Shown: positions 1 through 52,853 of the stretch, one piece after another
How positions within the stretch are numbered: position 1 is the first letter of the stretch
How the letters are laid out: every line of letters starts with the position of its first letter
NCBI GenBank assembly: GCA_046761065.1
Contig: JBHIFL010000020.1
Location: 1-52,853, forward strand
DNA: 52,853 nucleotides
Reading direction: 5' to 3'
Origin: Candidatus Heimdallarchaeota archaeon
Lineage (GTDB): Archaea; Asgardarchaeota; Wukongarchaeia; Wukongarchaeales; JBHIFL01
Made by a program: the position numbers and the translations under genes
The notes under the pieces: model-generated
The model's input: only the letters and a program-made list of their open reading frames with translations
What the model was told of the DNA's origin: nothing
Database searches by the model: none

Positions 1-330
1 TTTTGCCGGGCAGCCCTCTCACTCCTGACCGACTTGAGATAAAAAAATAATAGGAAAATCATAATCGATAGGTTATACACAAAAGGCGAGTTAACATTAT
101 ATGAAGGTTGGAAAGTAGAGTATATCTCATAAATTTCATTCTTACAGGAATGATTGCGATGGGGATAGATACTTTCATGAGATCGTGGGAAATCCTTGTC
201 ACGGAATCTTTCTAAAGAGTGATAAAAATTATGTTCTAATACAAGATCATTCTCATTAAATCTAAAAGTCAGAGGGGATCTCGATATGTAACCAAATATA
301 TTTCTAATAAACAGATCAACAGGATGGAAA

Positions 331-1146
331 ATGAAGAATCAAGAGTCACAAGAGCCAATAAAGCCATATCCTGTTACGGATTTGCACCTACATACTCACT
401 ATAGTTCAGATGTCCCCTTTGGATACGCGTCGTTTCGAGAGTATTGTCAGTTAGGAGAGCAATTTGCCATTCATGTAGGGTTCTTGGACCACTTTGAAAT
501 TCCTGAGTTCTTACACAACCCGAAATATGCCTTGATTGGCGAACAAGGCATGATGAAGTACCTCGAAGAATTTGAGGAAGTCCACGCTGAGTTTCCCAAT
601 TCGTCGCTTGGGCTCGAAGTAGATTATTATCCAGAATTTAAGGTAGAACTGGAAGAGTTCATTGATACCTATCGAGCTGATTTCTGTCGCTTTATAGGAG
701 CCATTCATGTCATTGATGGGAAAGCAATAACTATGCGCGAGGAATGCAAACAGGTACTTGAAAAATATCGATTTGTCGAATTTCGCGCGATGTACTTTCG
801 AAAACTCGAAGCTGCCATTGAATCCGGGTTGTTCGATGGTATAGCACATATAGATGTGCTATACCGGTTCGCGAATGAGCTTTTTAAACCCGGACTACTA
901 CAAGGACGTGATAGTGAAGTGCTCCGATTAGGAAAGCTGTGCAAAGATCAAGGTCTAACAATCGAACTAAACATTTCAGGGGTTGAACATGCCGTAAAAA
1001 GACCATACCCGACTCTCGATATCGTAAAAACCCTTAACAAGTACGGGGGAAAATTTTTTGTCGGTTCAGACTCGCATCTCCCGCTTCACTTCTCGAAACG
1101 AATTGAGATAATTCGGAGGATGAACCGGTTTCTTTCTCGTTTGTAA
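331..1146 (+). CDS. PHP-family phosphoesterase (histidinol-phosphatase HisJ/HisK-like)
   Basis: PHP metal motifs DLHLHT, FLDH, GLEVDY, GAIH, IAHID, ELN and GSDSH. Confidence 0.85.
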   Translation: MKNQESQEPIKPYPVTDLHLHTHYSSDVPFGYASFREYCQLGEQFAIHVGFLDHFEIPEFLHNPKYALIGEQGMMKYLEEFEEVHAEFPNSSLGLEVDYYPEFKVELEEFIDTYRADFCRFIGAIHVIDGKAITMREECKQVLEKYRFVEFRAMYFRKLEAAIESGLFDGIAHIDVLYRFANELFKPGLLQGRDSEVLRLGKLCKDQGLTIELNISGVEHAVKRPYPTLDIVKTLNKYGGKFFVGSDSHLPLHFSKRIEIIRRMNRFLSRL

Positions 1147-1197
1147 GTCCTTCAAGGAATTGTGACTTCATCTTTTATAACCTTAAGGCTTTTTTAT

Positions 1198-2193
1198 TTA
1201 ATAGTTCAAGATAGAATTCAGTCTATTATCCTTAATGTAAGGATTAGAACAGGGATGACCCTCTGCTCGCCATATTTGCCGGGTATTCAGATTAACAACC
1301 ATAGACCATAGTGTTCCTAGTTTCATTTCTTCTATATGGCTACATACTAGCCCTTCATGATTGGATAAAATTCTTTTAATGTATTCTTCATCTAGTTTTA
1401 TTTTTCGATATCATAGAGCCTTAATGATTGTTTCATATCTTATTCGGGAATCTGGTGGTTCATACATCTCTATAGTTTGCATTTTAGGATGATTTAGGTG
1501 GTTTGTGGAGACAATATAGTCGTTTTTCGGCTTTCTCACAGCAATTTGCTTTGGGCTAGCTTCGATTACTACCATGTCGCCTGTGGGATCCGCTAATAAG
1601 AATGTCATCGTGCAATAGTGGGGAATGTCAGTTAGAAAGTTAATTCCTTCTTGAACTGTTGCGCAATTGTCTAGAAGATATCGTATAGCTACCCAGAAAG
1701 CAATTCCTGGCTCGAAATATGCGGTAATACCACTCATCGCGACTCCCAATCCTTTCTCATTCACCCCGTCTTCTCTTCCCACAAATATATCAGTATGTCC
1801 AACACTCTTGAAACCGTTATAGGGATCTGTAAAATAACTTTCTGCGAGACCTTCTTCTTTAAAAGAATAGTACATGTCATAGTTCCGCCCGAGAAATGTC
1901 TGTTCCCCATCTGTAACTGCTAAAATACTGCAATTGGGGATTGAATTAGGAATTTTTAATGTCATGGCGCACAATCCCTCAAATTGCAGTTTAGCAGTAT
2001 CGGCAATACCACGTATTTCTTCTACATATCCTGGGAAGACCGTTTCTACATGGTCTTTACACCTTAGAGCGAACTGGATTTCTTTATTACTGAATGTAGG
2101 AAGTTTAAAACCCGACTCTTTCAAGATTTTTCCATAAAAGACGCCCATTTCATAATAGGTTCCATTAAGATTTATATGATGCATAATAATCAT
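1198..2193 (-). pseudogene. C45-family Ntn-hydrolase (acyl-CoA:6-APA acyltransferase-like) interrupted by one in-frame TGA at 1411-1413
   Basis: Motifs EEIRGIA, CS...GRNYD, DGVNEKGL, TNH and SRIRY. After the TGA the same frame continues for 70 codons (YRKIK...LVCSH...GTLWSMVVNL...AEGHPCSNPY) to TAA at 1198-1200, resembling the normal C45 C-terminus. Confidence 0.8.
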
Positions 2194-2312
2194 TGATAAG
2201 GATCGTAAAATCTTATTTATGGATTTTGAAAGTTTTTAATCCAAAAAATCCTATTTTACAATTTTTTATTCCAAATGTAGAGTATTGTACTAAAAGGTGG
2301 AACATATGTTTA

Positions 2313-2626
2313 ATGTCTATTCGAGCCCAAGATGTCCAGATCTTCAGTTTTCTAGGAAATGAATAACGATTGCAGATAATAGTGTCCATAGAAAAGGGAA
2401 TCTCGAATATTGGAGAGATTCCGCATGAAAAGACATTTTCTGTTCCATTGCAGAGAAATAGTTCCGGATTTTAGTTAGCACAGATCATTTAGAGAAGTTA
2501 CTTGGTTTAACAATTGAAAGATGCCTTAGAATCTATTATAATATCATTAAAATAGCCAAAACTTTGGTGGAAGCTACCAGAAAGATCATTAAATCCACAA
2601 TTGAAGAACATTTAGATAAACAATAG
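2313..2626 (+). pseudogene. Degraded ArsR/SmtB-type winged-helix regulator
   Basis: Manual translation MSIRAQDVQIFSFLGNE*RLQIIVSIEKGISNIGEI, then in another frame VSTDHLEKLLGLTIERCLRIYY...KQ*; contains a stop and a frameshift. Confidence 0.55.
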
Positions 2627-2685
2627 ATAAAATAAGAACAACAAACTTTTGTGCTTCACAGGGAGAAAAGAGACAAGAAAAAATT

Positions 2686-3117
2686 CTACTTTCTAGACTT
2701 GAGACGATAGGACTTGTCTATGCTCTTGCCAATTTCCATGATATCGTCAACAAAGCGGCACACATCCTCTTTTATCCGTTCAATAGTACGTTCTAAAGAA
2801 AATTCACGAAGTTCATAATGATGTCCTTTTTGGACTACAAGCCCTGCTCGAATTAGCCGTTTGATATGGTGTACTACAGTTCCTCTCGTAATTCCTACAT
2901 GTTCAGCGATCTCATCACTCAGTAACCCTTTTCCCTCTCTGGTTGCCGTTAAGATAGTCTGGATTACTGAAACTACTGTCTCGCTCTTGTCTCGCGGTGT
3001 AACCAGGCTTAAAGCATGACAAATCCAACGAAGATCTTCAATAGAGTCTTGTTCAGGAAATTGACGAACCACATTGAATGAATATTTAAATCTTGGGGTA
3101 TCAAGTTTTTTGCTCAC
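2686..3117 (-). CDS. Archaeal winged-helix transcriptional regulator, divergent from grpE-dnaK-dnaJ
   Basis: wHTH pattern SDEIAEHVGITRGTVVHHIKRLIRAGLV with C-terminal helix. Confidence 0.8.
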   Translation of the reverse strand: MSKKLDTPRFKYSFNVVRQFPEQDSIEDLRWICHALSLVTPRDKSETVVSVIQTILTATREGKGLLSDEIAEHVGITRGTVVHHIKRLIRAGLVVQKGHHYELREFSLERTIERIKEDVCRFVDDIMEIGKSIDKSYRLKSRK

Positions 3118-3145
3118 AAATATACACCGATACCAAACTATATTG

Positions 3146-3195
3146 TATTTGTTGAATAGTTATGATATATGTTTAAAAGTTTTTTTATTTGTTGA
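3146..3195. promoter_or_regulatory. Direct repeat TATTTGTTGA x2, 40 bp apart, in the divergent promoter region; possible operator
   Basis: Exact 10-mers at 3146-3155 and 3186-3195 between the regulator and grpE; AT-rich context lowers significance. Confidence 0.25.
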
Positions 3196-3322
3196 GAACA
3201 TATAGAAAGCCTTATTAGATAGATTATTTTACTTATCTAAAGAAGAACCAATTAATATTAAGTCCCATATCTCTTGAAATTTTACGAAAACTGTCTCAAG
3301 GGGTATAGGGAAGATTAGGAGA

Positions 3323-3943
3323 ATGTTCACCCTTTTTGGAGTTAAAGAAGAGATGGATGGATCAAAAAAAACAAAAAAATCAGCTGCAGATAAACCCAAC
3401 GATAAAACCCAATCGAATAAAGATGAAAATTCAGCAGTAGTAGTTCTGACGGGTGAAGATATTCTCTCTGAGGTAGATAATCAATATAAAACCCGTTATT
3501 TATACTTACAGGCAGATTTTGAGAACTACAAAAAACGGATGACCAAACAGATGAATGATACAATCAAGTGGGCTAATGTAAAACTCATAACGTCACTATT
3601 ACCGGTACTAGACGATTTTGAGAGAGTTGTAGACTCTGGGAAAAACTCCACAAATATTGAAACCTTAGTGTCTGGAATGCAGATGCTGCTGGATGGCTTC
3701 AAAAAAACCCTTAATGCAGCAGGTCTCACAGAGATCAATTCAATAGGGGAAAAATTTGATCCCAACCTCCATGAAGCGGTCGAACAAGTAGAGACCCTTG
3801 ATCAAAAGGAGGGTACAATAGTAGGTGAATTGAGAAAAGGTTATCTTTTCCATAACCATTGTATTAGACCTAGTATGGTGAAAGTTTCAGTGCAACCTAA
3901 AGAAGAAATTGAAGAAAAATCCAATAAAACGGAGAAGGGATAA
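3323..3943 (+). CDS. grpE: Nucleotide exchange factor GrpE (start may be ATG at about 3353)
   Basis: [32 protein letters not shown]...IRPSMVKV. Confidence 0.97.
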
Positions 3944-5856
3944 TGATGGCTAAAATAATTGGAATCGACTTAGGAACAAGTAACTCGGCTTGTGCAGTTC
4001 TTGAAGGGGGAAGACCTGTGATAATCCCCAGCGCGGAAGGTGTTACCCCTACAGGGGGGAAAGCATTCCCGTCATTTGTTGCTTTTACGAAAAATGATGA
4101 GCTGTTGGTTGGAGAACCAGCACGAAGACAAGCGGTTTCGAATCCTGAGGGGACTGTCCTCGCTATTAAACGAAAGATGGGAACGAATTACAAGGTTAAT
4201 ATCCGAGGAAAAGAATATACTCCCCAACAGATTTCTGCATTTATTCTTCAGAAGATTAAACGGGATGCGGAAACCTTTTTAAATGAGAAAATTGAGAAAG
4301 CTGTTATTACGGTACCAGCATACTTCAATGATAATCAACGTCAAGCTACAAAAGATGCAGGTGCTATTGCAGGTTTGGATGTTGTCCGAATTATAAACGA
4401 GCCTACTGCCGCAAGCCTAGCATATGGCTTAGATAAATCTGAAAAAGATCAGCAAATCATGGTTTTTGACCTTGGTGGGGGAACCTTGGATGTCACCATT
4501 ATGGACTTTGGGGAAGGTGTCTTTGAAGTCCGGTCCACAAGTGGCGACACCCAACTCGGTGGTACTGATATGGACAATGCCTTAGTAGACTATCTGGCTA
4601 ATGAATTCCAACGAGATCATGGGATTGATCTTCGCCAAGACAAAACTGCAGCACAGCGGCTTAGAGAAGCCGCTGAAAAGGCTAAAATCGAACTTTCAAC
4701 TATAAAGAGTACTGAAATTAATCTCCCCTATATCACAGCTGATGCGAGTGGGCCTAAACACCTAAATATGACCCTAACACGTGCTACACTTGAGCGAATT
4801 GTCCGGCCTACAGTTGATCGCTGTGTAGGACCTATAAGACAAGCCTTAACAGATGCCAAACTCAACCCAAATGAAATAGATACCGTTATCTTAGTAGGCG
4901 GCCCAACACGGATGCCAATTGTCCAAGACTTTGTTGAAAATCAAGTAGGAAAGAAAATTGCAAGAGGAGTAGATCCAATGGAATGTGTTGCGATAGGAGC
5001 AGCCATCCAAGGGGCAGTCTTGGCAGGAGAAGACCTTGGGCGTGATTTAGTACTCCTGGATGTTACCCCCCTAACATTAGGAGTGGAAACACTTGGAGGA
5101 GTTAGGACACCCCTTATCGAGCGGAACACGACCATCCCTACCCGGAAAAGCGAGATTTTTACGACTGCTGCTGACATGCAGACAGCCGTAACAGTCCATG
5201 TCCTCCAAGGTGAACGACCTATGGCAGCAGACAATGTCTCTCTGGGACAGTTTAATTTAGTTGGGATCCCACCAGCCCCAAGGGGAGTTCCTCAGATCGA
5301 AGTGACGTTTGATATCGATGCCAACGGCATTTTGAACGTGTCTGCAAAAGATTTAGGAACGGGTAAAGAGCAGAAGATTACAATTACTGCATCAACTAAA
5401 TTATCCGAAGCCGAAAAAGATCGTATGGTTCGGGAGGCCGAAGATTTTGCGGAACAAGATCGGAAGAAAAAAGAAGAAGTCGAAGCACGCAATGCTGCGG
5501 ACTCCATGATCTATACTGCAGAGAAAACAATGAAAGACCTTGGCCCAAGGCTTGAGGAGGCACAGCGGAAGCGAGTGGAAGATGCCATCGCAGCGGTGCG
5601 AGATTCCCTTTTCGGGTCGGATATGACGAAGATAAAAGAAGAAACACAAAAACTGGGGGAGGTGCTGCAAGAGGTTAGTGCTGTTGTTTACCAACAGACG
5701 GCTCAAGAACGGGCACAAGCTGGAGCACAAGCTGGAGCACAAGCTGGACCCCAGGAACCATCATCGAGTGACTCTCCACAGGAAAAATCTACCAAGAAAG
5801 ATGATAAAAGAAAATCGGATGCTGTAGACGCCGACTACCGAGTAGTTGATGACTAG
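3943..5856 (+). CDS. dnaK: Chaperone DnaK (Hsp70)
   Basis: [51 protein letters not shown]; C-terminal DADY. Confidence 0.99.
5716..5748 (+). repeat. Tandem 12-bp repeat CAAGCTGGAGCA (~2.75 copies) encoding QAGA in the DnaK tail
   Basis: caagctggagca caagctggagca caagctgga seen directly. Confidence 0.9.
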
Positions 5857-5913
5857 TAACACAACGTGATTTAACTTAACATCCGTCAATCAGAGCAAGA
5901 AGTGTGATATGCC

Positions 5914-7050
5914 GTGACAAGCAAGAGAGACTATTATGAGGTCTTAGGTGTACCTCGAGATGCTACTAAAGAACAGCTTAAGGCGGCATATCGCAAATTG
6001 GCTCTCAAGTATCACCCTGACCGAAGTAAAGAGCCAGATGCAGAAGAAAAGTTCAAAGAAATCTCTGAAGCATACGCGATCCTTTCCGACGACAAAAAAC
6101 GCGACCGTTATGACCGTTTTGGGCATGCTGGAATAAGTGGTCGATACACGCCTGAAGATATTTTTGGTGGGATCGACTTTGAGAGTATCTTCCGCGGTTT
6201 CGGCGGGTTTGAAGATTTGTTCGGCGGCTTTGGAGGCAGTATTTTTGATCGACTATTTGGTGGATTTGGGAGACGATCTCAAAGTGTAAGAGCTCGAACA
6301 AGAACAGGACCCCAACAAGGCGCAGATTTACGATATGACCTTGAAATCACCTTGGAACAAGCATTTACAGGACTACAAACGCAGATTGAAGTGCCAAGAA
6401 GTGAAATGTGCCGAATATGTGGGGGAAATGGAGCTAAACCCGGCACCCAACCGGAGAGGTGTCCCACCTGTGGTGGTACCGGGCAGATTCAGCACAGCCA
6501 AGTTCGTGGTTTCACAAGCTTCGTGCAAATAATTCCTTGCCAAAATTGTCATGGTGCTGGCACTATAATCCCATCTCCTTGTAAAACTTGTAATGGAAGT
6601 GGAACAGTTCAGAAGAGACGAAAAATAGAGATCTCGATACCATCTGGAGTTGACACTGGTCAACGGCTGAGACTTCGAGGGGAAGGCGAAGCAGGTATAC
6701 GGGGGGGACCTCCAGGAGATCTATATGTATTTGTTTACATTCAACAACATCCTACCTTTGACCGAGATAATTCTGACTTGATTTGTGACTGGAAAATAAG
6801 TTTCCCTCAAGCAGCTCTTGGAGCGAAAGTCAAAGTACCATCTATTGATGGCAAAATTGAACTTAAAATACCAGCTGGAACTCAAAACGGGACTATTTTC
6901 CGCTTAAAGGGAAAAGGAATGCCGTATCTACAAGGTAGAGGGCGCGGCGACGAGTATGTAAGAGTCTTTATTGGTGTTCCAACGAAATTGACCAGAAAAC
7001 AGAAACAATTGCTCATAGAACTAGCAAAAGAATTAGATCAGAACTTTTAA
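5914..7050 (+). CDS. dnaJ: Chaperone DnaJ (class A)
   Basis: J domain with HPD, G/F region, four CxxCxGxG repeats. Confidence 0.99.
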
Positions 7051-7103
7051 TAATCGATCTTAAGACGCCCCATTGTACTTTTTAAAGCAATAAGAAGGCT
7101 TTT

Positions 7104-7709
7104 TTAATGTTTTGATTTTCCTATCTTCTTACCCAACAAAAATCCTGAAAAAAACCCCCCCAAATGTGATAGGATATTTGTGTTTATAGATATTGTCAGA
7201 ATGAAAAAAAATAGGGCAAAGTATAGTGATTTTCTCCACCTTTTTGGATGTTGCAATCGCTGGTTCATTACAATGATACCAAATAAACCAAAGATGGCGC
7301 CTGACGCCCCTACACTCACAAAAGTTCTGCCCCAGAGGAGCGATAGAATATTACCAGATATCCCAGTTGCGAGAAAAGAGAACAAATATTGAGATCTATT
7401 TAAGAGTTCCTCTACTTTGTGGCCGAAGGCCAATAGCCATATCAGGTTAAACCCTAGATGGACAAGATTCGCATGGACAAAAATGGAACTTAATAATAAG
7501 TAGTAGGCTCTCTGATCAAACACCAGATCATTATTTTGCCCGATTGCAGAAATAATCTCATAATCGATTCGTAGGACACTTTTACTTTTCCATGCTAACA
7601 CGAAATAGATGCTAACCATAAAGCCAATCAGGCCAAAAGTTAGAGGGATTTGCTGAAAAAGGTTCGAATCCTGTTTCAAAGTTAGAAACCTGCTTTGAGG
7701 CCAAGTCAT
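7104..7709 (-). CDS. Rhomboid intramembrane serine protease
   Basis: HANLVHLGFN, GASGAIFG and HLGG motifs; multiple hydrophobic helices. Confidence 0.93.
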   Translation of the reverse strand: MTWPQSRFLTLKQDSNLFQQIPLTFGLIGFMVSIYFVLAWKSKSVLRIDYEIISAIGQNNDLVFDQRAYYLLLSSIFVHANLVHLGFNLIWLLAFGHKVEELLNRSQYLFSFLATGISGNILSLLWGRTFVSVGASGAIFGLFGIIVMNQRLQHPKRWRKSLYFALFFFILTISINTNILSHLGGFFSGFLLGKKIGKSKH

Positions 7710-7814
7710 CCTCTTAACAAGGAATTTAATTCCTTAAATCTTTATTTGCGTTACCTAATCCTGCGAATTTTTTAAAAAGATTATAATAATTTCCCTTCGT
7801 TTGTTGTTAGAACC

Positions 7815-8174
7815 CTAACCTTCCGTCATGTCGACCGCTAGGTGGAGGTAATCTTTTCTTACCGGGCCAAAAATATCAATGACAACCGTTTTTTCCGGGG
7901 TATCCCCGACTCCATGAATTTCGTTGGATTCAAAATAGAATATTGATCCTGCCTCAACAATATGGGATTCGTGATTTGGACCTACTATGAATTTGAGCTT
8001 TCCATCAAGGACAAACCCTAACTGCTCCTCCGTATGCTGATGCACCTCCATTGTGGTTCCTTTTTCGAGATGTACTAGTTGGGCTGTGATGTGGTTACCA
8101 GTCACAATCTTGGCTTTAATTAATGGGGTGAGCTGTTTCCAATCCATTTCTTCCGTTCTTACAAATTTAACCAT
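7815..8174 (-). CDS. Cupin-domain protein
   Basis: HQHTEEQ...G and NEIHGV cupin motifs; DIFGPVR tail. Confidence 0.9.
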   Translation of the reverse strand: MVKFVRTEEMDWKQLTPLIKAKIVTGNHITAQLVHLEKGTTMEVHQHTEEQLGFVLDGKLKFIVGPNHESHIVEAGSIFYFESNEIHGVGDTPEKTVVIDIFGPVRKDYLHLAVDMTEG

Positions 8175-8240
8175 TCTTGATCCCTCGCCCGATTTCGTGA
8201 TAATGTTTTTAACTTTGTTGTTTTTTAAATTGAATATATC

Positions 8241-9071
8241 TTAATAATAGTCTTGGATCTGTTCTCCCACCGCGTTTGCGATTGTATCCACATTGCCATG
8301 CGTATCATTCCCTAAGGTTTCAAAAGAAGATAAAAGGCTATCTAGAAGGTTTCGTGCTCGCAGCGTTGCGATTGATAAGAAGCCATCAACCGCGTCTCCA
8401 ATGCAAGATTTCTGTTCCAGCAGTGGTAAGGATGAAGCCAAGATCTTCAAATCATTTATAGCTGCAAGGATCTCAGCTTTGGGATTTCTCTGTTCTTGCA
8501 GTTCCGTCCATATCATTTTCTCTTCTAGCGACCGTTGAAGATGAAACAAATGCATATGGGTTTGATTCTCCAGAATTCCATGCTTTACCAGCAGCCGTGT
8601 GACTTCAAAGTCCTTTATAGCCACCGTTAGGTAGTAAAAAAGTAAATGTCGCAGTTTATCATCAAATGCATTAGCTACCAACGCGTTTACAAATGCTAAA
8701 GGAGGGAGAAAGGAGTAATAAGCCAGTTCACCGTGAAGGATGGAATGCGCGCTCTCATGCTCAACCTCTCCTTTCCAAACAGTCATGTCTTTATGGTTGC
8801 AGACATCCGCGCGTATTGCAATGCATGGCCAGCCCCCCCAAGCCCAATGATACGAGGAGAATTCCACATCTGCGAATCCCCGCTCTAATCCTGCAGTTTG
8901 TGCTTCGCGCTCTAAGAATTTCTTCATTTCATAGGAACTTGAAAATAGATATATATCCACAATTCCTGCCATTGGAGGTCTTACTTTTTCATATATCTGG
9001 GTTAAGATGTTGGAAACTTGTGCCTCGAACTTTTGATCAACCCCAAAGACTCGATGAATGATAATTTTCAA
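8241..9071 (-). CDS. Hypothetical protein with HExxH (possible zinc metallopeptidase fold)
   Basis: EHESAHSILH motif; downstream VAIKDFEV. Confidence 0.55.
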   Translation of the reverse strand: MKIIIHRVFGVDQKFEAQVSNILTQIYEKVRPPMAGIVDIYLFSSSYEMKKFLEREAQTAGLERGFADVEFSSYHWAWGGWPCIAIRADVCNHKDMTVWKGEVEHESAHSILHGELAYYSFLPPLAFVNALVANAFDDKLRHLLFYYLTVAIKDFEVTRLLVKHGILENQTHMHLFHLQRSLEEKMIWTELQEQRNPKAEILAAINDLKILASSLPLLEQKSCIGDAVDGFLSIATLRARNLLDSLLSSFETLGNDTHGNVDTIANAVGEQIQDYY

Positions 9072-9323
9072 TTTTGTATCTCCAATACATGTGGATTTAA
9101 AGGGTTCAATGGGTTTTTCGATAACGTTTTGTCATGTGATTTCTAACTAAAAAATTGTTACACCTTTACTGTGCCTTAATCGATGTAGCATATAACGGGA
9201 AGAGCGATCCAATTGACGAAACCATCCGTCCCAAAGGGCATTCCGCCCAATTTTAAGGTTTTTTGTTTTTTGCGGTTCCACTCCCGGACTTGATGCGCTA
9301 TTGTATTACATGGAGTAAAGTAC

Positions 9324-9518
9324 ATGAAATGTCGAAAATGTGGGAAAAAGATGGAAAAACGATCGAAACGTGGATATGATTCCTATTACTGTAAAGATTG
9401 TGGAGCCCAAGCAATAAAGATTAGTAAAAAGAGGATCATTCAAGAAACCACAAGGAACTTTAGAGATTCTTATAAGGATTCAGCTGAAGAAGAAATCAAC
9501 GAATATATCGATGATTAA
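9324..9518 (+). CDS. Small zinc-ribbon protein
   Basis: CRKC...YYCKDC; SD-like GGAG upstream. Confidence 0.7.
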   Translation: MKCRKCGKKMEKRSKRGYDSYYCKDCGAQAIKISKKRIIQETTRNFRDSYKDSAEEEINEYIDD

Positions 9519-9601
9519 TAAGTCAAAAATAAAGAATAAATGATATTCGTGTGGTAGCTTTACCCTCTTAAATCCTGCTCGGATTTATCTTATAGGGCAT
9601 T

Positions 9602-10084
9602 TTATCCACCGGGTGAACCATGAAATGGAGCATGCTTCCAGAACATTTCCCAAAGGTCGTCTTCTGTTAAGGCTTGTGGCTGGATGATCCATTTATCGAT
9701 CCGAATCAGTAAAGCATGGTGTCTTTCTTCATCACTTACTAGGTACTGCAAAATTAGTCGCATTCTTTCATCTTCGACCATTTTCAGTTGATCTTTATAA
9801 GTTCTGATGGCTTCTTCTTCCAGTTGAATATGTTCCTTGATGTGGTCCCCTAAAGCTTCCATTTGCTGCTCTTTGATGAGGGGAGTAGGTCCTAAGGCCA
9901 TTGCAATTGCAGCATTTAATAAATTTGCGTGTTTTCTGGAATCGAGGGCAATCCCTCGAATTAATTCGGCGATTAAAACGTTATTAGTAGCATTTGCATT
10001 CGCTTCAGCTAGCTCAACGATTTTTGTCTCTAATGTTATCTGTTCTCGAAAAAAACTCAAAAGTTTCTTGTTTTGCGATTCCAA
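9602..10084 (-). CDS. Ferritin-like/rubrerythrin-like di-iron protein
   Basis: Paired E...DSRKH and EEE...DEERHH helices; tail FWKHAPFHGSPGG. Confidence 0.8.
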   Translation of the reverse strand: MESQNKKLLSFFREQITLETKIVELAEANANATNNVLIAELIRGIALDSRKHANLLNAAIAMALGPTPLIKEQQMEALGDHIKEHIQLEEEAIRTYKDQLKMVEDERMRLILQYLVSDEERHHALLIRIDKWIIQPQALTEDDLWEMFWKHAPFHGSPGG

Positions 10085-10267
10085 AAGACCACCCCAAGCG
10101 GATTTATCAAATTGTATTCTGTATATTGAAGTAGGTTTTAAAGATTCGGATAGTCAACGTTTGCCCCTGAATTTAAATGAATACCATGTAAATTTCTGTG
10201 ACTCGTCCATTAAACTAGCGATAAAGCTTTAAAACCTTTAATTATCCCGAATAGAGGATGTGTTGCT

Positions 10268-11155
10268 TCACCCAGTCGGTTTAAGGTAGATCATCAAAAA
10301 TTCATGAATTTTATTAACCCGAAACACGTACGGGTATCCCAGGGGTCTTAGATTGCTGTATTCTTTTCGTCTATCCCAAATTATGATATCTTCAAGATGG
10401 AATCCTATTTCTTTCATCTTTTCAGTCAGATCGATATGCAAAGGATAGAAGATGGCTTTTTTGCGTATGTCCATGCAAATGATAACACATCTTGCTCCCT
10501 TTTTAAGTACTTGATACACTTTTGTGAAAACCAATTGCAAGCGATGTAAAAAGATGTCATAGTTTGGAATATTTCCTAAATCGTGTTCCAATTCTGAATA
10601 TGGTCTACTTTTCTTAAGATCTGCAGTTCGCTTCTGCCTATGAATATCCCAGTAGGGGGGAGAAGTGATACAGATGTCAATGGCTTCAGGTCTTAAATAA
10701 TTCAAAAGATTTTCAGCTGTATCGAAATGAATATCGAATTGTACTTTGGGTTCCGAAGGCGATTCGACTGGTGGTATCTTTTTAGATAAAATGTGATCAT
10801 GATCAGGTTTTTTTAATGTTTTTTGTGGAGAGAACGGTATCTGAGACTGAATAAGCCGTTGTTTCGCCACATGTATATAATCGGAGTTTAACTCAAACCC
10901 AATACCATACATACCAAGAGATTTAGCGGCGATTAGCGTACTACCACTTCCTAAAAAGGGATCTAAAACTATATCACCACTCTTTGCATAAACTTTCAAT
11001 AATCGCCTGATTAGCTGCGTAGGAAACATCGCAGGGTGCTTGATTGTCGCCTCTTCCTTAGTTTTCTTGATGTCGTCCCAGATCGATATGCTATATCGGA
11101 GCCACTGCTTCCCATTTAGATTTGTTGATTTCTTATGATTTACTTGTTGAGGCAT
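10268..11155 (-). CDS. Amino-DNA methyltransferase (N4-cytosine/N6-adenine), apparently orphan
   Basis: HPAMFP, DPFLGSGST (motif I) preceding TSPPY (motif IV); no endonuclease alongside. Confidence 0.9.
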   Translation of the reverse strand: MPQQVNHKKSTNLNGKQWLRYSISIWDDIKKTKEEATIKHPAMFPTQLIRRLLKVYAKSGDIVLDPFLGSGSTLIAAKSLGMYGIGFELNSDYIHVAKQRLIQSQIPFSPQKTLKKPDHDHILSKKIPPVESPSEPKVQFDIHFDTAENLLNYLRPEAIDICITSPPYWDIHRQKRTADLKKSRPYSELEHDLGNIPNYDIFLHRLQLVFTKVYQVLKKGARCVIICMDIRKKAIFYPLHIDLTEKMKEIGFHLEDIIIWDRRKEYSNLRPLGYPYVFRVNKIHEFLMIYLKPTG

Positions 11156-11460
11156 TGACTATCAGCATCCGCACTAAGTTAAGTTGGTTTGTTTTTATGT
11201 TGTTTCTTTAATCTGCTTTTTGAGTGTTCGGTTTAGTTCTGATAAAGAATAAAATTAGAAAAACATAAGGAATCAAGATCTAAAAATCAAGAAAACATTA
11301 AATCTGTTACTGGAGCTCTTTTTTGGATTCATTACGATCCTGGAAGGAGTTAAAGTTTTTCTAGTCAATTTCAACTCTAATAACTAATAGAAAATACAAC
11401 GATAGATTTTTGTGGCAGAAAATTCTACATATTAAATAGCAAGCAGGAGTTGCGGCTAAA

Positions 11461-11847
11461 ATGGCTCCAAAAAGTAAGACTAGGAAAAAGAAAAAACAGA
11501 GAACCAAAAATAGTGAGCCGGATGGAAAGAACTCCATGACAGTTGAAGCGGAAGGAGCCTTGGGAGGGGAAAAGCTTCTAAGCAATTATAATACACTGAT
11601 AACAAGTGAGATCACTTGGGATACGTTTGGAGGAGTTCCTTGCTTTACATGCATTAATCTGAAAAAATGTGGTGTAAGACAGCCGATAAGCCCAGTTTCT
11701 TGTCCATCAATTAATTCATGGCTTGAGTGTGAGAACATCCCACTAAAAGAAAGCCAACTAAGACCACAAACATTTGATCTAAAAACAGTTAGTAGAAGAA
11801 ATACTAAATTGGAAAGAGTTACCTCATTAAAACAAAATTCAAATTGA
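11461..11847 (+). CDS. Protein with TFE-beta/RPC6(C34)-type C-terminal 4Fe-4S domain
   Basis: PCFTCINLKKCGVRQPISPVSCPSINSWL fits the PCxxC-x5-C...SPxxC...WL cluster motif of RPC39/TFE-beta. Confidence 0.7.
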   Translation: MAPKSKTRKKKKQRTKNSEPDGKNSMTVEAEGALGGEKLLSNYNTLITSEITWDTFGGVPCFTCINLKKCGVRQPISPVSCPSINSWLECENIPLKESQLRPQTFDLKTVSRRNTKLERVTSLKQNSN

Positions 11848-11907
11848 TCCTTACAATTTTTTTGAGCCTTTTTGCAACTGATTATGAAAGGATAGTATGC
11901 AAAGCCG

Positions 11908-12507
11908 GTGAAGGTTTTGCGGAAAAAAGAAACGAGACATGATTTTTTTTATAAAAAAGCAAAACGGGAAAGATACAAGAGTCGAGCCGTCTACAAACTG
12001 GAAGAGATCCACCGCAGATTTCAGATCTTCAAAAGAGGGATGAAGATTGTAGATCTGTGTGCGGCTCCCGGAGGGTGGAGTCAGTTTGCATACCAAAAGG
12101 TAGGAGCAGAAGGGAGAGTCATTGCAGTGGATCTCCAACCAATAAACCTCCCAGAGGTGATATCGGTGGTCGGGGATATAACGAAGGAAGAGACTATTCT
12201 TAAGATTGAAGAACTAGTTCAAGGAGAGCTGGATGTCTTACTAGCAGATTGTAGTCCAAATGTTTCAGGACACTGGGGGACGGATCACGTGCGGCAGATC
12301 TTTTTAGCAGAAAAAGGCCTAGAAATAGCGACTCGACTCCTATCAAAGAATGGGGTGTTTATTTGTAAAATGTTTCAAGGTGATTTATCAAAGGAATTTA
12401 TACACACAGTTCAAGAAAAATTTAAGAAGATTCGAACCATTAAACCGAAAGCAAGCCGGAAACAAAGTGCAGAAATGTATCTCATAGCGAGAGAACGACA
12501 AAGGTAA
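11908..12507 (+). CDS. rlmE: 23S rRNA 2'-O-ribose methyltransferase RlmE/FtsJ
   Basis: YKSRAVYKL, VDLCAAPGGWSQ, DCSPNVSG, KPKASRKQSAEMY. Confidence 0.95.
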   Translation: MKVLRKKETRHDFFYKKAKRERYKSRAVYKLEEIHRRFQIFKRGMKIVDLCAAPGGWSQFAYQKVGAEGRVIAVDLQPINLPEVISVVGDITKEETILKIEELVQGELDVLLADCSPNVSGHWGTDHVRQIFLAEKGLEIATRLLSKNGVFICKMFQGDLSKEFIHTVQEKFKKIRTIKPKASRKQSAEMYLIARERQR

Positions 12508-12530
12508 AGGATGGAGGTTAGAGAAAAAGG

Positions 12531-13727
12531 TTGGAGTACCCTATTTCCATTATTAGAGAGGGAAGAGCAACAATTATGATCCCTGATCTAGCAAAACATC
12601 TTGGCCAGAAGGTACACCAAGTCAGTTCAAAAAAGTTGCCTGTGTTTTATAATCCACGTATGGAGTTTAACCGCGACCTTTCAGTTGTTGTGTTAAATAC
12701 CTATACACAAAATAGGAAAGAGGGAATTAGAATCAGCGAACCCCTTACAGGAACCGGGATTAGAGGGATTCGGTATGCATTAGAGGTCTCCAAGGTTAAA
12801 CAGGTCATAATCGGGGATCAAGATCGTACTTCAGTCGAGCTGGCAAAAAAGAATATAACCATGAACAATGTAGACGATAAAGTGAGCATCAAACACATCG
12901 ACGCGAATTTACACCTCAGTTCGATCGCAATCGGAAAAAACCAAGTTGATGTAGTGGATTTAGATCCTTACGGGTCACCTGCACCGTTCTTGGATTCTGC
13001 AGCCCGTGCTGTTAACAAAAAAAACGGACTTCTGTGCATTACTGCGACAGATATGCCAGCTCTGGTAGGGATTAAAAAGAGAATCTGTATTCGGAAATAC
13101 GGAGCGGTTCCACTAAAAACAATGTATGCCCATGAGACCGCTTTACGGATTTTGATTGCCGCGTCAGTTCTGGCTATAACGCGACATGGCCATGGGACAC
13201 AGCCAATTCTTACCCATAGTACGGATCATTATGTAAGAATTTACTTGAAGATCCACCGAGGAAAAGAAAAGGCCAAACAGACGGTTTCTCGACTTGGATA
13301 TATATGCCATTGTGAGAGATGTTTTACAAGAAACATGATTACCTTGTCAGAACCAATGGGGAAAATGTGTCCAGAATGTGGAGGCCCACTCATGATCGGA
13401 GGCCCACTTTGGATAGATGAACTAGCTAATAAAAACTTTGTCAGAAAATGCATCAAAGAAGCAAAAAAACTTCCACTCGGAAAGATAAAGGATGTTCTCA
13501 AACTGCTCCACCGAATAGTTGGCGAACTTGAGATATCTCCAACATTTTTTGACATCCATATTCTGGCAAAAAGATTGAAGATAAGCTCTCCTCCATTGAG
13601 TGTTATTATATCTAATTTAAGAAGGCGGGGTTACCTTGCTGCACGAACCCATTTCAATAATACTGGAATCCGCACAAATGCGGCTGCAAGTGAAGTGATG
13701 GATATCCTCAAATCAGCCGTAGTATGA
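12531..13727 (+). CDS. trm1: tRNA (guanine26-N2,N2)-dimethyltransferase Trm1
   Basis: VFYNPRMEFNRDLSV, TGIRGIRY, DLDPYGSP, CITATD, zinc knuckle. Confidence 0.96.
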   Translation: MEYPISIIREGRATIMIPDLAKHLGQKVHQVSSKKLPVFYNPRMEFNRDLSVVVLNTYTQNRKEGIRISEPLTGTGIRGIRYALEVSKVKQVIIGDQDRTSVELAKKNITMNNVDDKVSIKHIDANLHLSSIAIGKNQVDVVDLDPYGSPAPFLDSAARAVNKKNGLLCITATDMPALVGIKKRICIRKYGAVPLKTMYAHETALRILIAASVLAITRHGHGTQPILTHSTDHYVRIYLKIHRGKEKAKQTVSRLGYICHCERCFTRNMITLSEPMGKMCPECGGPLMIGGPLWIDELANKNFVRKCIKEAKKLPLGKIKDVLKLLHRIVGELEISPTFFDIHILAKRLKISSPPLSVIISNLRRRGYLAARTHFNNTGIRTNAAASEVMDILKSAVV

Positions 13728-13729
13728 TG

Positions 13730-14302
13730 CTAGGGAGCCAATAAACTCAAAATTTTATTTTCTAAAATAGTACGTTCTTGTTCCCTGTTTTCTCGGGTGA
13801 TTTCGATGATAGTTGTGTCTCTCCGCTCTCGTACTTCAAGAAGGAATTTATGTTTTGATCGATAGTGAATAGAACCTAAAACGACTTTTTGAGTAGTAAG
13901 AAGATGCCGTACAATGTTTTGAAAGTTGAATGAAAACAGTTCCATTGGTCCAAGTTCATCAATAACCACGAAATCAACTTTCAAAGCTAAGGACTTTTTT
14001 AAAGATCCGACACCTATTGCTTCGAGATTCGCTAAACTGACACCATACTTACCAATTCGCGTCTTACTAGGTAACTCAATATGAGCGAGAACTCTTACAT
14101 CTCCGGATATCAAATCTTGAATAAAGAACCCTGTCCGGCTTCGTTTAGGTCGTATCTCAGTTGTTACGAACCCTCCGGCTTTGAATCCTTGAGATTCAAG
14201 TTCATTTTTAATATCAAGTAGAATAGTGGTCTTCCCACATCCAGGTGAGCCCGTGACGAGAAAGTTCTTGATTTTGGGATTCAATTTTCCCACATTACAC
14301 AC
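13730..14302 (-). CDS. Nucleoside triphosphatase, THEP1 family
   Basis: TGSPGCGKTT, GGFVTTEIR, RIGKYGV, VIDELGPMEL. Confidence 0.92.
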   Translation of the reverse strand: MCNVGKLNPKIKNFLVTGSPGCGKTTILLDIKNELESQGFKAGGFVTTEIRPKRSRTGFFIQDLISGDVRVLAHIELPSKTRIGKYGVSLANLEAIGVGSLKKSLALKVDFVVIDELGPMELFSFNFQNIVRHLLTTQKVVLGSIHYRSKHKFLLEVRERRDTTIIEITRENREQERTILENKILSLLAP

Positions 14303-14402
14303 ATTTTAGAGGATTATATGATTCCAATTGGAGTGGATTAAATATTTCTAGTCGTGAAGAAAAGAACTAAGTAAGAAGAGAATATTGATATAAGAAAAAG
14401 GG

Positions 14403-15404
14403 TCAGAAATTTCGGATAACCTTTGATTTCTTACGGATCTCTCTCAGGAGCGTTTTTCCTTCCTTTATCTTTTCAAGTTCTTGTATACTTAAAGTGGCAA
14501 CTCCTGGGAAGGGTTGTTCGATGGAATGATCTTCTGTGACATACAGGGGTTCAGAATGAGTAACAGCTGCTACACTTTTTACAGATTGAAGTCTTTTCCC
14601 ACTTTGTGTCTCATCACCTTTGTCGATCGCGGTCATTATATTTACAAATATCATTTCGGGAGGAGGTGATATCGAATCAAGGGCAAAAATGTCAAAAGGT
14701 GTAGTTTTGAGAAGGATAGGATCTAATCCTATTTCTTCGAATCGTTCATATACTTCTTTTTCGAGAGATTCAGGAAGATGCTCTTTTTCTAGCTTTTCGA
14801 CCTCTATATCCCACTTGAGAAAGTCAATTGCGGGAAATATAGGGATTTCTAAGACTTTTTCTAAGCGGATCGCCGTTTCAAGACTGGCATCCATTTCACC
14901 ACGCTCATAATCATAGATCGTTCGTCTACTAACACCAATCTCACGCGCTAATTCAGCCAACGAGAGATTACTTGCTTCTCTTACTGTACGAAGCAGCTCA
15001 CTATTCAACTTGACATAAAGACCTCCACGTGATGCGTAAATTAACGGAAATAATCCTTTAACAAGCAAGTCCCTTGCTGTTTGCAGGCTAACGGCAGGAA
15101 TCCCATGTCGTTTGTACACAACACCATCTTGGATTGCTTCATGGCGTCGACATCGTTGTCCCACAAGAAGTGGAGAAGCAGCAAGAAGTTTTGCAAGTAA
15201 TTTTAACTCGATTGCATGAAGTTTTTGTAAACTATCGATATTTACTAATATCTTAAGGAGAAAGAGTAGTTTTTGACGCCTAGCAGCTAGATCAAAGCAC
15301 GTAGATTTAATAGTACACCTAGATGAGACATTAAAATCTGTTTTTTGGAGAAGATCAATAATTTCTGCGACCAAGCGTGATCGCTCCGTTGAGCTTTCCT
15401 TCAT
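14403..15404 (-). CDS. Archaeal Cro/C1-type HTH regulator (COG1395-like)
   Basis: CFDLAARR...LKILVNID, RGGLYV, central HTH SLAELAREIGVSRRTIYDYE. Confidence 0.85.
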   Translation of the reverse strand: MKESSTERSRLVAEIIDLLQKTDFNVSSRCTIKSTCFDLAARRQKLLFLLKILVNIDSLQKLHAIELKLLAKLLAASPLLVGQRCRRHEAIQDGVVYKRHGIPAVSLQTARDLLVKGLFPLIYASRGGLYVKLNSELLRTVREASNLSLAELAREIGVSRRTIYDYERGEMDASLETAIRLEKVLEIPIFPAIDFLKWDIEVEKLEKEHLPESLEKEVYERFEEIGLDPILLKTTPFDIFALDSISPPPEMIFVNIMTAIDKGDETQSGKRLQSVKSVAAVTHSEPLYVTEDHSIEQPFPGVATLSIQELEKIKEGKTLLREIRKKSKVIRNF

Positions 15405-15617
15405 ATCTCATCACGTGCTGTTGATTACTTTGATGGACTAATATAAATGCATTATTGTAGTCATGTTAACTCACTCTCCTTATACGCATATGTAGTGGAA
15501 TCTCAGGCTAATATAGGTAAATAGGATAGAAGAGCCCTGTAGATGATGTTATCGGAAGATTTGATTGTGAATGAATAAAATAAGCTTGGATATTTCTATT
15601 ACCTAAGAAATACCTAT

Positions 15618-16190
15618 ATGGAACGCGATCTCTGCATGGAAGGTCTACATTACTTGAGAATGGTGTTAACTTTGCCAAAAAATGCCTTAGAAAATGATAA
15701 AGAGGAAAAAAATCAGTTTCTAGAAAGAATAGCTTATGAGTTGGCTAAAATGAGGAAAAATCATCTGGAAACTGACTTCAATCCTACAGAAGCCATCAAT
15801 AAGATCATAATGATTAATGGTACTCAAATCTATAAGAAGCATGCGAATGAGTATTTGACCCAAGCAAAGAAATGGCTCAAATCTGAATTGTACAATAATG
15901 CTGCCGTAGCGATAGCATGTGCAGCTTTTTGCAAGCTCGTTGTTGAGGGAATCCTAGAAGCTGTAAAGACTCTCACAAAGTTTTTAGAAGAAGTTAAACA
16001 GGGGAAAGATGAGATTCGGAGAAATTCTGTCTTGTTATCTGCAAAAGAGGCGTTAAAAGCGCTTATCACTCGAGATGAAGATCTTCTTCTTCAAGCGGAA
16101 TTAAGGGTTTTAGAGGCCCCGATCGCGGCAGAAGAAGATCGACTACTATTGTTGAGACTTATTGATCACATAAAAGCAAGATTTCTATGA
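15618..16190 (+). CDS. Hypothetical all-helical protein (TPR/SNAP-like repeats possible)
   Basis: 190-aa ORF of amphipathic helices; no recognised catalytic motif. Confidence 0.6.
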   Translation: MERDLCMEGLHYLRMVLTLPKNALENDKEEKNQFLERIAYELAKMRKNHLETDFNPTEAINKIIMINGTQIYKKHANEYLTQAKKWLKSELYNNAAVAIACAAFCKLVVEGILEAVKTLTKFLEEVKQGKDEIRRNSVLLSAKEALKALITRDEDLLLQAELRVLEAPIAAEEDRLLLLRLIDHIKARFL

Positions 16191-16268
16191 AATTCATATA
16201 AAAATTAAAGCTCTGGAAATATAATATTATACATAATTTTTTATTGCTGTTAAAAAAAGAGAGATCAG

Positions 16269-16658
16269 AGAAGTGATGAGTGGAAGGACGACTGCCGGGA
16301 GCCATGGTTCAGCTGTGGTGCCTGAGGAAACTCCGCCCACTATGAGAAACCCGGATACCGAAAGGTGTAAACCGAGAGGTTTGGCAACGGAATAGAAACG
16401 AAACGCCCGCCAGCAGATGGCGAGGATACGGCTGAGAGGCATTTTAATGCCTCAAGAAGACATGAACAATGTGTCGAGCAAACCCGTTGAGGACGCTGGT
16501 GGAAACGTTGAAACGACCGTCCCCGGGAGTGCAAGCTCAAATTGGTCTCTGGTGATTGCTCTTGAAGAGACGGGTAGAGCGCTTAGATTGATGTCGTCAG
16601 GGTCGAATGAATTGTTTGACCGAAACAAAAGGCGGGTTACTCCCCACACCTCACTTCT
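16269..16658 (+). ncRNA. rnpB: RNase P RNA (archaeal)
   Basis: GAGGAAACTCCGCCC (16324-16338) and AACAAAAGGCGGGTTA (16624-16639) form P4; terminal helix AGAAGTGA/TCACTTCT; AGAAAC, TGAAAC and GTGCAAG conserved regions. Confidence 0.96.
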
Positions 16659-16663
16659 TATTA

Positions 16664-17194
16664 TTATTTTCCCCGTAATCGCAAGAGGAACCTTTGTTGG
16701 ACCCTGATTAGCTGTTCACTTGTTTCTTGCGCAGAATAAGCTTCTAAAAGCTCTTTATTCAATGTTAAGAAATTTAAACCCCAATTAAAAAGTGCCATGA
16801 TTTGTTCAGCTTGAGTTTTTCTATTTAAAATATAAAGAGCTCCAGCAATCGCCTCAGCTGTACTCAGTTTTGTGGGTTTCCCATAATTCACAGGATTCGC
16901 TGCAATTAGATAAGGTAACGCCCTAGAAGTATCCCTATTATAGCTTAGAATCTTCTCAGCTTTGCTCCAAGAGCAGTCAAGGGCTACAATTCCACGCTTT
17001 TTAGCAAGGAGTTGATCCTCTCTACTCAAAGCTTTGGGGGTCTTTGGATTCAAGATGATCGCTCGACGAGGGATCCGCCTCAAATAATGGATTGGTTTTG
17101 CGAAACCTCTTCGAATAACTCTAAGCCCAGTACATTTTTTAGGATCACACTGCTGTGCATTGAAAATAAACACGGGATATGTGATGTTTGCCAT
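16664..17194 (-). CDS. tsr3: SSU rRNA aminocarboxypropyltransferase Tsr3
   Basis: QCDPKKCTG, LDCSW, RALPYLIAANPVNYGKPTKLSTAEA. Confidence 0.96.
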   Translation of the reverse strand: MANITYPVFIFNAQQCDPKKCTGLRVIRRGFAKPIHYLRRIPRRAIILNPKTPKALSREDQLLAKKRGIVALDCSWSKAEKILSYNRDTSRALPYLIAANPVNYGKPTKLSTAEAIAGALYILNRKTQAEQIMALFNWGLNFLTLNKELLEAYSAQETSEQLIRVQQRFLLRLRGK

Positions 17195-17286
17195 TTCATG
17201 TCTTGCCTTTCTATAATTTATTCAAGAAGTCGAAACAAGATTTTTTTCGTCTCGAATTTTTTGGTTTAACAATGTTTATAGTGATT

Positions 17287-18231
17287 TCACCTTGGTTCTT
17301 GCAGTACTTTTACCTCATTTTTGATAATCGCCGCATTAGGATCAATTTGTTCAATTAAGGAAGCCAACAAAAGAACGTTAGTATGATGCTTTTTAAGTAA
17401 AGCCTTGATCGAATCGGGAGTCGGGATATTTGCACTAAAAGCAAGGTTTATTGCTTCCCGAGCAGCTCCGGTGAGGAGATATTTTATTGTCACAGATGTA
17501 GGGATATAAATGCTGAATGATAAGTTTAGAGCATGATTATAAGCTTTTTGAAGATCTTGTTCTGTTTTTGTAAAATCAATCTCGAGATCTTTCTCTGTAA
17601 GGATGATCCCGGCATCATAAGCTGCGTAAAGTGTTAGTCCTATTTTGAAGGGCTCCATTTTGAGACGAGAGAGAACCACTGCAAGGATTCTTGAAATTTT
17701 TTCTCCTTGTCGTACAACTGTTGTGTCTTTTGTGATTCGTATCTGTCCTGCATCGATCCTCGTTGGGAGACCTACCGCACCAAACTCGCTTATGATAGGT
17801 CCTGGTTGAATTCCCGTATTCCCAGCAGGAACAACTACGTCTTCAGGAGCAATCATTCCTGATTTCGCGGGAGTAGGCACCTTATTATCTCTAAGAAATG
17901 CAGCTAAGCGGAATGGGTTTATATCAGTTAAGATTAAAGCGTTTGAGCCTTTAATTTCATCTTTTAGTAAGAGTAACTTCTTCGCTTTGGCCTTCTTAGC
18001 AGTAGCATCAAGAGCAAGGAGCTTGAGGGTATTCTTTGTCACTTTTATTTTCACCTTGCCTCTCAATTGCTTTCTTACCTTCTGGAGAATCTTTGAACTG
18101 ATTTGTTCCAGACGAACTAGACCTATCACCTGATGGGAAGTCAGGTCCATTACAAGTTCATTAACGATTTGTTGTTTATCCTCTGGAATTTCTTTTCGTT
18201 TGTAGAGGACTTCTTCTTTGGCGATTGACAT
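17287..18231 (-). CDS. rpl10: Ribosomal protein uL10 (P0)
   Basis: KVTKNTL, PAKSGMIAPEDVVVPAGNTG insertion domain; follows uL1. Confidence 0.95.
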   Translation of the reverse strand: MSIAKEEVLYKRKEIPEDKQQIVNELVMDLTSHQVIGLVRLEQISSKILQKVRKQLRGKVKIKVTKNTLKLLALDATAKKAKAKKLLLLKDEIKGSNALILTDINPFRLAAFLRDNKVPTPAKSGMIAPEDVVVPAGNTGIQPGPIISEFGAVGLPTRIDAGQIRITKDTTVVRQGEKISRILAVVLSRLKMEPFKIGLTLYAAYDAGIILTEKDLEIDFTKTEQDLQKAYNHALNLSFSIYIPTSVTIKYLLTGAAREAINLAFSANIPTPDSIKALLKKHHTNVLLLASLIEQIDPNAAIIKNEVKVLQEPR

Positions 18232-18275
18232 TCGATTTGGCCCCTGCCATATATCATTTGTAAGTATTGTCTCTA

Positions 18276-18923
18276 TTACCTTATCTTTATCGGTTTTCCC
18301 ATTGTTGTTTTTATGTAAACCGACCTAATGTTTTGTTCCCCTCTTTCAAACCTTTCTACAAGATTTTTTAACACAACATCAATGTTTGCATTGAGTTCCT
18401 CATCTTTCATGTCCACAGTTCCAACTCGAGTATGAATGGTTGGAGTTTTTCGTAAACGCAATCGAGTAGACCGTCGTAAATGAGTGATAATAGGTTCTAT
18501 GTCGGCGTTGGGAGGAATTGGTTTCGGCATTTTTCCACGTGGGCCTAGCATACGCCCAAGGAACCTACCAACAAGTGGCATCAAGGGAGCTGCGGCTATA
18601 AAGAAGTCAACTGTTTCTGTAATGTTTTTCAGCTTTTTTGGGTTACTTGCTAGCTTTTCGAGATCCTCTCGCCCGAATAACAGATCTGCTCCCGCTCGTT
18701 GAGCTCTGACTGCCAGATCACCCTCCGCAATGACACAAATTGCCACTTGTTTGCTGGTTGGATGTGGTAGACGAACTTCTAGGTCAAATCGGTTTTTGGG
18801 ATTAGTTAAATCCAAATCTTGTACATTTATGATCATATCTATGGATTCCAAGAAGTTTCTCTTGTGAGTACTCTCTCGTGCTTTCTTTACTGCTTCATTT
18901 ATCGCTTCTTCAGAAATTGCCAT
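18276..18923 (-). CDS. rpl1: Ribosomal protein uL1
   Basis: RNFLESID, LGRMLGPRGKMP, YIKTTMGKP. Confidence 0.98.
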   Translation of the reverse strand: MAISEEAINEAVKKARESTHKRNFLESIDMIINVQDLDLTNPKNRFDLEVRLPHPTSKQVAICVIAEGDLAVRAQRAGADLLFGREDLEKLASNPKKLKNITETVDFFIAAAPLMPLVGRFLGRMLGPRGKMPKPIPPNADIEPIITHLRRSTRLRLRKTPTIHTRVGTVDMKDEELNANIDVVLKNLVERFERGEQNIRSVYIKTTMGKPIKIR

Positions 18924-19233
18924 TGTTACTTCTCTCTTTCTTTTAGTTATAAGTAGTTCGAGGTCATAATGAAATAGAATAAGTCTTTTGTTCGATCCAT
19001 TTTAAAAATCTTTTATAGAAAAAGATGTATCTATCCATTGAATTCTGAATAATGAGCTTCAAATGAATATTAATTAGAACATAATATTTCCATTTTCTTT
19101 ATAGAGTTATTATTAAGAATTGTCACGAGATTATCAAAATCAGAGTGTTAAGTCTATATCTTTAGAGAAAGGAAAATGATAATAGCTATATTATCGTTAA
19201 GATGCTCTAAAATTTTAAAAATTGGACTTCATT

Positions 19234-19713
19234 TCATGAAATGGCATCGTCAAATTGACCTGTTTTGATCTGTGTTTGGATCTCTCGTGGATCAACTTCT
19301 TCAACTGTTACTCCTAAACTCACACAACTCCCAAGGATCTCTAGGCAGACGGCTTTCAGATCTTTGGCTAATGAACCCGAGAGTTTTGTTTTAGCAATGT
19401 TTAGTACTTGTTCAAAACTTATATTACCTATAATGGTCTTAGGAGTTTCTCCACTTCCTTTTTCGGCACCTAGCTCCTTTAGAATCAAAGAGGCAGTCGG
19501 TGGGATTCCTACTTCAATCTCAAAGGTTTTATCATCAGTATTCACTGTAACCTTGACGGGCACTCGCATGCCGCGAAACTCGTTTGTTTGTTCATTGATT
19601 GCTTCTACAATAGCCACAACATTGACTCCAAGAGGTCCTAGTTGTGGGCCCAATGGCGGCCCGGCTGTGGCTTTTCCTCCCTCTACCAATGCTTCAACAA
19701 CTTCATAACTCAC
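19234..19713 (-). CDS. rpl11: Ribosomal protein uL11
   Basis: GGKATAGPPLGPQLGPLG, GMRVPVKV, ILGSCVSLGV. Confidence 0.98.
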   Translation of the reverse strand: MSYEVVEALVEGGKATAGPPLGPQLGPLGVNVVAIVEAINEQTNEFRGMRVPVKVTVNTDDKTFEIEVGIPPTASLILKELGAEKGSGETPKTIIGNISFEQVLNIAKTKLSGSLAKDLKAVCLEILGSCVSLGVTVEEVDPREIQTQIKTGQFDDAIS

Positions 19714-20035
19714 ATTATTCTACCTTCTTTTATCCCAATATCTTGTTTCTTCTTTCTTACACGATTTGTTTCACATGTATTTTTTCCAGATAACATCACA
19801 GAAAGCCCACGGTTTCAGGCGGAGAGTGAGTGTATTAGCTTCACATATAATGTTATAAATTAATCGATTTGAGGTTATTTTTATTTTTTCAATTTATTAC
19901 TTGAAATACATATCAAATTATAGGTCTTTAGACCGGGGGAATGTTGAAACCAATATCGAAACATAAAAAGAAAATCAGAAAACATAATATCCGCACCTAC
20001 AAGAAAATTGAAATCCTGGATCAATTTGCTCCACT

Positions 20036-20464
20036 ATGTTAGAGAAGGAAAGTGATCCAATGCCAAAAAAGGATATAAATACCATTGTTTGTAAAAATAA
20101 AAGTTGTGAGCGTCCTTTTAGTAAACTAGAAATAAGTCCGACTAAAACTTGGAATTTAATTAGCCCTCTTCCAGATAAAGAGGGAAGGTTAACTATCACT
20201 ATAATGGGATCCTATCCCTGTCCGCATTGTGGAAAGAGCAATACAAGCATTGTAACTAAGTTTAAAGATGTCGAGGAGGGCGAAAAGAAATCAAAGCGAG
20301 AGCAACTCATCGAATTCTTGGGATCAGCAGATCAGGTGATCTTAGCTGAAATTGCCTTAAAATTTGGATTCTCTGAAGTAACTATCAAAAAAGCCGTAGA
20401 GACCCTGATTAGACAAGGACGAATTCGTGGGGAAATTGAAGATGATACATTTATCTCGCAATGA
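20036..20464 (+). CDS. Cren7-like zinc-binding domain fused to a C-terminal winged helix
   Basis: PTKTWNLISPLPDKEGRLTITIMGSYPCPHCG resembles Cren7-family chromatin proteins; tail IALKFGFSEVTIKKAVETLIRQGRIRGEI is wHTH/PCI-like. Confidence 0.6.
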   Translation: MLEKESDPMPKKDINTIVCKNKSCERPFSKLEISPTKTWNLISPLPDKEGRLTITIMGSYPCPHCGKSNTSIVTKFKDVEEGEKKSKREQLIEFLGSADQVILAEIALKFGFSEVTIKKAVETLIRQGRIRGEIEDDTFISQ

Positions 20465-20530
20465 TGTACAAGCTCGCTTTCTATTAAAGACCTTTACTTT
20501 ACTTCGGTTGGATGTTCTTTGTATGAATAT

Positions 20531-21055
20531 TCAGAGAAAATCTTCCCGTGTCACCTTATCTTCCTGTTCTTCAAGGACAGGTTGAATACCCGTAGGTTTC
20601 ACATGATCGGCATGAGTGACGATGGGTATCGGCATTCCACTATCCAACAACTCAACAGTTACTTCCTGACGACCCGCCTGAATAGCCGTGATTTTTGCTT
20701 TCGAGCCTTTAAATGGACCTGAGATAATCTCAACAATCATCCCGATGTTGAGCGTTTCGATAACAGATTTGGGAACTAAATGTGTTTCTAGTTCAGAGAG
20801 ACCCACTGTTCCTGCAATCCTCCCGCGGATGTGAGAAATGCCCCCTATTACTTCATCCACGAGTTGAGGATGGGGGGCTTCAACAAAAATGTAGCCTTTC
20901 AGTTGATCTGGGATTAAAATAGCTTTAAGATCAATTCTTTTAGAATTTGCTCGCGCTTCGATCAATCGTGCAACATTTTGTTCTTGACCAATTGTAGTGC
21001 GAATTACAAAGATCCGCGTTTGTATTAATGTTTCCTCTTCAGTTCCAGACATCAC
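20531..21055 (-). CDS. spt5: Transcription elongation factor Spt5
   Basis: NGN domain (RTTIGQE, LKGYIFVEA) plus KOW (VEIISGPFKG). Confidence 0.97.
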   Translation of the reverse strand: MMSGTEEETLIQTRIFVIRTTIGQEQNVARLIEARANSKRIDLKAILIPDQLKGYIFVEAPHPQLVDEVIGGISHIRGRIAGTVGLSELETHLVPKSVIETLNIGMIVEIISGPFKGSKAKITAIQAGRQEVTVELLDSGMPIPIVTHADHVKPTGIQPVLEEQEDKVTREDFL

Positions 21056-21078
21056 TTACAACTCCTTTAGGGTTCCTT

Positions 21079-21249
21079 CTACGCCAAAATTGAAGTCACC
21101 CAAGAAAAGATGATTTGGATAAGATATCCAATGAACCCAATCAACAAGATTCCTATAGCAATTAACTTAATAGTTAGCCATAACTCAGTCCGAGCTGGCT
21201 TTTTTGCGGATCTTATGACCCTTTTCGCACTTCGAATAAACGAGGACAT
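21079..21249 (-). CDS. secE: Protein translocase SecE/Sec61-gamma (56 aa; not in ORF track)
   Basis: Manual translation MSSFIRSAKRVIRSAKKPARTELWLTIKLIAIGILLIGFIGYLIQIIFSWVTSILA; canonical position upstream of spt5. Confidence 0.92.
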   Translation of the reverse strand: MSSFIRSAKRVIRSAKKPARTELWLTIKLIAIGILLIGFIGYLIQIIFSWVTSILA

Positions 21250-21852
21250 TTCATTACCTTCTTCTTACGATTTAGCCCATATTTCTGCACATTCCAATTT
21301 TAAACCGCAATTCAAGACCTATTGAGAATATCGCCAAAAGCACTCCCAATACCCCCAGGGTTAGCTGGTTTCATTGAGAGGGATGTTTCCAGAAATTTAA
21401 AGGACCTATATTTTAAGATAAAGCTTTTATTGTATCCGATATTCAAAATACAGTAACTTTCATGAATATTAGGTTTTCCTATTACACCTATTATAAACAG
21501 CTCTATTATTATTACAATAAAAAAGAGTTCCGCTATTTGACATTCAAGAAAATGATGTCCGTTGCTTGATAAAAATGGATCGGCTCTCAAATGCGGGTCC
21601 GAGCATCATTCTACAATTTATATTATTGACACCACTCATTTAATAAATTGGGCACGTTTTAAGGCTCTATTAAAACATGAATTCTAGAAACACCTTATGT
21701 TCCTCTAGCGAATTCATTTTCTACTATATTTCGAGTTCCCCAGTCATCAAACTCTTGTTGGGGGTGGTTTGTCAATTGTTCTTTGATTTATTGTCGATTA
21801 TTACCTAATTGATGACCCTTCTAAATGATTCGTTTAGGAGGGTATTAGAATG

Positions 21853-22755
21853 TCAAAATAATAAGTGAGCGAATTTTTGGGGGTTAAATGGTACGAGATC
21901 TTTATAGGCCTGTCCAGTCCCCAAATAAATGATAGGTTTTCCTGTGGCGTGTGTGATAGAAAGCGCAGCCCCTCCACGTGCATCTGCGTCCATTTTTGTC
22001 AGTATCGCCGCATGGAACCCGACTGCTGCATTAAACTTCTTTGCTTGGTCCAAAGCATCATTTCCAGCAAGAGCATCCCCTACAAAGATAACAAGGTCGG
22101 GGTTGGTTACTCGTACAATCTTACTGACCTCATCCATGAGCCCTCGTTCGGTTTGCATCCGCCCTGCAGTATCGCTTAGAACAACATCAATTTTCTTAGC
22201 ATATGCATGGTTAATCGCGTCGTATACGACCGCTGCTGCATCTGATTTGTATTGTTGTTTTATTACAGGAATGTGTAATCGTTCGCCGTGTGTTGCAAGC
22301 TGCTCGATACTTCCTGCCCGAAATGTATCACTTGCCGCGAAGACAGAAGTAATGTGTTTGTTTTTTAATAAATATCCAATCTTTGCCAAGGTCGTTGTCT
22401 TTCCCGTCCCATTTACCCCGACAAAGACGAAAACCGCTGGTCTTCCTTCTCCTCGACTTCGTTTGATGACCTCAATCAGATCAACGGTTTTCTTGGGAGT
22501 TAAAATTTGTTGAATCGCATTCCTAATAGTTGCTTTTATATAAGATCGCGTGTCCTCAAGACGTCCAATACGTTCACCAAGGAGTTCGTTTTTCAGTGTT
22601 CCTATAAGGAGCTCGGCAGTTTCAAGTGGGACGTCACTTTGTAATAATAGGAGCTCTAGATCTTGAGCGGCTTTATCTAAGCGTTTTTGAGTTAATTCTT
22701 TTGTCATTACAGCCTCTGCAAAGTTTGTTAGGCCATCCTTGATCCGATCGAACAA
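21853..22755 (-). CDS. ftsY: SRP receptor GTPase FtsY
   Basis: GVNGTGKTTT, DTFRAG, DTAGR, TKMDADARGG, GTGQ. Confidence 0.97.
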   Translation of the reverse strand: MFDRIKDGLTNFAEAVMTKELTQKRLDKAAQDLELLLLQSDVPLETAELLIGTLKNELLGERIGRLEDTRSYIKATIRNAIQQILTPKKTVDLIEVIKRSRGEGRPAVFVFVGVNGTGKTTTLAKIGYLLKNKHITSVFAASDTFRAGSIEQLATHGERLHIPVIKQQYKSDAAAVVYDAINHAYAKKIDVVLSDTAGRMQTERGLMDEVSKIVRVTNPDLVIFVGDALAGNDALDQAKKFNAAVGFHAAILTKMDADARGGAALSITHATGKPIIYLGTGQAYKDLVPFNPQKFAHLLF

Positions 22756-22779
22756 AAAAGTCCCTCGATCTCTAGGTGG

Positions 22780-23232
22780 TTAACCTTTCGATTGATTTAT
22801 CAACCCTTGTAGCTCAGTTCGCAACTGCTCAAGAGCAGACCTGGCTTGTTCTAGTTGTGTGCCTGTTTGTTGTAAAGCTGTTTGCGCATCTTTCATGCGT
22901 TCTTGAATGATTTCCCGAGCACTGACCATATCTTTTGATGCTGAAACATTAGCTCCTAATCCTATTATCACTTCTTTCACATCTGCCAGTGTTGCACGGA
23001 TCCAAGAATTGCTGCCAATTGGCACAAGGATGTCATCGTCCACTTTAGACTGACTCAGCTCTTCCAAGACTGCTATGGTCAACGTCATCTCTGCGAAGTA
23101 GGAGCTCAATGCTTCATACTGTTTTTCTAAGACTTCACCCTGCAGTTCCAGTTGAGAAATCTGCGCTACAAGCTCATTGATCCTGGTTTGGGGCGACGGT
23201 TCCGTTGTCATCATAACACCTCGTTTTGTCAC
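22780..23232 (-). CDS. pfdA: Prefoldin alpha subunit
   Basis: Coiled coil, ILVPIGSNSWIRA...VIIGLGANV hairpins, coiled coil; canonical synteny. Confidence 0.93.
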   Translation of the reverse strand: MTKRGVMMTTEPSPQTRINELVAQISQLELQGEVLEKQYEALSSYFAEMTLTIAVLEELSQSKVDDDILVPIGSNSWIRATLADVKEVIIGLGANVSASKDMVSAREIIQERMKDAQTALQQTGTQLEQARSALEQLRTELQGLINQSKG

Positions 23233-23486
23233 TCTTTCATAAAGCTAATATCTTCTCCAAGAGCCAAGCGTAGAATCACAGGGTCTTTCACTTCTTCAAT
23301 AGATTTTATCACTTCGGCTTTTCTCACCGAGATCGCCCCTCGCTTTATCCGATGCTTCGACCCTAAATCTGCATAGAGGAGTTCGATTGCATCTTCCTCA
23401 CGAAGGGCCCGAAACTCTTTGCTGAACTCGACAGGTCCCCGCTTTCCTTTGTATATTCCACTTATTCTGAAGATCTGCACTTCCAA
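23229..23486 (-). CDS. rpl18a: Ribosomal protein eL20 (L18Ae/LX)
   Basis: FRISG, FSKEFRA, LYADLGSKHRIKR; TTG start with AAGGAG SD. Confidence 0.93.
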   Translation of the reverse strand: MEVQIFRISGIYKGKRGPVEFSKEFRALREEDAIELLYADLGSKHRIKRGAISVRKAEVIKSIEEVKDPVILRLALGEDISFMKE

Positions 23487-23545
23487 GTACTCAGCTCCTT
23501 AATGCACGAAACTTCCATCAAGCAGAGTATGTGTTCACACCACCG

Positions 23546-23894
23546 AGTGTGTGTTCCCAAACCCGAGCATCACCACGAAACTATGGTTCATTGCCGACTT
23601 GGGGATCTTCCACCTCGATAAGGCCAGAAGTTCCACCTAGCTATCCCACGAATGGTGCCGAAGCAGATAGGGAAGCAATGCTCGTGTTCACAACCAGAAC
23701 AACATCCAATTCGCTACCCCGATTAAGTGATTGCTTAGGTTTCAATTGGTTGCACTTTTGAAGCCGTGAAATGATATAACTCTTGTGAATGGTAGATGAT
23801 TGCATAAAGCTGATAGACGGAGCGTTGGGTAGCGAACCCTTTGATTGCTTATTTTGCGTCTGGGATATACTTCCGATTTTATAGTTCACACACT
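23546..23894 (-). ncRNA. Candidate novel structured RNA (~350 nt) between eIF6 and eL20
   Basis: Nested helices 23546-53/23887-94, 23710-19/23827-36 and 23564-73/23675-84 (G-U pairs only on the minus strand); perfect three-way junction 23641-23670 with two UUCG loops. Confidence 0.7.
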
Positions 23895-24596
23895 TTAAAA
23901 AAGGATATCGATTATTCTAGCACGTTCAATCCCGGTTGTATCCGCCCCACAAAGCCCACCCCCTGCATTTGCAGTTAAACCTGTTGAAATATAAGCATAC
24001 CCTCGATTCACCGTACAGATATCAGTTTTAACTTCGAAAATACAGGAGATCTGCTTTACTTCATCATCACTAGCAAGAGGAGAGACTAACGCGCCTCTTG
24101 AAGTGACGACACACATCGCCCCTACAACAGAAATCCCAGCGAGATTCCGTTGAGCCACTGTGACCCCCAACATATCCTCAATTGCATGGATGTCCTTTTT
24201 ATTGAAAACGGAAGAAACAAGTGCACCTTTGTCATTCACAACGATGACATTACCGAGGGCAGTAATTTTGGAGTCAAGTACACAAACTTCGATCCCCAGT
24301 TGCGCCTGAAGCTCTTCGATTTCTAAATCAGTAGCGATCTGTGGTAAAAGTAACACTCTTGAAGTTGCCACAGCTAGTACTCCCAGGAGACTTGTCCCTC
24401 CAATCATTGATTCCACTAAAGGAACCCGGAGGGCGTTTTTCACCTTTTTCTTGTCCTTTTTATTGAAGAACCCGGGAGGGACTAAAGCAAATTCATCTGT
24501 GGCAAGGATGTAAACCCCAACATTCAAAAGATCCGAGACAATACAGTATGCCGATCTTTGTTCAGTATCTTTATGCACGACAATCCACGTCTTCAT
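23895..24596 (-). CDS. eif6: Translation initiation factor 6 (aIF6/eIF6)
   Basis: NVGVYILATD, TALGNVIVVNDKGALV, TVNRG, GADTTGIE. Confidence 0.93.
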   Translation of the reverse strand: MKTWIVVHKDTEQRSAYCIVSDLLNVGVYILATDEFALVPPGFFNKKDKKKVKNALRVPLVESMIGGTSLLGVLAVATSRVLLLPQIATDLEIEELQAQLGIEVCVLDSKITALGNVIVVNDKGALVSSVFNKKDIHAIEDMLGVTVAQRNLAGISVVGAMCVVTSRGALVSPLASDDEVKQISCIFEVKTDICTVNRGYAYISTGLTANAGGGLCGADTTGIERARIIDILF

Positions 24597-24756
24597 AATT
24601 TTTACTAGTTTCTTCGTGACACTAAGTTAACAAACACTTTGCTATCAGAGTTCTTGGGCTAAGTCCCCAATCAGTATATTAGTTATCAAAGCAGTTAAGA
24701 GTTTATTTCCTGCAAAATCCTTATTTAATAAGAACTTGTTCAGCACGTTTTCCTAC

Positions 24757-25275
24757 CTATGATAGAGCCTTAATAATTTCGCGACAGAAGTCTGGTAGGT
24801 CAACAGGGGTTCGACTGGTAATCAAATTACCGTCCACCACCACTGCTTGATCGATATATTTGGCACCGGCATTGATCACATCATCTTTTATTGCAACAAC
24901 GCATGTCATGGTTTTTCCTTTCAGGATTCCTGCAGAAGCCGGAACCCAGCCCCCATGACAGATAGCGGCTACAACCTTGCCCGCCTCATGTATACCTTTC
25001 ACAAAGGCCAGAACCGCAGGATATCGTCGGAGCCGATCAGGGGCCCACCCGCCAGGAACTATTACCGCATCGAAATCCTCGGCTTTTACTTGATTGATTG
25101 ACAAATCAATTTCAACAGGAAGCCCATGTTTCCCTTGATATGTATCACTACTTCCTGAACCGACAATTACCACTTCTGCCCCCGCTTCTTGCATTCGGAT
25201 AGTTGGATACCAAAGTTCAAGATCTTCAAAGTCAGCTTCAGCTAATACGACAATTCGTTTCCCGTTTAAGCTCAT
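24757..25275 (-). CDS. PfpI/DJ-1 family type-1 glutamine amidotransferase-like protein
   Basis: FEDLEL, VPGGWAPD, AAICHGG, VVDGNLITSRTP. Confidence 0.93.
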   Translation of the reverse strand: MSLNGKRIVVLAEADFEDLELWYPTIRMQEAGAEVVIVGSGSSDTYQGKHGLPVEIDLSINQVKAEDFDAVIVPGGWAPDRLRRYPAVLAFVKGIHEAGKVVAAICHGGWVPASAGILKGKTMTCVVAIKDDVINAGAKYIDQAVVVDGNLITSRTPVDLPDFCREIIKALS

Positions 25276-25407
25276 CGTTTCATCACTTCCCTTGCTAGTT
25301 GAATCCTTTTAAAAAAAGAATTATGTTATATAATAAAGACTATGGTTCTTCCTTCGTAGAATATACGCCCCAATAGACTATTTTTTAACTATCAATCTAG
25401 TGTACCT

Positions 25408-26061
25408 ATGACCCCAATAGGGGATTTGAACATGCATATCATATTGGATAAGTATTATGAACAATGTAAATATGAACTAAAAGAAAGACTCCTAACATTC
25501 AAACAGATAAAACACGAATCTGAAGAAAAAATCTTCGCGGAATTATGCTACTGCCTTTGTACTCCTCAATCCAAAGCACAAAACTGTGCCCAAGCAATCA
25601 AGTCTCTAGAAGAATCGGGAACCCTTTATTCGGGAACATGGCAAGAAATCCAGCAAAAATTGAAAGGTGTGCGGTTTGCCCCTACTAAAGCTAAGCGTAT
25701 CGTTGCTGCTCGCGAATATTTCACAGAAAACGGGCGACTCGTACTAAAAAAGCATCTTGATACCTGTGAAGACATGCTGCGGGGATGGTTAGTAAAGAAT
25801 GTGAAAGGCCTTGGATACAAAGAAGCGAGCCATTTCCTACGTAATATTGGTTTGAGTGAGACTCTTGCGATTCTCGATCGCCATGTTCTCAAAAATTTAA
25901 AAAAATTTGGAATTATCAAAGAGATTCCTGCCAATTTATCAAAGAAAAAATACTTTGAAATAGAACAAAAGATGCAGGATTTTTGTCAACAAATTAATAT
26001 CTCCTTGGCCAAGTTAGATCTCATCTTTTGGTCGATGGAAACTGGAAAGATTTTAAAATAG
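25408..26061 (+). CDS. ogg: 8-oxoguanine DNA glycosylase/AP lyase (archaeal Ogg2 type)
   Basis: ELCYCLCTPQSKA, HhH VKGLGYKEASHFLRNIG, AILDRH, terminal ETGKILK. Confidence 0.93.
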   Translation: MTPIGDLNMHIILDKYYEQCKYELKERLLTFKQIKHESEEKIFAELCYCLCTPQSKAQNCAQAIKSLEESGTLYSGTWQEIQQKLKGVRFAPTKAKRIVAAREYFTENGRLVLKKHLDTCEDMLRGWLVKNVKGLGYKEASHFLRNIGLSETLAILDRHVLKNLKKFGIIKEIPANLSKKKYFEIEQKMQDFCQQINISLAKLDLIFWSMETGKILK

Positions 26062-26195
26062 CTAATAACTTACTTAATGAGTTAATACCTGTTGAACAGA
26101 TAAATAAACTGTTGCATCCCCTTTCCGAGGGAGGAAAAGGCTAATTTGTTTCGAACTTAAACCTTTACTTAACTATGGACACATAATTCCTTTTT

Positions 26196-26356
26196 TTAAT
26201 CGGCAATGCATCGGATCCACTTTCCGCAGATGTCTTTCCGGTTCATATTACACTGAAGGCACATCCACAATTTACTTTCTGATAATCATTAATAGGGCAT
26301 GGAAATACATATTCATCTTTGATGCGCGCATAATAGAATATTATTTTATCCATCAT
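26196..26356 (-). pseudogene. Small Cys-rich ORF broken by a frameshift
   Basis: SD GAGAGG then MMDKIIFYYARIKDEYVFPCPINDYQKVN; a -1 shift continues LWMCLQCNMNRKDICGKWIRCIAD*. Confidence 0.35.
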
Positions 26357-26490
26357 ATTTCCTCTCTTCTCGCATAATTCTAGGCACTTAGGTTTACTCA
26401 AATTAATGTAGAATATCAAAGTTAAAAACTCCCAAAGTATCCTTTATAACCCAAGATTAAGAAAGGCGTTGAAATTCTTCGAAGGTCATT

Positions 26491-27345
26491 ATGATGCGAA
26501 TTATTGTAGCTTCAACTGCAGATCAAGCCAGTCAAACGATCAAAAAATGTTTGATAGATCAATATCCCTTTAAACCAAGTGGTGATAAATTCGAAGGGGA
26601 ACCCGTTCTAAGACTTGACAAGCCCAATATCGATATTAGGCTAATTACTACTAGAAATAAACCCGTCCTTGCTAATCATCTCGAACAACAATTTCAACCC
26701 GAATTGTTTGTGTTTATTTCAAAGCACCGTTCTGAAACGGGAAGACCAGCTCTTTTGACGCATGTGACTGGTAATTGGTTGAATGCTGTAAAAGTTGGAG
26801 GCGAACCAAAAGCGCTTGGAGTGGCGCCAGGGTATGCTGTTCGAATCGCCTTTAGGACTCTCTCAGATCAAGTAAAAGCCCACCAACTGCCTTTTCAAGT
26901 AAACTTAGAAGTCACTCATCACGGACCGACCAGTCTTTCAGTTCCTCTCCTATTTATTGAACTCGGGAGTACAAAAAAGGAATGGGAAAACAAACAAGCG
27001 GGAAGTGTTGTGGCAATAGCTGCTATAGAAGCGGCACAAGCAAATCCCAATGGTGAAACTGTAATAGGCTTTGGAGGAGGTCATTACTGTCCACGATTTG
27101 CAGACATTCTTAGAAAAACACCTTTATCAGTCGCACATATTGCTCCAAAATACGTTCTAGATCAAATAGATAAAATGATGATAAAAAAGGCTCTTGAACG
27201 ATCTGCTACACCCATTTCCTTTGCGGTTATAGATCATAAGGGAACTTTATTATCCCAGCGAGAGAAGTTAATTACATTTTTGAACGAAATAAATCTGAAA
27301 TCGAAAAGGATCGATCATGTACTCAAAGAATATCAACAAGGGTAA
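26491..27345 (+). CDS. dtdA: D-aminoacyl-tRNA deacylase (archaeal DTD2)
   Basis: SKHRSETGRPALLTHVTGNW, EVTHHGP, FIELGS, GFGGGHY. Confidence 0.94.
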   Translation: MMRIIVASTADQASQTIKKCLIDQYPFKPSGDKFEGEPVLRLDKPNIDIRLITTRNKPVLANHLEQQFQPELFVFISKHRSETGRPALLTHVTGNWLNAVKVGGEPKALGVAPGYAVRIAFRTLSDQVKAHQLPFQVNLEVTHHGPTSLSVPLLFIELGSTKKEWENKQAGSVVAIAAIEAAQANPNGETVIGFGGGHYCPRFADILRKTPLSVAHIAPKYVLDQIDKMMIKKALERSATPISFAVIDHKGTLLSQREKLITFLNEINLKSKRIDHVLKEYQQG

Positions 27346-27362
27346 TAAATAAGAGGACATTA

Positions 27363-27795
27363 TTACAGCTTACTATATTGTGTGAGAGCATCCAGTAGAA
27401 TCTACTTATGATCAAATGCTGATTTAGGTGTTAATTGTATAATATCACTTTAGTGAATTCATCTGTGAGGACTTCTAAATCGTCATCTCTTGCTACTGAT
27501 CGTTCACATATGGGGACAAAAGTTAGAGACTGAGACAAAATAAACTCAAGGATTTCGATTCTGAGTAAAGTATACACCAATAATGCCTTTGAACTGTACC
27601 TCAAGACCTGTTTCCTATTTTTATTCTCGATTTATTGCCTTTTCAATCCTTTTTTCATATTTTACATACCCTCAAGGGATCGCAAGGTGATTTTTAAATG
27701 GAGATTCTTTCGTCGAGTTAAGAGGGCTTCATTTGGCTCTTTACCAGTTGGGAAAAAAATATGTCCATCAACAGTCAATGTATCTTCTTCTCACC
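27363..27795 (-). pseudogene. NUDIX hydrolase (ADP-ribose pyrophosphatase-like) pseudogene
   Basis: Manual translation LTVDG...LLTRRKN/PFKNHLAIP*GYVKYEKRIEKAINRE*K*ETGL...GVY...RNP*...AFDHK*ILLDAL; degraded Nudix box with several stops and a frameshift. Confidence 0.85.
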
Positions 27796-27992
27796 CTTAA
27801 CAATCAATCTATTTAATTAATCTTCTAAACACGTTCATTTTCTCAAAGCTTTAATTTGAAATTTATAATCTGAGTAATACTAAGGGAATAGTAAGTATTT
27901 TCAATCATTGTAATATAAAAACTGAAGTAAGTCAAACTTACCTAATTACAGTTATAACAGGATATAATTTGGAGTCGATGAGTTAACAGAAG

Positions 27993-29087
27993 TCACAAAA
28001 ATCGTTTTAGTCCAAGATCTAATGCATTATCATAATCATAAGGATCGGTAAACTTTCCTTGAGCAAAAGGACTGTAGACATTACTTAATAAGGCAATAAC
28101 CTGAATAGAATCACCGAGATTAGCATCGATTCCCGCACCCCAAATGACTTCCGCACCAGGAGCAATTCGTTCGGTTATTAAACGCATTGAATATTCAACA
28201 TCCCGCAATTTGAATTCAATTCCACCACTTACAGAAACCAGCGCTTTGGTGGCTGTTCCTATATCAATGTCGTCTAGGAGAGGATTTTGGATGGCCTCCT
28301 CAACAGCCTCTTCCACACAATGTTCACTTGATTGAGATTCTCCCATCCCAATAAGGGCTAATCCCGCTCCTTGTAAAACTTTATGCACATCAGCAAAATC
28401 AACATTGACATCTTGTGGGCGATTAACTAGCTCAGTTATGCTTTTCACAGCTCGAATCAAGATTTCATCAGCAATTTTGAAAGCAGTAAGCATCGATAGA
28501 TTCTCTGAAAGTTCCAAAAGACGCTCATTTGGGATAACAATAATAGCATCACAACTCTTATAAAAGGCTTCCAGCCCCTTGGCTGCATTTTCTCGGCGGA
28601 TTTTGCCTTCCATGCGAAATGGGAGAGTACATATTCCAACCGTCAAAGCATTCTGCTCCATGGCAAGCTTTCCAATTATGGGAGCAGCACCCGTCCCAGT
28701 TCCTCCACCTAAACCACAAACTACAAACACCATATCACCATCAACTACTCTTTGAATGTCAGCAGCACTTTCTTTCGCAGCTGCCTCACCCAATCTTGGA
28801 TCATTGCCTGCACCCCGACCAGAATGGCCAAGTAGAAGTTTTTTATTTGATGTCACACTTAGGAGATGTTGAGCATCTGTATTTACAGCCACAGTCTGAG
28901 CCCCAGCGATGCCAACTTCAACAAGTCGATTAATGGCGTTATTGCCTGCCCCCCCGATGCCAATCACCTGTATCTTTGGCAATGCTTTCTGTAATTTTGT
29001 CGAGATATCATCTTCGTTTGTCGATACAATATGCGGAGGGGATATTTTCTGAATTGAATCTTCTTTTAATAGATCATGGCTCATCAT
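27993..29087 (-). CDS. ftsZ: Cell division GTPase FtsZ
   Basis: GIGGAGNN, NTDAQHL, GLGGGTGTG, T7 loop NVDFADV. Confidence 0.98.
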   Translation of the reverse strand: MMSHDLLKEDSIQKISPPHIVSTNEDDISTKLQKALPKIQVIGIGGAGNNAINRLVEVGIAGAQTVAVNTDAQHLLSVTSNKKLLLGHSGRGAGNDPRLGEAAAKESAADIQRVVDGDMVFVVCGLGGGTGTGAAPIIGKLAMEQNALTVGICTLPFRMEGKIRRENAAKGLEAFYKSCDAIIVIPNERLLELSENLSMLTAFKIADEILIRAVKSITELVNRPQDVNVDFADVHKVLQGAGLALIGMGESQSSEHCVEEAVEEAIQNPLLDDIDIGTATKALVSVSGGIEFKLRDVEYSMRLITERIAPGAEVIWGAGIDANLGDSIQVIALLSNVYSPFAQGKFTDPYDYDNALDLGLKRFL

Positions 29088-29387
29088 CCAAGATACCCCA
29101 TGTATTAGATGGTGTTTTTTTTATGAAAAAAAAGACTGATGACATCCTCCTGTCGCGAGCGGAACATCCAAGTATTAACCAGATTATTCTTCTTAGATCA
29201 ATTTTTTGAACTCTATTGCATTGGGTAAACAGCTCAGAGATGGAAAGATTTCCTAATAAAATTGATAAAAAGCTATATAAAGAAATTAAGCACCAAAAAT
29301 TTCGACTATAATCAAATAAATAGTTAAAAACAGGAATTCTTGCAGAATATTAAAGATACTCACCGCTCAAAAGAGATATCAGAACTA

Positions 29388-29416
29388 AAGATAGCGCCGG
29401 AGGTTAGATCCAAACC
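29388..29416 (-). repeat. Degenerate copy of the tRNA-Ser 3' end (att-like direct repeat)
   Basis: 22/29 identity to 30149-30177 by hand alignment. Confidence 0.5.
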
Positions 29417-29604
29417 TTGGTTTAAATCCTTGTTTTTTACGTCAATCCAACAGTTCGATTAGAGGTTCAATTCAAAGTGCTGGGAGTTAGGTTCACACGT
29501 TTATATTCCACTTTTTATGAGGTGCTAAAACTCAAACACAGTATAAAGTAAAACTATGTGAAGCCGCTCTGTTGTAATATCGAGGCGTGTGTTGCTAACT
29601 GAGG

Positions 29605-29991
29605 CTAAACGTAGAGAAGTGGGCTAAATCCTCTTCTTTTGCCAAGTCGATATCCCAGATAGGTTCCTATTACATAGGAGACTGGCATGGACAAAAATAG
29701 CCTGAGTAGCTCATCCATCTCTATCCAGGCTGGAGGACTAAGGACACGGTATAACAGAAAATTTGTGGTACCATATATAATAAAGCCAAAAATGAATGCT
29801 CCGCAGATTGTCCATGTTAATTGCCAGAATTTGAGGCTTCCTATTTTGTTAATTTTGAAACCCACAAAAGTCAAGAATGGAGCTATTATGGTGTAAAATA
29901 ATGCGCCTTCCAAAGTCGTATAGCCAGTTATTTTCGTGAAATAATCAAGCCATGTAAATAGAAACAAGACAACGTAGAGTGATATTGCCAA
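29605..29991 (-). CDS. Small hypothetical membrane protein (~4 TM)
   Basis: Hydrophobic segments across 128 aa. Confidence 0.6.
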   Translation of the reverse strand: MAISLYVVLFLFTWLDYFTKITGYTTLEGALFYTIIAPFLTFVGFKINKIGSLKFWQLTWTICGAFIFGFIIYGTTNFLLYRVLSPPAWIEMDELLRLFLSMPVSYVIGTYLGYRLGKRRGFSPLLYV

Positions 29992-30152
29992 TCACACCAT
30001 AAATCTATGTGACACCCTTTTTTTCTCCGACCACTTTTCTTGTCATGCATTTTTTTAATAATTAAACGAGTCTGAAGTCAAAATTAAACTTTTTTAACCA
30101 TTAAAGGTATCTGCAAAAAGTCTAGAAAAAAGCTTAAAATGCGAAGGTAAGA

Positions 30153-30274
30153 TGGCGCCGGGGGTGGGATTTGAACCCACGTGATGGCAAAGCCATCAGC
30201 AGGTCTCTTGCATAATCCTCCTTTTTAACAGAGTGACTCGAGCCTGCCGCCGTAGTCCACTTGGCTACCCCGGC
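30153..30274 (-). tRNA. tRNA-Ser(CGA) with 32-nt intron at 37/38 (30205-30236); CCA encoded
   Basis: GCCGGGG acceptor, GCAGG-CTCGAG|A-CCTGC anticodon arm, long variable arm TGATGGC/GCCATCA, GGGTTCAAATCCC. Confidence 0.95.
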
Positions 30275-30433
30275 GGTTATTAATTTCTTTGTTTTTGATT
30301 TACGAATAGTTGGAGTTTATGCAAATTAAAGTCAAAGTTTTTGAAAAGAATTTTATTCGACTCATATTTAAAAACGATTTTGATACTTATTCGATAAAGG
30401 AGGATTAAGTGATCTTTAATCATAATTTGTATC

Positions 30434-30710
30434 GTATTTTTGTTGAACAATGCTTGACCAGCTTCTTGCTATTCTTTTTTGGTTATCCACTTGGTCTCGG
30501 ACATATTCTTCCTTGACAAATTCGACCCCCCTAATCCAAACGCTATGTTTGCGCTCAGGCGGAGCAACTATTTTTATCGTCATTGAATCAGGGGTAGGGC
30601 TTTCAGTTCTTTTTGCATTCGTTCAGCTATGCCGTCAAACATTGTAGGCCCACTACTTAAAACCGCGTTGTTATACAATTCCCTTTGGTATCCCGATCAC
30701 ACTTCATAAT
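30434..30710 (-). pseudogene. Actin pseudogene fragment (C-terminal ~93 codons)
   Basis: Reconstructed [63 protein letters not shown]...WITKKE*QEAGxSIVQQKY with four frameshifts and one stop. Confidence 0.92.
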
Positions 30711-31170
30711 CTTATGGGAGGAGAGCATATTTTAAAGTGTTTTTTCGGAAGTTTGAATTACACAGAAAAGGAGCTGCTACCCTAAAAAAGGTAAGCCCTT
30801 CCAGAACTTCACTGACATTACCATTGAGATTTAAAAATGAATCTCGACTCCTTCTAAGGTTGGATTCCAAGTTATAAGGGTTTCGCCTAATTTATACGTC
30901 CTTATTGTGATTAAGACCCAATAAAAGTAAAAAATTAGCCATTTAGTTATTAAACATTGTAAGAAGACAATTAATGGTAATAAAAGACAGAAGCGAGAAT
31001 AATTTATACCGAACCATTCTGAACCTAGTCACATCCCATCATTGCTGGGTTATGCCATCACGCTGTAATTATATGCCATCATTAACAAAATTGACTTAAT
31101 AAAAATTATTCATTACCAAACTCATTTGGCACCATTGCCTAATTGAACTGATATTTCCATCGGATATCAA

Positions 31171-34100
31171 TTAAACATATTCAGACAGACGCAACCGAGG
31201 AGTTATACAGAAGGATAATAGTTCTTGAGTCAGGAGCTTGAATGCATAGCTCATTGTCACTCGTGCAACACTTGACACGTCACCACAAATTGGACAATAG
31301 CTTTTATCTCTCTGCCGGTCATAAGTGGCGAGTAAGCCACATTTTTCGCATACTAGGACTTCGACTCGATCGGATTCATCAAGTAAGCGCTCTTTAAGGA
31401 GCAAGGAAGCTCCATGCCCAATCAAGCAATCGCGTTCCATTTCACCAAATCGTAAACCGCCTTCACGGGCTCGACCTTCGGTTGGTTGGCGTGTTAGGAT
31501 TTGGATTGGGCCCCGTGCACGAGCATGAAGTTTATCAACAACCATGTGATGGAGCTTTTGGATATAGGTCATCCCAATAAAGATTTGGGCTTCAAATTGT
31601 TTTCCTGTGATTCCATCATACATTACCGATTTACCATAAGGGTGGAATCCCAATTGTTTTAATTGTTCCAAGAGATTGGAGGAGTCTACGCCTTCGAAGA
31701 CAGTGCCATCAACTTCTTTACCAGTCATAGCACTCAGGATAGCAGCTATGCTCTCAAACATTTGGCCAATAGTCATCCGAGAAGGAAAGGCATGAGGATT
31801 GATTAAGATATCTGGAATAATCCCATCCTCTGTAAATGGCAAATCTTCTTGGGTGGCTATAAGGCCGACTATTCCTTTTTGGCCATGTCTTGAAGCAAAT
31901 TTGTCTCCAAGTTCAGGAATTCTGTGATCTCTCACTTTCACTTTTACAAGTTTGTTTCCTTCTGAAGTTTCACTTAATAGGACTGTATCAACAATACCCT
32001 TTTCACCATGCCGCATGTTCACGCTGGTTTCTCGCCGGATTGGTGAAACTCTCTCGAAATGCCGATATTCTTCCAAGAAACGTGGCGGACTAGTCCTTCC
32101 AATGAGAACTTCTTTGCTTTCAACTTCGATCTCAGGTTCGATAACCCCATCGGATTCGCTCAAGTGGCGGTAAGCCTCTGCAGCACGATAACCCCTCACA
32201 TCCTTCTTGGGAACTTCAAACCGATCTTCCTGTCCTCCAGGATATTTCTTTTCTTCTGCATCATAACACCGGAAAAAGGAAGAACGAGCCAAGCCGCGAT
32301 CAATACTTGCTTTATTAAGAATGAATGCATCATGAATGTTATACCCTTGAAAACTAAGAACTGCACAAACAAAATTTTGACCCGCAGGACGGCGCATGAA
32401 ACCGATAATATCTGTGGGACGGGTCTTCACCAACGGCGCTTGAGAGTAGTGCAATAGATGACCTCGGGTATCCACACGGAGTTTATAGTTTGAAGAATAA
32501 AGCCCTAATGCTTGTTTTGCCATTCCTGCTTCATATGTATTCCTTGGGCTTTGGTTATGCTCCGCATAAGGGATTAAAGATGCAGTAATTCCAAGAATGA
32601 CAGCAGGAGAAATTTCAAGATGTGTGTGTTCCTCAGTAATTTGTTCTGGATGAAGGGCAATATATGCTTCTTCTTCTTCTTCAGCGTCAAGATACTCCAC
32701 GAGACCTTGACGGACGAGATCGCTCCAATTCCACTCACCTTTTCTTATTTTCTCGACATGATTTGGTTGTACCAGAGGTTTACCATTTTCCACAATGATT
32801 AAAGGGCGTCTAACGCGCCCTGCATCACAATTGATTTGGATTTCCTTTGTTTCTGCATAATAGGCTATATTCACCTGATCTCTTAGCTCACCTTTTCTTC
32901 GAAGCCTTCGAATTCGTTTCCCCAAGTCTTCTGGGTCATGGTGTACTCCAACTAGACGTCCATTGAGAAAAACATGAACGAAATCATCTCCCATAGAGTT
33001 ATCAGAAATAGGGACAACACCTAATGAGGTATATAGTTTCTGTTCGACCTCTCGTTCATTGATCCCTACACTAATATAAGCAGTGAGAGCAAGATTCTTG
33101 ACCAATCCACAATTTGGACCCTCTGGTGTTTCGTTGGGACAGATTTTGCCCCAATGGGTCGGGTGTAAATCACGAGCCTCGAAGTGTGGCTGACTCCTAC
33201 TTAATGGACTCACTACTCGCCGTAAATGACTCAACATTGACATATAATTCGTTCGATCAAGTAGCTGGGATACTCCCGCCTTTCCTCCAACCCAATTTCC
33301 TGTTGCAAGTGCATGTCTCAAGCGTTCTGTAATTACATCTGCTCGGACAACCGTATTTAACGAGGGGATTTTTCCCTTGGATGCAGATCGCTCAATTTGG
33401 TATTTAATGTCACGGGTTAGATTTAAAAAAGCAACGCGGAAGAGGGACAACAAAAGATCGCCAGCTAGCTTCAATCGCTTGTTTGCATAATGATCCTTAT
33501 CATCAGGCCTTCGTTTGTCCTGTTCAAGATCGATCAACCGTCTTGCCATCTGAGCAAGATAAATCGCCTTGTCTTTTCTATTGGCAGCCTCACTTCCTAA
33601 ATGAGGTAAAAGGTAATTATCAAGAACTTGTTGTGCTCTTTGGATCCGATATTGCTTTGTTTGACCTACAGCAACACGCCGACCTATATAATCTAAAGCT
33701 TCCTCTTCATCCTTTAATTCTGATGCCTTTTCAAGAACTGGGATAAGATCCTGTACCATCTCAGGAGATTTTGCAATCATATTTGCGATTTTTTGGTCTG
33801 ATTCGACTCCAAGTGCCTTCAAGAGAATCCCGAGGGGAACTGCTCGAGGAACACTAGGAAACATCACGACGATATTGCTATCTTTCTGCCGTTCAACAAT
33901 AACTGGTGCCCTAAATCCTCGAATTGTACTAAAAACTTTTGCTTGACTTGTAGTCGATCCTGTTCTTCTGGTTTCGATTAGAATTCTGTTTGGTGCGAGA
34001 TCTTCTTGCGTTACAAGAACCCGTTCACTTCCATTAATGATGAAATATCCACCCGGGTCATCAGGATCCTCACCATGTGCGATAAGCTGCTCACGTGACA

Positions 34101-34500
34101 TCCTAGATAGGGGACACCTGTTGGACTTCAACATAATAGGCATGATCCCGGCAAATACTTTAATAGGCTCATCAGGATGCTCAACACCATCTTGAACATT
34201 AACAGGAATCATATGAAGGTATATAGGCGCTCCATAGGTCAGATTTCGAACCCGGGTCTCCATTGGAAATATAGATTTCTCAGATCCATCCGCTTCTTTG
34301 ACGGTTGGTTCACCTACTTCGATTTTGTCCAGTTTAACACAATAGTTCTCAATATCAGGATTTATCGTTCCAATGGCATCAACGATTGTCTGGAGCCCAG
34401 TCTCAATAAACACGTTAAAGCTATCAAGATGGAGTCGAACAAGCCCTAGTTCATTGAACATAGCATCTAGTAGATCCCAACGATCATCGACATTTATCAA
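31171..34500 (-). CDS. rpoB: DNA-directed RNA polymerase subunit B (Rpo2, unsplit)
   Basis: [58 protein letters not shown]-terminal zinc finger. Confidence 0.99.
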
Positions 34501-35049
34501 AAGGTATCACCACAGCCATAAAAACATTTAAATATGCAAATCGCACTCAATCCCGGTGGAAGCACTCCTATATCAAAAGCATGCAAAAATTTGATCCCCA
34601 CTCACATTCTAATCAACTGAATTATCATTTAAAGTTCTTTGGTTGTGGTAAGTAAGCAAGAAACGTGTAATTTTTAGCAAAAGCTCTACAGACTCGTATA
34701 TATCCCATACCGAAAAATCGGAGCATAATATTAAAGTTCACTTTAAAAATTAATGATTTCATCAAATTAGATTAGATGATCATAGTGATATTTCATTTTT
34801 GTGGATTAGCTTGTGTTGGTTAAAAAATTATGAGGTTAGAGTCCTTTTTTGCTCATATTCCAAGAAGACGCATCATAACCATTGACACATTGAAGAAGTC
34901 TATTCTCTATTAAACTCTCTAAATACATTTATCATGGAATTTATACTGTAATAAGGTACTGTTAATTTTTTTTGAAATGTCATTTCTCCTTTCTCTTCCG
35001 TTTATCGCCCCTCTTACTAGCTCCATCGCAAGACCCATTCCCAATCTTC

Positions 35050-35838
35050 TATTGTTCCACTCCAACAGTCTCCTTCAGAAGGATTTCCTCTCAAACTCTT
35101 ATAAGGACGGAGATAATTATAATTAAAGTTGAATATGTCCAGGAATTTTTGTGTCCGTTTTGGAGATTTAAATCCTCTCATCAAATGGTACCAGGTTTAA
35201 ACGTGGAAAAAAACCATTTGATTTCATTTATTGAGGGGTGGTCCTGAAAGCAGACATAGCACTTGTAGTACGTAGTGATTATACCCGACAAATCGTTTGG
35301 AGATACAAAGCCAACCGATCGGACACAATCGTACAATGTTTCACTGAAATCTCCTTTTTACCACTTTCACGATCTTAATAACGGCTTTCCGCGTACAACG
35401 CGGCATCATTCGGAATGATAAGAGCGTCTGCAGCCATTCGCTTAAAAGGGCGAAAACAAAGTGCTGTCGGCCTCCTAACTTGGCGAACGTCTCATCGAGA
35501 TGCCAAGTTTCAGAGACTGGTAATTTTAAGCCTCTTTGAAATCCCTGCGTTTTTTCCAGAAGAAATAAAGCCAATTTCTAATATTAAAATAAGATTTGAA
35601 GTGTAAAGAGGTTTTATGGGAGTTCCGCGACTTTACGCGACAATAGCCCATAATGACCATAACATTTAACGGTTAAACCGATAATACGCATAGAATGGCA
35701 ATGATGAAGGAAATATTGGTTCATTGTGCGAGTAAAGAGTTTTCCACATCGGATGCACTTAAAACATTTGAGTTTGACTTGACAGGTGTACCATCCATAG
35801 CGATGGTACTATTTGGAAGATCAGTAGGGACATATCAT
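35050..35838 (-). mobile_element. IS6-family transposase pseudogene (Zn-ribbon, HTH, DDE)
   Basis: Fragments MICPY*...FKCIRCGKLF, LSRKVAEL, WHLDETFAKLGGRQHFVF, TIVSD, LMRGFKS...NYNYLRPYKSL with stops and frameshifts; ends approximate. Confidence 0.8.
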
Positions 35839-35947
35839 TGTTGTTCAAGCAATGTCCCGCTCTTCCAATACAAGAAGGTTTTTTCATCGGCAGCTCGCAC
35901 CATCAAAAACATAACAAAACCGTGAAAAAGATATTTTGTTAGTTAAA

Positions 35948-37729
35948 CTATACATTTACTTCATATTCAGGTTCATACTCTTCAATAATTCCTTCCCCCT
36001 TTGCTATATAGGTAATTGTTATTGTATCATCAGGTCGTATTTTGTCTATGAGCCAAGAGATTTTAGATCCATCCTCATCTTCACTTTTTATAGGCCTAAG
36101 AAAAGTTGGCTCAAATTGTATAATTTGAAAGCCGATAGGAAGCTTATCATGAATTGTAATGCCTTTGATTTCAATTTCTCCTTCGTTTCTTATTTCAAGA
36201 TCAATCTGATATTCATCAACTTCTATAGGGATCACTGATTTGGTACAAATTAATTTTCGACGGACATGTCTTACATGAATGATACTTAATCCAGTATAAT
36301 GAGCTTCAAGGCCAAGAGGATATCCATTCAAGAATATTTCATATCCTGCTTCATATTCCCCAGGGCGGGGAGCTAATGCAATCAATGGATACCTTAAGAG
36401 TACTTCCCCCCCAGACTCTATTTTCCCAGTGATTTTTTGTAAATCATTAATCTCTAAAACCAGTCGATGGACTTTTGAGGGATCTCTGTCTTCCGGAATT
36501 AAACTTGACTTATCAGGGCTTATTTCGATATCTTTGGCAATGAATTTGGCTTCAAAGAGAGGAGGAGGTCTGAATCGCTTAGGGATAGTATCTTTGATTT
36601 TTATTTGATTAAGATGTGATGAACCTATATTTCGAAGTAATATGGAGACCTCCAAAGGCGTTTCCACAAGACCAAAAACATCTCGAGGACTATATGATTT
36701 GAAGATTTCAGCAGCAATTACTGGCAGAAGTGTCCCTTTCTTTGTTATAGTACCTCGAAATGATTTTTTCAGTTCAAAAACAACTCTTGAGGTTATTGTG
36801 CTTTTAAGAACCGGAACATCCATACTATGAATTTCAAAATTATAAGACCAATCACTTAATGGATCTACCATCACTTTAGGCTGCTTTACAATGTGAAATT
36901 CTCCCACATTATCAGTTATTTTCAGATTTTCAATATACATTGTGAGATTGCTTTTATTATGAAATTCAAGTGAACAATTCCATAATCCATGTTTTTGCTC
37001 TGATTCGTCCTTACGAATCTCAATTATTTTCTTTGATGTGCTTGTTAAGTCTATAATAAGATTAGTCTTCGCATAATTCTTAATTTCATATTGAATTTCG
37101 ATCTCTCCTGCATCATAGGGAGTTTTTTGGCTTGCTTCGATCTCCGAATATAAATGCAATTCAGCTGTCGAGTTAGGAGCCAGGGTTTGTAATGTCCAAG
37201 ACATCAGTGATTGCTTTCGATCAAATTTAGCCAATCCCATAGAGATTTTCTTTTGAATAGGTTCTGAAAAGTCCTCAGGGATTCTCTTATGCAGTGAAAT
37301 GTTTGAAATATCCATTTCTGATGTATTATTAAGAAGGATCCTGAACATTACTCCTGTTTTTCTCTGAATTGGAAGAGATAAATTTAGCTCCTTGGGGATT
37401 TTATCATCCTGATAATTTGTGTCGATCTCTTCCCTTATTTCGAGTATAGAAGGAGGTGAAATCCTCTCGAAATTATGACACCAAACCCTTTTATCTGGAA
37501 TAAGACCTACCAAGAATTTTTCACAGAGATCGCCATCTAATGAGAGTTCTGTATTCCAAATTGGTGATTTGGAGGGATTTACAATCTTCACCATACCCTT
37601 TAATGCTGTTGACAAGAGTGAGTTATCTCCATCTAATGTGCAAGTCTCATTTTCCAATACTTCAATGATTAATTTGTCGTATTGAGGAACTTCAACTACT
37701 TCTAGTTCTTTTTTTGCCATGATAAGCAC
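35948..37729 (-). CDS. Cytoplasmic multi-beta-sandwich protein: mu-homology-domain-like N-terminus plus Ig/DUF11-like domains
   Basis: No signal peptide or TM. IIEVLENETCTLDGDNSLL...KGMVKI and G.AKFD....MSWTL...EIQYEI resemble the adaptin-mu C-terminal domain; later DTIP/DKLP...ISWLI..IRP..ITY segments are DUF11-like. Confidence 0.55.
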   Translation of the reverse strand: MLIMAKKELEVVEVPQYDKLIIEVLENETCTLDGDNSLLSTALKGMVKIVNPSKSPIWNTELSLDGDLCEKFLVGLIPDKRVWCHNFERISPPSILEIREEIDTNYQDDKIPKELNLSLPIQRKTGVMFRILLNNTSEMDISNISLHKRIPEDFSEPIQKKISMGLAKFDRKQSLMSWTLQTLAPNSTAELHLYSEIEASQKTPYDAGEIEIQYEIKNYAKTNLIIDLTSTSKKIIEIRKDESEQKHGLWNCSLEFHNKSNLTMYIENLKITDNVGEFHIVKQPKVMVDPLSDWSYNFEIHSMDVPVLKSTITSRVVFELKKSFRGTITKKGTLLPVIAAEIFKSYSPRDVFGLVETPLEVSILLRNIGSSHLNQIKIKDTIPKRFRPPPLFEAKFIAKDIEISPDKSSLIPEDRDPSKVHRLVLEINDLQKITGKIESGGEVLLRYPLIALAPRPGEYEAGYEIFLNGYPLGLEAHYTGLSIIHVRHVRRKLICTKSVIPIEVDEYQIDLEIRNEGEIEIKGITIHDKLPIGFQIIQFEPTFLRPIKSEDEDGSKISWLIDKIRPDDTITITYIAKGEGIIEEYEPEYEVNV

Positions 37730-38407
37730 CCCATAAAGATGGTTGCACTCTATAAGGAAACAATAGATGGATAACCTCTTTCTTACAAATAATTAACTAA
37801 TTACAATATCGAGAAAATATCTTCCTATTTTATTGAAGTATAATTTTTATAATAAACCATCAATAGTTATCGATCATCGGAAAAGTGAATATTTCATATT
37901 AGTACTTCATTCAATAATAAAAATAAGAATTTCGGAAAAATATAGTTTAAACTTCTTTCTGCGTAAATAATATCCAACATCGTATTATAATAAATAGAAG
38001 AAATTTAACAATGAGTTATTATTGAGTTAATTAATGACACAATCAATAAAAACCCCTAACATTCTTTATTATAAAGAATGAACCGCTTTCTCTTCGGAAA
38101 AACCTCCAAAAGAGAAACAAACCATAATATTTTAGTGTATTGACATGTATTTTGATTTAAATGGTTAAACCAAAATCCTCAAATACAAATTTTATTCCCC
38201 AGAAAATCCCTAATACGAGTAAAGTCCATAGTATTAAAAAACTTAACAAGAACTAGGAAACCATTTATTGAGCTATCCTACAATACATTATACAATTATC
38301 CAAAATACTTTGTACTAAATACATTTATAGGTAAATGATGAGAAATAGACAAATGCACTTGTAGATTGGAGATATGACTTAATTAAATAAATTAAGAAAT
38401 AAAATCT

Positions 38408-38554
38408 GGGCCCGTAGCTCAGCTAGGTAGAGCGCCGGGCTTTTATATTCATGCTTTATATGGATATTGGCATGAATGGAGAAACCCGTTGGGCGCGGGT
38501 TCAAAAAATCTCAAAGAATATCCTTTGGTTTGGGAAATCCCGTCGGGCCCGCCA
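38408..38554 (+). tRNA. tRNA-Lys(TTT) with two introns (37/38: 38446-38483; T-loop: ~38506-38537); CCA encoded
   Basis: GGGCCCG acceptor, CCGGG-CTTTTA|A-CCCGT anticodon arm, GCGGG-TTCAAA|T-CCCGT T arm; intron hairpin ATTCATGC/GCATGAAT. Confidence 0.92.
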
Positions 38555-38561
38555 TAAATGT

Positions 38562-38696
38562 GCCGTGGTGGTGTAGCACGGTCTAGCATCTGCGGCTGTC
38601 ACCCGCTGGACTTCATCTGAAAAGATAAAGGGCGAGACCCGGGTTCAAAAGGGTGTGAAAAAAATTCATACATTGGAATTCCCGGCCACGGCGCCA
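38562..38696 (+). tRNA. tRNA-Asp(GTC) with two non-canonical introns (45/46: 38610-38636; 59/60: 38650-38679); CCA encoded
   Basis: GCCGTGG/CCACGGC acceptor, CTGTCAC anticodon loop, BHB helices CGCT/GGCG and TTCA/TGGA. Confidence 0.92.
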
Positions 38697-39109
38697 TATC
38701 TTTCTTCCGAGGAATTGTATAAATAGAAAGGTTAAGAAAACAATTCTTTATAGCATAGAATTAAAGATAAAGATAACCTCTCATTTTAATACAGTGATTA
38801 TGTTCTTATATATTCATTATCTTTTTTTAGTTATTAAGGCGTTTCAACTAATGCAAACAAGAAGTTTGATTTTTATTAGAATTTAAGTTGATTTTTAAGT
38901 TCTTCTAAGGCTTAATTATAGACCTACGCCTTTGGAAATTTATCTAGGGATTTTTTCATTTAAAAATGCACCAGTAATTATAATGAAAAATGATACCATC
39001 ATAAATGAAAGGATTAGGGTGATAATATAAAGGTATTTCATTAAGAGATATTTACATTTTTCAATACTGTAAGTACCTATTATACCACAGAACTTGAGGA
39101 GGATTTTAT

Positions 39110-40819
39110 GTGGTCTTAGAATTCTTGCGACCAGTAAATTTGGAAATGTTTGTGGGTCGAGACGAAATAATAAACACTTTCAGAGAAACCATGCGAAATT
39201 ATAAGAAGAACTCCGTAGAGAAGAAGGGATGGGTTATTGTTGGCGACCCTGGGAGTGGAAGAACTTCAATGATAAATATCCTGGAACGAATCGTAAGAAC
39301 AGAAGGGTTAACTCCCATAAAATGGTCTGTCCCACTGGATTATGAGATGTGGGAGATCCCCAAATGGATTCTTGAAAGTCTAAAAGACCGTTTACCAATA
39401 AAAAAGAAAAAGATTTTTGAAAAGATCCCTTTCGACTATTTGACAAACCTAACTCCCGAAGATTCGTCATACCCAACAAAAATAAACACCATATGTGAGA
39501 AATTTGCCCTAATCAATGAAGAACTGGAAACGAAGCGAGAATACATCGTATTCCTGTTTGATGATGTTGAGCGCTTTTTCCTATTGGGTCAAGATAATCT
39601 ATTCTTCTTTATTCTAGATATTCTGACCAATTTTTCTGAAAGGGACTTTAAAACCTTCTTTGTTTTTTCCCTCACCACAGAATTTTGGCAGCAAATCCAA
39701 AATGATCTTAAAGATATTTCCATTATCATAGAACTTGACCGTCTAGATCTTAAGGAAGCAGAAATCCTTGTACAAAGGCGCGAGGACCCAACCTATCGTA
39801 TAGACCCTCAAGTGGTAAGGGAAATAACAAAACAGACAGATAGATCACCATTCTCCTTGGTTTATGCATTGACACTGCTTAAAGCAATGAAAGGAGAAGA
39901 TGAAGGTGAAATTAGTATTAAAATATGGGATCGAATTAGACCTCAATTGAGAGAAATCAATCTTAATGTATTAGGGATCAATGAAAGCGAATCCAATATA
40001 TTATCCTTATTTGAAGGGAGAACAGAGAATATTCTAAGAAAAAAAGAAATTGAAAGATTAATAGGCATTGAACGTCCCAAATTGAATTCCCTTTTGCGAG
40101 AAATGGAGGAGAAAGGGCTAATAGTCCAAGGGAAAAATTTTATCCAAATAGCCTCCAATGCTTTACATCAACTATTAAGGCAAAAACTGTTAACAAGAAA
40201 TATTTTAGCTATAATACATGCTTTATTCGATCAAGTGGAATTTGAACTAAATAACGAACTGAAACCGTCAATTCAGCTTATAGAACGAATTGAAATCCTC
40301 TCAAAATCCTTGGAAGAAGCAGAAACTTCGAGAAAATACTTATATGATCTCGGTTCACGAGCTGAACAACTTGCTAAACATGCGTTTTCTTTGGAATTCT
40401 GGTATGAAACTTATGCGATTGCTAGATTAGCTGTAAAATTCTTTTCAGATTTGGCTCATGATCCTGAACGAGCTGCAATTACAGCAGAAGATATGGGAAA
40501 AATCTTTTTTGATCAATCAAGAATGAAGAGTAGTCTATTACACTATGCTATCAAACTTTATACTTATGCCACTTATATGTATAAGAATGCGAAAATTGAC
40601 TGGAAAGTAAAAAGTAATGCCAGAGAAGCAGCTATTTTGCATGAACAACTTGGAGATTATTATAAAGAAAATAATATGTTTGGTATAGCTAGATCACAAT
40701 ATTATGAGGCAGCTCAACACTTTGAACTAGCTGAAGAGTCAAAAAAGCGAGAATCTGTTATCCAAAAGGGAAAAAATGTCTCAATGTCTCCTGAGCTTTC
40801 CATGGTATTTGAAAAGTAA
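39110..40819 (+). CDS. Orc1/STAND-like AAA+ protein with winged helix and C-terminal TPR/SNAP-like solenoid
   Basis: FVGRDE, Walker A GDPGSGRT (K to R), Walker B FLFDDVE, wHTH LLREMEEKGLI, helical repeats AAILHEQLGDYY...YYEAAQHF. Confidence 0.75.
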   Translation: MVLEFLRPVNLEMFVGRDEIINTFRETMRNYKKNSVEKKGWVIVGDPGSGRTSMINILERIVRTEGLTPIKWSVPLDYEMWEIPKWILESLKDRLPIKKKKIFEKIPFDYLTNLTPEDSSYPTKINTICEKFALINEELETKREYIVFLFDDVERFFLLGQDNLFFFILDILTNFSERDFKTFFVFSLTTEFWQQIQNDLKDISIIIELDRLDLKEAEILVQRREDPTYRIDPQVVREITKQTDRSPFSLVYALTLLKAMKGEDEGEISIKIWDRIRPQLREINLNVLGINESESNILSLFEGRTENILRKKEIERLIGIERPKLNSLLREMEEKGLIVQGKNFIQIASNALHQLLRQKLLTRNILAIIHALFDQVEFELNNELKPSIQLIERIEILSKSLEEAETSRKYLYDLGSRAEQLAKHAFSLEFWYETYAIARLAVKFFSDLAHDPERAAITAEDMGKIFFDQSRMKSSLLHYAIKLYTYATYMYKNAKIDWKVKSNAREAAILHEQLGDYYKENNMFGIARSQYYEAAQHFELAEESKKRESVIQKGKNVSMSPELSMVFEK

Positions 40820-40841
40820 AAAACAATTGAAAGGGACCAAA

Positions 40842-42053
40842 ATGTCGTTAAACCACAAAAAAATTAGTGAAATCGCAAACAAACTCCAAACAGAAAAGGA
40901 ATTTCTTGAAAAAGAGAAAAATGAAATAAAAACTGAGCTTAAGAACCTTAAGGACATACAAAAGACTATTCAGAATTCTTTTTCTCAAGGAATAGAAACA
41001 ATAGAAGCAGATACCATCAATATTTTGGAAAACATGAAAACATCCTTAATTCAATTCTCAAATAAACTAGCAAACGATCAAATAACCTTTATTAAAGACT
41101 TTAATACCCGTACATTGGAACAATTCGGACAAAAAGCAGATCAGATGAAAGAAAAGAGTCGTAATCAGATATTTAATCTTTCTAAGACGCTTCTATCAAC
41201 TGGAAATCAAATTGAGAGAAAATTAGAAACAATAGTTAAAAACCAGTTAAAAACTGTGAAAGGAGAAGCTGATCTGTTTATTGACAAATTGGATGAACAA
41301 ACACAAATCCAGCAAGAGAATATCACTGAGTTTGCAGACCAACTTAAGGAGAAGTTTCAACAAGAATTGATAAACGGTATTAATAACTCAATTACAAGTT
41401 TTGTGGGATTTCAAGATCAGTTCTCCGTAATTATCATGGATGCGATATCTCGCTTGAAAGCTGCAATGGGAGAGTTGCAGAACCAACTTGATACTCTAAT
41501 TTTGTCCGAGCTGAAAAGGATCGAAACTCTGACAACAACCTATGAAGATCAATTTCTTCAAACTATAAAGAAGACGTTGGATCAGCATGAAAACGAGATG
41601 GCATCTTTAAAAGAAAGCTTCAGACATGCCATAGGCGAGCATCAACGAGCTCTGGAAAATAGACTGTCAGTGTTGACGAATGAAACAGTAGCTAATACTA
41701 AAGACACCATAGAAGCGGCGCAGAACAACCTTGTTCAAACAAATAACATGGAGATTGAAGCAATCGATCAAATGATAAAGGAAATTGAAGCTGTTATTTC
41801 TCAATATGTAGAAAAAGGCGTTGAAACGATTAATCAACAGATAAAAAATGATAAACCACTCCTAGAAACATTCACGGAAAATCGAGCTGTCTTTGCCAAC
41901 CAAGTTGAAGAAATAAAGAAAGGTATTGACATCAAAGAACTAACTACAGGAATAAGTGAAGGAATGCAAATGAGAGAACGCCGAATTAAGAATATGGAAA
42001 ATATCCTAAAAGATCTAGAGAAGATCCTAAAAGAATTGAAAAGGGGAGTTTGA
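40842..42053 (+). CDS. All-coiled-coil protein (~403 aa; probable start ATG 40842)
   Basis: Nearly proline-free amphipathic helix with apparent 11-residue periodicity; AAGGGA SD before 40842; stop overlaps the next start (TTGA). Confidence 0.75.
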   Translation: MSLNHKKISEIANKLQTEKEFLEKEKNEIKTELKNLKDIQKTIQNSFSQGIETIEADTINILENMKTSLIQFSNKLANDQITFIKDFNTRTLEQFGQKADQMKEKSRNQIFNLSKTLLSTGNQIERKLETIVKNQLKTVKGEADLFIDKLDEQTQIQQENITEFADQLKEKFQQELINGINNSITSFVGFQDQFSVIIMDAISRLKAAMGELQNQLDTLILSELKRIETLTTTYEDQFLQTIKKTLDQHENEMASLKESFRHAIGEHQRALENRLSVLTNETVANTKDTIEAAQNNLVQTNNMEIEAIDQMIKEIEAVISQYVEKGVETINQQIKNDKPLLETFTENRAVFANQVEEIKKGIDIKELTTGISEGMQMRERRIKNMENILKDLEKILKELKRGV

Positions 42054-45000
42054 ATACCATGCCTAAGAATAACTTGGATTTTAATGTGAAGGTTCTCTCT
42101 CAACTGGGATTGAGTGAAGAAGAGGCTGTTGCCTACTCAATCCTTGTAGGAACCGGATCACGGACAGCAGAAGAAGCTGCCCTATATTCTGGACGTCCAG
42201 CAAGAGAGATAAAAGAATCATTAGCAAAACTTGCGGAAAAGGGTTTTGCTAGACTGATTCCTGGTGTCCTCGATATTTATGTAGCATTGAACCCACAAAT
42301 TACTATTACAGCAAAAGCTGAAGATCAACTCCAAACTGAACTTAATAAAACAATCTCTGAAATAAATGATATATGGAAATACAGCGCAGATCAGCTCAGA
42401 GAAACAACAGCGAATTTTAAAACTGCTACTAAAGAACTTGCTGATAACAAAATTTCAGTAATGAAAGAAGCTTCTAAAAACTTTAGTAGTACAATAAAAC
42501 AAACAGTTCAAGAGCTAGAGGGAAACTTAAAGGAACTATCTGAAAAATATAGTGCAACTATATCAAAATTTACTACAGAAGACTATAATTCCCTGGAAAC
42601 TTCCCTTCAGACTTTGAAAACCACTTTATCTACTGAAATACAAAATCAGATTTCCGATTTAGAAGATTCTATAGCAGAACTAAACCAAAAAACTGCTGAA
42701 CTCATAGATAGTTCCTCGAAAATTCTCCGAGACCAGACAGATAATGTAATGGAAAGATTTGGTGCTATAATTACAGAAATCAAAGATAAAAATAGTAATT
42801 CAATCAAGGAATTCGAAGATAAGCTTATTACAACCACTGAAAACTTGGAAGCCCAAATCGAAGCACAACGAGAAAATTTATCCGAATCTGTGAAAAAAGT
42901 AGGGCATAATATAATTGACAACTTTAAAAAGAACCTTTCGACATTACATAGCACTTTCTCAAAGTCAATTACTGAGCTTATTACCCAAATCAACGCAAAT
43001 ATAGATTCTAGCCTGTCAAAAACCGCTGCAAGTCTTGATTTAAAAGTTGATCAACACGCAGAAAAAACTACAGAGAACAGGAACCTCCTAACAAATGCTC
43101 AGGATATCCTATCAACTGCTTTTCAAAACGTTATAGTTGAGATTGAAAAAAGTGTTCAATACAATGAATCCCTAGAAACAGCTCTTACCAAGTTTCAAGA
43201 AAAAACCCAATCTGTACTAAAGGATCTAACAAGCTTAGAGACTAACCTAACAAAGAAGACAAAAGCTCTTTCTGATAATACGATCTTAACGTTACGCGAA
43301 GGAATCAAAGAAGGAATTGATAGCATTCAAAAGGGCCTAAAAAGCATTCAGATGAATCTCACTCAATTTATAGAGAGTTCAGTAGCAGCATTAAAAGAAT
43401 CGAATAAGACATTCACAGATAAGACAACAACATTAATTGAATCAAAACAGGAGGACTTCCTATCAACACTTGATAATATCACAGAAGCTACAAAGAAACA
43501 ATTAAGTACCCAAACAAACGAAGCACAAAACAACATTTTAACAAAGAAAGAGATAGTTATCAACGAACTAACCAAACAAATTCAAGAAGCCAATGAAAAA
43601 TTTAACAAACAAATCAATAGAATGCGAAATGACACTGAAACCCTTCTTGAAAAATTTAACGAACAGGTTAAAACAAGAGTAAACACTACCAAGAGCAGTC
43701 TTCTGGATCAAGTCAAAGCAAATAATACACAGATAGAAGAAGAAATAGACGCCCAAATTGGCCAAATAAAATCCAATAAAACCGAGATAAATACTAAGTT
43801 AGATAATTTACTCAAGGAGATGACGGAGAAATTCACAAAACTTCGCACAAATACAATAGAAAAAACCAAAAACATTACCCAAGAAAGCATGAAACAGTTG
43901 AAGACGTATCTTTCAACCCTATCTGAAAGCTTTGATAAGACATTAAGTACCTTTTCTAAGAAAACTTCACAAGAATCGGAAGCAATACGAAAAGAGATCC
44001 CTCCAGCTCTTGATCGACTAGTGACAGATCATAAAAACAGAATCCAGACATTTGACCTCACCTTTTCAGAGACCCTTATGCAATTGATTGAGATTGTTAG
44101 TGAGATCTATGAGAAGCTTCAGGATAAAAAAACCCGGAAAAAGTTACATGAGGTATACCTGCCAAAACTAGAGGTAATGAAAACTAACTTAGCAGATATT
44201 CAAGAGAAACTTCGAACCCTCATGGAAACCCATATCACATCCTTTGAAACGGAGAGTTCGAAATTCATAGACCAAATTGAAAGATCCTTGACACTCCAGA
44301 TACGTAACATCCAAGATTTAGTAGAACAGAGTAAAGAAAAAATAGAAACATCTCGAAATGAAACCGGAACCATGGTGGAGGGTGGACTAACAGAAGCAAC
44401 GAACCTTCTTCTCAATAGTCTTCAGCAGACAACGGACCAAAATCTTCAAACTGGTGAGAGCAGCATAAAGCAAGTGAATAAAGCATTTCAAAATTGCATA
44501 AACACTCAAACTGCTCTACTGCAATCCTTCCGCGAAACTTTTACGTCCCTTGAGACTACCATCTCTACTGCTATTAAAGAAATAACAACTGAAACAAACA
44601 AGGATTTAGCCAATCTAAATAAGGAAATTCTAAAAAAGCAATCAAGACAACTTGATCAAACTTTAAAGGATACTGAAAAAGCAATAGAAGCAACACGAGA
44701 CCAAGTCCTAAACTCTACAGAAAATATCTCCCAGACTTCTATTGAAATAGATAAGAACTTACTAGCTCAGATGCTAGAACTTATAGATTCCCAGCGTGTA
44801 AGTGTTAGTGATGCATTCGAGGATCTACGTACAAACATTTCTGAAGGTCAAGAAAAGAGAAATACCGAATTAGAAACAAACCTTGAAAATATATCCATAA
44901 CTCAAAAAAAAGGCATAGAAGAGATTATTAAATCTGCTACAAATTCTATGAACAATATTATTGATGAAACAATAACCCAAATATCAGATTTAGGTAAAAA

Positions 45001-46411
45001 ACTCACTCGTACAAGCAATGATGAAATCGAACGAACTCTTCGAAATTCATCAAAACTCTATGGAGAGACGACTGATGCTATAACACAAGGACTTTCAAAA
45101 CAGATTAATTCCTTTAACCAAGAAATTATACCTTCTATTGAAAGCACGAAAGAAACCTTTACATCAGAACTTGTCTCCTCCCTCGAAAATGTAGAAAACA
45201 TACTGTTGAAATCTCAAAAAGAAATCAAAACGTCTGCTGACAATTTAAAAGAATTATTAAATGAACTTCCCGTAATAACCGAATCTATCAAGAAAGATCG
45301 AGAAAAAATGGATAACGAAGTCAAGTTCATCATCGAAAATACAGTTTCTGCGCTTCGAAACGAAGTAATTTCTAATGAAAATAAAACTCATGAGATTATC
45401 AGTAAAAGAACAGAAGAAGCTAAAGCAACTGTTATACAGCTGCAAAAAGAAGAACTTCCTCAAGTCTTGAGTACTACACTCCAAGAAAACCTTGATCAAG
45501 CAATAAAAACTATCAACAACGTAAAGGAAGAAGTTCACAAAAAGATTGAGAGTGAAACCAAGAATCTGAGAACTCAAAGTGAAAAAATAACTGCTATTCC
45601 AATTCGAAATATCCAAACAAAGGTAATGGATTTCCAAAAATCACTTGAAGACGAACTTGGTTCCCACTCTTTAACCATCAATAAACACTTTTTTAACCAT
45701 GCTGAGAAGTTAAGAGACTCTTTAAAAACACACCGTGCCCAAACAAAAGAAATGCTTGACTCTTCAGAGGCTATCATTAATCAAACAACCTTAAAATATG
45801 CTAAAGAGGTTGAAAAAAATCTTTTGGAGATTGCTACAGGAGTAACTAGCACAGTTGACAAAATCGAGAATGATGTGACCAAAAAATTATCAGGTCAACT
45901 ACAAGGAATCCCAGCACGAATACACACAGCCCTTAAGGATACAGGAGCCACGATGACTTTCTTAAAGCAGGTACATGACTTTGCCCTAAAAACAAAACCA
46001 CTTGCAATCGAACAAACATATCCTATATTTGGAAAAGAAGCTGTTCTCAATAGCATCCTCAGTTGTTTGAGCCGAGTCAAAAGTACGATCAACTTAGTTG
46101 TACCCAACCTTGAAGATATCCCACTTAATGTCCTAGAAACTGTTCCTAGTACTAGACGAATCGAATTGATCACTAGTGAATCTTCAATCACCCCAGAATA
46201 CATTTCTGAACTCACAAATAAGCTACCCAATGTTGTTGTACGAAAAACACCCGAAATAGATGCTTATATAGCCTTCAGAGACGCCGAAGAAGTTATTATT
46301 GGAACGGGAGAAGGAAACAGTCTTGCCTCAATTGCAACAACCCAAGAGGAATTTGTCCGCTTGTTGGGCGAATTACAATCCAGATTTAGATCTCAAAGCA
46401 GACCTGTTTAG
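42050..46411 (+). CDS. Giant TrmB-type wHTH, ~1230-aa coiled coil, TrmB effector/PLD-like domain protein
   Basis: N-terminus LSQLGLSEEEAVAYSIL...LAKLAEKGF...YVALNP; C-terminus IFGKEAV...RVKSTINLVVP...FRDAEEVIIG without HKD; helical middle. Confidence 0.8.
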   Translation: MNTMPKNNLDFNVKVLSQLGLSEEEAVAYSILVGTGSRTAEEAALYSGRPAREIKESLAKLAEKGFARLIPGVLDIYVALNPQITITAKAEDQLQTELNKTISEINDIWKYSADQLRETTANFKTATKELADNKISVMKEASKNFSSTIKQTVQELEGNLKELSEKYSATISKFTTEDYNSLETSLQTLKTTLSTEIQNQISDLEDSIAELNQKTAELIDSSSKILRDQTDNVMERFGAIITEIKDKNSNSIKEFEDKLITTTENLEAQIEAQRENLSESVKKVGHNIIDNFKKNLSTLHSTFSKSITELITQINANIDSSLSKTAASLDLKVDQHAEKTTENRNLLTNAQDILSTAFQNVIVEIEKSVQYNESLETALTKFQEKTQSVLKDLTSLETNLTKKTKALSDNTILTLREGIKEGIDSIQKGLKSIQMNLTQFIESSVAALKESNKTFTDKTTTLIESKQEDFLSTLDNITEATKKQLSTQTNEAQNNILTKKEIVINELTKQIQEANEKFNKQINRMRNDTETLLEKFNEQVKTRVNTTKSSLLDQVKANNTQIEEEIDAQIGQIKSNKTEINTKLDNLLKEMTEKFTKLRTNTIEKTKNITQESMKQLKTYLSTLSESFDKTLSTFSKKTSQESEAIRKEIPPALDRLVTDHKNRIQTFDLTFSETLMQLIEIVSEIYEKLQDKKTRKKLHEVYLPKLEVMKTNLADIQEKLRTLMETHITSFETESSKFIDQIERSLTLQIRNIQDLVEQSKEKIETSRNETGTMVEGGLTEATNLLLNSLQQTTDQNLQTGESSIKQVNKAFQNCINTQTALLQSFRETFTSLETTISTAIKEITTETNKDLANLNKEILKKQSRQLDQTLKDTEKAIEATRDQVLNSTENISQTSIEIDKNLLAQMLELIDSQRVSVSDAFEDLRTNISEGQEKRNTELETNLENISITQKKGIEEIIKSATNSMNNIIDETITQISDLGKKLTRTSNDEIERTLRNSSKLYGETTDAITQGLSKQINSFNQEIIPSIESTKETFTSELVSSLENVENILLKSQKEIKTSADNLKELLNELPVITESIKKDREKMDNEVKFIIENTVSALRNEVISNENKTHEIISKRTEEAKATVIQLQKEELPQVLSTTLQENLDQAIKTINNVKEEVHKKIESETKNLRTQSEKITAIPIRNIQTKVMDFQKSLEDELGSHSLTINKHFFNHAEKLRDSLKTHRAQTKEMLDSSEAIINQTTLKYAKEVEKNLLEIATGVTSTVDKIENDVTKKLSGQLQGIPARIHTALKDTGATMTFLKQVHDFALKTKPLAIEQTYPIFGKEAVLNSILSCLSRVKSTINLVVPNLEDIPLNVLETVPSTRRIELITSESSITPEYISELTNKLPNVVVRKTPEIDAYIAFRDAEEVIIGTGEGNSLASIATTQEEFVRLLGELQSRFRSQSRPV

Positions 46412-46415
46412 AGTA

Positions 46416-47681
46416 TCAAGATGGGAGTAACGATCGTATAGTAGATTCTAAATCTTCAGCCTTAGAAAAGATAGGTTTAGATAGTTTGTCAGCCATTACA
46501 TTTATATCTTTTAAACCATGTCCGGTGATTACACAAACCACTTTGTCATTTTTTGTAATTGTCTCTTTTTCAAGTAAGCATTTAAGCGCGGCAAGAGGAG
46601 TTGCTCCTGCAGGTTCGGCGAAAATTCCTTCTTTTGTAGCTAAAAGTCGTTGAGCATCTAAGATCTCATCATCTGATACACTAAACATTGATCCTCTAAA
46701 CCTCTTGAGAAGTTTAAGGACGCGGTTCCCACTTGGGGGGTTGGGGTTGATTATTGCATGAGCAATTGTTGATGGGTTAAGATACTCCTCTACTTTATTT
46801 TTTCCTGCGAAATAGGCTTTAACAATGGGGTTATTTCCTTTTGCTTGGACTCCAATGATGTGAGGCATATGATTGATGAACCCGATTTCATTCAACTCCA
46901 TAAATCCTTTAAAAATGGCAGAAATATTCCCTCCACTGCTTACAGGGACTATCAGGTGATCAGGAGTTTGCCATCCCAGTTGATCACAAATCTCATATGC
47001 AATTGTTTTTTGCCCTTCGATACGCCAAGGAGAATCAGAATTAATGAATAGAATCCCTATTTCATGCCCAATTTGCAAGCTTATATCATACATCTTGCTG
47101 TAGGGACAAGCCACTGCTACAACATTAACGCCACAAATAACAGTTTGAGCTATTTTTTGCACAGAAGTATTCTGTGGGATTAGGATGACGCAGGGTAGTT
47201 TGGCTTTTGCAGCATAAGCTGCAACAGAGGCAGCCATGTTACCCGTACTGACGGTCCCAACACCACGAACACCCAATTCCAATGCCCTCGTGACGCCTAT
47301 AGAAGTACCTCGATCTTTAAAGGAGCTAGTAGGATTCCGAGTTTCATCTTTAAGCAATATTTGTGGAAAGTCTAGGTGTTTCATCAGATTCTTTGCTTCA
47401 AGGAGTGGAGTTCCTCCCTCATATAAGGAAATTATATGGTCAAAAGATTCGAATGGTAAGAATTCTTTATATTTCCAAATATTGAAAGGTCTCTCTTCGA
47501 AATCTTGCTTTGTGATCAGCTTTCTGATTTTAGACAAATCGTAACGAACCTCTAAAGGTTCGTCGCACATGGTGCATCTCTGTATCAGGGATTCCCATGG
47601 AAACAGCTTCCCACAAAAACTACATACCAATTTGGCATTTTTGAAAGAAATGGAATTCGTTTCTATTTCAAAATTTTCCAT
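46416..47681 (-). CDS. thrC: Threonine synthase
   Basis: SLYEGGTPL, NPTSSFKDRG (PLP Lys), STGNMAAS, EGQKT, PVSSGGN, TGHGLKD. Confidence 0.93.
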   Translation of the reverse strand: MENFEIETNSISFKNAKLVCSFCGKLFPWESLIQRCTMCDEPLEVRYDLSKIRKLITKQDFEERPFNIWKYKEFLPFESFDHIISLYEGGTPLLEAKNLMKHLDFPQILLKDETRNPTSSFKDRGTSIGVTRALELGVRGVGTVSTGNMAASVAAYAAKAKLPCVILIPQNTSVQKIAQTVICGVNVVAVACPYSKMYDISLQIGHEIGILFINSDSPWRIEGQKTIAYEICDQLGWQTPDHLIVPVSSGGNISAIFKGFMELNEIGFINHMPHIIGVQAKGNNPIVKAYFAGKNKVEEYLNPSTIAHAIINPNPPSGNRVLKLLKRFRGSMFSVSDDEILDAQRLLATKEGIFAEPAGATPLAALKCLLEKETITKNDKVVCVITGHGLKDINVMADKLSKPIFSKAEDLESTIRSLLPS

Positions 47682-48064
47682 AATTCTTCACTTTTTGTCT
47701 TAATTGTTCAAGAGGAATTTGATACACATGGCTTCAATTCTGGCTTCCCAAAGGGGGACCCCTTGATCATATCCCTGGTGGGTTTGAACACAGCTCATTT
47801 CATATGATTTGGTTTGTTCATGATGCGAAAAAATTATTATTGGACATTGTCGCTAATTATTTCATGTGTTTATCGCTTGTGATCTCCTCCGAGATACTTA
47901 AAAGGACCTCAGCGTATTTAGCAGCATATGATTTTTAGTTTTATCAGCAAACAATTGACTTACTGTTCTCCTGAATTGAATTATTGACTTATAATTAAAG
48001 TATTGATCAGAAAACGATTGGTACAATAAAACCCATTTTCCCTATTTTGGCGCCAAGATGGACG

Positions 48065-49834
48065 CTATTTTCGACGAAACCTTTTATTTAATTCATGAAA
48101 TGGAAGTTGGATAGTGATCGGTCGGCCATGAGGACATGTGAAGAGATCCTTGGACCGACAGAGACGTTTAAGTAGTTTAACAATTTGGCGAGATGTCAAA
48201 GGATCTCCTGCCCGAACAACTGAATGGCAAGCAATGGATTTAATAATCTCACTCTCTGAAGGTAGTGAGGAGAAGTCCCCTTTCTCCAGTAGCTCATCAA
48301 TTAGATCGTCTAAAACCTCTTTTTGTATAAATTGTCCATATATAATAGGAACTGCGCGTATGAGAAAAGTATCTTTGCCAAATTTTTCGATCTTAAACCC
48401 AAACTCGGAAAGAACTTTAAGATTTGCTTCTAAGACCGTTGCTCGCGGAGGGGACAATGTCACGGCAACTGGCTCTAACAACTCTTGAGATTTTATGGTT
48501 GAGTGTCTTACTTGTTCTGTGAGTTCATCAAACAAGATCCGCTCAAAGGCCGCATGTTGATCAATAAAATAAATGCTATTATCATCGTAGGCGACGATGT
48601 ATGAATTCTTAATAATGCCAATTGGAACCCAAGGAAGTTCCGTTGCTTTTAGTTCCTTTATGTCAGATATATGAACAGCTGGTTTCTCTAATGTATCTGA
48701 CACTTTTGAGGAAAACTGAGTTTGAACAGTTGGCTTTACGGACATTTTTCGAGAGTTTGGAACCACTAAAGGAACTGATCCCTTTTCTCCTAAAACAGCG
48801 TGTTGAACCTCGTCAGGGACAATTTCTGGTAGCAGATCGGCTGCCCTTAAAGCATCTTTAAAGACTTTAAAGAGATTTTTACGGAGATTCCGTTCGTCAT
48901 GAAAGCGAATCTCTCTTTTGGTTGGATGGATGTTTACATCAATTAGTTCCGGCGAAATTTCAATGTTCAACACACAAATTGGATATCTATCTTTTGGTAA
49001 GAGCTGCGGACGTTTATAGGCAGCGATGACGGTATCTTCGAGGATCTTACTCTTTACAGGTCTTGAGTTTACGTAAATATGGAGTCGTTCTCGTGTCCGA
49101 TGGGAAATTTGGGGCTTAGATAGAAAACCTTTAACTTGGATAGGGCTTGAACAATCAATTCGGATTAAATTACGCGATAAGTCTTTACCATAAATATAAA
49201 TAATCCTAACAAGAGGATCTGTGGTGGCAGGAGACAAGATTAAGTTTCTTTTTTCCGAATCCAACTGGAACGTAATCTCAGGATGGATAAGGGAATACCG
49301 AGCTACAATATTATAAATGTGAGCTTGCTCGCGATGATCATCTTTTAAAAACTTTCTTCGTACCGGAACATTATAAAATAGGGCTGTAATCGTAAGAGAG
49401 GTGCCTACTGAACATCCAACAGGTTCTACGCTCTTTAGTTCCCCACCCTCAATGACAACTTTGGTTCCAAATTCACTAGTTACTGGACGGGTGATCATTG
49501 TTACTTTAGATACCATAGCAATACTTGCAAGCGCTTCACCACGGAAACCTAAAGTCTTGATTCGTGCAAGATCTTCGACTGTTCTTATTTTACTGGTTGT
49601 ATATCTTTCAAAAGCAAGAATAGCGTCATCTCTTGACATTCCATGGCCGTTATCATTGACAATGATCTGTTGCTTTCCTCCTTGTTTGATCTTGATCTCA
49701 ATTTTTGTGACCCCAGCATCTATCGCGTTCTCAATTAGTTCTTTAACTACGGAGGCAGGACGTTGAACCACCTCCCCAGCTGCGATCTGTTCTATGACAT
49801 GCTTTTTAAGTTTAATGATCTTCAATTTGTCCAC
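48065..49834 (-). CDS. mutL: DNA mismatch repair endonuclease MutL
   Basis: IAAGEVV, KELIENAIDAG, GFRGEAL, DQHAAFER, ACH, CPHGRP. Confidence 0.98.
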   Translation of the reverse strand: MDKLKIIKLKKHVIEQIAAGEVVQRPASVVKELIENAIDAGVTKIEIKIKQGGKQQIIVNDNGHGMSRDDAILAFERYTTSKIRTVEDLARIKTLGFRGEALASIAMVSKVTMITRPVTSEFGTKVVIEGGELKSVEPVGCSVGTSLTITALFYNVPVRRKFLKDDHREQAHIYNIVARYSLIHPEITFQLDSEKRNLILSPATTDPLVRIIYIYGKDLSRNLIRIDCSSPIQVKGFLSKPQISHRTRERLHIYVNSRPVKSKILEDTVIAAYKRPQLLPKDRYPICVLNIEISPELIDVNIHPTKREIRFHDERNLRKNLFKVFKDALRAADLLPEIVPDEVQHAVLGEKGSVPLVVPNSRKMSVKPTVQTQFSSKVSDTLEKPAVHISDIKELKATELPWVPIGIIKNSYIVAYDDNSIYFIDQHAAFERILFDELTEQVRHSTIKSQELLEPVAVTLSPPRATVLEANLKVLSEFGFKIEKFGKDTFLIRAVPIIYGQFIQKEVLDDLIDELLEKGDFSSLPSESEIIKSIACHSVVRAGDPLTSRQIVKLLKRLCRSKDLFTCPHGRPITIQLPFHELNKRFRRK

Positions 49835-49950
49835 CAGAGATCAAAACCCATTATAATTCACCAAATTCATGGTATTTCAGTTTTTTTCTTGAATTTAGCT
49901 ATTTTCTAGATTTTTTCTAAATATCTGAGTTTTGATATTTAACTAGATAG

Positions 49951-52638
49951 CTACATATCAGCCCCAAGATCGAATTCGGTCAGAATTGTCTGTTTTTTCT
50001 TTTTTCGCGCGTCTTTTATTATTTGAGCGGATTCAGATTTGTTAGATGCTCGAGGCTTGTCGAGCACAGGAGATATTCGAATCGAAGGTAGTTCAGTTTT
50101 TGACAAGTCCAAGATTGGTTCATCATCTGAAGTTTTTGGTTCTACAGAAGAGGTTACGTCCCGTGTAGGTGGTGGAGTTGCTTCAGAGAGGATAGGAATC
50201 TGGATCTGACTCTGAGACTCAATCTTCTCTAACACCTCGGAAGCTCGCTTAATCACTTCGGGGGGAAGTCCTGCGAGTTTAGCTACTTGAACCCCATAGC
50301 TACGATCAGAGGGGCCAGGAACTACTCTTCTTATAAAAATCATCTTTCCCCCCCTCTCTAAAACAGATACATTGTAGTTATTAATTCGGGGTAGTAAATC
50401 ACTAAGTTGAACGAGTTCCCTGTAATGAGTAGCTAACATTGTGCGAACACCAATTTTATTATGAATGTATTCCACTACAGCCCATGCTATAGCCATCCCA
50501 TCGAATGTAGAGGTTCCTCGGCCGATTTCATCCAATATAATCAAACTTTTTGAGGTTGCGTTGTTCAAGATATTAGCTGTCTCTGTCATTTCCACCATAA
50601 AGGTGCTCTGTCGCCGAGTTATGTCATCGACCGCACCTATTCGTGAAAATATTCGATCTACAATTCCTATTCGAGCCATATCAGCCGGTACAAAGCTTCC
50701 TATCTGGGCCATCAAGACAATAAGAGCTATTTGACGGATAAAAGTTGATTTCCCGGCCATATTCGGACCAGTGACAATAGATATCTGATTCCCTGAACAA
50801 TCAAGGAGCGAATCATTTGGAATGAAATCTTCATTAATTAATTGTTCAACAACAGGATGTCGGCCTTTCTTGATTTCAATTATGTCAGCATCATCTACTT
50901 GTGGTTTAGTATAACGTGATTGGATCGCTATTTCAGCAAATGAGCAGATTACATCCAATTTAGCAATGCTATGAGCGGTTTGTTGAATTAATTCAGTATA
51001 ATTACAAATTTCATCGCGTATTTGGATAAATATTGCATATTCAAGGTCATTAATTTTTTCCTCAGCATTGAGAATTTTTTCTTCCCAATCTTTAAGGGCA
51101 GGAGTTATAAAACGCTCTGCATTAACTAAGGTCTGCCTCCTTATGTAATCGTTGGGTACCTTATTAAGATTCGACTTAGTCACTTCTATATAATACCCAA
51201 AGGTTCGATTGAACCCCATTCTTAAGTTCTTAATACCAGTACGTTTCCGTTCTGTCTTTTCTAAATCAATTAGCCAGTTTTTACCAGTTTTAATGATCTC
51301 GCGTAACTCATCAAGCTGTTTATTGAACCTATCTTTTATTATTCCTCCTTCAGTTAATGTCTGTGGAGGATCATCGACAATTGCCTTATCAATAAGAGAA
51401 ACAATATCCTCCGATTCTGTTAGTAGGTCCTTCGAGATTATTTTTAGATAAGGAGTATTAACATCTTTCAAGAGGTGGGTTAACTCAGGGACTTTTTGTA
51501 ATGAGGTTTTAAGTAATATCATGTCTTTGGGAGAAGTTCTTAAATAATTTAAGCGGCTAATAATCCGTTCGAGATCATGAATACTCATTAGTACCTCTGT
51601 TAGACCCTTTCTTAGTATAATATCCTTGAACAGTTCTTCAACCGCTTCTAGGCGGCTTTGGATTTTTTCAGGCTCTCTAAGAGGATGAGTGATCCATTGT
51701 TTCAATAATCGACTTCCCATTCGTGTGAGAGTGTGATCTAAAATTGATAACAGAGTGCCGCGGCTTGATTTGTCACGAATATTTTCAAGAATCTCTAGAT
51801 TCTGGATGGTGGATGAATCGAGGATCACATATTTAGAGATTGAATGGGTTTTTAATGATTGAATATTTGTCAGAGGTGCTTTTTGGGTTTCTTTCAAATA
51901 GGAAATAATGGCTCCAGCTGCTGAAATAGCCAAAGGAAGATTTCCACAACCATATCCGTCAAGTCCTCCATGTGCTATTCCAAAGTGATCCAGTAAAGTC
52001 TGTTCTGCATAGTCTGGATCAAAAAGATAATCTTCAAGAGGAGAAAAGTAGATGTCGTAGGGGATATTCGTATGAAGTGAATCCATGAAGCCTTGGTTCT
52101 CGCTTAGACTCCTTGGAAGGAGACATTCTTGAATAGGATATCTTGAAAATTCTGTGATTAGATCATTAAAGGCAGATTTCCCAGGAAGATAGGTTGTTTG
52201 GAATGTGCCAGTAGATAGATCAACTAAAGAAAGCCCATACCCAATTTTTCCTCGCACAAGGGCTGCTAAATAGTTATTGACCTTCGCATCTAACATATCT
52301 ATGTCAAAAATTGTCCCTGGGGTGATAATCCGGACTATTTCTCGCTTTACTAGCTTTTTTTTGGGGCTGGGTTTCTCTACTTGGTCGCAAATAGCAACCT
52401 TATAACCTCGATTTACAAGCTTTTTAATGTGGGGTCCAACTCCATGAACAGGTACACCAGCCATTGGAAGCATTTTTTCTTTATCTTTAAAGGTGAGAAT
52501 AATTCCTAGTTCTTGACTAACAAGCTTTGCATCCTCTTCGAAGGTTTCATAAAAATCACCCACTTGGAAAAACAGAATCGCGTTATTACATTTCCTTTTC
52601 AAATCGTGATATTGTTTAACCATTGGTGTGTCACTCAT
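49951..52638 (-). CDS. mutS: DNA mismatch repair protein MutS (MutS1)
   Basis: TPMVKQY, GDFYE, TGPNMAGKST, STFMVEM, DEIGRGTST, SYGVQVAKLAG. Confidence 0.98.
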   Translation of the reverse strand: MSDTPMVKQYHDLKRKCNNAILFFQVGDFYETFEEDAKLVSQELGIILTFKDKEKMLPMAGVPVHGVGPHIKKLVNRGYKVAICDQVEKPSPKKKLVKREIVRIITPGTIFDIDMLDAKVNNYLAALVRGKIGYGLSLVDLSTGTFQTTYLPGKSAFNDLITEFSRYPIQECLLPRSLSENQGFMDSLHTNIPYDIYFSPLEDYLFDPDYAEQTLLDHFGIAHGGLDGYGCGNLPLAISAAGAIISYLKETQKAPLTNIQSLKTHSISKYVILDSSTIQNLEILENIRDKSSRGTLLSILDHTLTRMGSRLLKQWITHPLREPEKIQSRLEAVEELFKDIILRKGLTEVLMSIHDLERIISRLNYLRTSPKDMILLKTSLQKVPELTHLLKDVNTPYLKIISKDLLTESEDIVSLIDKAIVDDPPQTLTEGGIIKDRFNKQLDELREIIKTGKNWLIDLEKTERKRTGIKNLRMGFNRTFGYYIEVTKSNLNKVPNDYIRRQTLVNAERFITPALKDWEEKILNAEEKINDLEYAIFIQIRDEICNYTELIQQTAHSIAKLDVICSFAEIAIQSRYTKPQVDDADIIEIKKGRHPVVEQLINEDFIPNDSLLDCSGNQISIVTGPNMAGKSTFIRQIALIVLMAQIGSFVPADMARIGIVDRIFSRIGAVDDITRRQSTFMVEMTETANILNNATSKSLIILDEIGRGTSTFDGMAIAWAVVEYIHNKIGVRTMLATHYRELVQLSDLLPRINNYNVSVLERGGKMIFIRRVVPGPSDRSYGVQVAKLAGLPPEVIKRASEVLEKIESQSQIQIPILSEATPPPTRDVTSSVEPKTSDDEPILDLSKTELPSIRISPVLDKPRASNKSESAQIIKDARKKKKQTILTEFDLGADM

Positions 52639-52853
52639 AAATGGTACGCCTCCATGTGGGAAGAAAAATCCCTTTAACCCAATTCATAATATACGTTTTA
52701 TTCTAAAACATATAGGAGAGGAATTAAATCAAAATCCAAGAACCATCATCAAAAATGTATCGACACCTTGAGAATTTTGTTCTATGGCATGTGTCTTATA
52801 AAAAATAAGAATTATTTTCTTGATTTAGACTTGTAATTGTTAACTTTTAATAG

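Follow-up and report, generated by a model that had tools for sequence, protein, structure and literature searches.

The 408-nt spacer that separates the eIF6 and eL20 genes in this Candidatus Heimdallarchaeota genome is best explained as the 5'-truncated, decaying end of an ARAMP-like cassette, whose structured tail, proposed here to be the RNA partner of the cassette proteins, now serves as the leader of eL20. We would put the probability of this reading at roughly three in four. Coordinates refer to the window, which is the whole 52,853-nt stretch of DNA that was analysed. The genes of the region are open reading frames on the minus strand: eIF6 (23895-24596; close homologues match PF01912, eIF-6), eL20 (23229-23486, TTG start; assigned by tblastn in relatives and by PF01775, Ribosomal_L18A/LX, on the syntenic genes), prefoldin alpha (22780-23232) and FtsY (21853-22755). 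The gap runs from the eIF6 stop codon (23895-23897) to the eL20 start codon (23484-23486), and its G+C content of 0.40-0.50 resembles that of the neighboring genes, as against 0.29-0.35 in other intergenic stretches.

The eIF6-eL20 spacer of this genome holds a real insertion, as an earlier note on this DNA had supposed: relatives with 68-88% identical eIF6 lack the element. That the two genes normally abut, also claimed there, agrees with the situation in distant relatives, 8 of 11 of which have them about 25-40 nt apart (estimated from tblastn ends), whereas the closest relatives have 145 nt between them, both in three loci whose eIF6 is 87-88% identical (L230, L231, L234) and in two at 68% (L232, L233). 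These close relatives share the gene order Ogg, DJ-1/PfpI, eIF6, eL20, prefoldin and FtsY. A covariance model of the tail described below (R1), run on their loci with filters off, scored at best 4.6 bits within the 145-nt spacer and 5.4 bits anywhere, and the element was not found in the eIF6-eL20 spacer of the distant relatives. When the spacers are aligned, positions 23867-23894 (minus strand) correspond to the start of the native spacer of L230, L231 and L234, and GGAGCTGAGTAC-TTG of the window corresponds to native GGAGCTGAAAAC-TTG. Thus about 100 nt of native spacer appear to have been replaced, with the 3' junction falling inside the ribosome-binding hexamer of eL20: the AAGGAG (23495-23500, minus) is at once the 3' end of the tail and the junction with native DNA, and element-free relatives have GAGGAGC there. 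At the 5' junction, 33 nt (23834-23866, minus) resemble neither the other copies of the element nor the native spacer. No target duplication was seen at the junctions. The empty allele was absent from four DNA runs, all of which carry the insert and are possibly the source of the assembly.

The upstream part of the insertion is a gene remnant. A blastx comparison of the spacer with five intact copies of a RAMP-HD protein (ORF2, described below) gave a best E of 5e-14, with homology distributed over three frames that contain stops. Thus, the upstream 40% of the ca. 350-nt RNA proposed in the earlier note is a dead gene fragment. The remnant (23584-23833, minus) amounts to about 85 frameshifted codons from the C-terminus, about residues 233-316 of an intact protein of ca. 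316 amino acids, and its last ~90 nt overlap the tail; the conserved unit as a whole spans 23485-23833, as opposed to the 23546-23894 proposed earlier. Within the remnant lies a 10-bp helix (23827-36 with 23710-19, minus) that forms all 10 pairs here. Twelve paralogous copies extend over it and form 5-9 of the 10, with a few compensatory changes, in what is coding sequence; it is a possible conserved extra helix. Three independently truncated copies, at eL20, guaA and the fumarase gene, begin within ~6 nt of its 5' arm, so the helix may mark the true 5' end of a unit of ~345 nt.

Covariation among its copies indicates that the tail itself (23485-23676, minus; 192 nt, matching model R1 with 156.7 bits and an E of 5e-46) is a conserved structured module of five stem-loops on the minus strand. 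The first, P1 (23655-23666), is capped by a UUCG loop and is kept in nearly all copies, with 3 of 4 pairs formed in this one; it is the canonical cUUCGg hairpin that the earlier note had correctly recognized. P2 (23614-23652) is a long hairpin of three segments with a 7-nt loop, paired at 14 of 14 positions here (six of them G-U) and at 93% in the family. It is followed by P4 with an inner hairpin, P4a (23564-23601; 4/5 and 4/4 pairs here), all five P4 pairs being compensatory in the family, and by P5 (23536-23551; 5/5 pairs), which covaries in the family and contains the 3' arm of a closing helix proposed in the earlier note. The last, P6 (23504-23535), is a two-part hairpin that is degraded here (6 of 10 pairs, versus 84-86% in the family), and beyond it come the single-stranded AAGGAGC and a spacer.

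This fold was derived from a structure-blind MAFFT alignment of 21 copies from the same genome. In that set, 87.4% of cells are paired, as against 32-46% when the partners are slid, and 19 of 42 pairs are compensatory, a number reached by none of 500 shuffles; the other four measures were reached by 0-2 of 500. A larger alignment (A4), comprising 40 distinct sequences, ten of them from other assemblies, was fitted to the model and gave 86.8% paired cells (34-45% with partners slid) and 26 of 42 compensatory pairs, which 2 of 500 shuffles reached, whereas none of the 500 reached the other four measures. Compensatory cells in this set number 110, versus 47 +/- 5 in the shuffles, and all nine helix segments covary, in sequences that are paralogues and close relatives and hence yield non-independent counts. 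Because G-U cells outnumber C-A cells by 144 to 50 in the family pairs, the fold suits the minus (gene-sense) strand better, the strand that the earlier note had chosen. The P1-P2 region is read in differing ORF2 frames among copies, or is untranslated, and the DNA is conserved throughout, which argues that the constraint is not on protein. Folding energies are unremarkable: against shuffles the eL20 tail has a z-score of +0.20, and the family mean is -0.53. The eL20 copy keeps 36 of 42 consensus pairs, and its 156.7 bits compare with about 200-210 for the best copies; given its degraded P6 and a consensus fold of just -15.7 kcal/mol, it may no longer work as an RNA.

No Rfam family matches the element, in line with the earlier note, which saw in it none of the hallmarks of SRP RNA, RNase P, tRNA or group I/II introns. 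At the gathering score, Rfam models recovered from the window only an RNase P RNA (16276-16651) and one tRNA (30156-30274); nothing relevant appeared over 23300-24100 at E up to 10, or in 14 other tails at E up to 1. A resemblance to U6 snRNA (GCUUCGGCAGC, GAUGACAC) likewise drew no support from Rfam models, nor did one between a GAUGAG...GAAAC core and the hammerhead.

The element belongs to a repeat family. The 408-nt gap matches about 16 other places in this genome at 67-73% DNA identity, always over 23494-23829; a profile of the last ~190 nt recovers 45 own-genome copies and the covariance model 46. Across 40 other genomes of the phylum, the covariance model found one match. Copies are scattered across at least 25 contigs, and many are degenerate and lie away from genes. 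Many others, in the minus-strand sense, directly precede unrelated genes, and here the similarity ends with ...AAGGAGC, a short spacer rich in A, and the start codon. From their N-terminal sequences, the genes behind these tails are read as GMP synthase (guaA), a YchF-type GTPase, an XPD-like helicase, the fumarase beta subunit and others. Such fixed-offset fusion to an open reading frame of at least 85 codons occurs in 10 of the 15 best-scoring tails, as compared with 2 of 23 weaker ones, and tail orientation always matches that of the downstream gene. Tail-to-gene fusions were found in other assemblies too; at the ychF site, locus L198 retains ORF2, whereas only a remnant is left in the genome studied here (contig C32). 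We also tested whether GGAGCGAAAAAC is a general start context in this genome. It is not, and the fixed junction thus reflects the element rather than a common start context.

Full-length copies of the cassette, on contigs C25, C36 and C4 of the same genome, consist of two overlapping genes before the tail, ORF1 (388-555 amino acids) and ORF2 (296-320 amino acids). The tail overlaps the 3' end of the intact ORF2 in all three, and does so again in independent assemblies (L063, L064, L197-L200 and L204); in L063 this linkage is kept though ORF2 is only 45% identical. At C36 and at L205, a tail copy also precedes the first gene of the operon. A BRE/TATA promoter-like stretch lies upstream of two tails in this genome, C36a and C50b, and a similar one is present at L205. 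Direct tail copies flank the cassette at C36, and repeat copies do likewise in genome G040. In a distant genus, RAMP-HD genes of ~275 codons have another conserved element on either side, ~125 nt long and unlike the tail, which shows compensatory hairpins by eye and occurs in 22, 14 and 2 copies in three genomes. Structured repeats of their own thus seem to accompany RAMP-HD genes in general. The tail, being multi-copy, conserved and often fused to the starts of housekeeping genes, is thus a candidate for the RNA partner of ARAMP systems.

The assignment of the cassette to this class draws on protein fold matches of middling Z. When modeled with AlphaFold2 (pLDDT 64), the core of ORF1 finds its matches almost exclusively among Cas7-family chains, with type IV-A Csf2 first (8rc2_A; Z 9.6, 166 residues aligned) and 8yhd_A (Z 8.4), 8bmw_I (8.1) and 7y80_A (8.0) after it; type VII, Csm3, gRAMP and type I-D proteins are represented among these Cas7-family matches. 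ORF1 also carries an inserted SAP-like domain and has weak matches to Pfam RAMPs and to PADLOC Csm3. The C-terminal domain of ORF2 (residues 137-288) resembles the HD domain found in Csm1/Cas10 (6ifk_A, Z 9.5, rmsd 3.2, 141 aligned; 6mua_A, Z 8.1), and the HD motif is invariant. The N-terminal 115 residues look RAMP/ferredoxin-like (Cas6, 6fjw_A, Z 5.8), a match tied with many unrelated folds in a model whose pLDDT falls under 50 in parts. Pfam and NCBIfam searches with both proteins returned only sub-threshold SAP, RAMPs and HD matches, and a Foldseek search of ORF2 against the PDB gave nothing significant; the ORF2 fold matches listed above stem from a wide VIA search. Among 5.8 billion proteins, ORF2 has 31 relatives and ORF1 has 19, all unnamed or "hypothetical" and several from Candidatus Heimdallarchaeota; viral contigs yielded no ORF2 relative. 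More distant relatives of ORF2 turned up in 26 of the 400 phylum genomes searched, and a metagenome scan with the ORF2 alignment yielded 8 loci only.

No tandem repeats were found in the 8 kb around the C36 cassette, which thus shows no CRISPR array. Between 20 and 27 kb of the window, the sole tandem repeat was a 20-nt unit with 2.2 copies at 23525-23567, within the tail; it does not resemble a CRISPR array. The Cas1 profile PF01867 had no match in this 91% complete genome, although a divergent Cas1 could escape the profile. ARAMPs are described in two reviews as array-less, type III-derived Asgard systems of Cas7/Cas5 homologues and nucleases with an enigmatic mechanism (PMC8730458, PMC12669027), most of them, though not all, accompanied by a distinct Cas1 (PMC8730458). 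The two reviews' summaries of the class, described by Makarova et al. 2020 (CRISPR J 3:156), mention no RNA component (PMC8730458, PMC12669027). Judged from the modeled folds, the cassette is probably an array-less, CRISPR-derived pair of a Cas7-like and a RAMP-HD protein, and it fits this published class.

For the eL20 locus, we propose that a cassette, or a cassette end, entered the ancestral spacer, that its genes then decayed from the 5' side, and that the tail was kept because eL20, an essential gene of the eIF6-eL20-prefoldin-FtsY operon, now takes its ribosome-binding site and leader from it. The tail would be transcribed; some copies would have a promoter of their own and form the leader of the cassette. 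The Cas7-like/RAMP-HD complex may bind it as its RNA ligand, in the way that Cas6, Cas5 and Cas7 bind the CRISPR repeat. To judge from the junctions only, the family could have spread by joining the SD-plus-start end of the cassette to host translation-start regions; once a cassette had inserted at a host gene, its own genes would be lost and the tail would survive as the host ribosome-binding site. Deletion might also give rise to solo tails, as might recombination of one flanking tail with the other, from which copies that begin at P1 could come. A Campbell-type integration, in which a circular ORF1-ORF2-tail molecule enters via the SD-ATG stretch, is unsupported, as six cassettes compared at their 5' junctions have no sequence in common. 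The cassette unit contains no transposase-like gene, integrase or reverse transcriptase that we could find.

A bolder version of the same idea sees in the ~190-nt tail the RNA subunit that ARAMPs have so far lacked, a long scaffold on the Cas7-like/RAMP-HD complex, with the host translation-start DNA that follows it providing the guide. The cassette would in that case be a mobile element guided by RNA, with ribosome-binding-site/start-codon regions as its homing targets and the eL20 copy as a fossil. We offer this version tentatively and think it doubtful. Were the tail indeed such a subunit, an RNA would be a general feature of the class, since analogous elements of different sequence flank RAMP-HD genes in other Asgard families.

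The family could instead be nothing more than a selfish, non-autonomous DNA repeat of a MITE-like or solo-LTR-like kind. Its hairpins would act as DNA, for instance as single-stranded sites of recombination or integration, and it would have neither an RNA role nor a partnership with RAMP proteins. The multi-copy, dispersed distribution and the many degenerate copies away from genes suit this account, as do the direct copies that flank the cassettes at C36 and in G040 like terminal repeats, and the weak thermodynamic z-scores. Against it, terminal inverted repeats are not seen at the junctions any more than target duplications are: the sole end-to-end inverted repeat (23546-53/23887-94) is unkept in other copies and spans native DNA. 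The excess of G-U over C-A points to a fold on the gene-sense strand, some copies have a promoter-like stretch directly upstream, and copies are always oriented like the gene downstream of them and end, on the 3' side, in a ribosome-binding site. Finally, the link to RAMP-HD genes persists across lineages in spite of the changed sequence of the element. We therefore regard a purely selfish repeat as unlikely.

That the tail is a cis-regulatory leader, a protein- or ligand-sensing 5' UTR whose dispersal built a regulon of guaA, ychF, eL20 and other genes, possibly governed by the cassette, is in our view quite improbable. Such a role would account well for a module whose terminal ribosome-binding site keeps a constant distance to start codons, which at C36 and L205 stands before the first gene of the cassette itself, and whose best-kept copies are the gene-fused ones. 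We found no covarying alternative pairing that hides the AAGGAG, however; masking by the CUCC arm of P6, in the manner of a riboswitch, showed no covariation on inspection, as that arm changes to non-pairing sequences. Many copies have no gene behind them, the close relatives express eL20 without the tail, and the downstream genes share no evident function.

The earlier note had taken positions 23546-23894 as one autonomous RNA of ~350 nt, closed by an 8-bp helix around two arms and a three-way junction, and either processed from a ribosome-biogenesis operon or serving as a ribosomal protein leader. The inverted repeats that it listed are present in this single sequence (23546-53/23887-94, 8 bp; 23710-19/23827-36, 10 bp; 23560-70/23678-88; and CCAGA/TCTGG), and, as seen above, it was right about the strand and the cUUCGg hairpin, and no Rfam family matches. 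Such perfect repeats are nonetheless just borderline above chance: one perfect 10-mer compares with 0.079 expected (P 0.053), and four 8-mers with 1.2 (P 0.066). The 408 nt fold like dinucleotide shuffles (z +0.24 on the minus strand and -0.04 on the plus), and 13 paralogous copies do not bear out five of the proposed elements: the closing helix, CCAGA/TCTGG, arm 2, the closure of the junction and the second UUCG hairpin each survive there at a minority of positions. Of the five proposed helices, four are thus absent from the paralogues, and the 10-bp one alone is partly retained. Since 23887-94 is native spacer, common to the element-free relatives, the closing helix would pair native DNA with P5 of the insert. 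Two of the findings that the earlier note said would refute it hold for the 350-nt design, a conserved protein frame, present as a remnant, and shuffle-like folding; a third, a lack of covariation, does not hold for the 3' 192 nt, which covary. A role specific to ribosome biogenesis, or that of a ribosomal protein leader, is contradicted by the presence of the module before guaA, ychF, the fumarase subunit and the XPD-like helicase gene and by its absence from this site in close relatives. We consider a single 350-nt RNA very improbable. The third option in the earlier note, an RNA-based mobile element, came nearest. The structured, RNA-like element on the minus strand stands, and the single ~350-nt RNA does not.

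An open frame of 82 codons (23641-23889, minus), with its coding-like G+C of 0.40-0.50, is almost certainly not a true small protein gene, as it is just one of three frames that bear pieces of ORF2 homology, starts in native spacer, leaves the homologous frame and is missing from paralogous copies; it is an accident of the decay of the gene fragment there.

Taken alone, the window gives a modest result, a decaying fossil in which the fold originally proposed is mostly chance. The family to which it leads is of wider interest. A covarying RNA module tied to Cas7-like/RAMP-HD genes is a concrete, testable candidate for an RNA partner in a class that, like its haloarchaeal cousin HRAMP, is catalogued as an array-less CRISPR derivative and whose mode of action has been called enigmatic. 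The solo copies show how a genome can be reshaped by such units, a ribosome-binding region having been supplied to the essential genes eL20, guaA and ychF. The host is an Asgard archaeon, of the group closest to eukaryotes, in which mobile RNA-linked elements inserted beside genes are of evolutionary interest.

Several known systems invite comparison with the decaying ARAMP-like cassette that we propose. Ribosomal protein operon leaders are likewise structured stretches directly upstream of a ribosomal protein gene in an operon, but the tail is unconserved at this site in relatives and is unspecific to such genes. Solo LTRs and MITE-like remnants offer a closer parallel in that direct repeats flank a coding unit and many solo and 5'-truncated copies exist, some co-opted before host genes; the present family differs in having no inverted ends, no target duplications and none of the reverse transcriptase, integrase or transposase genes in its unit. 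In OMEGA systems (TnpB/IscB with omega RNA), the gene of a long scaffold RNA shares sequence with the 3' end of the nuclease gene and extends to the limit of the mobile unit, and the position of the tail is alike. The DNA that follows the tail varies by copy and could, as pure conjecture, serve as a guide in the same way. The nuclease there is of the RuvC type, whereas RAMP and HD domains are found here, and IS200/605 ends are lacking. CRISPR repeats and crRNAs, too, are structured, repeated units; they are bound and processed by RAMP proteins, of which the cassette proteins are homologues, and the units described here flank or follow cas-like genes. CRISPR repeats are 25-40 nt long and arrayed, however, whereas the tails have 190 nt and five stem-loops and are dispersed, with no spacers found. 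Compared with ARAMPs themselves, the cassettes are set apart by their structured tail of ~190 nt, by dozens of solo copies and by the unmatched Cas1 profile, and the window holds a decayed cassette end rather than a working cassette. They share with that class the Asgard host, a Cas7 homologue, a putative small RAMP with a nuclease domain and the lack of an array, and, consistent with the description of ARAMPs as type III-derived, the HD domain found here is nearest to that of Cas10/Csm1.

The best-kept cassette in the window's own genome (G000), comprising the Cas7-like ORF1 and the RAMP-HD ORF2, lies at C36:20653-23554, with a copy of the structured tail on either side. Its upstream tail carries a BRE/TATA promoter-like stretch, which is common to the C50b copy, and a gene for an XPD/DinG-like helicase comes after the cassette. 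A distant paralogue of ORF1 is encoded at C12:14538-15116 (E 2e-16). The 10.4-kb contig C115 bears seven degenerate tails in 10 kb, spaced at intervals of 0.7-2.5 kb and most without a gene downstream; C131 is a similar case. Such a group of tails represents a loose cluster of the element or else its graveyard.

Two insertion sites are filled both in G000 and in contigs from other samples, with differing stages of decay. A tail lies upstream of ychF at the same site at G000:C32:8559-8750 and at positions 561-752 of the other-sample contig L198, and another upstream of a cyclophilin-like gene at G000:C15:30941-31131 and at positions 10778-10969 of L204. Among the 40 genomes examined, the sole other one to bear the tail is G010, which belongs to a different family of the phylum than G000. 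Its copy, a solo tail with an ORF2 remnant of ~57 codons (C257:2577-2850), is a fossil, like that in the window.

Within the P5-P6 part of the window tail, a 20-nt unit is repeated 2.2 times (23525-23567, TRF score 51). The GTGTTCACA words are spread over the tail, the gene remnant and native DNA, and thus do not constitute a single motif. In relatives that lack the element, the native eIF6-eL20 spacer of 145 nt (L230:3306-3450, L232:3688-3832 and L234:1360-1537) is well conserved across organisms whose eIF6 is 68% and 87% identical, as in CCAACTAGCCCCCTAACCGAAGA. The native spacer of these closer relatives is much longer than that of distant relatives (~30 nt). Elsewhere in the window lie an archaeal RNase P RNA on the plus strand (16276-16651, 193 bits) and, on the minus strand, a tRNA match of 119 nt (30156-30274), a length sufficient for an intron.

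Distantly related RAMP-HD genes from a different Asgard family, ~275 codons in length, have a conserved element of their own, ~125 nt long, on each side, with the two copies ~1.1 kb apart. One such gene with its flanking element is found at G040:C4:753037-754239, and there are 21 further places in the same genome; the element is present in 22, 14 and 2 copies in G040, G316 and G020, respectively. As judged by eye, it contains compensatory hairpins.

Follow-up and report, generated by a model that had tools for sequence, protein, structure and literature searches.

Among the 'eukaryotic signature' genes that are used to argue for an origin of eukaryotes from Asgard archaea, actin holds a central place, and the argument takes such genes in Asgard genomes as ancestral. 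The locus described here raises the question of whether a eukaryote-like actin found in an Asgard chromosome must be an inheritance of this kind, or whether it could have come from elsewhere. It lies in the window, by which we mean the whole 52,853-nt stretch of DNA that was analysed. This is contig C20 of an Asgard bin of 4.4 Mb in 234 contigs (91% complete, 8.2% contamination), the sole representative of a GTDB family whose class has three genomes. A sequence-only reading of the window had proposed a hidden actin pseudogene at 30434-30710, between tRNA-Ser and rpoB, and Pfam, tblastn and frameshift-aware alignments agree that it is real. The features of the locus are as follows.

30153..30274, minus strand: tRNA-Ser(CGA) gene with a 32-nt intron (Rfam RF00005, 43.7 bits; ARAGORN, introns allowed)
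30275..30436, minus strand: spacer between remnant and tRNA gene, 24% GC, homologous to sister contig L155 from ~30420-30446 downwards
30437..30731, minus strand: conventional (eukaryote-type) actin remnant, equivalent to residues ~277-373 of a 375-aa actin
30731-30684, 30681-30592, 30589-30533, 30531-30457 and 30454-30437, minus strand: pieces of the actin remnant, from frameshift-aware protein-to-DNA alignment
30469..30471, minus strand: in-frame TAG stop, replacing the conserved Tyr of K.EYDE and one substitution from TAY
30732..31170, minus strand: AT-rich spacer between the rpoB stop and the remnant, 439 nt, 33% GC, in the segment absent from the sisters
31171..34500, minus strand: rpoB, unsplit RNA polymerase subunit B of 1109 aa, with seven Rpb2 Pfam domains, single copy in the genome

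Both neighbours had been named correctly from the letters, and ARAGORN misses the tRNA gene in default mode and finds it when introns are allowed. The tRNA-Ser(CGA) and rpoB are native neighbours, the former being conserved in both sister contigs (L154 and L155), and around the remnant lie housekeeping genes of the ordinary archaeal kind, including those for FtsZ, D-aminoacyl-tRNA deacylase, Ogg, DJ-1/PfpI and RpoB. Elsewhere in the window there is an archaeal RNase P RNA (16276-16651, plus strand; Rfam RF00373, 193 bits) and a gene for a 593-aa protein (35948-37729, minus strand) with a DUF11 match and a sub-threshold match to the adaptor-complex medium subunit (mu-homology; 30.6 bits against 31.6).

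Homology to actin runs from about 30731 down to 30437, as judged by three-frame translation of the minus strand together with frameshift-aware protein-to-DNA alignment. What is left is the last ~97 codons of an actin, the start codon and the N-terminal three quarters being absent, and the earlier statement that only the C-terminal quarter survives is thus borne out. Its frame is broken by four frameshifts, three of them of 2 nt (30683-30682, 30591-30590 and 30456-30455) and one of 1 nt (30532), as well as by the TAG codon, and there are two single-codon deletions. The Pfam actin family (PF00022) matches the remnant at 37.8 bits (cut-off 27, E 1.8e-9) over model positions 322-407 of 410, with 4 stops within the match, and a eukaryotic actin finds the region by tblastn at E 2e-18. 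A hand count had put about 43 of 63 residues as identical to beta-actin; from IMKCD to WIGGS, 45 of the 63 equal those of a fish cytoplasmic actin, and the motifs GIA.RMQKE and IKI.APPERK.SVWIGGS are present. The remnant does not provide a complete actin-fold ATPase in an open frame, with both phosphate loops and the adenosine motif, and the longest minus-strand ORF between rpoB and the tRNA gene is at most 56 aa.

Upstream of about 30731 the actin signal falls to the level of shuffled DNA, with a protein alignment score of 47 against 43.8 +/- 6.2 for the shuffles and with nucleotide-level scores inside the shuffle range. An extension of the pseudogene to about 30974, which a relaxed alignment gave, was dropped as no better than shuffles at the protein or the nucleotide level. 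Shuffle tests found no actin homology in the 439-nt spacer, and blastn against the genome found neither a copy of this spacer nor further pieces of the remnant's actin elsewhere. The homology ends abruptly where CTCTCCTCCCATAAG, a pyrimidine tract followed by AG (30711-30731, minus strand), stands directly 5' of the IMKCD codons. This sequence resembles a splice acceptor and may be one; equally, it could consist of decayed actin codons. The intron of the Reticulomyxa actin was considered as the cause of this 5' edge and rejected, since it lies near residues 95-110 and not 277.

Comparison with other actins proved informative as to where the remnant belongs. When 5.8 billion proteins were searched with a read-through of 78 residues of the remnant, the top single-domain matches (73%) were actins of 375-377 aa on 1.2-1.5-kb JGI contigs, and the actin of Reticulomyxa filosa matched at 71%; the closest relatives used below were picked by this similarity to the remnant. 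Over 95 columns the remnant is 67-71% identical to Reticulomyxa-like actins (64-67 residues), 52-59% to those of animals, fungi and plants (49-56), 45-58% to viractins (43-55) and 44-54% to Asgard lokiactins (41-51), the two intact copies of the genome among them. Identity to a set of 31 Asgard actins from 18 families is 44-56%, whereas these are mutually 68-83% identical, and 46 of 88 residues are shared with the lokiactins of the genome itself. The Reticulomyxa-like reference clade is truly eukaryotic, since the R. filosa gene has an intron (a gene range of 1210 nt for 377 aa) and P0024, a member of the clade, has 83% identity with fish actin as against 61% with lokiactin. At the 10 columns where both eukaryote groups differ from Asgard actins the remnant has the eukaryote state six times and the Asgard state never, and at the 12 where Reticulomyxa-like actins differ from other eukaryotes it has the Reticulomyxa-like state seven times and the other state once. 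When Asgard actins are taken as outgroup, about five of those seven shared states are derived.

Phylogenetic analysis points the same way. In a maximum likelihood tree built from 61 sequences over 106 columns (IQ-TREE, LG+C20+F+G4), Asgard and eukaryote-type actins fall on either side of a branch with support of 100/99, and the remnant lies within the Reticulomyxa-like clade (100/100) on an end branch of 0.58. With Myxococcota and viral actins added, the enlarged tree has a clade of Reticulomyxa-like actins, four Myxococcota actins and the remnant (100/98), and the division between Asgard and eukaryote-type actins has 100/99 there as well. Forcing the remnant out of the eukaryote-type actins altogether gives a tree that an AU test fails to reject (delta lnL 9.7, p 0.124), a test that has little power here, with 95 sites and a long branch. 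Although that p value stands, the remnant appears from its sequence to nest in the Reticulomyxa-like subgroup of crown-eukaryote actins. The sequence-only reading had called the fragment closer to conventional actin than to lokiactin and had suggested a tree as the check; the identity gradient and the tree both agree with it, the remnant falling outside the lokiactins and among the eukaryote-type actins. That the remnant might be a decayed lokiactin was rejected because it has none of the 10 Asgard-specific states, is 44-54% identical to Asgard actins and is separated from them by the 100/99 branch, but here too the AU value of 0.124 has to be set beside these figures. A giant virus, put forward earlier as one possible source, was rejected as well: sampled viractins form a separate clade, at 45-58% identity, and are more distant from the remnant than are the Reticulomyxa-like actins.

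Two origins had been offered at first, a transfer into the archaeon and a lost Asgard paralogue, and it is the first that is favoured by the evidence. The second holds that the remnant descends from an ancient Asgard actin more eukaryote-like than lokiactin, which was lost elsewhere. The AU result (p 0.124 for a position outside the eukaryote-type actins) leaves some room for this, as does the small number of relatives that the host has, being the only member of its family in a three-genome class. Such a paralogue would nevertheless be expected below all eukaryotic actins and not inside one crown subgroup, and it accords poorly with about five subgroup-derived states beside no Asgard-specific ones, with the unequal distance of the remnant to eukaryotes (67-71% vs 52-59%), and with its absence from 400 Asgard genomes and from the same locus in two sisters. 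We consider this origin very improbable.

The surveys behind this statement were broad. A full-length Reticulomyxa-like query found lokiactins everywhere among the 400 Asgard species genomes and nothing more than 62% identical; the other two genomes of the class contain lokiactins and divergent actin-fold proteins and no actin of the remnant's type. Among the best 80 loci of 185,579 species genomes, archaeal actins reach at most 66% in the C-terminus, with the exception of one in Haladaptatus, which is on a stray contig of 1.5 kb. The genome has two intact lokiactin genes of its own (C42:361-1467 and C5:20217-21323), whose proteins are 93% identical and which are either true paralogues or the product of two strains in one bin. 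It also has an ADF/cofilin gene (G000:C12:51438-51791; L153:1471-1899, minus strand), the nearest relatives of which are metagenome proteins 73-92% identical to it, one of them on a 232-kb contig; there is no eukaryote among its 12 hits, and thus nothing suggests a recent eukaryotic import of this gene, so that the idea of its co-transfer with the actin was set aside.

Sister loci were found by scanning metagenome contigs with the C-terminus of RpoB. L155 is a 14-kb contig with an rpoB 91% identical in nucleotides to that of the window, and L154 is of 3.4 kb, at 78%. Both keep the order rpoB - tRNA-Ser - ftsZ, and neither has an actin match at the locus. Intact orthologues in sister genomes, which had been proposed as a thing to look for, were therefore not found, either in these two contigs or in the 400 Asgard genomes. 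In place of the roughly 740 nt of the window, the sisters have only about 135-260 nt. The stop codon of rpoB forms the 5' edge of the lineage-specific segment, and the spacer at 30275..30436 marks its 3' edge, since homology to L155 holds from about 30420-30446 downwards. As only some 135-150 nt of L155 separate the rpoB stop from the resumed homology (window ~30446-30420), the window-specific segment spans from this stop to the point where the actin homology gives out. Most simply, the segment would have been inserted in this lineage once L155 had branched off; two independent deletions in the sisters could be an alternative.

Other features of this region may be recorded. Repeats or att-like duplications were sought near the tRNA gene, with short chance-level matches only. 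Across the tRNA gene there is a second lineage-specific segment (29265-30149), 884 nt long in the window against about 126 nt in L155 and about 220 nt in L154, which contains orf128 (29605-29991, minus strand), a hydrophobic ORF of 128 aa. This ORF was tried as a clue to the donor and set aside, as it matches no Pfam family and lacks informative Atlas neighbours. The order rpoB - tRNA-Ser - ftsZ (31171-34500, 27993-30274) also means that rpoA1 does not follow rpoB, whereas it does so directly in other Asgards (L045-L047, three genomes). Here rpoA1 is in the middle of contig C2 (G000:C2:15450-18144), with 52% GC against 43% for rpoB, and the stretch of C2 upstream of rpoA1 has no sequence in common with the remnant locus.

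Could the locus be an artefact of assembly, in which a chimeric join or eukaryotic contamination brought an actin onto an archaeal contig? The contamination estimate for the bin (8.2%) and the lack of rpoA1 after rpoB, unlike in other Asgard genomes, might raise this suspicion. The stretch is present in four hydrothermal-vent metagenome runs from one study. A single contig of 1748 nt covers 30155-31500 with 0 differences in three of these runs, which are perhaps the ones from which the assembly was made and hence not independent of it; in the fourth sample, contigs of 900 and 4709 nt overlap across the locus, with two SNPs (30392 and 31065) and no indel. Depth is even throughout, and the contigs break only within the tRNA gene, whose words are common to many organisms. 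Because the per-run contigs span both the joins and the frameshifts without indels, these are real at the contig level, and the earlier concern about read continuity is answered at that level, since no chimeric join is seen in the contigs of any of the four runs. The archaeal rpoB and tRNA-Ser flank the remnant on single contigs, so that it does not sit in a eukaryotic genome. A contaminating actin would moreover be expected to be intact and not frameshifted, and the order rpoB - tRNA-Ser - ftsZ recurs in two independent sister assemblies, which means that rpoB and rpoA1 are apart in this lineage as such and not through an error of assembly. With even depth and with spanning or overlapping contigs in all four samples, an artefact is hardly credible.

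The remnant is most likely a non-functional foreign relic, because its affinities are with modern eukaryotic actins rather than with those of its host. We would put at roughly seven in ten the chance that an actin gene of crown-eukaryote type was acquired horizontally and that the remnant is a functionless fragment of it. On this account some 740 bp (31170 to ~30430) would have been inserted directly after the rpoB stop in this lineage only. The 3' 295 bp would represent the last quarter of a Reticulomyxa-like conventional actin, the 5' 439 bp being the unassigned AT-rich spacer. The piece might have arrived already a fragment or have been truncated soon after arrival, and drift since then would account for the four frameshifts, the nonsense codon, the loss of two codons and an amino acid change of about 30% from the nearest sampled relative. 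Against this explanation stand the small number of residues (~95) on a branch of 0.58, the AU value of 0.124, the choice of relatives by similarity, and the 439 nt upstream, which it leaves unexplained.

As to the donor, base composition and synonymous sites are of some help. The GC3 of the remnant is 0.44, compared with 0.42 for a Reticulomyxa-like mRNA and 0.97 for the actins of Myxococcota, and this difference makes a high-GC donor unlikely if the insertion was as recent as the sister contigs suggest. At synonymous sites the remnant matches the nearest sampled eukaryote sequence at 58%, against a baseline of 51%; as this is near saturation, the true donor is absent from the samples. There is perhaps an even chance that the donor was a low-GC eukaryote with a Reticulomyxa-like actin. 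More tentatively, the donation might have come directly from a crown eukaryote, a protist of the sediment with an actin of this type being the probable source, and a full-length copy may once have worked beside the lokiactins.

Myxococcota deserve attention in this respect, since actins of the same clade occur in them. Intact actin genes are found in Myxococcota MAGs on contigs of up to 243 kb (L067:3188-4318, L068:3179-4318 and L069:2-322; also L075, L088 and L091), and three of their products combine a Reticulomyxa-like C-terminus (84-90%) with a divergent N-terminal part (59-61% overall), with GC3 near 0.97. They have the look of genes related to BARP that passed from eukaryotes to Myxococcota long ago. 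A different class of sequence is formed by L071-L110, many bacterial and one haloarchaeal isolate assemblies with near-canonical actin contigs of 0.3-2 kb, 72-81% identical to the query C-terminus; these contigs most likely come from eukaryotic contaminants.

It is conceivable, then, that the immediate donor was a bacterium, a member of the Myxococcota that carried such a eukaryote-derived actin and passed on a fragment of it. Transfer from bacteria to Asgard archaea is common. The Myxococcota genes lie on large high-GC contigs (209 kb for L067, 64 kb for L068 and 35 kb for L069) and are 84-90% identical to the Reticulomyxa-like C-terminus, the enlarged tree pairs the remnant with L068 (96/74) and with L067-L069 (89/88), and a Leu in KEL and a His in ERKHSVWI are common to the remnant and L068. 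These support values are, however, below a reliable level, and both partners are long-branched. L068 has derived residues (M, N, K, K) at four or more columns at which the remnant retains those of the Reticulomyxa-like actins, and the remnant shares 59-63 of 95 residues with the Myxococcota actins as against 65-67 with the Reticulomyxa-like ones. The contrast in GC3 (0.97 vs 0.44), with 27% of third positions matching, is also hard to square with a recent insertion. A bacterial intermediary is on balance unlikely.

Whatever its source, the remnant encodes no actin and most likely has no function: a start codon and an unbroken frame are both missing, the sisters lack the fragment, and there is no excess of signals, sites in consensus scans of the region being no more frequent than in shuffles. 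Its GC content of 42% (GC3 0.44), between adjoining spacers of 24% and 33% GC, is what is expected of a relic still incompletely decayed. The same coding-like GC, kept between poorer spacers, could instead be taken as a sign that the fragment has been co-opted, as a 3' UTR or terminator of rpoB, an element upstream of the tRNA gene, or a micro-ORF, an ATG-started frame of 55 aa being present at 30416-30583; the remnant also lies on the same strand as both neighbours. We regard such a role as most improbable, given that the sister lineages manage without the fragment, that its frame is broken at random places and that the consensus-scan sites are at shuffle level.

If the remnant is foreign, as we favour, the locus would show that Asgard chromosomes can also acquire DNA of a eukaryote-type actin secondarily, which calls for caution in gene-by-gene inference, and it would offer a clean worked example of a foreign lokiactin look-alike. 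Direct donation by a eukaryote, should it be true, would further mean that signature cytoskeletal genes also flow from eukaryotes back to their closest archaeal relatives. The weight of the case is limited, this being an apparently dead fragment of 300 bp on which no biology depends.

A eukaryote-type actin in a prokaryote is a known kind of finding, and no earlier archaeal case was found. With the lokiactins and other Asgard actins the remnant has in common the Pfam family, the host phylum and the core APPER..SVWIGGS; it differs from them in lacking motifs of the GLKERLHKE..ELVPEGVE type, in its identity of 44-54% and in the 100/99 split between the two. The viractins of giant viruses (GVMAG contigs in IMG/VR; PMC8850707) are likewise eukaryote-type actins carried outside eukaryotes, but they form a clade of their own (100/96) at 45-58% identity to the remnant. 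Closest of all is the Reticulomyxa filosa type of actin (P0082, GCA_000512085.1, and many JGI contigs of 1.2-2.2 kb), with which the remnant shares a clade (100/100) and the motifs of that lineage, the difference being that the remnant is a broken quarter gene in an archaeal chromosome, about 30% different from the nearest sampled member and saturated at synonymous sites. Comparable too are the eukaryote-derived prokaryotic actins of the BARP / ActM kind, which like the remnant are eukaryote-type actins in a prokaryotic chromosome and whose L067-L069 representatives join it in the 100/98 clade; those are intact genes in Bacteria with 64-69% GC, whereas the remnant is to all appearances a dead archaeal fragment with 42%.

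Follow-up and report, generated by a model that had tools for sequence, protein, structure and literature searches.

The nucleoid protein TrmBL2 assembles into stiff filaments on DNA and causes SMC to stall (PMC11840125). This chromatin protein of Thermococcales (PDB 5bpd and 5bpi) and TrmB (3qph and 2f5t) share a winged helix, a pairing helix and a PLD-like domain with the product of gene C, the third gene of the locus described here. Like C, TrmBL2 ends after the PLD-like domain and has no HKD motif. In TrmB and TrmBL2, a single short helix lies between the two domains, whereas C has approximately 1,240 residues there, in two arms and an apex. Gene C also differs in being operonic with the genes of a STAND NTPase (A) and a second rod protein (B).

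SMC, Rad50 and MukB resemble C in that a long rod of two antiparallel arms, bearing a specialised tip, brings together the N- and C-terminal parts of one chain, a likeness that for C comes from sequence comparison and not from a structure. SMC and Rad50 have a split ABC ATPase head, whereas C has no SMC_N or ABC match. The SMC hinge domain (PF06470) was not matched on C, and the apex of C contains no Cys, unlike the CxxC zinc hook of Rad50. The repeat is a heptad in SMC-type proteins and a hendecad in C. The only NTPase of this module is a separate STAND protein.

STAND proteins with TPR sensors (P. horikoshii PH0952, 6mfv; MalT; Avs) have the same domain order as A and include its best structural match. 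A differs from STAND NTPases in that it lacks an effector domain, its partners are coiled-coil rods, and in this lineage the Lys of Walker A is replaced by Arg. KfrA-type plasmid proteins share a DNA-binding helix-turn-helix head and a long alpha-helical tail with C, and KfrA is thought to act as a scaffold (PMC7821693). They are bacterial and plasmid-encoded, are much shorter than C, lack a C-terminal domain that comes back to the head, and come with neither an ATPase nor a second rod.

Gene layout and domains

The window is the whole stretch of DNA analysed, 52,853 nucleotides of contig JBHIFL010000020.1. Genes A, B and C were read as open reading frames, all on the + strand, spanning 39110-46411. 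Their features are as follows.

39096..39102, + strand: putative ribosome-binding-like motif GAGGAGG, 7 nt upstream of the GTG of A (read from the sequence)
39110..40819, + strand: gene A, STAND-type NTPase, 569 aa, GTG start (ORF, Pfam, AF2, Foldseek)
39242..39268, + strand: Walker A loop of A, GDPGSGRTS, with Arg instead of the canonical Lys (alignment A1)
39548..39571, + strand: Walker B strand of A, VFLFDDVE, D151 invariant (alignment A1)
39962..40159, + strand: winged helix of A, residues ~285-350 (Pfam and secondary structure of the model)
40202..40816, + strand: TPR-like sensor of A, built of helical repeats, residues ~365-569 (model, A1, 6mfv alignment)
40842..42053, + strand: gene B, all-helical hendecad rod, 403 aa (ORF, alignment A2)
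41355..41555, + strand: central block of B, 67 residues, conserved and gap-free (alignments A2 and A6)
42050..46411, + strand: gene C, TrmBL2-type protein with a two-armed helical insertion, 1453 aa, TTG start (ORF, alignment A3)
42095..42295, + strand: TrmB winged helix-turn-helix of C, residues 16-82 (Pfam PF01978)
42296..43984, + strand: arm 1 of C, an acidic, polar and uninterrupted hendecad helix, residues ~83-645 (periodicity, composition)
43985..44209, + strand: apex of C, residues ~646-720, conserved (alignment A5)
44210..46012, + strand: arm 2 of C, a hendecad helix antiparallel with arm 1, residues ~721-1321 (length covariation, mirrored indels)
46013..46408, + strand: PLD-like domain of C, TrmB/TrmBL2 type, residues ~1322-1453 (AF2, VIA, Foldseek, Pfam)

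The ATG of B lies 22 bp past the TAA stop of A, and the TTG of C overlaps the TGA of B as TTGA. An alternative ATG of C at 42059 leaves a 5-bp gap and gives the 1450-aa database form. For A, the sister contig (L076, 85% identical) starts at an alternative ATG, which lies at 39146 here. Comparison with the sister contig showed purifying selection on all three genes, with dN/dS of 0.18 (A), 0.18 (B) and 0.24 (C).

The assignment of A as a STAND-type NTPase, with a nucleotide-binding oligomerisation module and a TPR-like sensor, is strongly supported. The AF2 model (pLDDT 85.5) has a P-loop NBD, a helical domain, a winged helix and the TPR-like sensor, in this order. The best Foldseek match was 6mfv, a STAND and TPR protein aligned over the whole chain, and further matches were Orc1/Cdc6, Apaf-1, SAMD9 and Avs3. 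Pfam matches of A to AAA_16, MarR_2 and nSTAND3 were all weak and under their cut-offs, and relatives of A carry nSTAND1 and AAA_16. Residues 286-340 matched MarR_2 (E 4e-5) and TrmB (E 0.003). The sensor is built of all-helical hairpins with pLDDT mostly 86-97 and one ten-residue block at 68. In alignment A1 (14 members), its motif [GE]D-x-ERA[GA] is conserved, and D451, E453 and R454 are nearly invariant. An Orc1/Cdc6 identity was rejected, since TIGR02928 (E 0.0016) covered only residues 12-62 against a cut-off of 181 bits; the likeness is at the level of the fold only.

Walker A reads GxGK[ST] in all 13 other homologues of alignment A1 and GSGRTS here. Because the sister contig likewise has Arg, a sequencing error is excluded and the replacement is fixed. 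Going by other P-loop proteins, A may with this change bind nucleotide without hydrolysing it efficiently.

The winged helix-turn-helix of C matched PF01978 with E 4.5e-11 and 42.9 bits, where the cut-off is 25.6. In phmmer, the N-terminus aligned with residues 10-104 of P. furiosus TrmB 3qph (E 2.9e-6), an alignment that runs into the TrmB pairing helix. The PLD-like domain was modelled by AF2 with pLDDT mostly >90. It superposed in VIA on 2f5t (Z 17.6, rmsd 1.9 Å over 126 residues) and on TrmBL2 5bpi (Z 15.0), and its Foldseek top match was TrmBL2 (E 2e-10). Pfam Regulator_TrmB was matched in 2 of the 17 C family members (E 6e-6). In alignment A4, the HKD motif HxK(x)4D is absent from this domain, and R-D-x-E-E is invariant there. 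The sugar-binding beta-barrel of TrmB is absent from C, which ends at the PLD-like subdomain, with the alignment stopping at residue 241 of 2f5t. It is strongly supported that C belongs to the TrmB/TrmBL2 family and that its short inter-domain helix has been expanded to ~1,240 residues. Homology to these proteins suggests that the head of C may bind DNA; against this, the head is not basic (pI 6.2).

The tight trio that the sequence-only reading had described agrees with these results in its open reading frames, 22-bp gap and TTGA overlap. Its domain calls also hold, with AAA_16, a MarR/TrmB-type winged helix and a helical repeat tail in A and an all-helical B, and the STAND-like nature it suggested for A is borne out by the fold match to 6mfv. 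It had seen no nuclease motif, in line with the missing HKD, and no TM segment, of which the composition of C (28.6% LIVMFYW) likewise gives no sign. DNA-binding-type ends had been assigned to both sides of C. This was right for the N-terminal TrmB winged helix; the C-terminal end is a PLD-like TrmB-family domain.

Arms and conserved centres of the rods

Arm 1 of C has a helical period of 3.65-3.67, not 3.5. Its pI is 5.3 and 27% of its residues are hydrophobic, forming a narrow stripe (3 strong and 2 weak of 11 positions). No Pro occurs between residues 83 and 650 of C, and there are no Pro-punctuated 22-mers. The apex holds an IRxE.P motif followed by a Lys-rich loop, for which the consensus is FG-KK and the window copy has DKKT/RKK without FG.

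The lengths of the two arms co-varied with r = 0.987 in 12 homologues and r = 0.993 in 22 more, with total lengths of 1176-1812 aa. In three close pairs, size-matched indels mirrored around the apex. The first pair had indels of 231 aa and 241 aa (mirror centre 852-857, apex loop at 869), the second of 106 aa and 104 aa (mirror centre 696, apex loop at 699), and the third of 33+40 aa and 33+33 aa (mirror centre 732-741, apex loop at 734). Because indels in close relatives mirror around the conserved apex loop and the lengths co-vary, an antiparallel pairing of two arms around this apex is strongly supported for the insertion of C, as judged from alignments. C had been described as a coiled-coil rod. 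Long and helical it is, but in place of a simple coiled coil it has two antiparallel, length-matched hendecad arms and a conserved apex. The rod length of C shifts fast within genera, from 1176 to 1812 aa inside one genus.

B has a period of 3.67. The conserved block sits exactly at the centre of the rod, flanked in the window copy by 172 aa on the N-terminal and 165 aa on the C-terminal side. The flank lengths co-varied with r = 0.999 in 14 homologues and r = 0.998 in 28 more. The consensus of the block is F..L...LE....S....QD.....I.DA...LN..ID..F..EL..IQ.....YE..F, in which the Glu of YE..F is invariant. These data strongly support B as a headless rod of symmetric antiparallel design like that of C.

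The pairing may also take place between chains. C and B would then be antiparallel homodimers, with a rod of ~170 nm and a composite head at each end, to which one chain gives its winged helix and its partner the PLD-like domain; such a rod could bridge two DNA segments. Intermolecular pairing predicts arm-length covariation and mirrored indels equally well. TrmB-family proteins dimerise via the helix after the winged helix, into which the 3qph alignment of C extends. However, a conserved break lies in the middle of C, where IRxE.P and a Gly/Lys-rich loop suit a turn and not a continuous helix. To our knowledge, all well-studied split-head proteins with mirrored arms (SMC, Rad50 and MukB) are hairpins, which also speaks against homodimers. 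We consider the homodimer rather unlikely, and a hairpin is the form preferred here for C.

Hendecad periodicity throughout, and a match of C to Pfam Apolipoprotein (PF01442; 104.5 bits, above the family cut-off of 90), fit a cytoskeletal or membrane-associated scaffold. Its 11-residue repeats would resemble the amphipathic helices of apolipoprotein and perilipin or intermediate-filament-type rods, and DNA binding would be secondary or absent. We read the PF01442 match as probably reflecting the shared 11-residue periodicity. The period of 3.67, the narrow hydrophobic stripe and a pI of ~5.2 point to a helix-helix core in the rod, not to a lipid- or DNA-binding surface. The lack of Pro-punctuated 22-mers in C is also unfavourable to a scaffold, and the conserved TrmB head argues for DNA. 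Ras/Arf/Rag-type small GTPase genes near the module would suit a scaffold, but Asgard genomes carry many small GTPases, so this adjacency may be due to chance. A scaffold of this kind is improbable in our judgement.

Occurrence and inheritance of the trio

Among the first 40 relatives, A, B and C were adjacent, on the same strand and tightly coupled at 13 loci in 12 relatives. The set recurred in most of 40 further loci, and the coupling was also found in families f16, f18, f4, f14, f20 and f19. This arrangement is far beyond chance. The rearranged variants, in which the components remained linked, were a C-A-B order, A-C without B, and A-B with C 8-18 kb away. Gene A was present in 84 of 400 Asgard genomes, mostly in one place and in a few in two or three, some of which are split genes. 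The family counts include 31/31 (f4), 11/12 (f14), 6/6 (f18) and 5/5 (f16). In the gene A tree every family was monophyletic, with 15 changes where 15 is the minimum. All giant forms of C found were from Asgard archaea. The module is an Asgard-specific, vertically inherited three-gene unit, and it is not universally required, as it is missing from most Asgard families. The flanking genes are housekeeping genes and differ between lineages. Small Ras/Arf/Rag-type GTPase genes recur near the module.

The sequence-only reading had proposed to look for the trio across Asgard genomes, with the positive outcome given above, and to run PADLOC. PADLOC matched no system, and only ZorA coiled-coil tails aligned with B and C. 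No paper describing a matching system was found in the literature searched, so the A-B-C layout corresponds to no characterised system there or in PADLOC, as that reading had supposed. B or C as ZorA of Zorya was rejected. The PADLOC and NCBIfam matches cover almost only the tail, none reaches the start of the profile or the MotA/ExbB-like membrane domain, and ZorB was not found.

The same reading had put forward a STAND-based defence module. Here A would sense an invader via its TPR domain, and B and C would be effectors or decoys. Conflict systems often contain STAND NTPases that carry TPR sensors. The architecture of A resembles Avs-type sensors, Avs3 is among its fold matches and its relatives carry nSTAND1. 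The patchy presence across the phylum and the ZorA-tail matches of B and C would also fit defence, and the fast evolution of rod length could reflect an arms race. However, the ZorA matches miss the MotA-like domain, no nuclease, protease, TIR or pore domain was found, and the PLD-like domain lacks HKD. The 2026 Asgard defensome survey makes no mention of the module by name, and its neighbours are not defence islands. Because it is fixed in families, sits at a single place or seldom two in each genome, and is inherited vertically among housekeeping genes, with a gene A tree that follows taxonomy, the defence reading is disfavoured, and we think it quite improbable.

Proposed role as a DNA-anchored tether

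The best explanation, to which we give a probability of about 45%, is a DNA-anchored architectural or tethering complex, with the TrmBL2-like head of C on DNA, the rods as spacers and A as a switch. C would fold back as a hairpin and bring the winged helix and the PLD-like domain together as one TrmBL2-like head at one end. The rod would be ~85 nm long and non-supercoiled, owing to its hendecads, like an arm of SMC or Rad50 but without an ATPase head. The head may anchor the rod to DNA, and the acidic rods may serve as long spacers or tethers. The conserved tips (the apex of C and the central block of B) could be contact points for each other or for A, and A could be a nucleotide-dependent switch that assembles or clusters the rods. 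Synteny and gene coupling suggest that A, B and C form a physical complex, and the whole would be a chromosome-associated tether rather than a defence system.

A fuller version is put forward only tentatively. It would be a chromosome tether or organiser that is specific to Asgard archaea and has converged on the design of SMC and Rad50, with an ~85-nm fold-back rod, a TrmBL2-type DNA clamp as head, a STAND switch and a headless hairpin as second rod. The SMC-like machine with its ATPase in trans that the sequence-only reading had suggested is an architectural analogy only, and none of the results points to loop extrusion or segregation.

An elaborate transcription regulator, with C as a sequence-specific TrmB-type repressor and A as a MalT-like co-regulator, is very unlikely. 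In its favour, regulation is the usual task of TrmB proteins, STAND NTPases can control transcription, as MalT does, and A bears its own winged helix. Against it, a regulator has no need of a length-matched rod of ~1,240 residues together with another rod protein, the flanks are different in each family and thus hold no conserved target genes, and C ends after the PLD-like subdomain like the chromatin protein TrmBL2, without the TrmB sugar-binding barrel.

Among known prokaryotes, Asgard archaea are the nearest relatives of eukaryotes, and the module is fixed in entire families of them. It combines known parts, a STAND switch and a TrmBL2 head, in an architecture that has otherwise been met only in SMC-type proteins, with another repeat type and without an ATPase head. 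If the head binds DNA, the tether would be a new way to hold or space chromosomal DNA over ~85-170 nm. Evolution would then also have reached the fold-back rod design by an independent route. The fuller version, if true, would be a new class of nucleoid-organising machine in these relatives of eukaryotes. The mirrored 33-residue indels offer a natural rod-length series (1176-1812 aa) for testing the effects of length. Canonical SMC coexists with the trio in this genome and in several families.

Layout and neighbourhood of the trio

The trio A-B-C comprises a STAND-type NTPase gene (A), a headless helical rod gene (B) and a giant TrmB/TrmBL2-type two-armed rod gene (C). We consider, with a probability of roughly 45%, that its products form a DNA-anchored architectural complex. 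The trio lies in the window as follows.

Trio and start signals in the window
39110-46411, + strand: span of the trio, three ORFs, by ORF reading
Seven bases before the GTG of A: GAGGAGG motif
39110-40819, + strand: gene A, 569 aa, GTG start
40842-42053, + strand: gene B, 403 aa, ATG start, 22 bp past the TAA stop of A
42050-46411, + strand: gene C, TTG start, overlapping the TGA of B as TTGA

The sequence-only reading had described three tightly coupled genes, and its ORF limits, the 22-bp A/B gap and the TTGA overlap were all correct. Alternative starts are ATG 39146 for A, the equivalent position being the annotated start in the sister contig L076 (about 85% protein identity), and ATG 42059 for C, which gives the 1450-aa form on record. 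Between the window and L076, dN/dS was 0.18 for both A and B, and 0.24 for C. This indicates that all three genes, the repetitive rods included, are under purifying selection.

The neighbours in the window belong to the core chromosome: FtsZ, unsplit RpoB, an adaptin-MHD-like protein, a PLP enzyme, MutL and MutS. The order FtsZ, RpoB, A-B-C, PLP enzyme, MutL, MutS is common to the window and L076. In L076, the 1.4 kb between RpoB and A is without a called gene, the window having the MHD-like gene and a tRNA pair there, and an extra alpha/beta-hydrolase gene follows the PLP enzyme. The two neighbouring tRNA-like genes (38408-38696), situated in the long gap before A, are interrupted by several introns; their acceptor and T-arm sequences were seen by eye, and ARAGORN and Rfam reported nothing at this position. 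A 593-aa protein (35948-37729, - strand) weakly matches the mu-homology family of adaptor-complex medium subunits, falling just below the cut-off at E 2.8e-7, and likewise matches DUF11. This mu-homology-like gene beside the operon would be a eukaryote-like signature gene.

Antiparallel design of the rods

Approximately 1,240 helical residues lie between the end domains of C. Near their middle is a conserved island with an IRxE.P motif, helices and a Lys-rich loop, the apex, whose consensus is FG-KK; the loop of the window is DKKT/RKK, without FG. B has a gap-free 67-residue block exactly at its centre, with N- and C-terminal flanks of 172/165 aa in the window and 221/215, 352/349 and 208/204 aa among other homologues. 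Across lengths of 427-773 aa, the two flanks of B differed by a mean of 7.5 ± 4.7 aa. The two arms of C, measured from the head to the apex and from the apex to the C-terminal domain, co-varied in length with r = 0.987 (12 homologues) and r = 0.993 (22 others) over totals of 1176-1812 aa, and the flanks of B with r = 0.999 (14 homologues) and r = 0.998 (28 more); because the relatives are not independent, the effective basis of these values is about nine distinct length classes per protein rather than 28 or 34 independent points. A test for mirrored Gly/Pro helix breakers in C was noisy, with the best centres 0-120 residues off the rod midpoint, and the indel test was used instead. Between close relatives, the indels of C came in size-matched pairs, symmetric about the apex loop.

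Mirrored indels of C between homologous loci
L038 vs L020 (62% identity): 231 aa (396-626) and 241 aa (1078-1318); mirrored about 852-857, apex loop 869
L050 vs L049: 106 aa (447-565) and 104 aa (829-942); mirrored about 696, apex loop 699
L036 vs L037 (also L016 vs L018): 33+40 aa and 33+33 aa; mirrored about 732-741, apex loop 734
L020 vs L019: 102 aa and net 60 aa; mirrored about 644-663, apex loop 646

Pairing of residue i with residue 2x0-i would be expected to leave just such mirrored indels. As far as lengths and indels can tell, the data show an antiparallel design of the arms of both C and B, and B would have the same symmetric design as C without the head. The length of B bears no relation to that of C: within one genus, B is constant at about 770 aa, and C ranges from 1176 aa, in L019, to 1812 aa. 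Profile-profile comparison of the central block of B with the apex of C gave a probability of 67% at 8% identity, and homology is not convincing.

Two topologies are compatible with the mirrored indels, a fold-back hairpin and an antiparallel homodimer. The dimer is a less probable rival; the hairpin is favoured for C because a conserved helix break lies at the centre of symmetry. Folded in this way, C would bring its winged helix beside the PLD-like domain and so re-create a TrmBL2-like head at one end. With about 560-600 residues per arm and about 0.148 nm per residue, the rod of such a hairpin would be about 85 nm long.

The hydrophobic period of the rod was 3.65-3.68 residues in all 100-residue slices except three (3.61, 3.62 and 3.74); the repeat is a hendecad (11/3) and not a heptad. 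Self-similarity peaked at 33, 11 and 22 residues, with an indel quantum of 33 residues. Rod length changes were mostly multiples of 11, namely 33, 33, 33, 40 (33+7), 231 (21x11) and 241 (L016/L018, L036/L037 and L038/L020). The 33-residue peak suggests that the rods may have lengthened as units of three hendecads were duplicated. Of every eleven positions, three contribute strongly and two weakly to the hydrophobic stripe, which is narrow. Hydrophobic residues account for 27% of the arms and Ser/Thr/Asn/Gln for 35%, and the arms are acidic (pI 5.1-5.3). A rival explanation is that the rods belong to a cytoskeletal or membrane scaffold. The rods did match the Pfam Apolipoprotein family above threshold, and the ZorA tail in PADLOC and NCBIfam; these matches are probably explained by shared periodicity, and the chemistry fits a non-supercoiled helix-helix core rather than a lipid-binding or DNA-binding surface.

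End domains of C and comparison with known systems

Residues 16-82 of C form a TrmB winged helix, over the Pfam cut-off. The match to Pyrococcus furiosus TrmB (3qph, residues 10-104, E 2.9e-6) extends into the pairing helix of TrmB. The C-terminal residues (about 130) are predicted to adopt a PLD-like fold (pLDDT mostly above 90). A profile of this domain against PDB sequences gave only coiled-coil noise and a weak FAM83B match (E 1.1), and structure comparison was needed; a word-index homologue search with the domain returned only C itself and one 92% relative. The best structural match was TrmB (2f5t, Z 17.6, rmsd 1.9 Å, 126 residues), followed by the chromatin protein TrmBL2 (Z 15.0), and PLD-fold nucleases ranked after. 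In the alignment, the HKD catalytic motif is absent from the PLD-like domain, and R-D-x-E-E is invariant in it. The chain of C ends after this domain, as in TrmBL2. C agrees with the TrmB family in both end domains and departs from it in the linker only. That the trio serves as a transcription regulator is another rival reading.

The genome of the window encodes at least three more proteins composed of a TrmB-wHTH, a long helix and a PLD-like domain (open frames of 1210, 769 and 846 aa), none of them adjoining an A-type ATPase.

Paralogues of C in the genome of the window (loci L028-L032)
C11:59379-62894
C36:25961-28222
C68:16634-19096

Proteins of this kind were found in 39 of 41 relatives, and their closest clusters in the protein atlas are TrmB proteins of 650-870 aa from Promethearchaeota, labelled 'hypothetical'. 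Together, these data suggest that rod-bearing TrmB proteins have expanded throughout the Asgard archaea.

In the DNA-anchored complex that we propose, the TrmBL2-like head of C would bind DNA. In Thermococcus, TrmBL2 assembles on DNA into stiff filaments and causes SMC to stall (PMC11840125). The rods of B and C would act as spacers or tethers, with their conserved tips as interaction sites, and assembly or clustering may be controlled by A, a STAND switch that has no effector domain.

C shares the fold-back split-head logic of SMC/Rad50, but the ATPase head, hinge and zinc hook that define those proteins in sequence are all absent from it. The SMC hinge model was missing from the families f4, f14, f20 and f21 (28/31 f4 and 12/12 f14 genomes were without the hinge). 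Among five genomes searched with the full-length model (TIGR02169), SMC was absent only from G025 (f4, complete) and G084 (f14), with a partial best match of E 5e-10. The trio as a general substitute for SMC was rejected: this model found SMC in f21 (G095) and, as a contig-end fragment, in the genome of the window, and the trio and SMC occur together in f21, f18 and the latter genome. The trio-fixed families f4 and f14 may be without canonical SMC.

The suspicion of the sequence-only reading that the trio matches no described system was borne out across the models and papers searched. The A-B-C combination matched no PADLOC model and no curated NCBIfam or Pfam family. Full-text literature search found no description of the operon, nor did term searches of papers that included a 2026 Asgard defensome survey and a 2026 Asgard chromatin preprint.

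Gene A and the inheritance of the trio

The AlphaFold model of A is confident (pLDDT 85.5, pTM 0.79). Its best PDB match is 6mfv, a TPR-sensor STAND protein of Pyrococcus horikoshii, followed by Orc1/Cdc6, Apaf-1, SAMD9, Avs3 and RuvB. A has the STAND architecture, in the order P-loop NBD, helical lid, winged helix (residues about 285-350) and about 200 residues of TPR-like hairpins, with a nearly invariant [GE]D-x-ERA[GA] motif in the hairpins; this order of parts holds no effector domain. Walker A is GxGK[ST] in thirteen homologues and GSGRTS in the window and its sister contig; this lineage has therefore fixed a Lys-to-Arg change. After such a replacement, other P-loop proteins usually still bind nucleotide but hydrolyse it less efficiently. 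Complex prediction of full-length A and B with their own alignments (score 0.00, mark 0.32) was informative neither for nor against an interaction.

In the search of 40 relatives, C-like proteins were found in 39/41 genomes because paralogues are abundant, and A in 17/41, in a single place each. At 13 loci in 12 genomes, A, B and C were direct neighbours on one strand, 0-30 bp apart. Forty additional loci placed the canonical order in f16, f18, f4, f14, f20 and f19. The trio recurs beyond the window, at the 13 loci and in most of the forty additional ones; its failure to do so was a refutation that the sequence-only reading had named. Three variants were observed: C-A-B in G245 and one metagenome contig; A followed directly by a 1048-1123-aa C-like protein, without B, in f24-26; and an A-B pair with the C orthologue 8-18 kb off in f21. 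All three keep the parts linked. The flanks vary by lineage and are housekeeping genes (small GTPase, DHDPS, M24 peptidase, AFOR, MFS transporter, ValRS, methyltransferase and NUDIX).

A profile search found A in 84 of 400 genomes of the phylum, mostly in one place; a few had two or three, some of which are split genes. Presence was all-or-nothing by family: 31/31 in f4, 11/12 in f14, 5/5 in f16, 6/6 in f18, 3/3 in f20 and 7/7 in f24-26, against 1/135 in f9, 0/19 in f12, 0/12 in f23, 0/14 in f28 and 0/87 in two more families. In a tree of 54 A proteins, each family formed one clade, with 15 label changes, the minimum possible, and the A of the window clustered with its own order (f2). The data show that inheritance is vertical and near-single-copy. 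Full-length A made up only about 30 clusters in a library of 1.8 billion cluster representatives; the next tier consisted of AAA_16/nSTAND1/ATPase_2 + wHTH proteins of about 380 aa. A STAND defence module, suggested by the architecture of A, is disfavoured by the inheritance pattern, the housekeeping neighbours and the lack of an effector.

Small Ras/Arf/Rag-type GTPase genes were seen beside the trio in f2 (L013:7041-7943), two genes downstream of an A-C pair (L033:16586-17077) and directly upstream of a C paralogue in the genome of the window (L032:4081-4647). Asgard genomes are rich in small GTPases, so this adjacency may be chance. In G099, a giant ORF lies on either side of the A-B pair, L066:3-6302 (at least 2100 aa) and L066:13622-19501 (at least 1960 aa), both cut by the locus ends. 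The second carries repeated Laminin_G_3 and DUF2341 domains.

Follow-up and report, generated by a model that had tools for sequence, protein, structure and literature searches.

A TrmBL2-type protein of an Asgard archaeon with a linker helix probably expanded into a hendecad hairpin rod

The locus and the terminal domains of the giant protein

The window, a stretch of 52,853 nucleotides from a Candidatus Heimdallarchaeota archaeon (contig JBHIFL010000020.1), contains a cassette encoding an NTPase, a long helix protein, and a giant protein in which two terminal domains are separated by a helical rod (Table 1). The open reading frame encoding the giant protein is real. Its probable initiation codon is ATG 42059, which would reduce the product to 1450 residues. 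This codon is located 5 nucleotides downstream from the stop codon of the preceding gene, is preceded by GGGGAG, and is the first codon of the database copy of the protein (1450 residues). Scanning for sigma-70 promoters and terminators gave results that were no better than those obtained with shuffled sequences, the sigma-70 model being uninformative for an archaeon. Members of the rod-protein family were present in 265 of the 301 sampled genomes of the Asgard phylum, mostly in multiple copies, and are labeled in databases only as "helix-turn-helix" or "hypothetical". No description of an architecture combining a TrmB-type head and a giant hendecad rod was found in the literature searched.

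The genes for the NTPase, the helix protein, and the giant protein co-occurred in 16 of the 25 loci inspected, in several families of the phylum. Paralogs of the helix protein and of the NTPase were both absent from the genome. Assignment of the NTPase to a defense island was rejected, as the PADLOC matches were only weak and of the wHTH type. The length of the helix protein appeared to follow that of the giant protein in the first four loci (425/1453, 503/1499, 717/1719, and 770/1812 residues), a relationship that was ruled out by additional loci, in which a partner of ca. 770 residues occurs alongside giant proteins of 1176 to 1827 residues.

Table 1. Coordinates of the genes of the cassette and of the features of the giant protein.
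Feature	Residues	Position	Strand	Remarks
First cassette gene, AAA_16/STAND-like NTPase	569 aa	39110..40819	+	Internal MarR/TrmB-like HTH, helical-repeat tail
Upstream operon partner, hendecad helix protein	425 aa (or shorter)	40776..42053	+	Register unbroken
Giant TrmBL2-like rod protein gene	1453 aa	42050..46411	+	From TTG 42050; stop 46409-46411
TrmB-type winged helix-turn-helix (wHTH)	16-82	42095..42295	+	Pfam PF01978
N-arm of hendecad rod	86-692	42305..44125	+	Conserved neck in first ~35 aa
N-arm register discontinuity	~340-400	43067..43249	+	Phase shift of about +135 to +150 degrees
Conserved central (apex) module	641-760	43970..44329	+	Conservation island in family alignment; I-P kink (650-652) conserved
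Basic break QDKKTRKKLHEVYLPK	691-706	44120..44167	+	Predicted turn K693-R696
C-arm of hendecad rod	697-1309	44138..45976	+	Prolines 705, 1028, 1074, 1137, 1184, 1288
C-arm register discontinuities	~1050-1140	45197..45469	+	247 and 191 aa from head
C-terminal PLD-like domain, TrmB/TrmBL2 type	1310-1453	45977..46408	+	AF2, Foldseek, profile versus PDB, PF11495

The preliminary description of the locus proposed that both termini of the protein belong to the TrmB family. For the N-terminus, this was directly established by a match to the Pfam family PF01978 (TrmB; 42.9 bits for a cut-off of 25.6). An amphipathic helix begins directly after the wHTH, at residue ~86, and its first portion (residues 86-120) is the conserved neck. 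An ordinary TrmB-like paralog of 278 residues encoded by the same genome aligns to residues 4 to 106 of the rod protein. For the C-terminus, the assignment was obtained by the fold and through relatives. The C-terminal domain of the rod protein had no Pfam match when searched alone, and PF11495 (Regulator_TrmB) was matched by 31 of 112 aligned relatives (best value, 7.5e-8). The AlphaFold2 (AF2) model, containing the PLD-like domain alone, had a pLDDT of 93.5. The best Foldseek matches of this model were the TrmBL2 structures 5bpd and 5box (E value of 1e-9, TMq of 0.76), TrmB 2f5t also being recovered (TMq of 0.77, rmsd of 2.0), with E values for TrmBL2 and TrmB in the range of 1e-9 to 1e-7. 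PLD nucleases were also present among the matches. Searching the PDB with a profile of the 112 C-terminal domains returned TrmB 3qph (residues 110-201) as the top match (E value of 0.08), and this stretch is located directly after the linker helix of TrmB.

The C-terminal part was initially taken for the effector domain of TrmB. Only the PLD-like subdomain of this domain was found, as in TrmBL2, and the sugar-binding barrel is absent since the chain stops 144 residues after the beginning of the domain. Judged by sequence profiles and structural models, the giant protein belongs to the TrmB family, the wHTH, the pairing helix, and the PLD-like domain being all present.

Periodicity of the rod and symmetry of its arms

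The rod extends from residues 86 to 1309 (~1,220 residues of helix, midpoint at 697.5). Its 11-residue periodicity is far above chance. Fourier analysis of hydrophobicity revealed a single peak at 3.68 residues (11/3) with a power of 7.9, in comparison to a maximum of 2.1 for 100 shuffled sequences. Hydrophobic residues occupy three to four positions per 11, with a 3-4-4 spacing, and the best autocorrelation lags were 11, 22, and 33. Neither a heptad signal (power of 0.06) nor a separate 22-residue signal (power of 0.14) was detected in the rod, and proline is absent from residues 83 to 650 (568 residues). The apolipoprotein-like periodicity of 11 and 22 residues that had been attributed to the helix was therefore retained for the 11-residue component but not for the 22-residue, proline-punctuated pattern, and the resemblance to apolipoproteins is limited to periodicity.

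Amphipathic repeats of 11 residues are typical of proteins binding to lipid surfaces, and the rod matched the Pfam Apolipoprotein family (PF01442) with 104.5 bits for a cut-off of 90. These observations would fit an amphipathic helix resembling those of apolipoproteins, perilipins, or LEA proteins, binding to lipids or surfaces and forming no fixed rod. The 11-mers would then lie on a membrane or droplet, to which DNA would be tethered by the TrmB head. We regard this reading as highly improbable. The hydrophobic stripe is narrow (27.5% of bulky hydrophobic residues), and neither a signal peptide nor a transmembrane segment was detected in the sequence. Exchangeable apolipoproteins thus have the 11-residue periodicity in common with the rod protein, which lacks their 22-mer proline punctuation and their secretion signal. 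Lipid binding would also leave the symmetry of the arms (see below) unexplained. Candidate identities as Apolipoprotein, ApoLp-III, ATG17-like protein, GrpE, ZorA, LmuB, and SpiroCoCo were all rejected, as periodicity and composition account for the matches.

At residue ~697, the hendecad register shifts by about -137 degrees. The break proposed at the midpoint of the rod does exist, QDKKTRKKLHEVYLPK overlapping the position of the midpoint, although it is not the only one, the register being broken at three or four places in total (residues ~350, ~697, and ~1063/1119). The N-arm discontinuity is located 265 residues from the head and is mirrored by the first C-arm discontinuity, 247 residues from the head. 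The outer breaks take the form of phase shifts and contain few helix breakers. Nor is the break at the midpoint always the strongest one.

The two arms of the giant protein comprise 609 and 616 residues. Symmetry was analyzed in a set of 21 non-redundant relatives of 714 to 1812 residues, each containing a significant match to the apex module. In all 21 relatives, the central module divides the rod into equal arms (N-arm, 237-795 residues; C-arm, 260-806 residues), the lengths of which are correlated (r = 0.996, slope of 0.96, C minus N difference of 19 ± 12 residues), these values being overstated because the relatives are not phylogenetically independent. A short member from Thorarchaeota, P0068 (714 residues), has arms of 237 and 260 residues. 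On each arm, register breaks occur at distances from the head that match those on the other arm, as exemplified by relative P0015 (288/362 versus 293/365 residues), and the median mismatch of mirrored breaks was 33 residues versus 74 in the null. Relatives retain the outer pair of breaks, at ~0.22 and ~0.80 of the rod length. For the family as a whole (rods of 536 to 1599 residues), an excess of register breaks and of prolines was observed at relative positions of 0.48-0.52, and large indels are located at the rod center in another subfamily. Symmetric indels in orthologs, which had been put forward as a check of a fold-back rod, were thus borne out by arms that are equal in length and by breaks that are mirrored. 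Since the arms are equal and their register breaks mirrored in relatives, antiparallel pairing of the arms is well supported, and we consider it very probable.

Tandem duplication of a half-rod was considered as the origin of the midpoint boundary and set aside. Autocorrelation, computed up to lag 300 (a half-rod lag being ~600), gave only lags of 11, 22, and 33. The midpoint is also conserved across a three-fold range of lengths.

Symmetry bears on the possibility that the rod is a single stable helix or a parallel in-register assembly (dimer or higher oligomer), with the wHTHs and the PLD-like domains held ~180 nm apart, as in many long hendecad stalks. Parallel bundles built of hendecad repeats are known, wHTH proteins are mostly dimeric on DNA, and the rod has a periodicity-based match to the profiles of ZorA tails (43 bits for NCBIfam, 73.8 bits for PADLOC). 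This arrangement leaves unexplained the location of the central module at the exact midpoint for arms ranging from 237 to 795 residues, the matching distances of the breaks from both ends, and the clustering of indels at the center. It is accordingly very unlikely.

The register breaks also raise the possibility of a compact bundle of ~40-45 nm folded at residues ~350, ~697, and ~1063-1119 or, alternatively, of an elbow-folded hairpin in which the tip meets the head. They delimit four coherent segments of comparable length (about 230-330 residues), the 265/247 pair is conserved in relatives, and the arms of SMC and MukB fold at an elbow, 6h2x being among the structural matches. The scarcity of helix breakers at the outer phase shifts argues against this reading, and we consider such a bundle very unlikely.

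The central module and the turn of the chain

Structure prediction, another check proposed at the outset, indicated that the chain turns at K693-R696 to form a hairpin. In the AF2 model of the center of the rod, run on this region only and as a monomer, a first helix (residues 2-173 in model numbering) is separated from a second (178-360) by a four-residue break, with a pLDDT of 82.5 and a pTM of only 0.41. Monomer AF2 tends to fold back any long amphipathic helix. The central model aligned end to end with antiparallel hairpins, including that of a methyl-accepting chemotaxis protein (2ch7) over 305 of 307 residues (Z score of 12), and also aligned with both arms of Smc (5nnv), Smc5/6 (8i4x), and Rad50 (7zr1). 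The match to the Rad50 hook (1l8d) was centered on the break of the model. Structural Z scores of 10 to 12 are commonly obtained with long helices. The loop at the tip is basic (27% of lysine plus arginine versus 13% in the rod) and, in most relatives, contains a hydrophobic-Gly-Lys turn, the glycine of which is missing from the loop of the giant protein itself. Co-folding of residues 1-340 with residues 1075-1453 gave a score of 0.08 for a mark of 0.32 and was weighed neither way.

An intramolecular hairpin is the probable arrangement of the rod. The main competing arrangement is an extended domain-swapped antiparallel dimer, in which two chains would overlap over the full 1,220 residues (~180 nm) and each end would bring together the wHTH of one chain and the PLD-like domain of the other, generating a two-headed DNA bridge or spacer. 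This would be an elongated form of the CC/CC' pairing observed in Pyrococcus furiosus TrmB, in which the linker helices are antiparallel between monomers (PMC4158304). The swapped dimer accounts for the equality of the arms, the mirroring of the breaks, and the indels at the center as well as the hairpin does, and sister subfamilies without a turn-like central feature speak in its favor. The central module is more difficult to accommodate, since a proline kink and a basic loop of variable length, containing glycine in most relatives, are unexpected inside a continuous two-helix coil. In addition, the AF2 helix break falls exactly at the central loop. On balance, the swapped dimer appears to be a real but distinctly less probable solution.

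The intramolecular hairpin is proposed for the subfamily containing the apex module only, because a turn-like central feature was not found in several break-free sister subfamilies (P0089, P0077, P0050, P0022, and others). A central break was not detectable in 47 of 66 family members, several of which have no proline in the rod. For the hairpin, the arm length of 609-616 residues corresponds to about 90 nm, the value that had been advanced in the preliminary description.

Comparison with known systems and proposed role

TrmBL2 (TK0471/PF0496; 5bpd, 5box, 5bpi, and 5bqt) is a nucleoid-associated protein of Thermococcales. Its N-terminal wHTH of the TrmB type is followed by an amphipathic helix used for pairing and then by a C-terminal PLD-like domain without a sugar-binding subdomain (PMC4877046), an order of parts that the giant rod protein shares. 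Biochemically, TrmBL2 is an abundant tetrameric protein that coats double-stranded DNA non-specifically (PMC4877046). TrmBL2 contains 264 residues and one short dimerization helix, in contrast to the ~1,220-residue hendecad rod and its central turn module. Identity between the C-terminal domains is only 12-14%, and TrmBL2 does not belong to a conserved operon containing an NTPase and a helix protein. TrmB from P. furiosus and Thermococcus litoralis (3qph and 2f5t) has a wHTH of the same family (PF01978), and the C-terminal domain of the rod protein resembles its first effector-binding subdomain. TrmB possesses a sugar-binding barrel that the rod protein lacks, and the linker of the latter is ~35 times longer. 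In the P. furiosus TrmB dimer, antiparallel contacts between linker helices (F81/I91' and F84/L88') were described as domain swapping (PMC4158304).

In SMC, Rad50, and MukB, the N- and C-terminal parts are brought to the same end by a long coiled coil that is antiparallel and intramolecular. Equal arms, paired discontinuities, and a specialized apex are features that the rod protein has in common with these proteins, to which its presumed antiparallel pairing may be added. As anticipated, motifs of ABC ATPases were missing: neither the Walker A (G....GK[ST]) nor the signature (SGG[QE]) motif was present in the sequence, and no match to SMC or AAA families was obtained with Pfam and NCBIfam. 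The rod protein, which contains two cysteines in total, also lacks a CxxC zinc hook and a hinge domain, its apex consisting of a helical module and a basic loop. The arms of SMC and Rad50 are based on heptads and those of the rod protein on hendecads. The rod protein is an analog of these proteins rather than a homolog.

The cytoplasmic domain of methyl-accepting chemotaxis proteins (2ch7 and 3zx6) provided the best whole-length match of the central model. This domain is a long helical hairpin, two copies of which assemble into a four-helix bundle whose conserved tip binds partners. The likeness is topological only, as the rod protein is unrelated to these receptors in sequence and lacks their transmembrane and HAMP parts as well as their methylation sites. 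The tails of ZorA (NCBIfam NF033914, PADLOC ZorA3) share the 11-residue amphipathic periodicity. The matches covered the tail only (profile positions ~225-760), the NCBIfam score being far below the cut-off of 190 bits, and the MotA/ExbB-type membrane domain of ZorA is absent from the rod protein.

Together, these observations are best explained by a TrmBL2-type protein whose linker helix has been expanded into a hendecad hairpin rod, an overall reading that we favor as probable. In this model, the ~35-residue linker helix would have grown into a hendecad (11/3) coiled coil of ~1,220 residues, forming two equal arms joined by the conserved central module of ~120 residues, with the basic loop as the turn. 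The arms would pair antiparallel and in register, thereby placing the wHTH and the PLD-like domain together at one end and the conserved basic tip ~90 nm away from this head. The paired discontinuity ~250-265 residues from the head could serve as an elbow. Two hairpins may associate into a four-helix bundle, which would unite two wHTHs. The protein might act as a DNA-anchored scaffold or tether, its tip or shaft being engaged by the co-operonic helix protein and the STAND-like NTPase. A DNA-anchored structural role is about as likely as not.

If this model is correct, Asgard archaea, the prokaryotes most closely related to eukaryotes, would own ATPase-free, SMC-like fold-back rods of 35 to 120 nm carrying the head of a chromatin protein, and thus a new architectural element of the nucleoid, a spacer or tether that is bound to DNA and has a fixed length. 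More speculatively, and with little probability, the protein could be an Asgard-specific shaft positioning chromatin, with its head on DNA, its conserved basic-hydrophobic tip docked 90 nm away on a membrane or on the helix protein, and the NTPase switching the assembly. It would then be a prokaryotic DNA-to-periphery tether akin to the chromatin-envelope or kinetochore-type linkers of eukaryotes. The rod family would provide a natural series for the symmetric growth of antiparallel coiled-coil arms, and the conserved operon of one subfamily, in which the rod is accompanied by a switch-type NTPase and by another long helix protein, would offer a three-part machine testable in cultured Asgard strains.

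Conserved gene with TrmB-like ends

The giant gene P0001 is the sole long frame at its position and contains no internal stop. The TTG codon at 42050 lies within the overlap with the stop of the upstream gene. The ATG at 42059 is the likely start since it is preceded by GGGGAG and the database copy of the protein has 1450 residues; residue numbers below follow the 1453-aa version. An orthologue of the same length (82% identity) occupies an identical gene order (NTPase, helix protein, giant, thrC, MutL, MutS), and the giant ORF is a genuine, conserved gene.

Genes, domains, conserved regions and paralogs of the giant protein
Feature	Position	Strand	Description
NTPase gene	39110-40819	+	AAA_16/STAND-like; MarR/TrmB-like HTH at aa ~286-347; helical-repeat tail
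Helix-protein gene	40776-42053	+	425 aa; almost pure hendecad helix
Giant gene P0001	42050-46411	+	1453 codons
TrmB wHTH of P0001	aa 16-82	+	Pfam PF01978, score over cut-off
Head and neck	aa 21-120		Conservation island, full-length alignment
Central module	aa 641-760		Conservation island, full-length alignment
C-neck and domain	aa 1281-1453		Conservation island, full-length alignment
Paralog, source genome	C11:59322-62954	+	1210 aa; wHTH and C-domain
Paralog, source genome	C36:25952-28261	-	769 aa; wHTH and C-domain
Paralog, source genome	C68:16622-19162	+	846 aa; wHTH and C-domain

The assignment of both termini to TrmB domains, proposed in the preliminary description, was supported by the Pfam match of the wHTH and, for the C-domain, by relatives and fold. 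The last 164 residues of P0001, used as a query, matched 111 cluster representatives (1.84 billion searched), at or near the C-terminus in nearly all full-length representatives (~250 to 1812 aa). A profile of the resulting 112 C-terminal domains (alignment A1) retrieved TrmB 3qph (aa 110-201) and 2f5t as its top two PDB sequences; these matches are weak (E ~0.08) but fall where expected, immediately past the TrmB linker helix. PF11495 (Regulator_TrmB) was matched individually by 31 of the 112 members (best 7.5e-8) and was not matched by P0001 alone. The AlphaFold2 model of aa 1310-1453 was confident (pLDDT 93.5, pTM 0.84) and was closest to TrmBL2 (5bpd and 5box; E 1e-9, TMq 0.76); the best matches also included TrmB 2f5t (TMq 0.77, rmsd 2.0) and PLD-fold nucleases. 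TrmB proper has a sugar-binding barrel, which P0001 lacks because it ends right after the PLD-like C-domain. The order wHTH, pairing helix, C-terminal domain is shared with TrmBL2 (PMC4877046).

Both end domains were present in 70 recovered proteins, all with a rod periodicity of 3.64-3.68. Of 301 genomes sampled throughout the phylum, 265 had a match to the C-domain profile, as did 84 of 90 high-quality genomes; most genomes have 2-6 matches, in open frames of roughly 750-2092 aa. Named members come exclusively from Asgard MAGs (Promethearchaeota, Lokiarchaeota, Heimdallarchaeota, Thorarchaeota, Freyarchaeota, and Sigynarchaeota) and are labeled only "helix-turn-helix domain-containing" or "hypothetical"; a literature search did not find TrmBL2-like ends on a giant rod described. 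In the source genome, P0001 has three paralogs that are shorter and carry the same two end domains; the genome additionally encodes an ordinary TrmB-like protein of 278 aa.

Hendecad rod and its midpoint

The rod (aa 86-1309) is enriched in T, E, K, L, I, S, N, and Q, contains 27.5% bulky hydrophobic residues, and has only 8 prolines, with none from aa 83 to 650. Its hydrophobic Fourier spectrum has a sole peak at 3.68 residues (power 7.9; in 100 shuffles the maximum averaged 1.3 and never exceeded 2.1); power at period 3.5 was 0.06. In coherent stretches, each 11-residue repeat has three mostly hydrophobic positions plus one or two partly hydrophobic ones, with the 3-4-4 spacing of the a-d(e)-h hendecad coiled-coil pattern. 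The apolipoprotein-like 11/22-residue periodicity initially proposed thus holds for the 11-residue component only. The Pfam Apolipoprotein match (104.5 bits) reflects this component, the 22-residue signal and proline punctuation being absent. ZorA (Zorya defence) profiles also matched aa 355-1166 (43-74 bits, confined to the long tail portion of the profiles); the giant rods resemble the tail of ZorA in their hendecad statistics, a likeness that could lead automated annotation of defence systems astray.

The register is coherent in four segments (about aa 110-340, 400-680, 720-1040, and 1160-1300), with jumps at ~350-390, ~697, and ~1050-1140. The basic motif at aa 691-706 does fall at the arithmetic midpoint (697.5), as first noticed, and is one among several register breaks. 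Four lines of evidence indicate that the midpoint is special. First, among 66 non-redundant full-length members, register breaks are over-represented at relative position 0.48-0.52, where 19 of the 138 breaks fall, one in each of 19 proteins with rods of 536-1599 aa (binomial p 1.7e-5, uncorrected for relatedness), and prolines accumulate at 0.44-0.52. Second, one of the three conservation islands of the P0001 subfamily is the central module, in which a conserved I-P kink precedes a basic loop whose length varies. Third, the arms are equal: in 21 non-redundant members (714-1812 aa), with the central module as a homology landmark selected irrespective of centrality, the N-arm (237-795 aa) and the C-arm (260-806 aa) were correlated in length (r = 0.996, slope 0.96), a value that permutations never came near, and differed (C minus N) by 19 ± 12 aa versus an arm-length SD of 122 aa. 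The check for symmetric indels in orthologs, put forward in the preliminary description, is thereby positive. Fourth, breaks occur on both arms at like distances from the head (median mismatch 33 aa versus 74 for random placement), as in 288/362 versus 293/365, 324 versus 325, 479 versus 480, and, in P0001, 265 versus 247 aa.

In a second subfamily, large length differences are rod-centre deletions (aa 443-556, 493-521, and 517-538; midpoint 508). These ~860-aa rods (P0060, P0036, P0048, and P0092) differ by single midpoint-centred deletions (114, 29, and 22 aa). Among the smaller indels, many have lengths in multiples of 11 aa, and the rods apparently lengthen and shorten at the centre by whole hendecads. 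The arms otherwise evolve fast, with two fixed landmarks in the 20 apex-bearing relatives: a proline exactly 126 aa ahead of the C-domain start in about half (aa 1184 in P0001) and an I/V-P motif 41-43 aa before the apex loop in most.

Pairing of the arms

Arm symmetry is a strong argument for pairing of residues equidistant from the two ends, and hence for antiparallel arms. It speaks against a parallel dimer, against a lone helix, and against an amphipathic helix bound to a surface. The same symmetry is predicted equally by an intramolecular hairpin and by an intermolecular antiparallel dimer of ~181 nm. The latter is a serious rival with a precedent in the crystal dimer of P. furiosus TrmB, in which the two linker helices form an antiparallel pair (F81/I91', F84/L88'), an arrangement termed domain swapping by its authors (PMC4158304). 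For the apex-bearing subfamily, we favour the hairpin, which would measure ~90 nm (arms of 609 and 616 aa at ~0.148 nm/residue), because the central module is conserved and carries a proline kink, the loop is variable in length and usually contains Gly, and the predicted helix break is located exactly there. This prediction, obtained with AlphaFold2 for aa 520-880 and 14 aligned relatives as input, consists of two helices with a break of 4 residues (K693-R696) between them (pLDDT 82.5, pTM 0.41).

Topology was inferred via structural matches, the scores of which are evidence of topology only. The entire model aligned with antiparallel hairpins, among them the chemoreceptor cytoplasmic domain 2ch7 (305/307 residues, Z 12) and, over both arms, B. 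subtilis Smc (5nnv), Smc5/6 (8i4x), and Rad50 (7zr1); the Rad50 hook 1l8d covered model residues 129-224, with the break at its centre. In agreement with the initial claim that ABC ATPase motifs are lacking, a search of P0001 detected none of the Walker A, ABC signature, and CxxC motifs. The tip loop reads basic-basic-x-hydrophobic-Gly-Lys in most relatives and is 27% K+R (13% for the rod). No central turn was found in sister subfamilies with proline-free uninterrupted rods of 600-1074 aa, which may be built differently. Within the source genome, the rod centre of the 769-aa paralog has a register break and prolines, and those of the 846-aa and 1210-aa paralogs have neither.

Cassette partners and possible role

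The giant gene comes third and last in a cassette of closely spaced genes (NTPase, hendecad helix protein, giant) present in 16 of 25 loci examined, in several families of the phylum. In these loci, the NTPase has 556-594 aa and the helix protein 416-773 aa. The NTPase P-loop is GDPGSGRT, in which Arg replaces the usual Lys. The 425-aa helix protein (period 3.67, power 8.3; prolines only at residues 9 and 361) resembles, from its sequence, a single helix ~55-60 nm long rather than a hairpin since its register is unbroken and a central break is absent. Iterated searches from this protein retrieved the rods of the giants, of which it may be a rod-only relative. No paralogs of either partner were found within the source genome, where neither partner accompanies the giant's shorter paralogs. 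In a Freyarchaeota relative (locus L014, 589-2708), immediately upstream of the cassette come two genes for small GTPases of the Arf/Ras/Roc type, one of which has a longin-like N-terminus.

TrmBL2 is described as coating and stiffening DNA and as stalling SMC (PMC4877046; PMC11840125). By analogy, we infer that P0001 may be a DNA-anchored structural rod, on the tip or shaft of which the helix protein and the NTPase would act.
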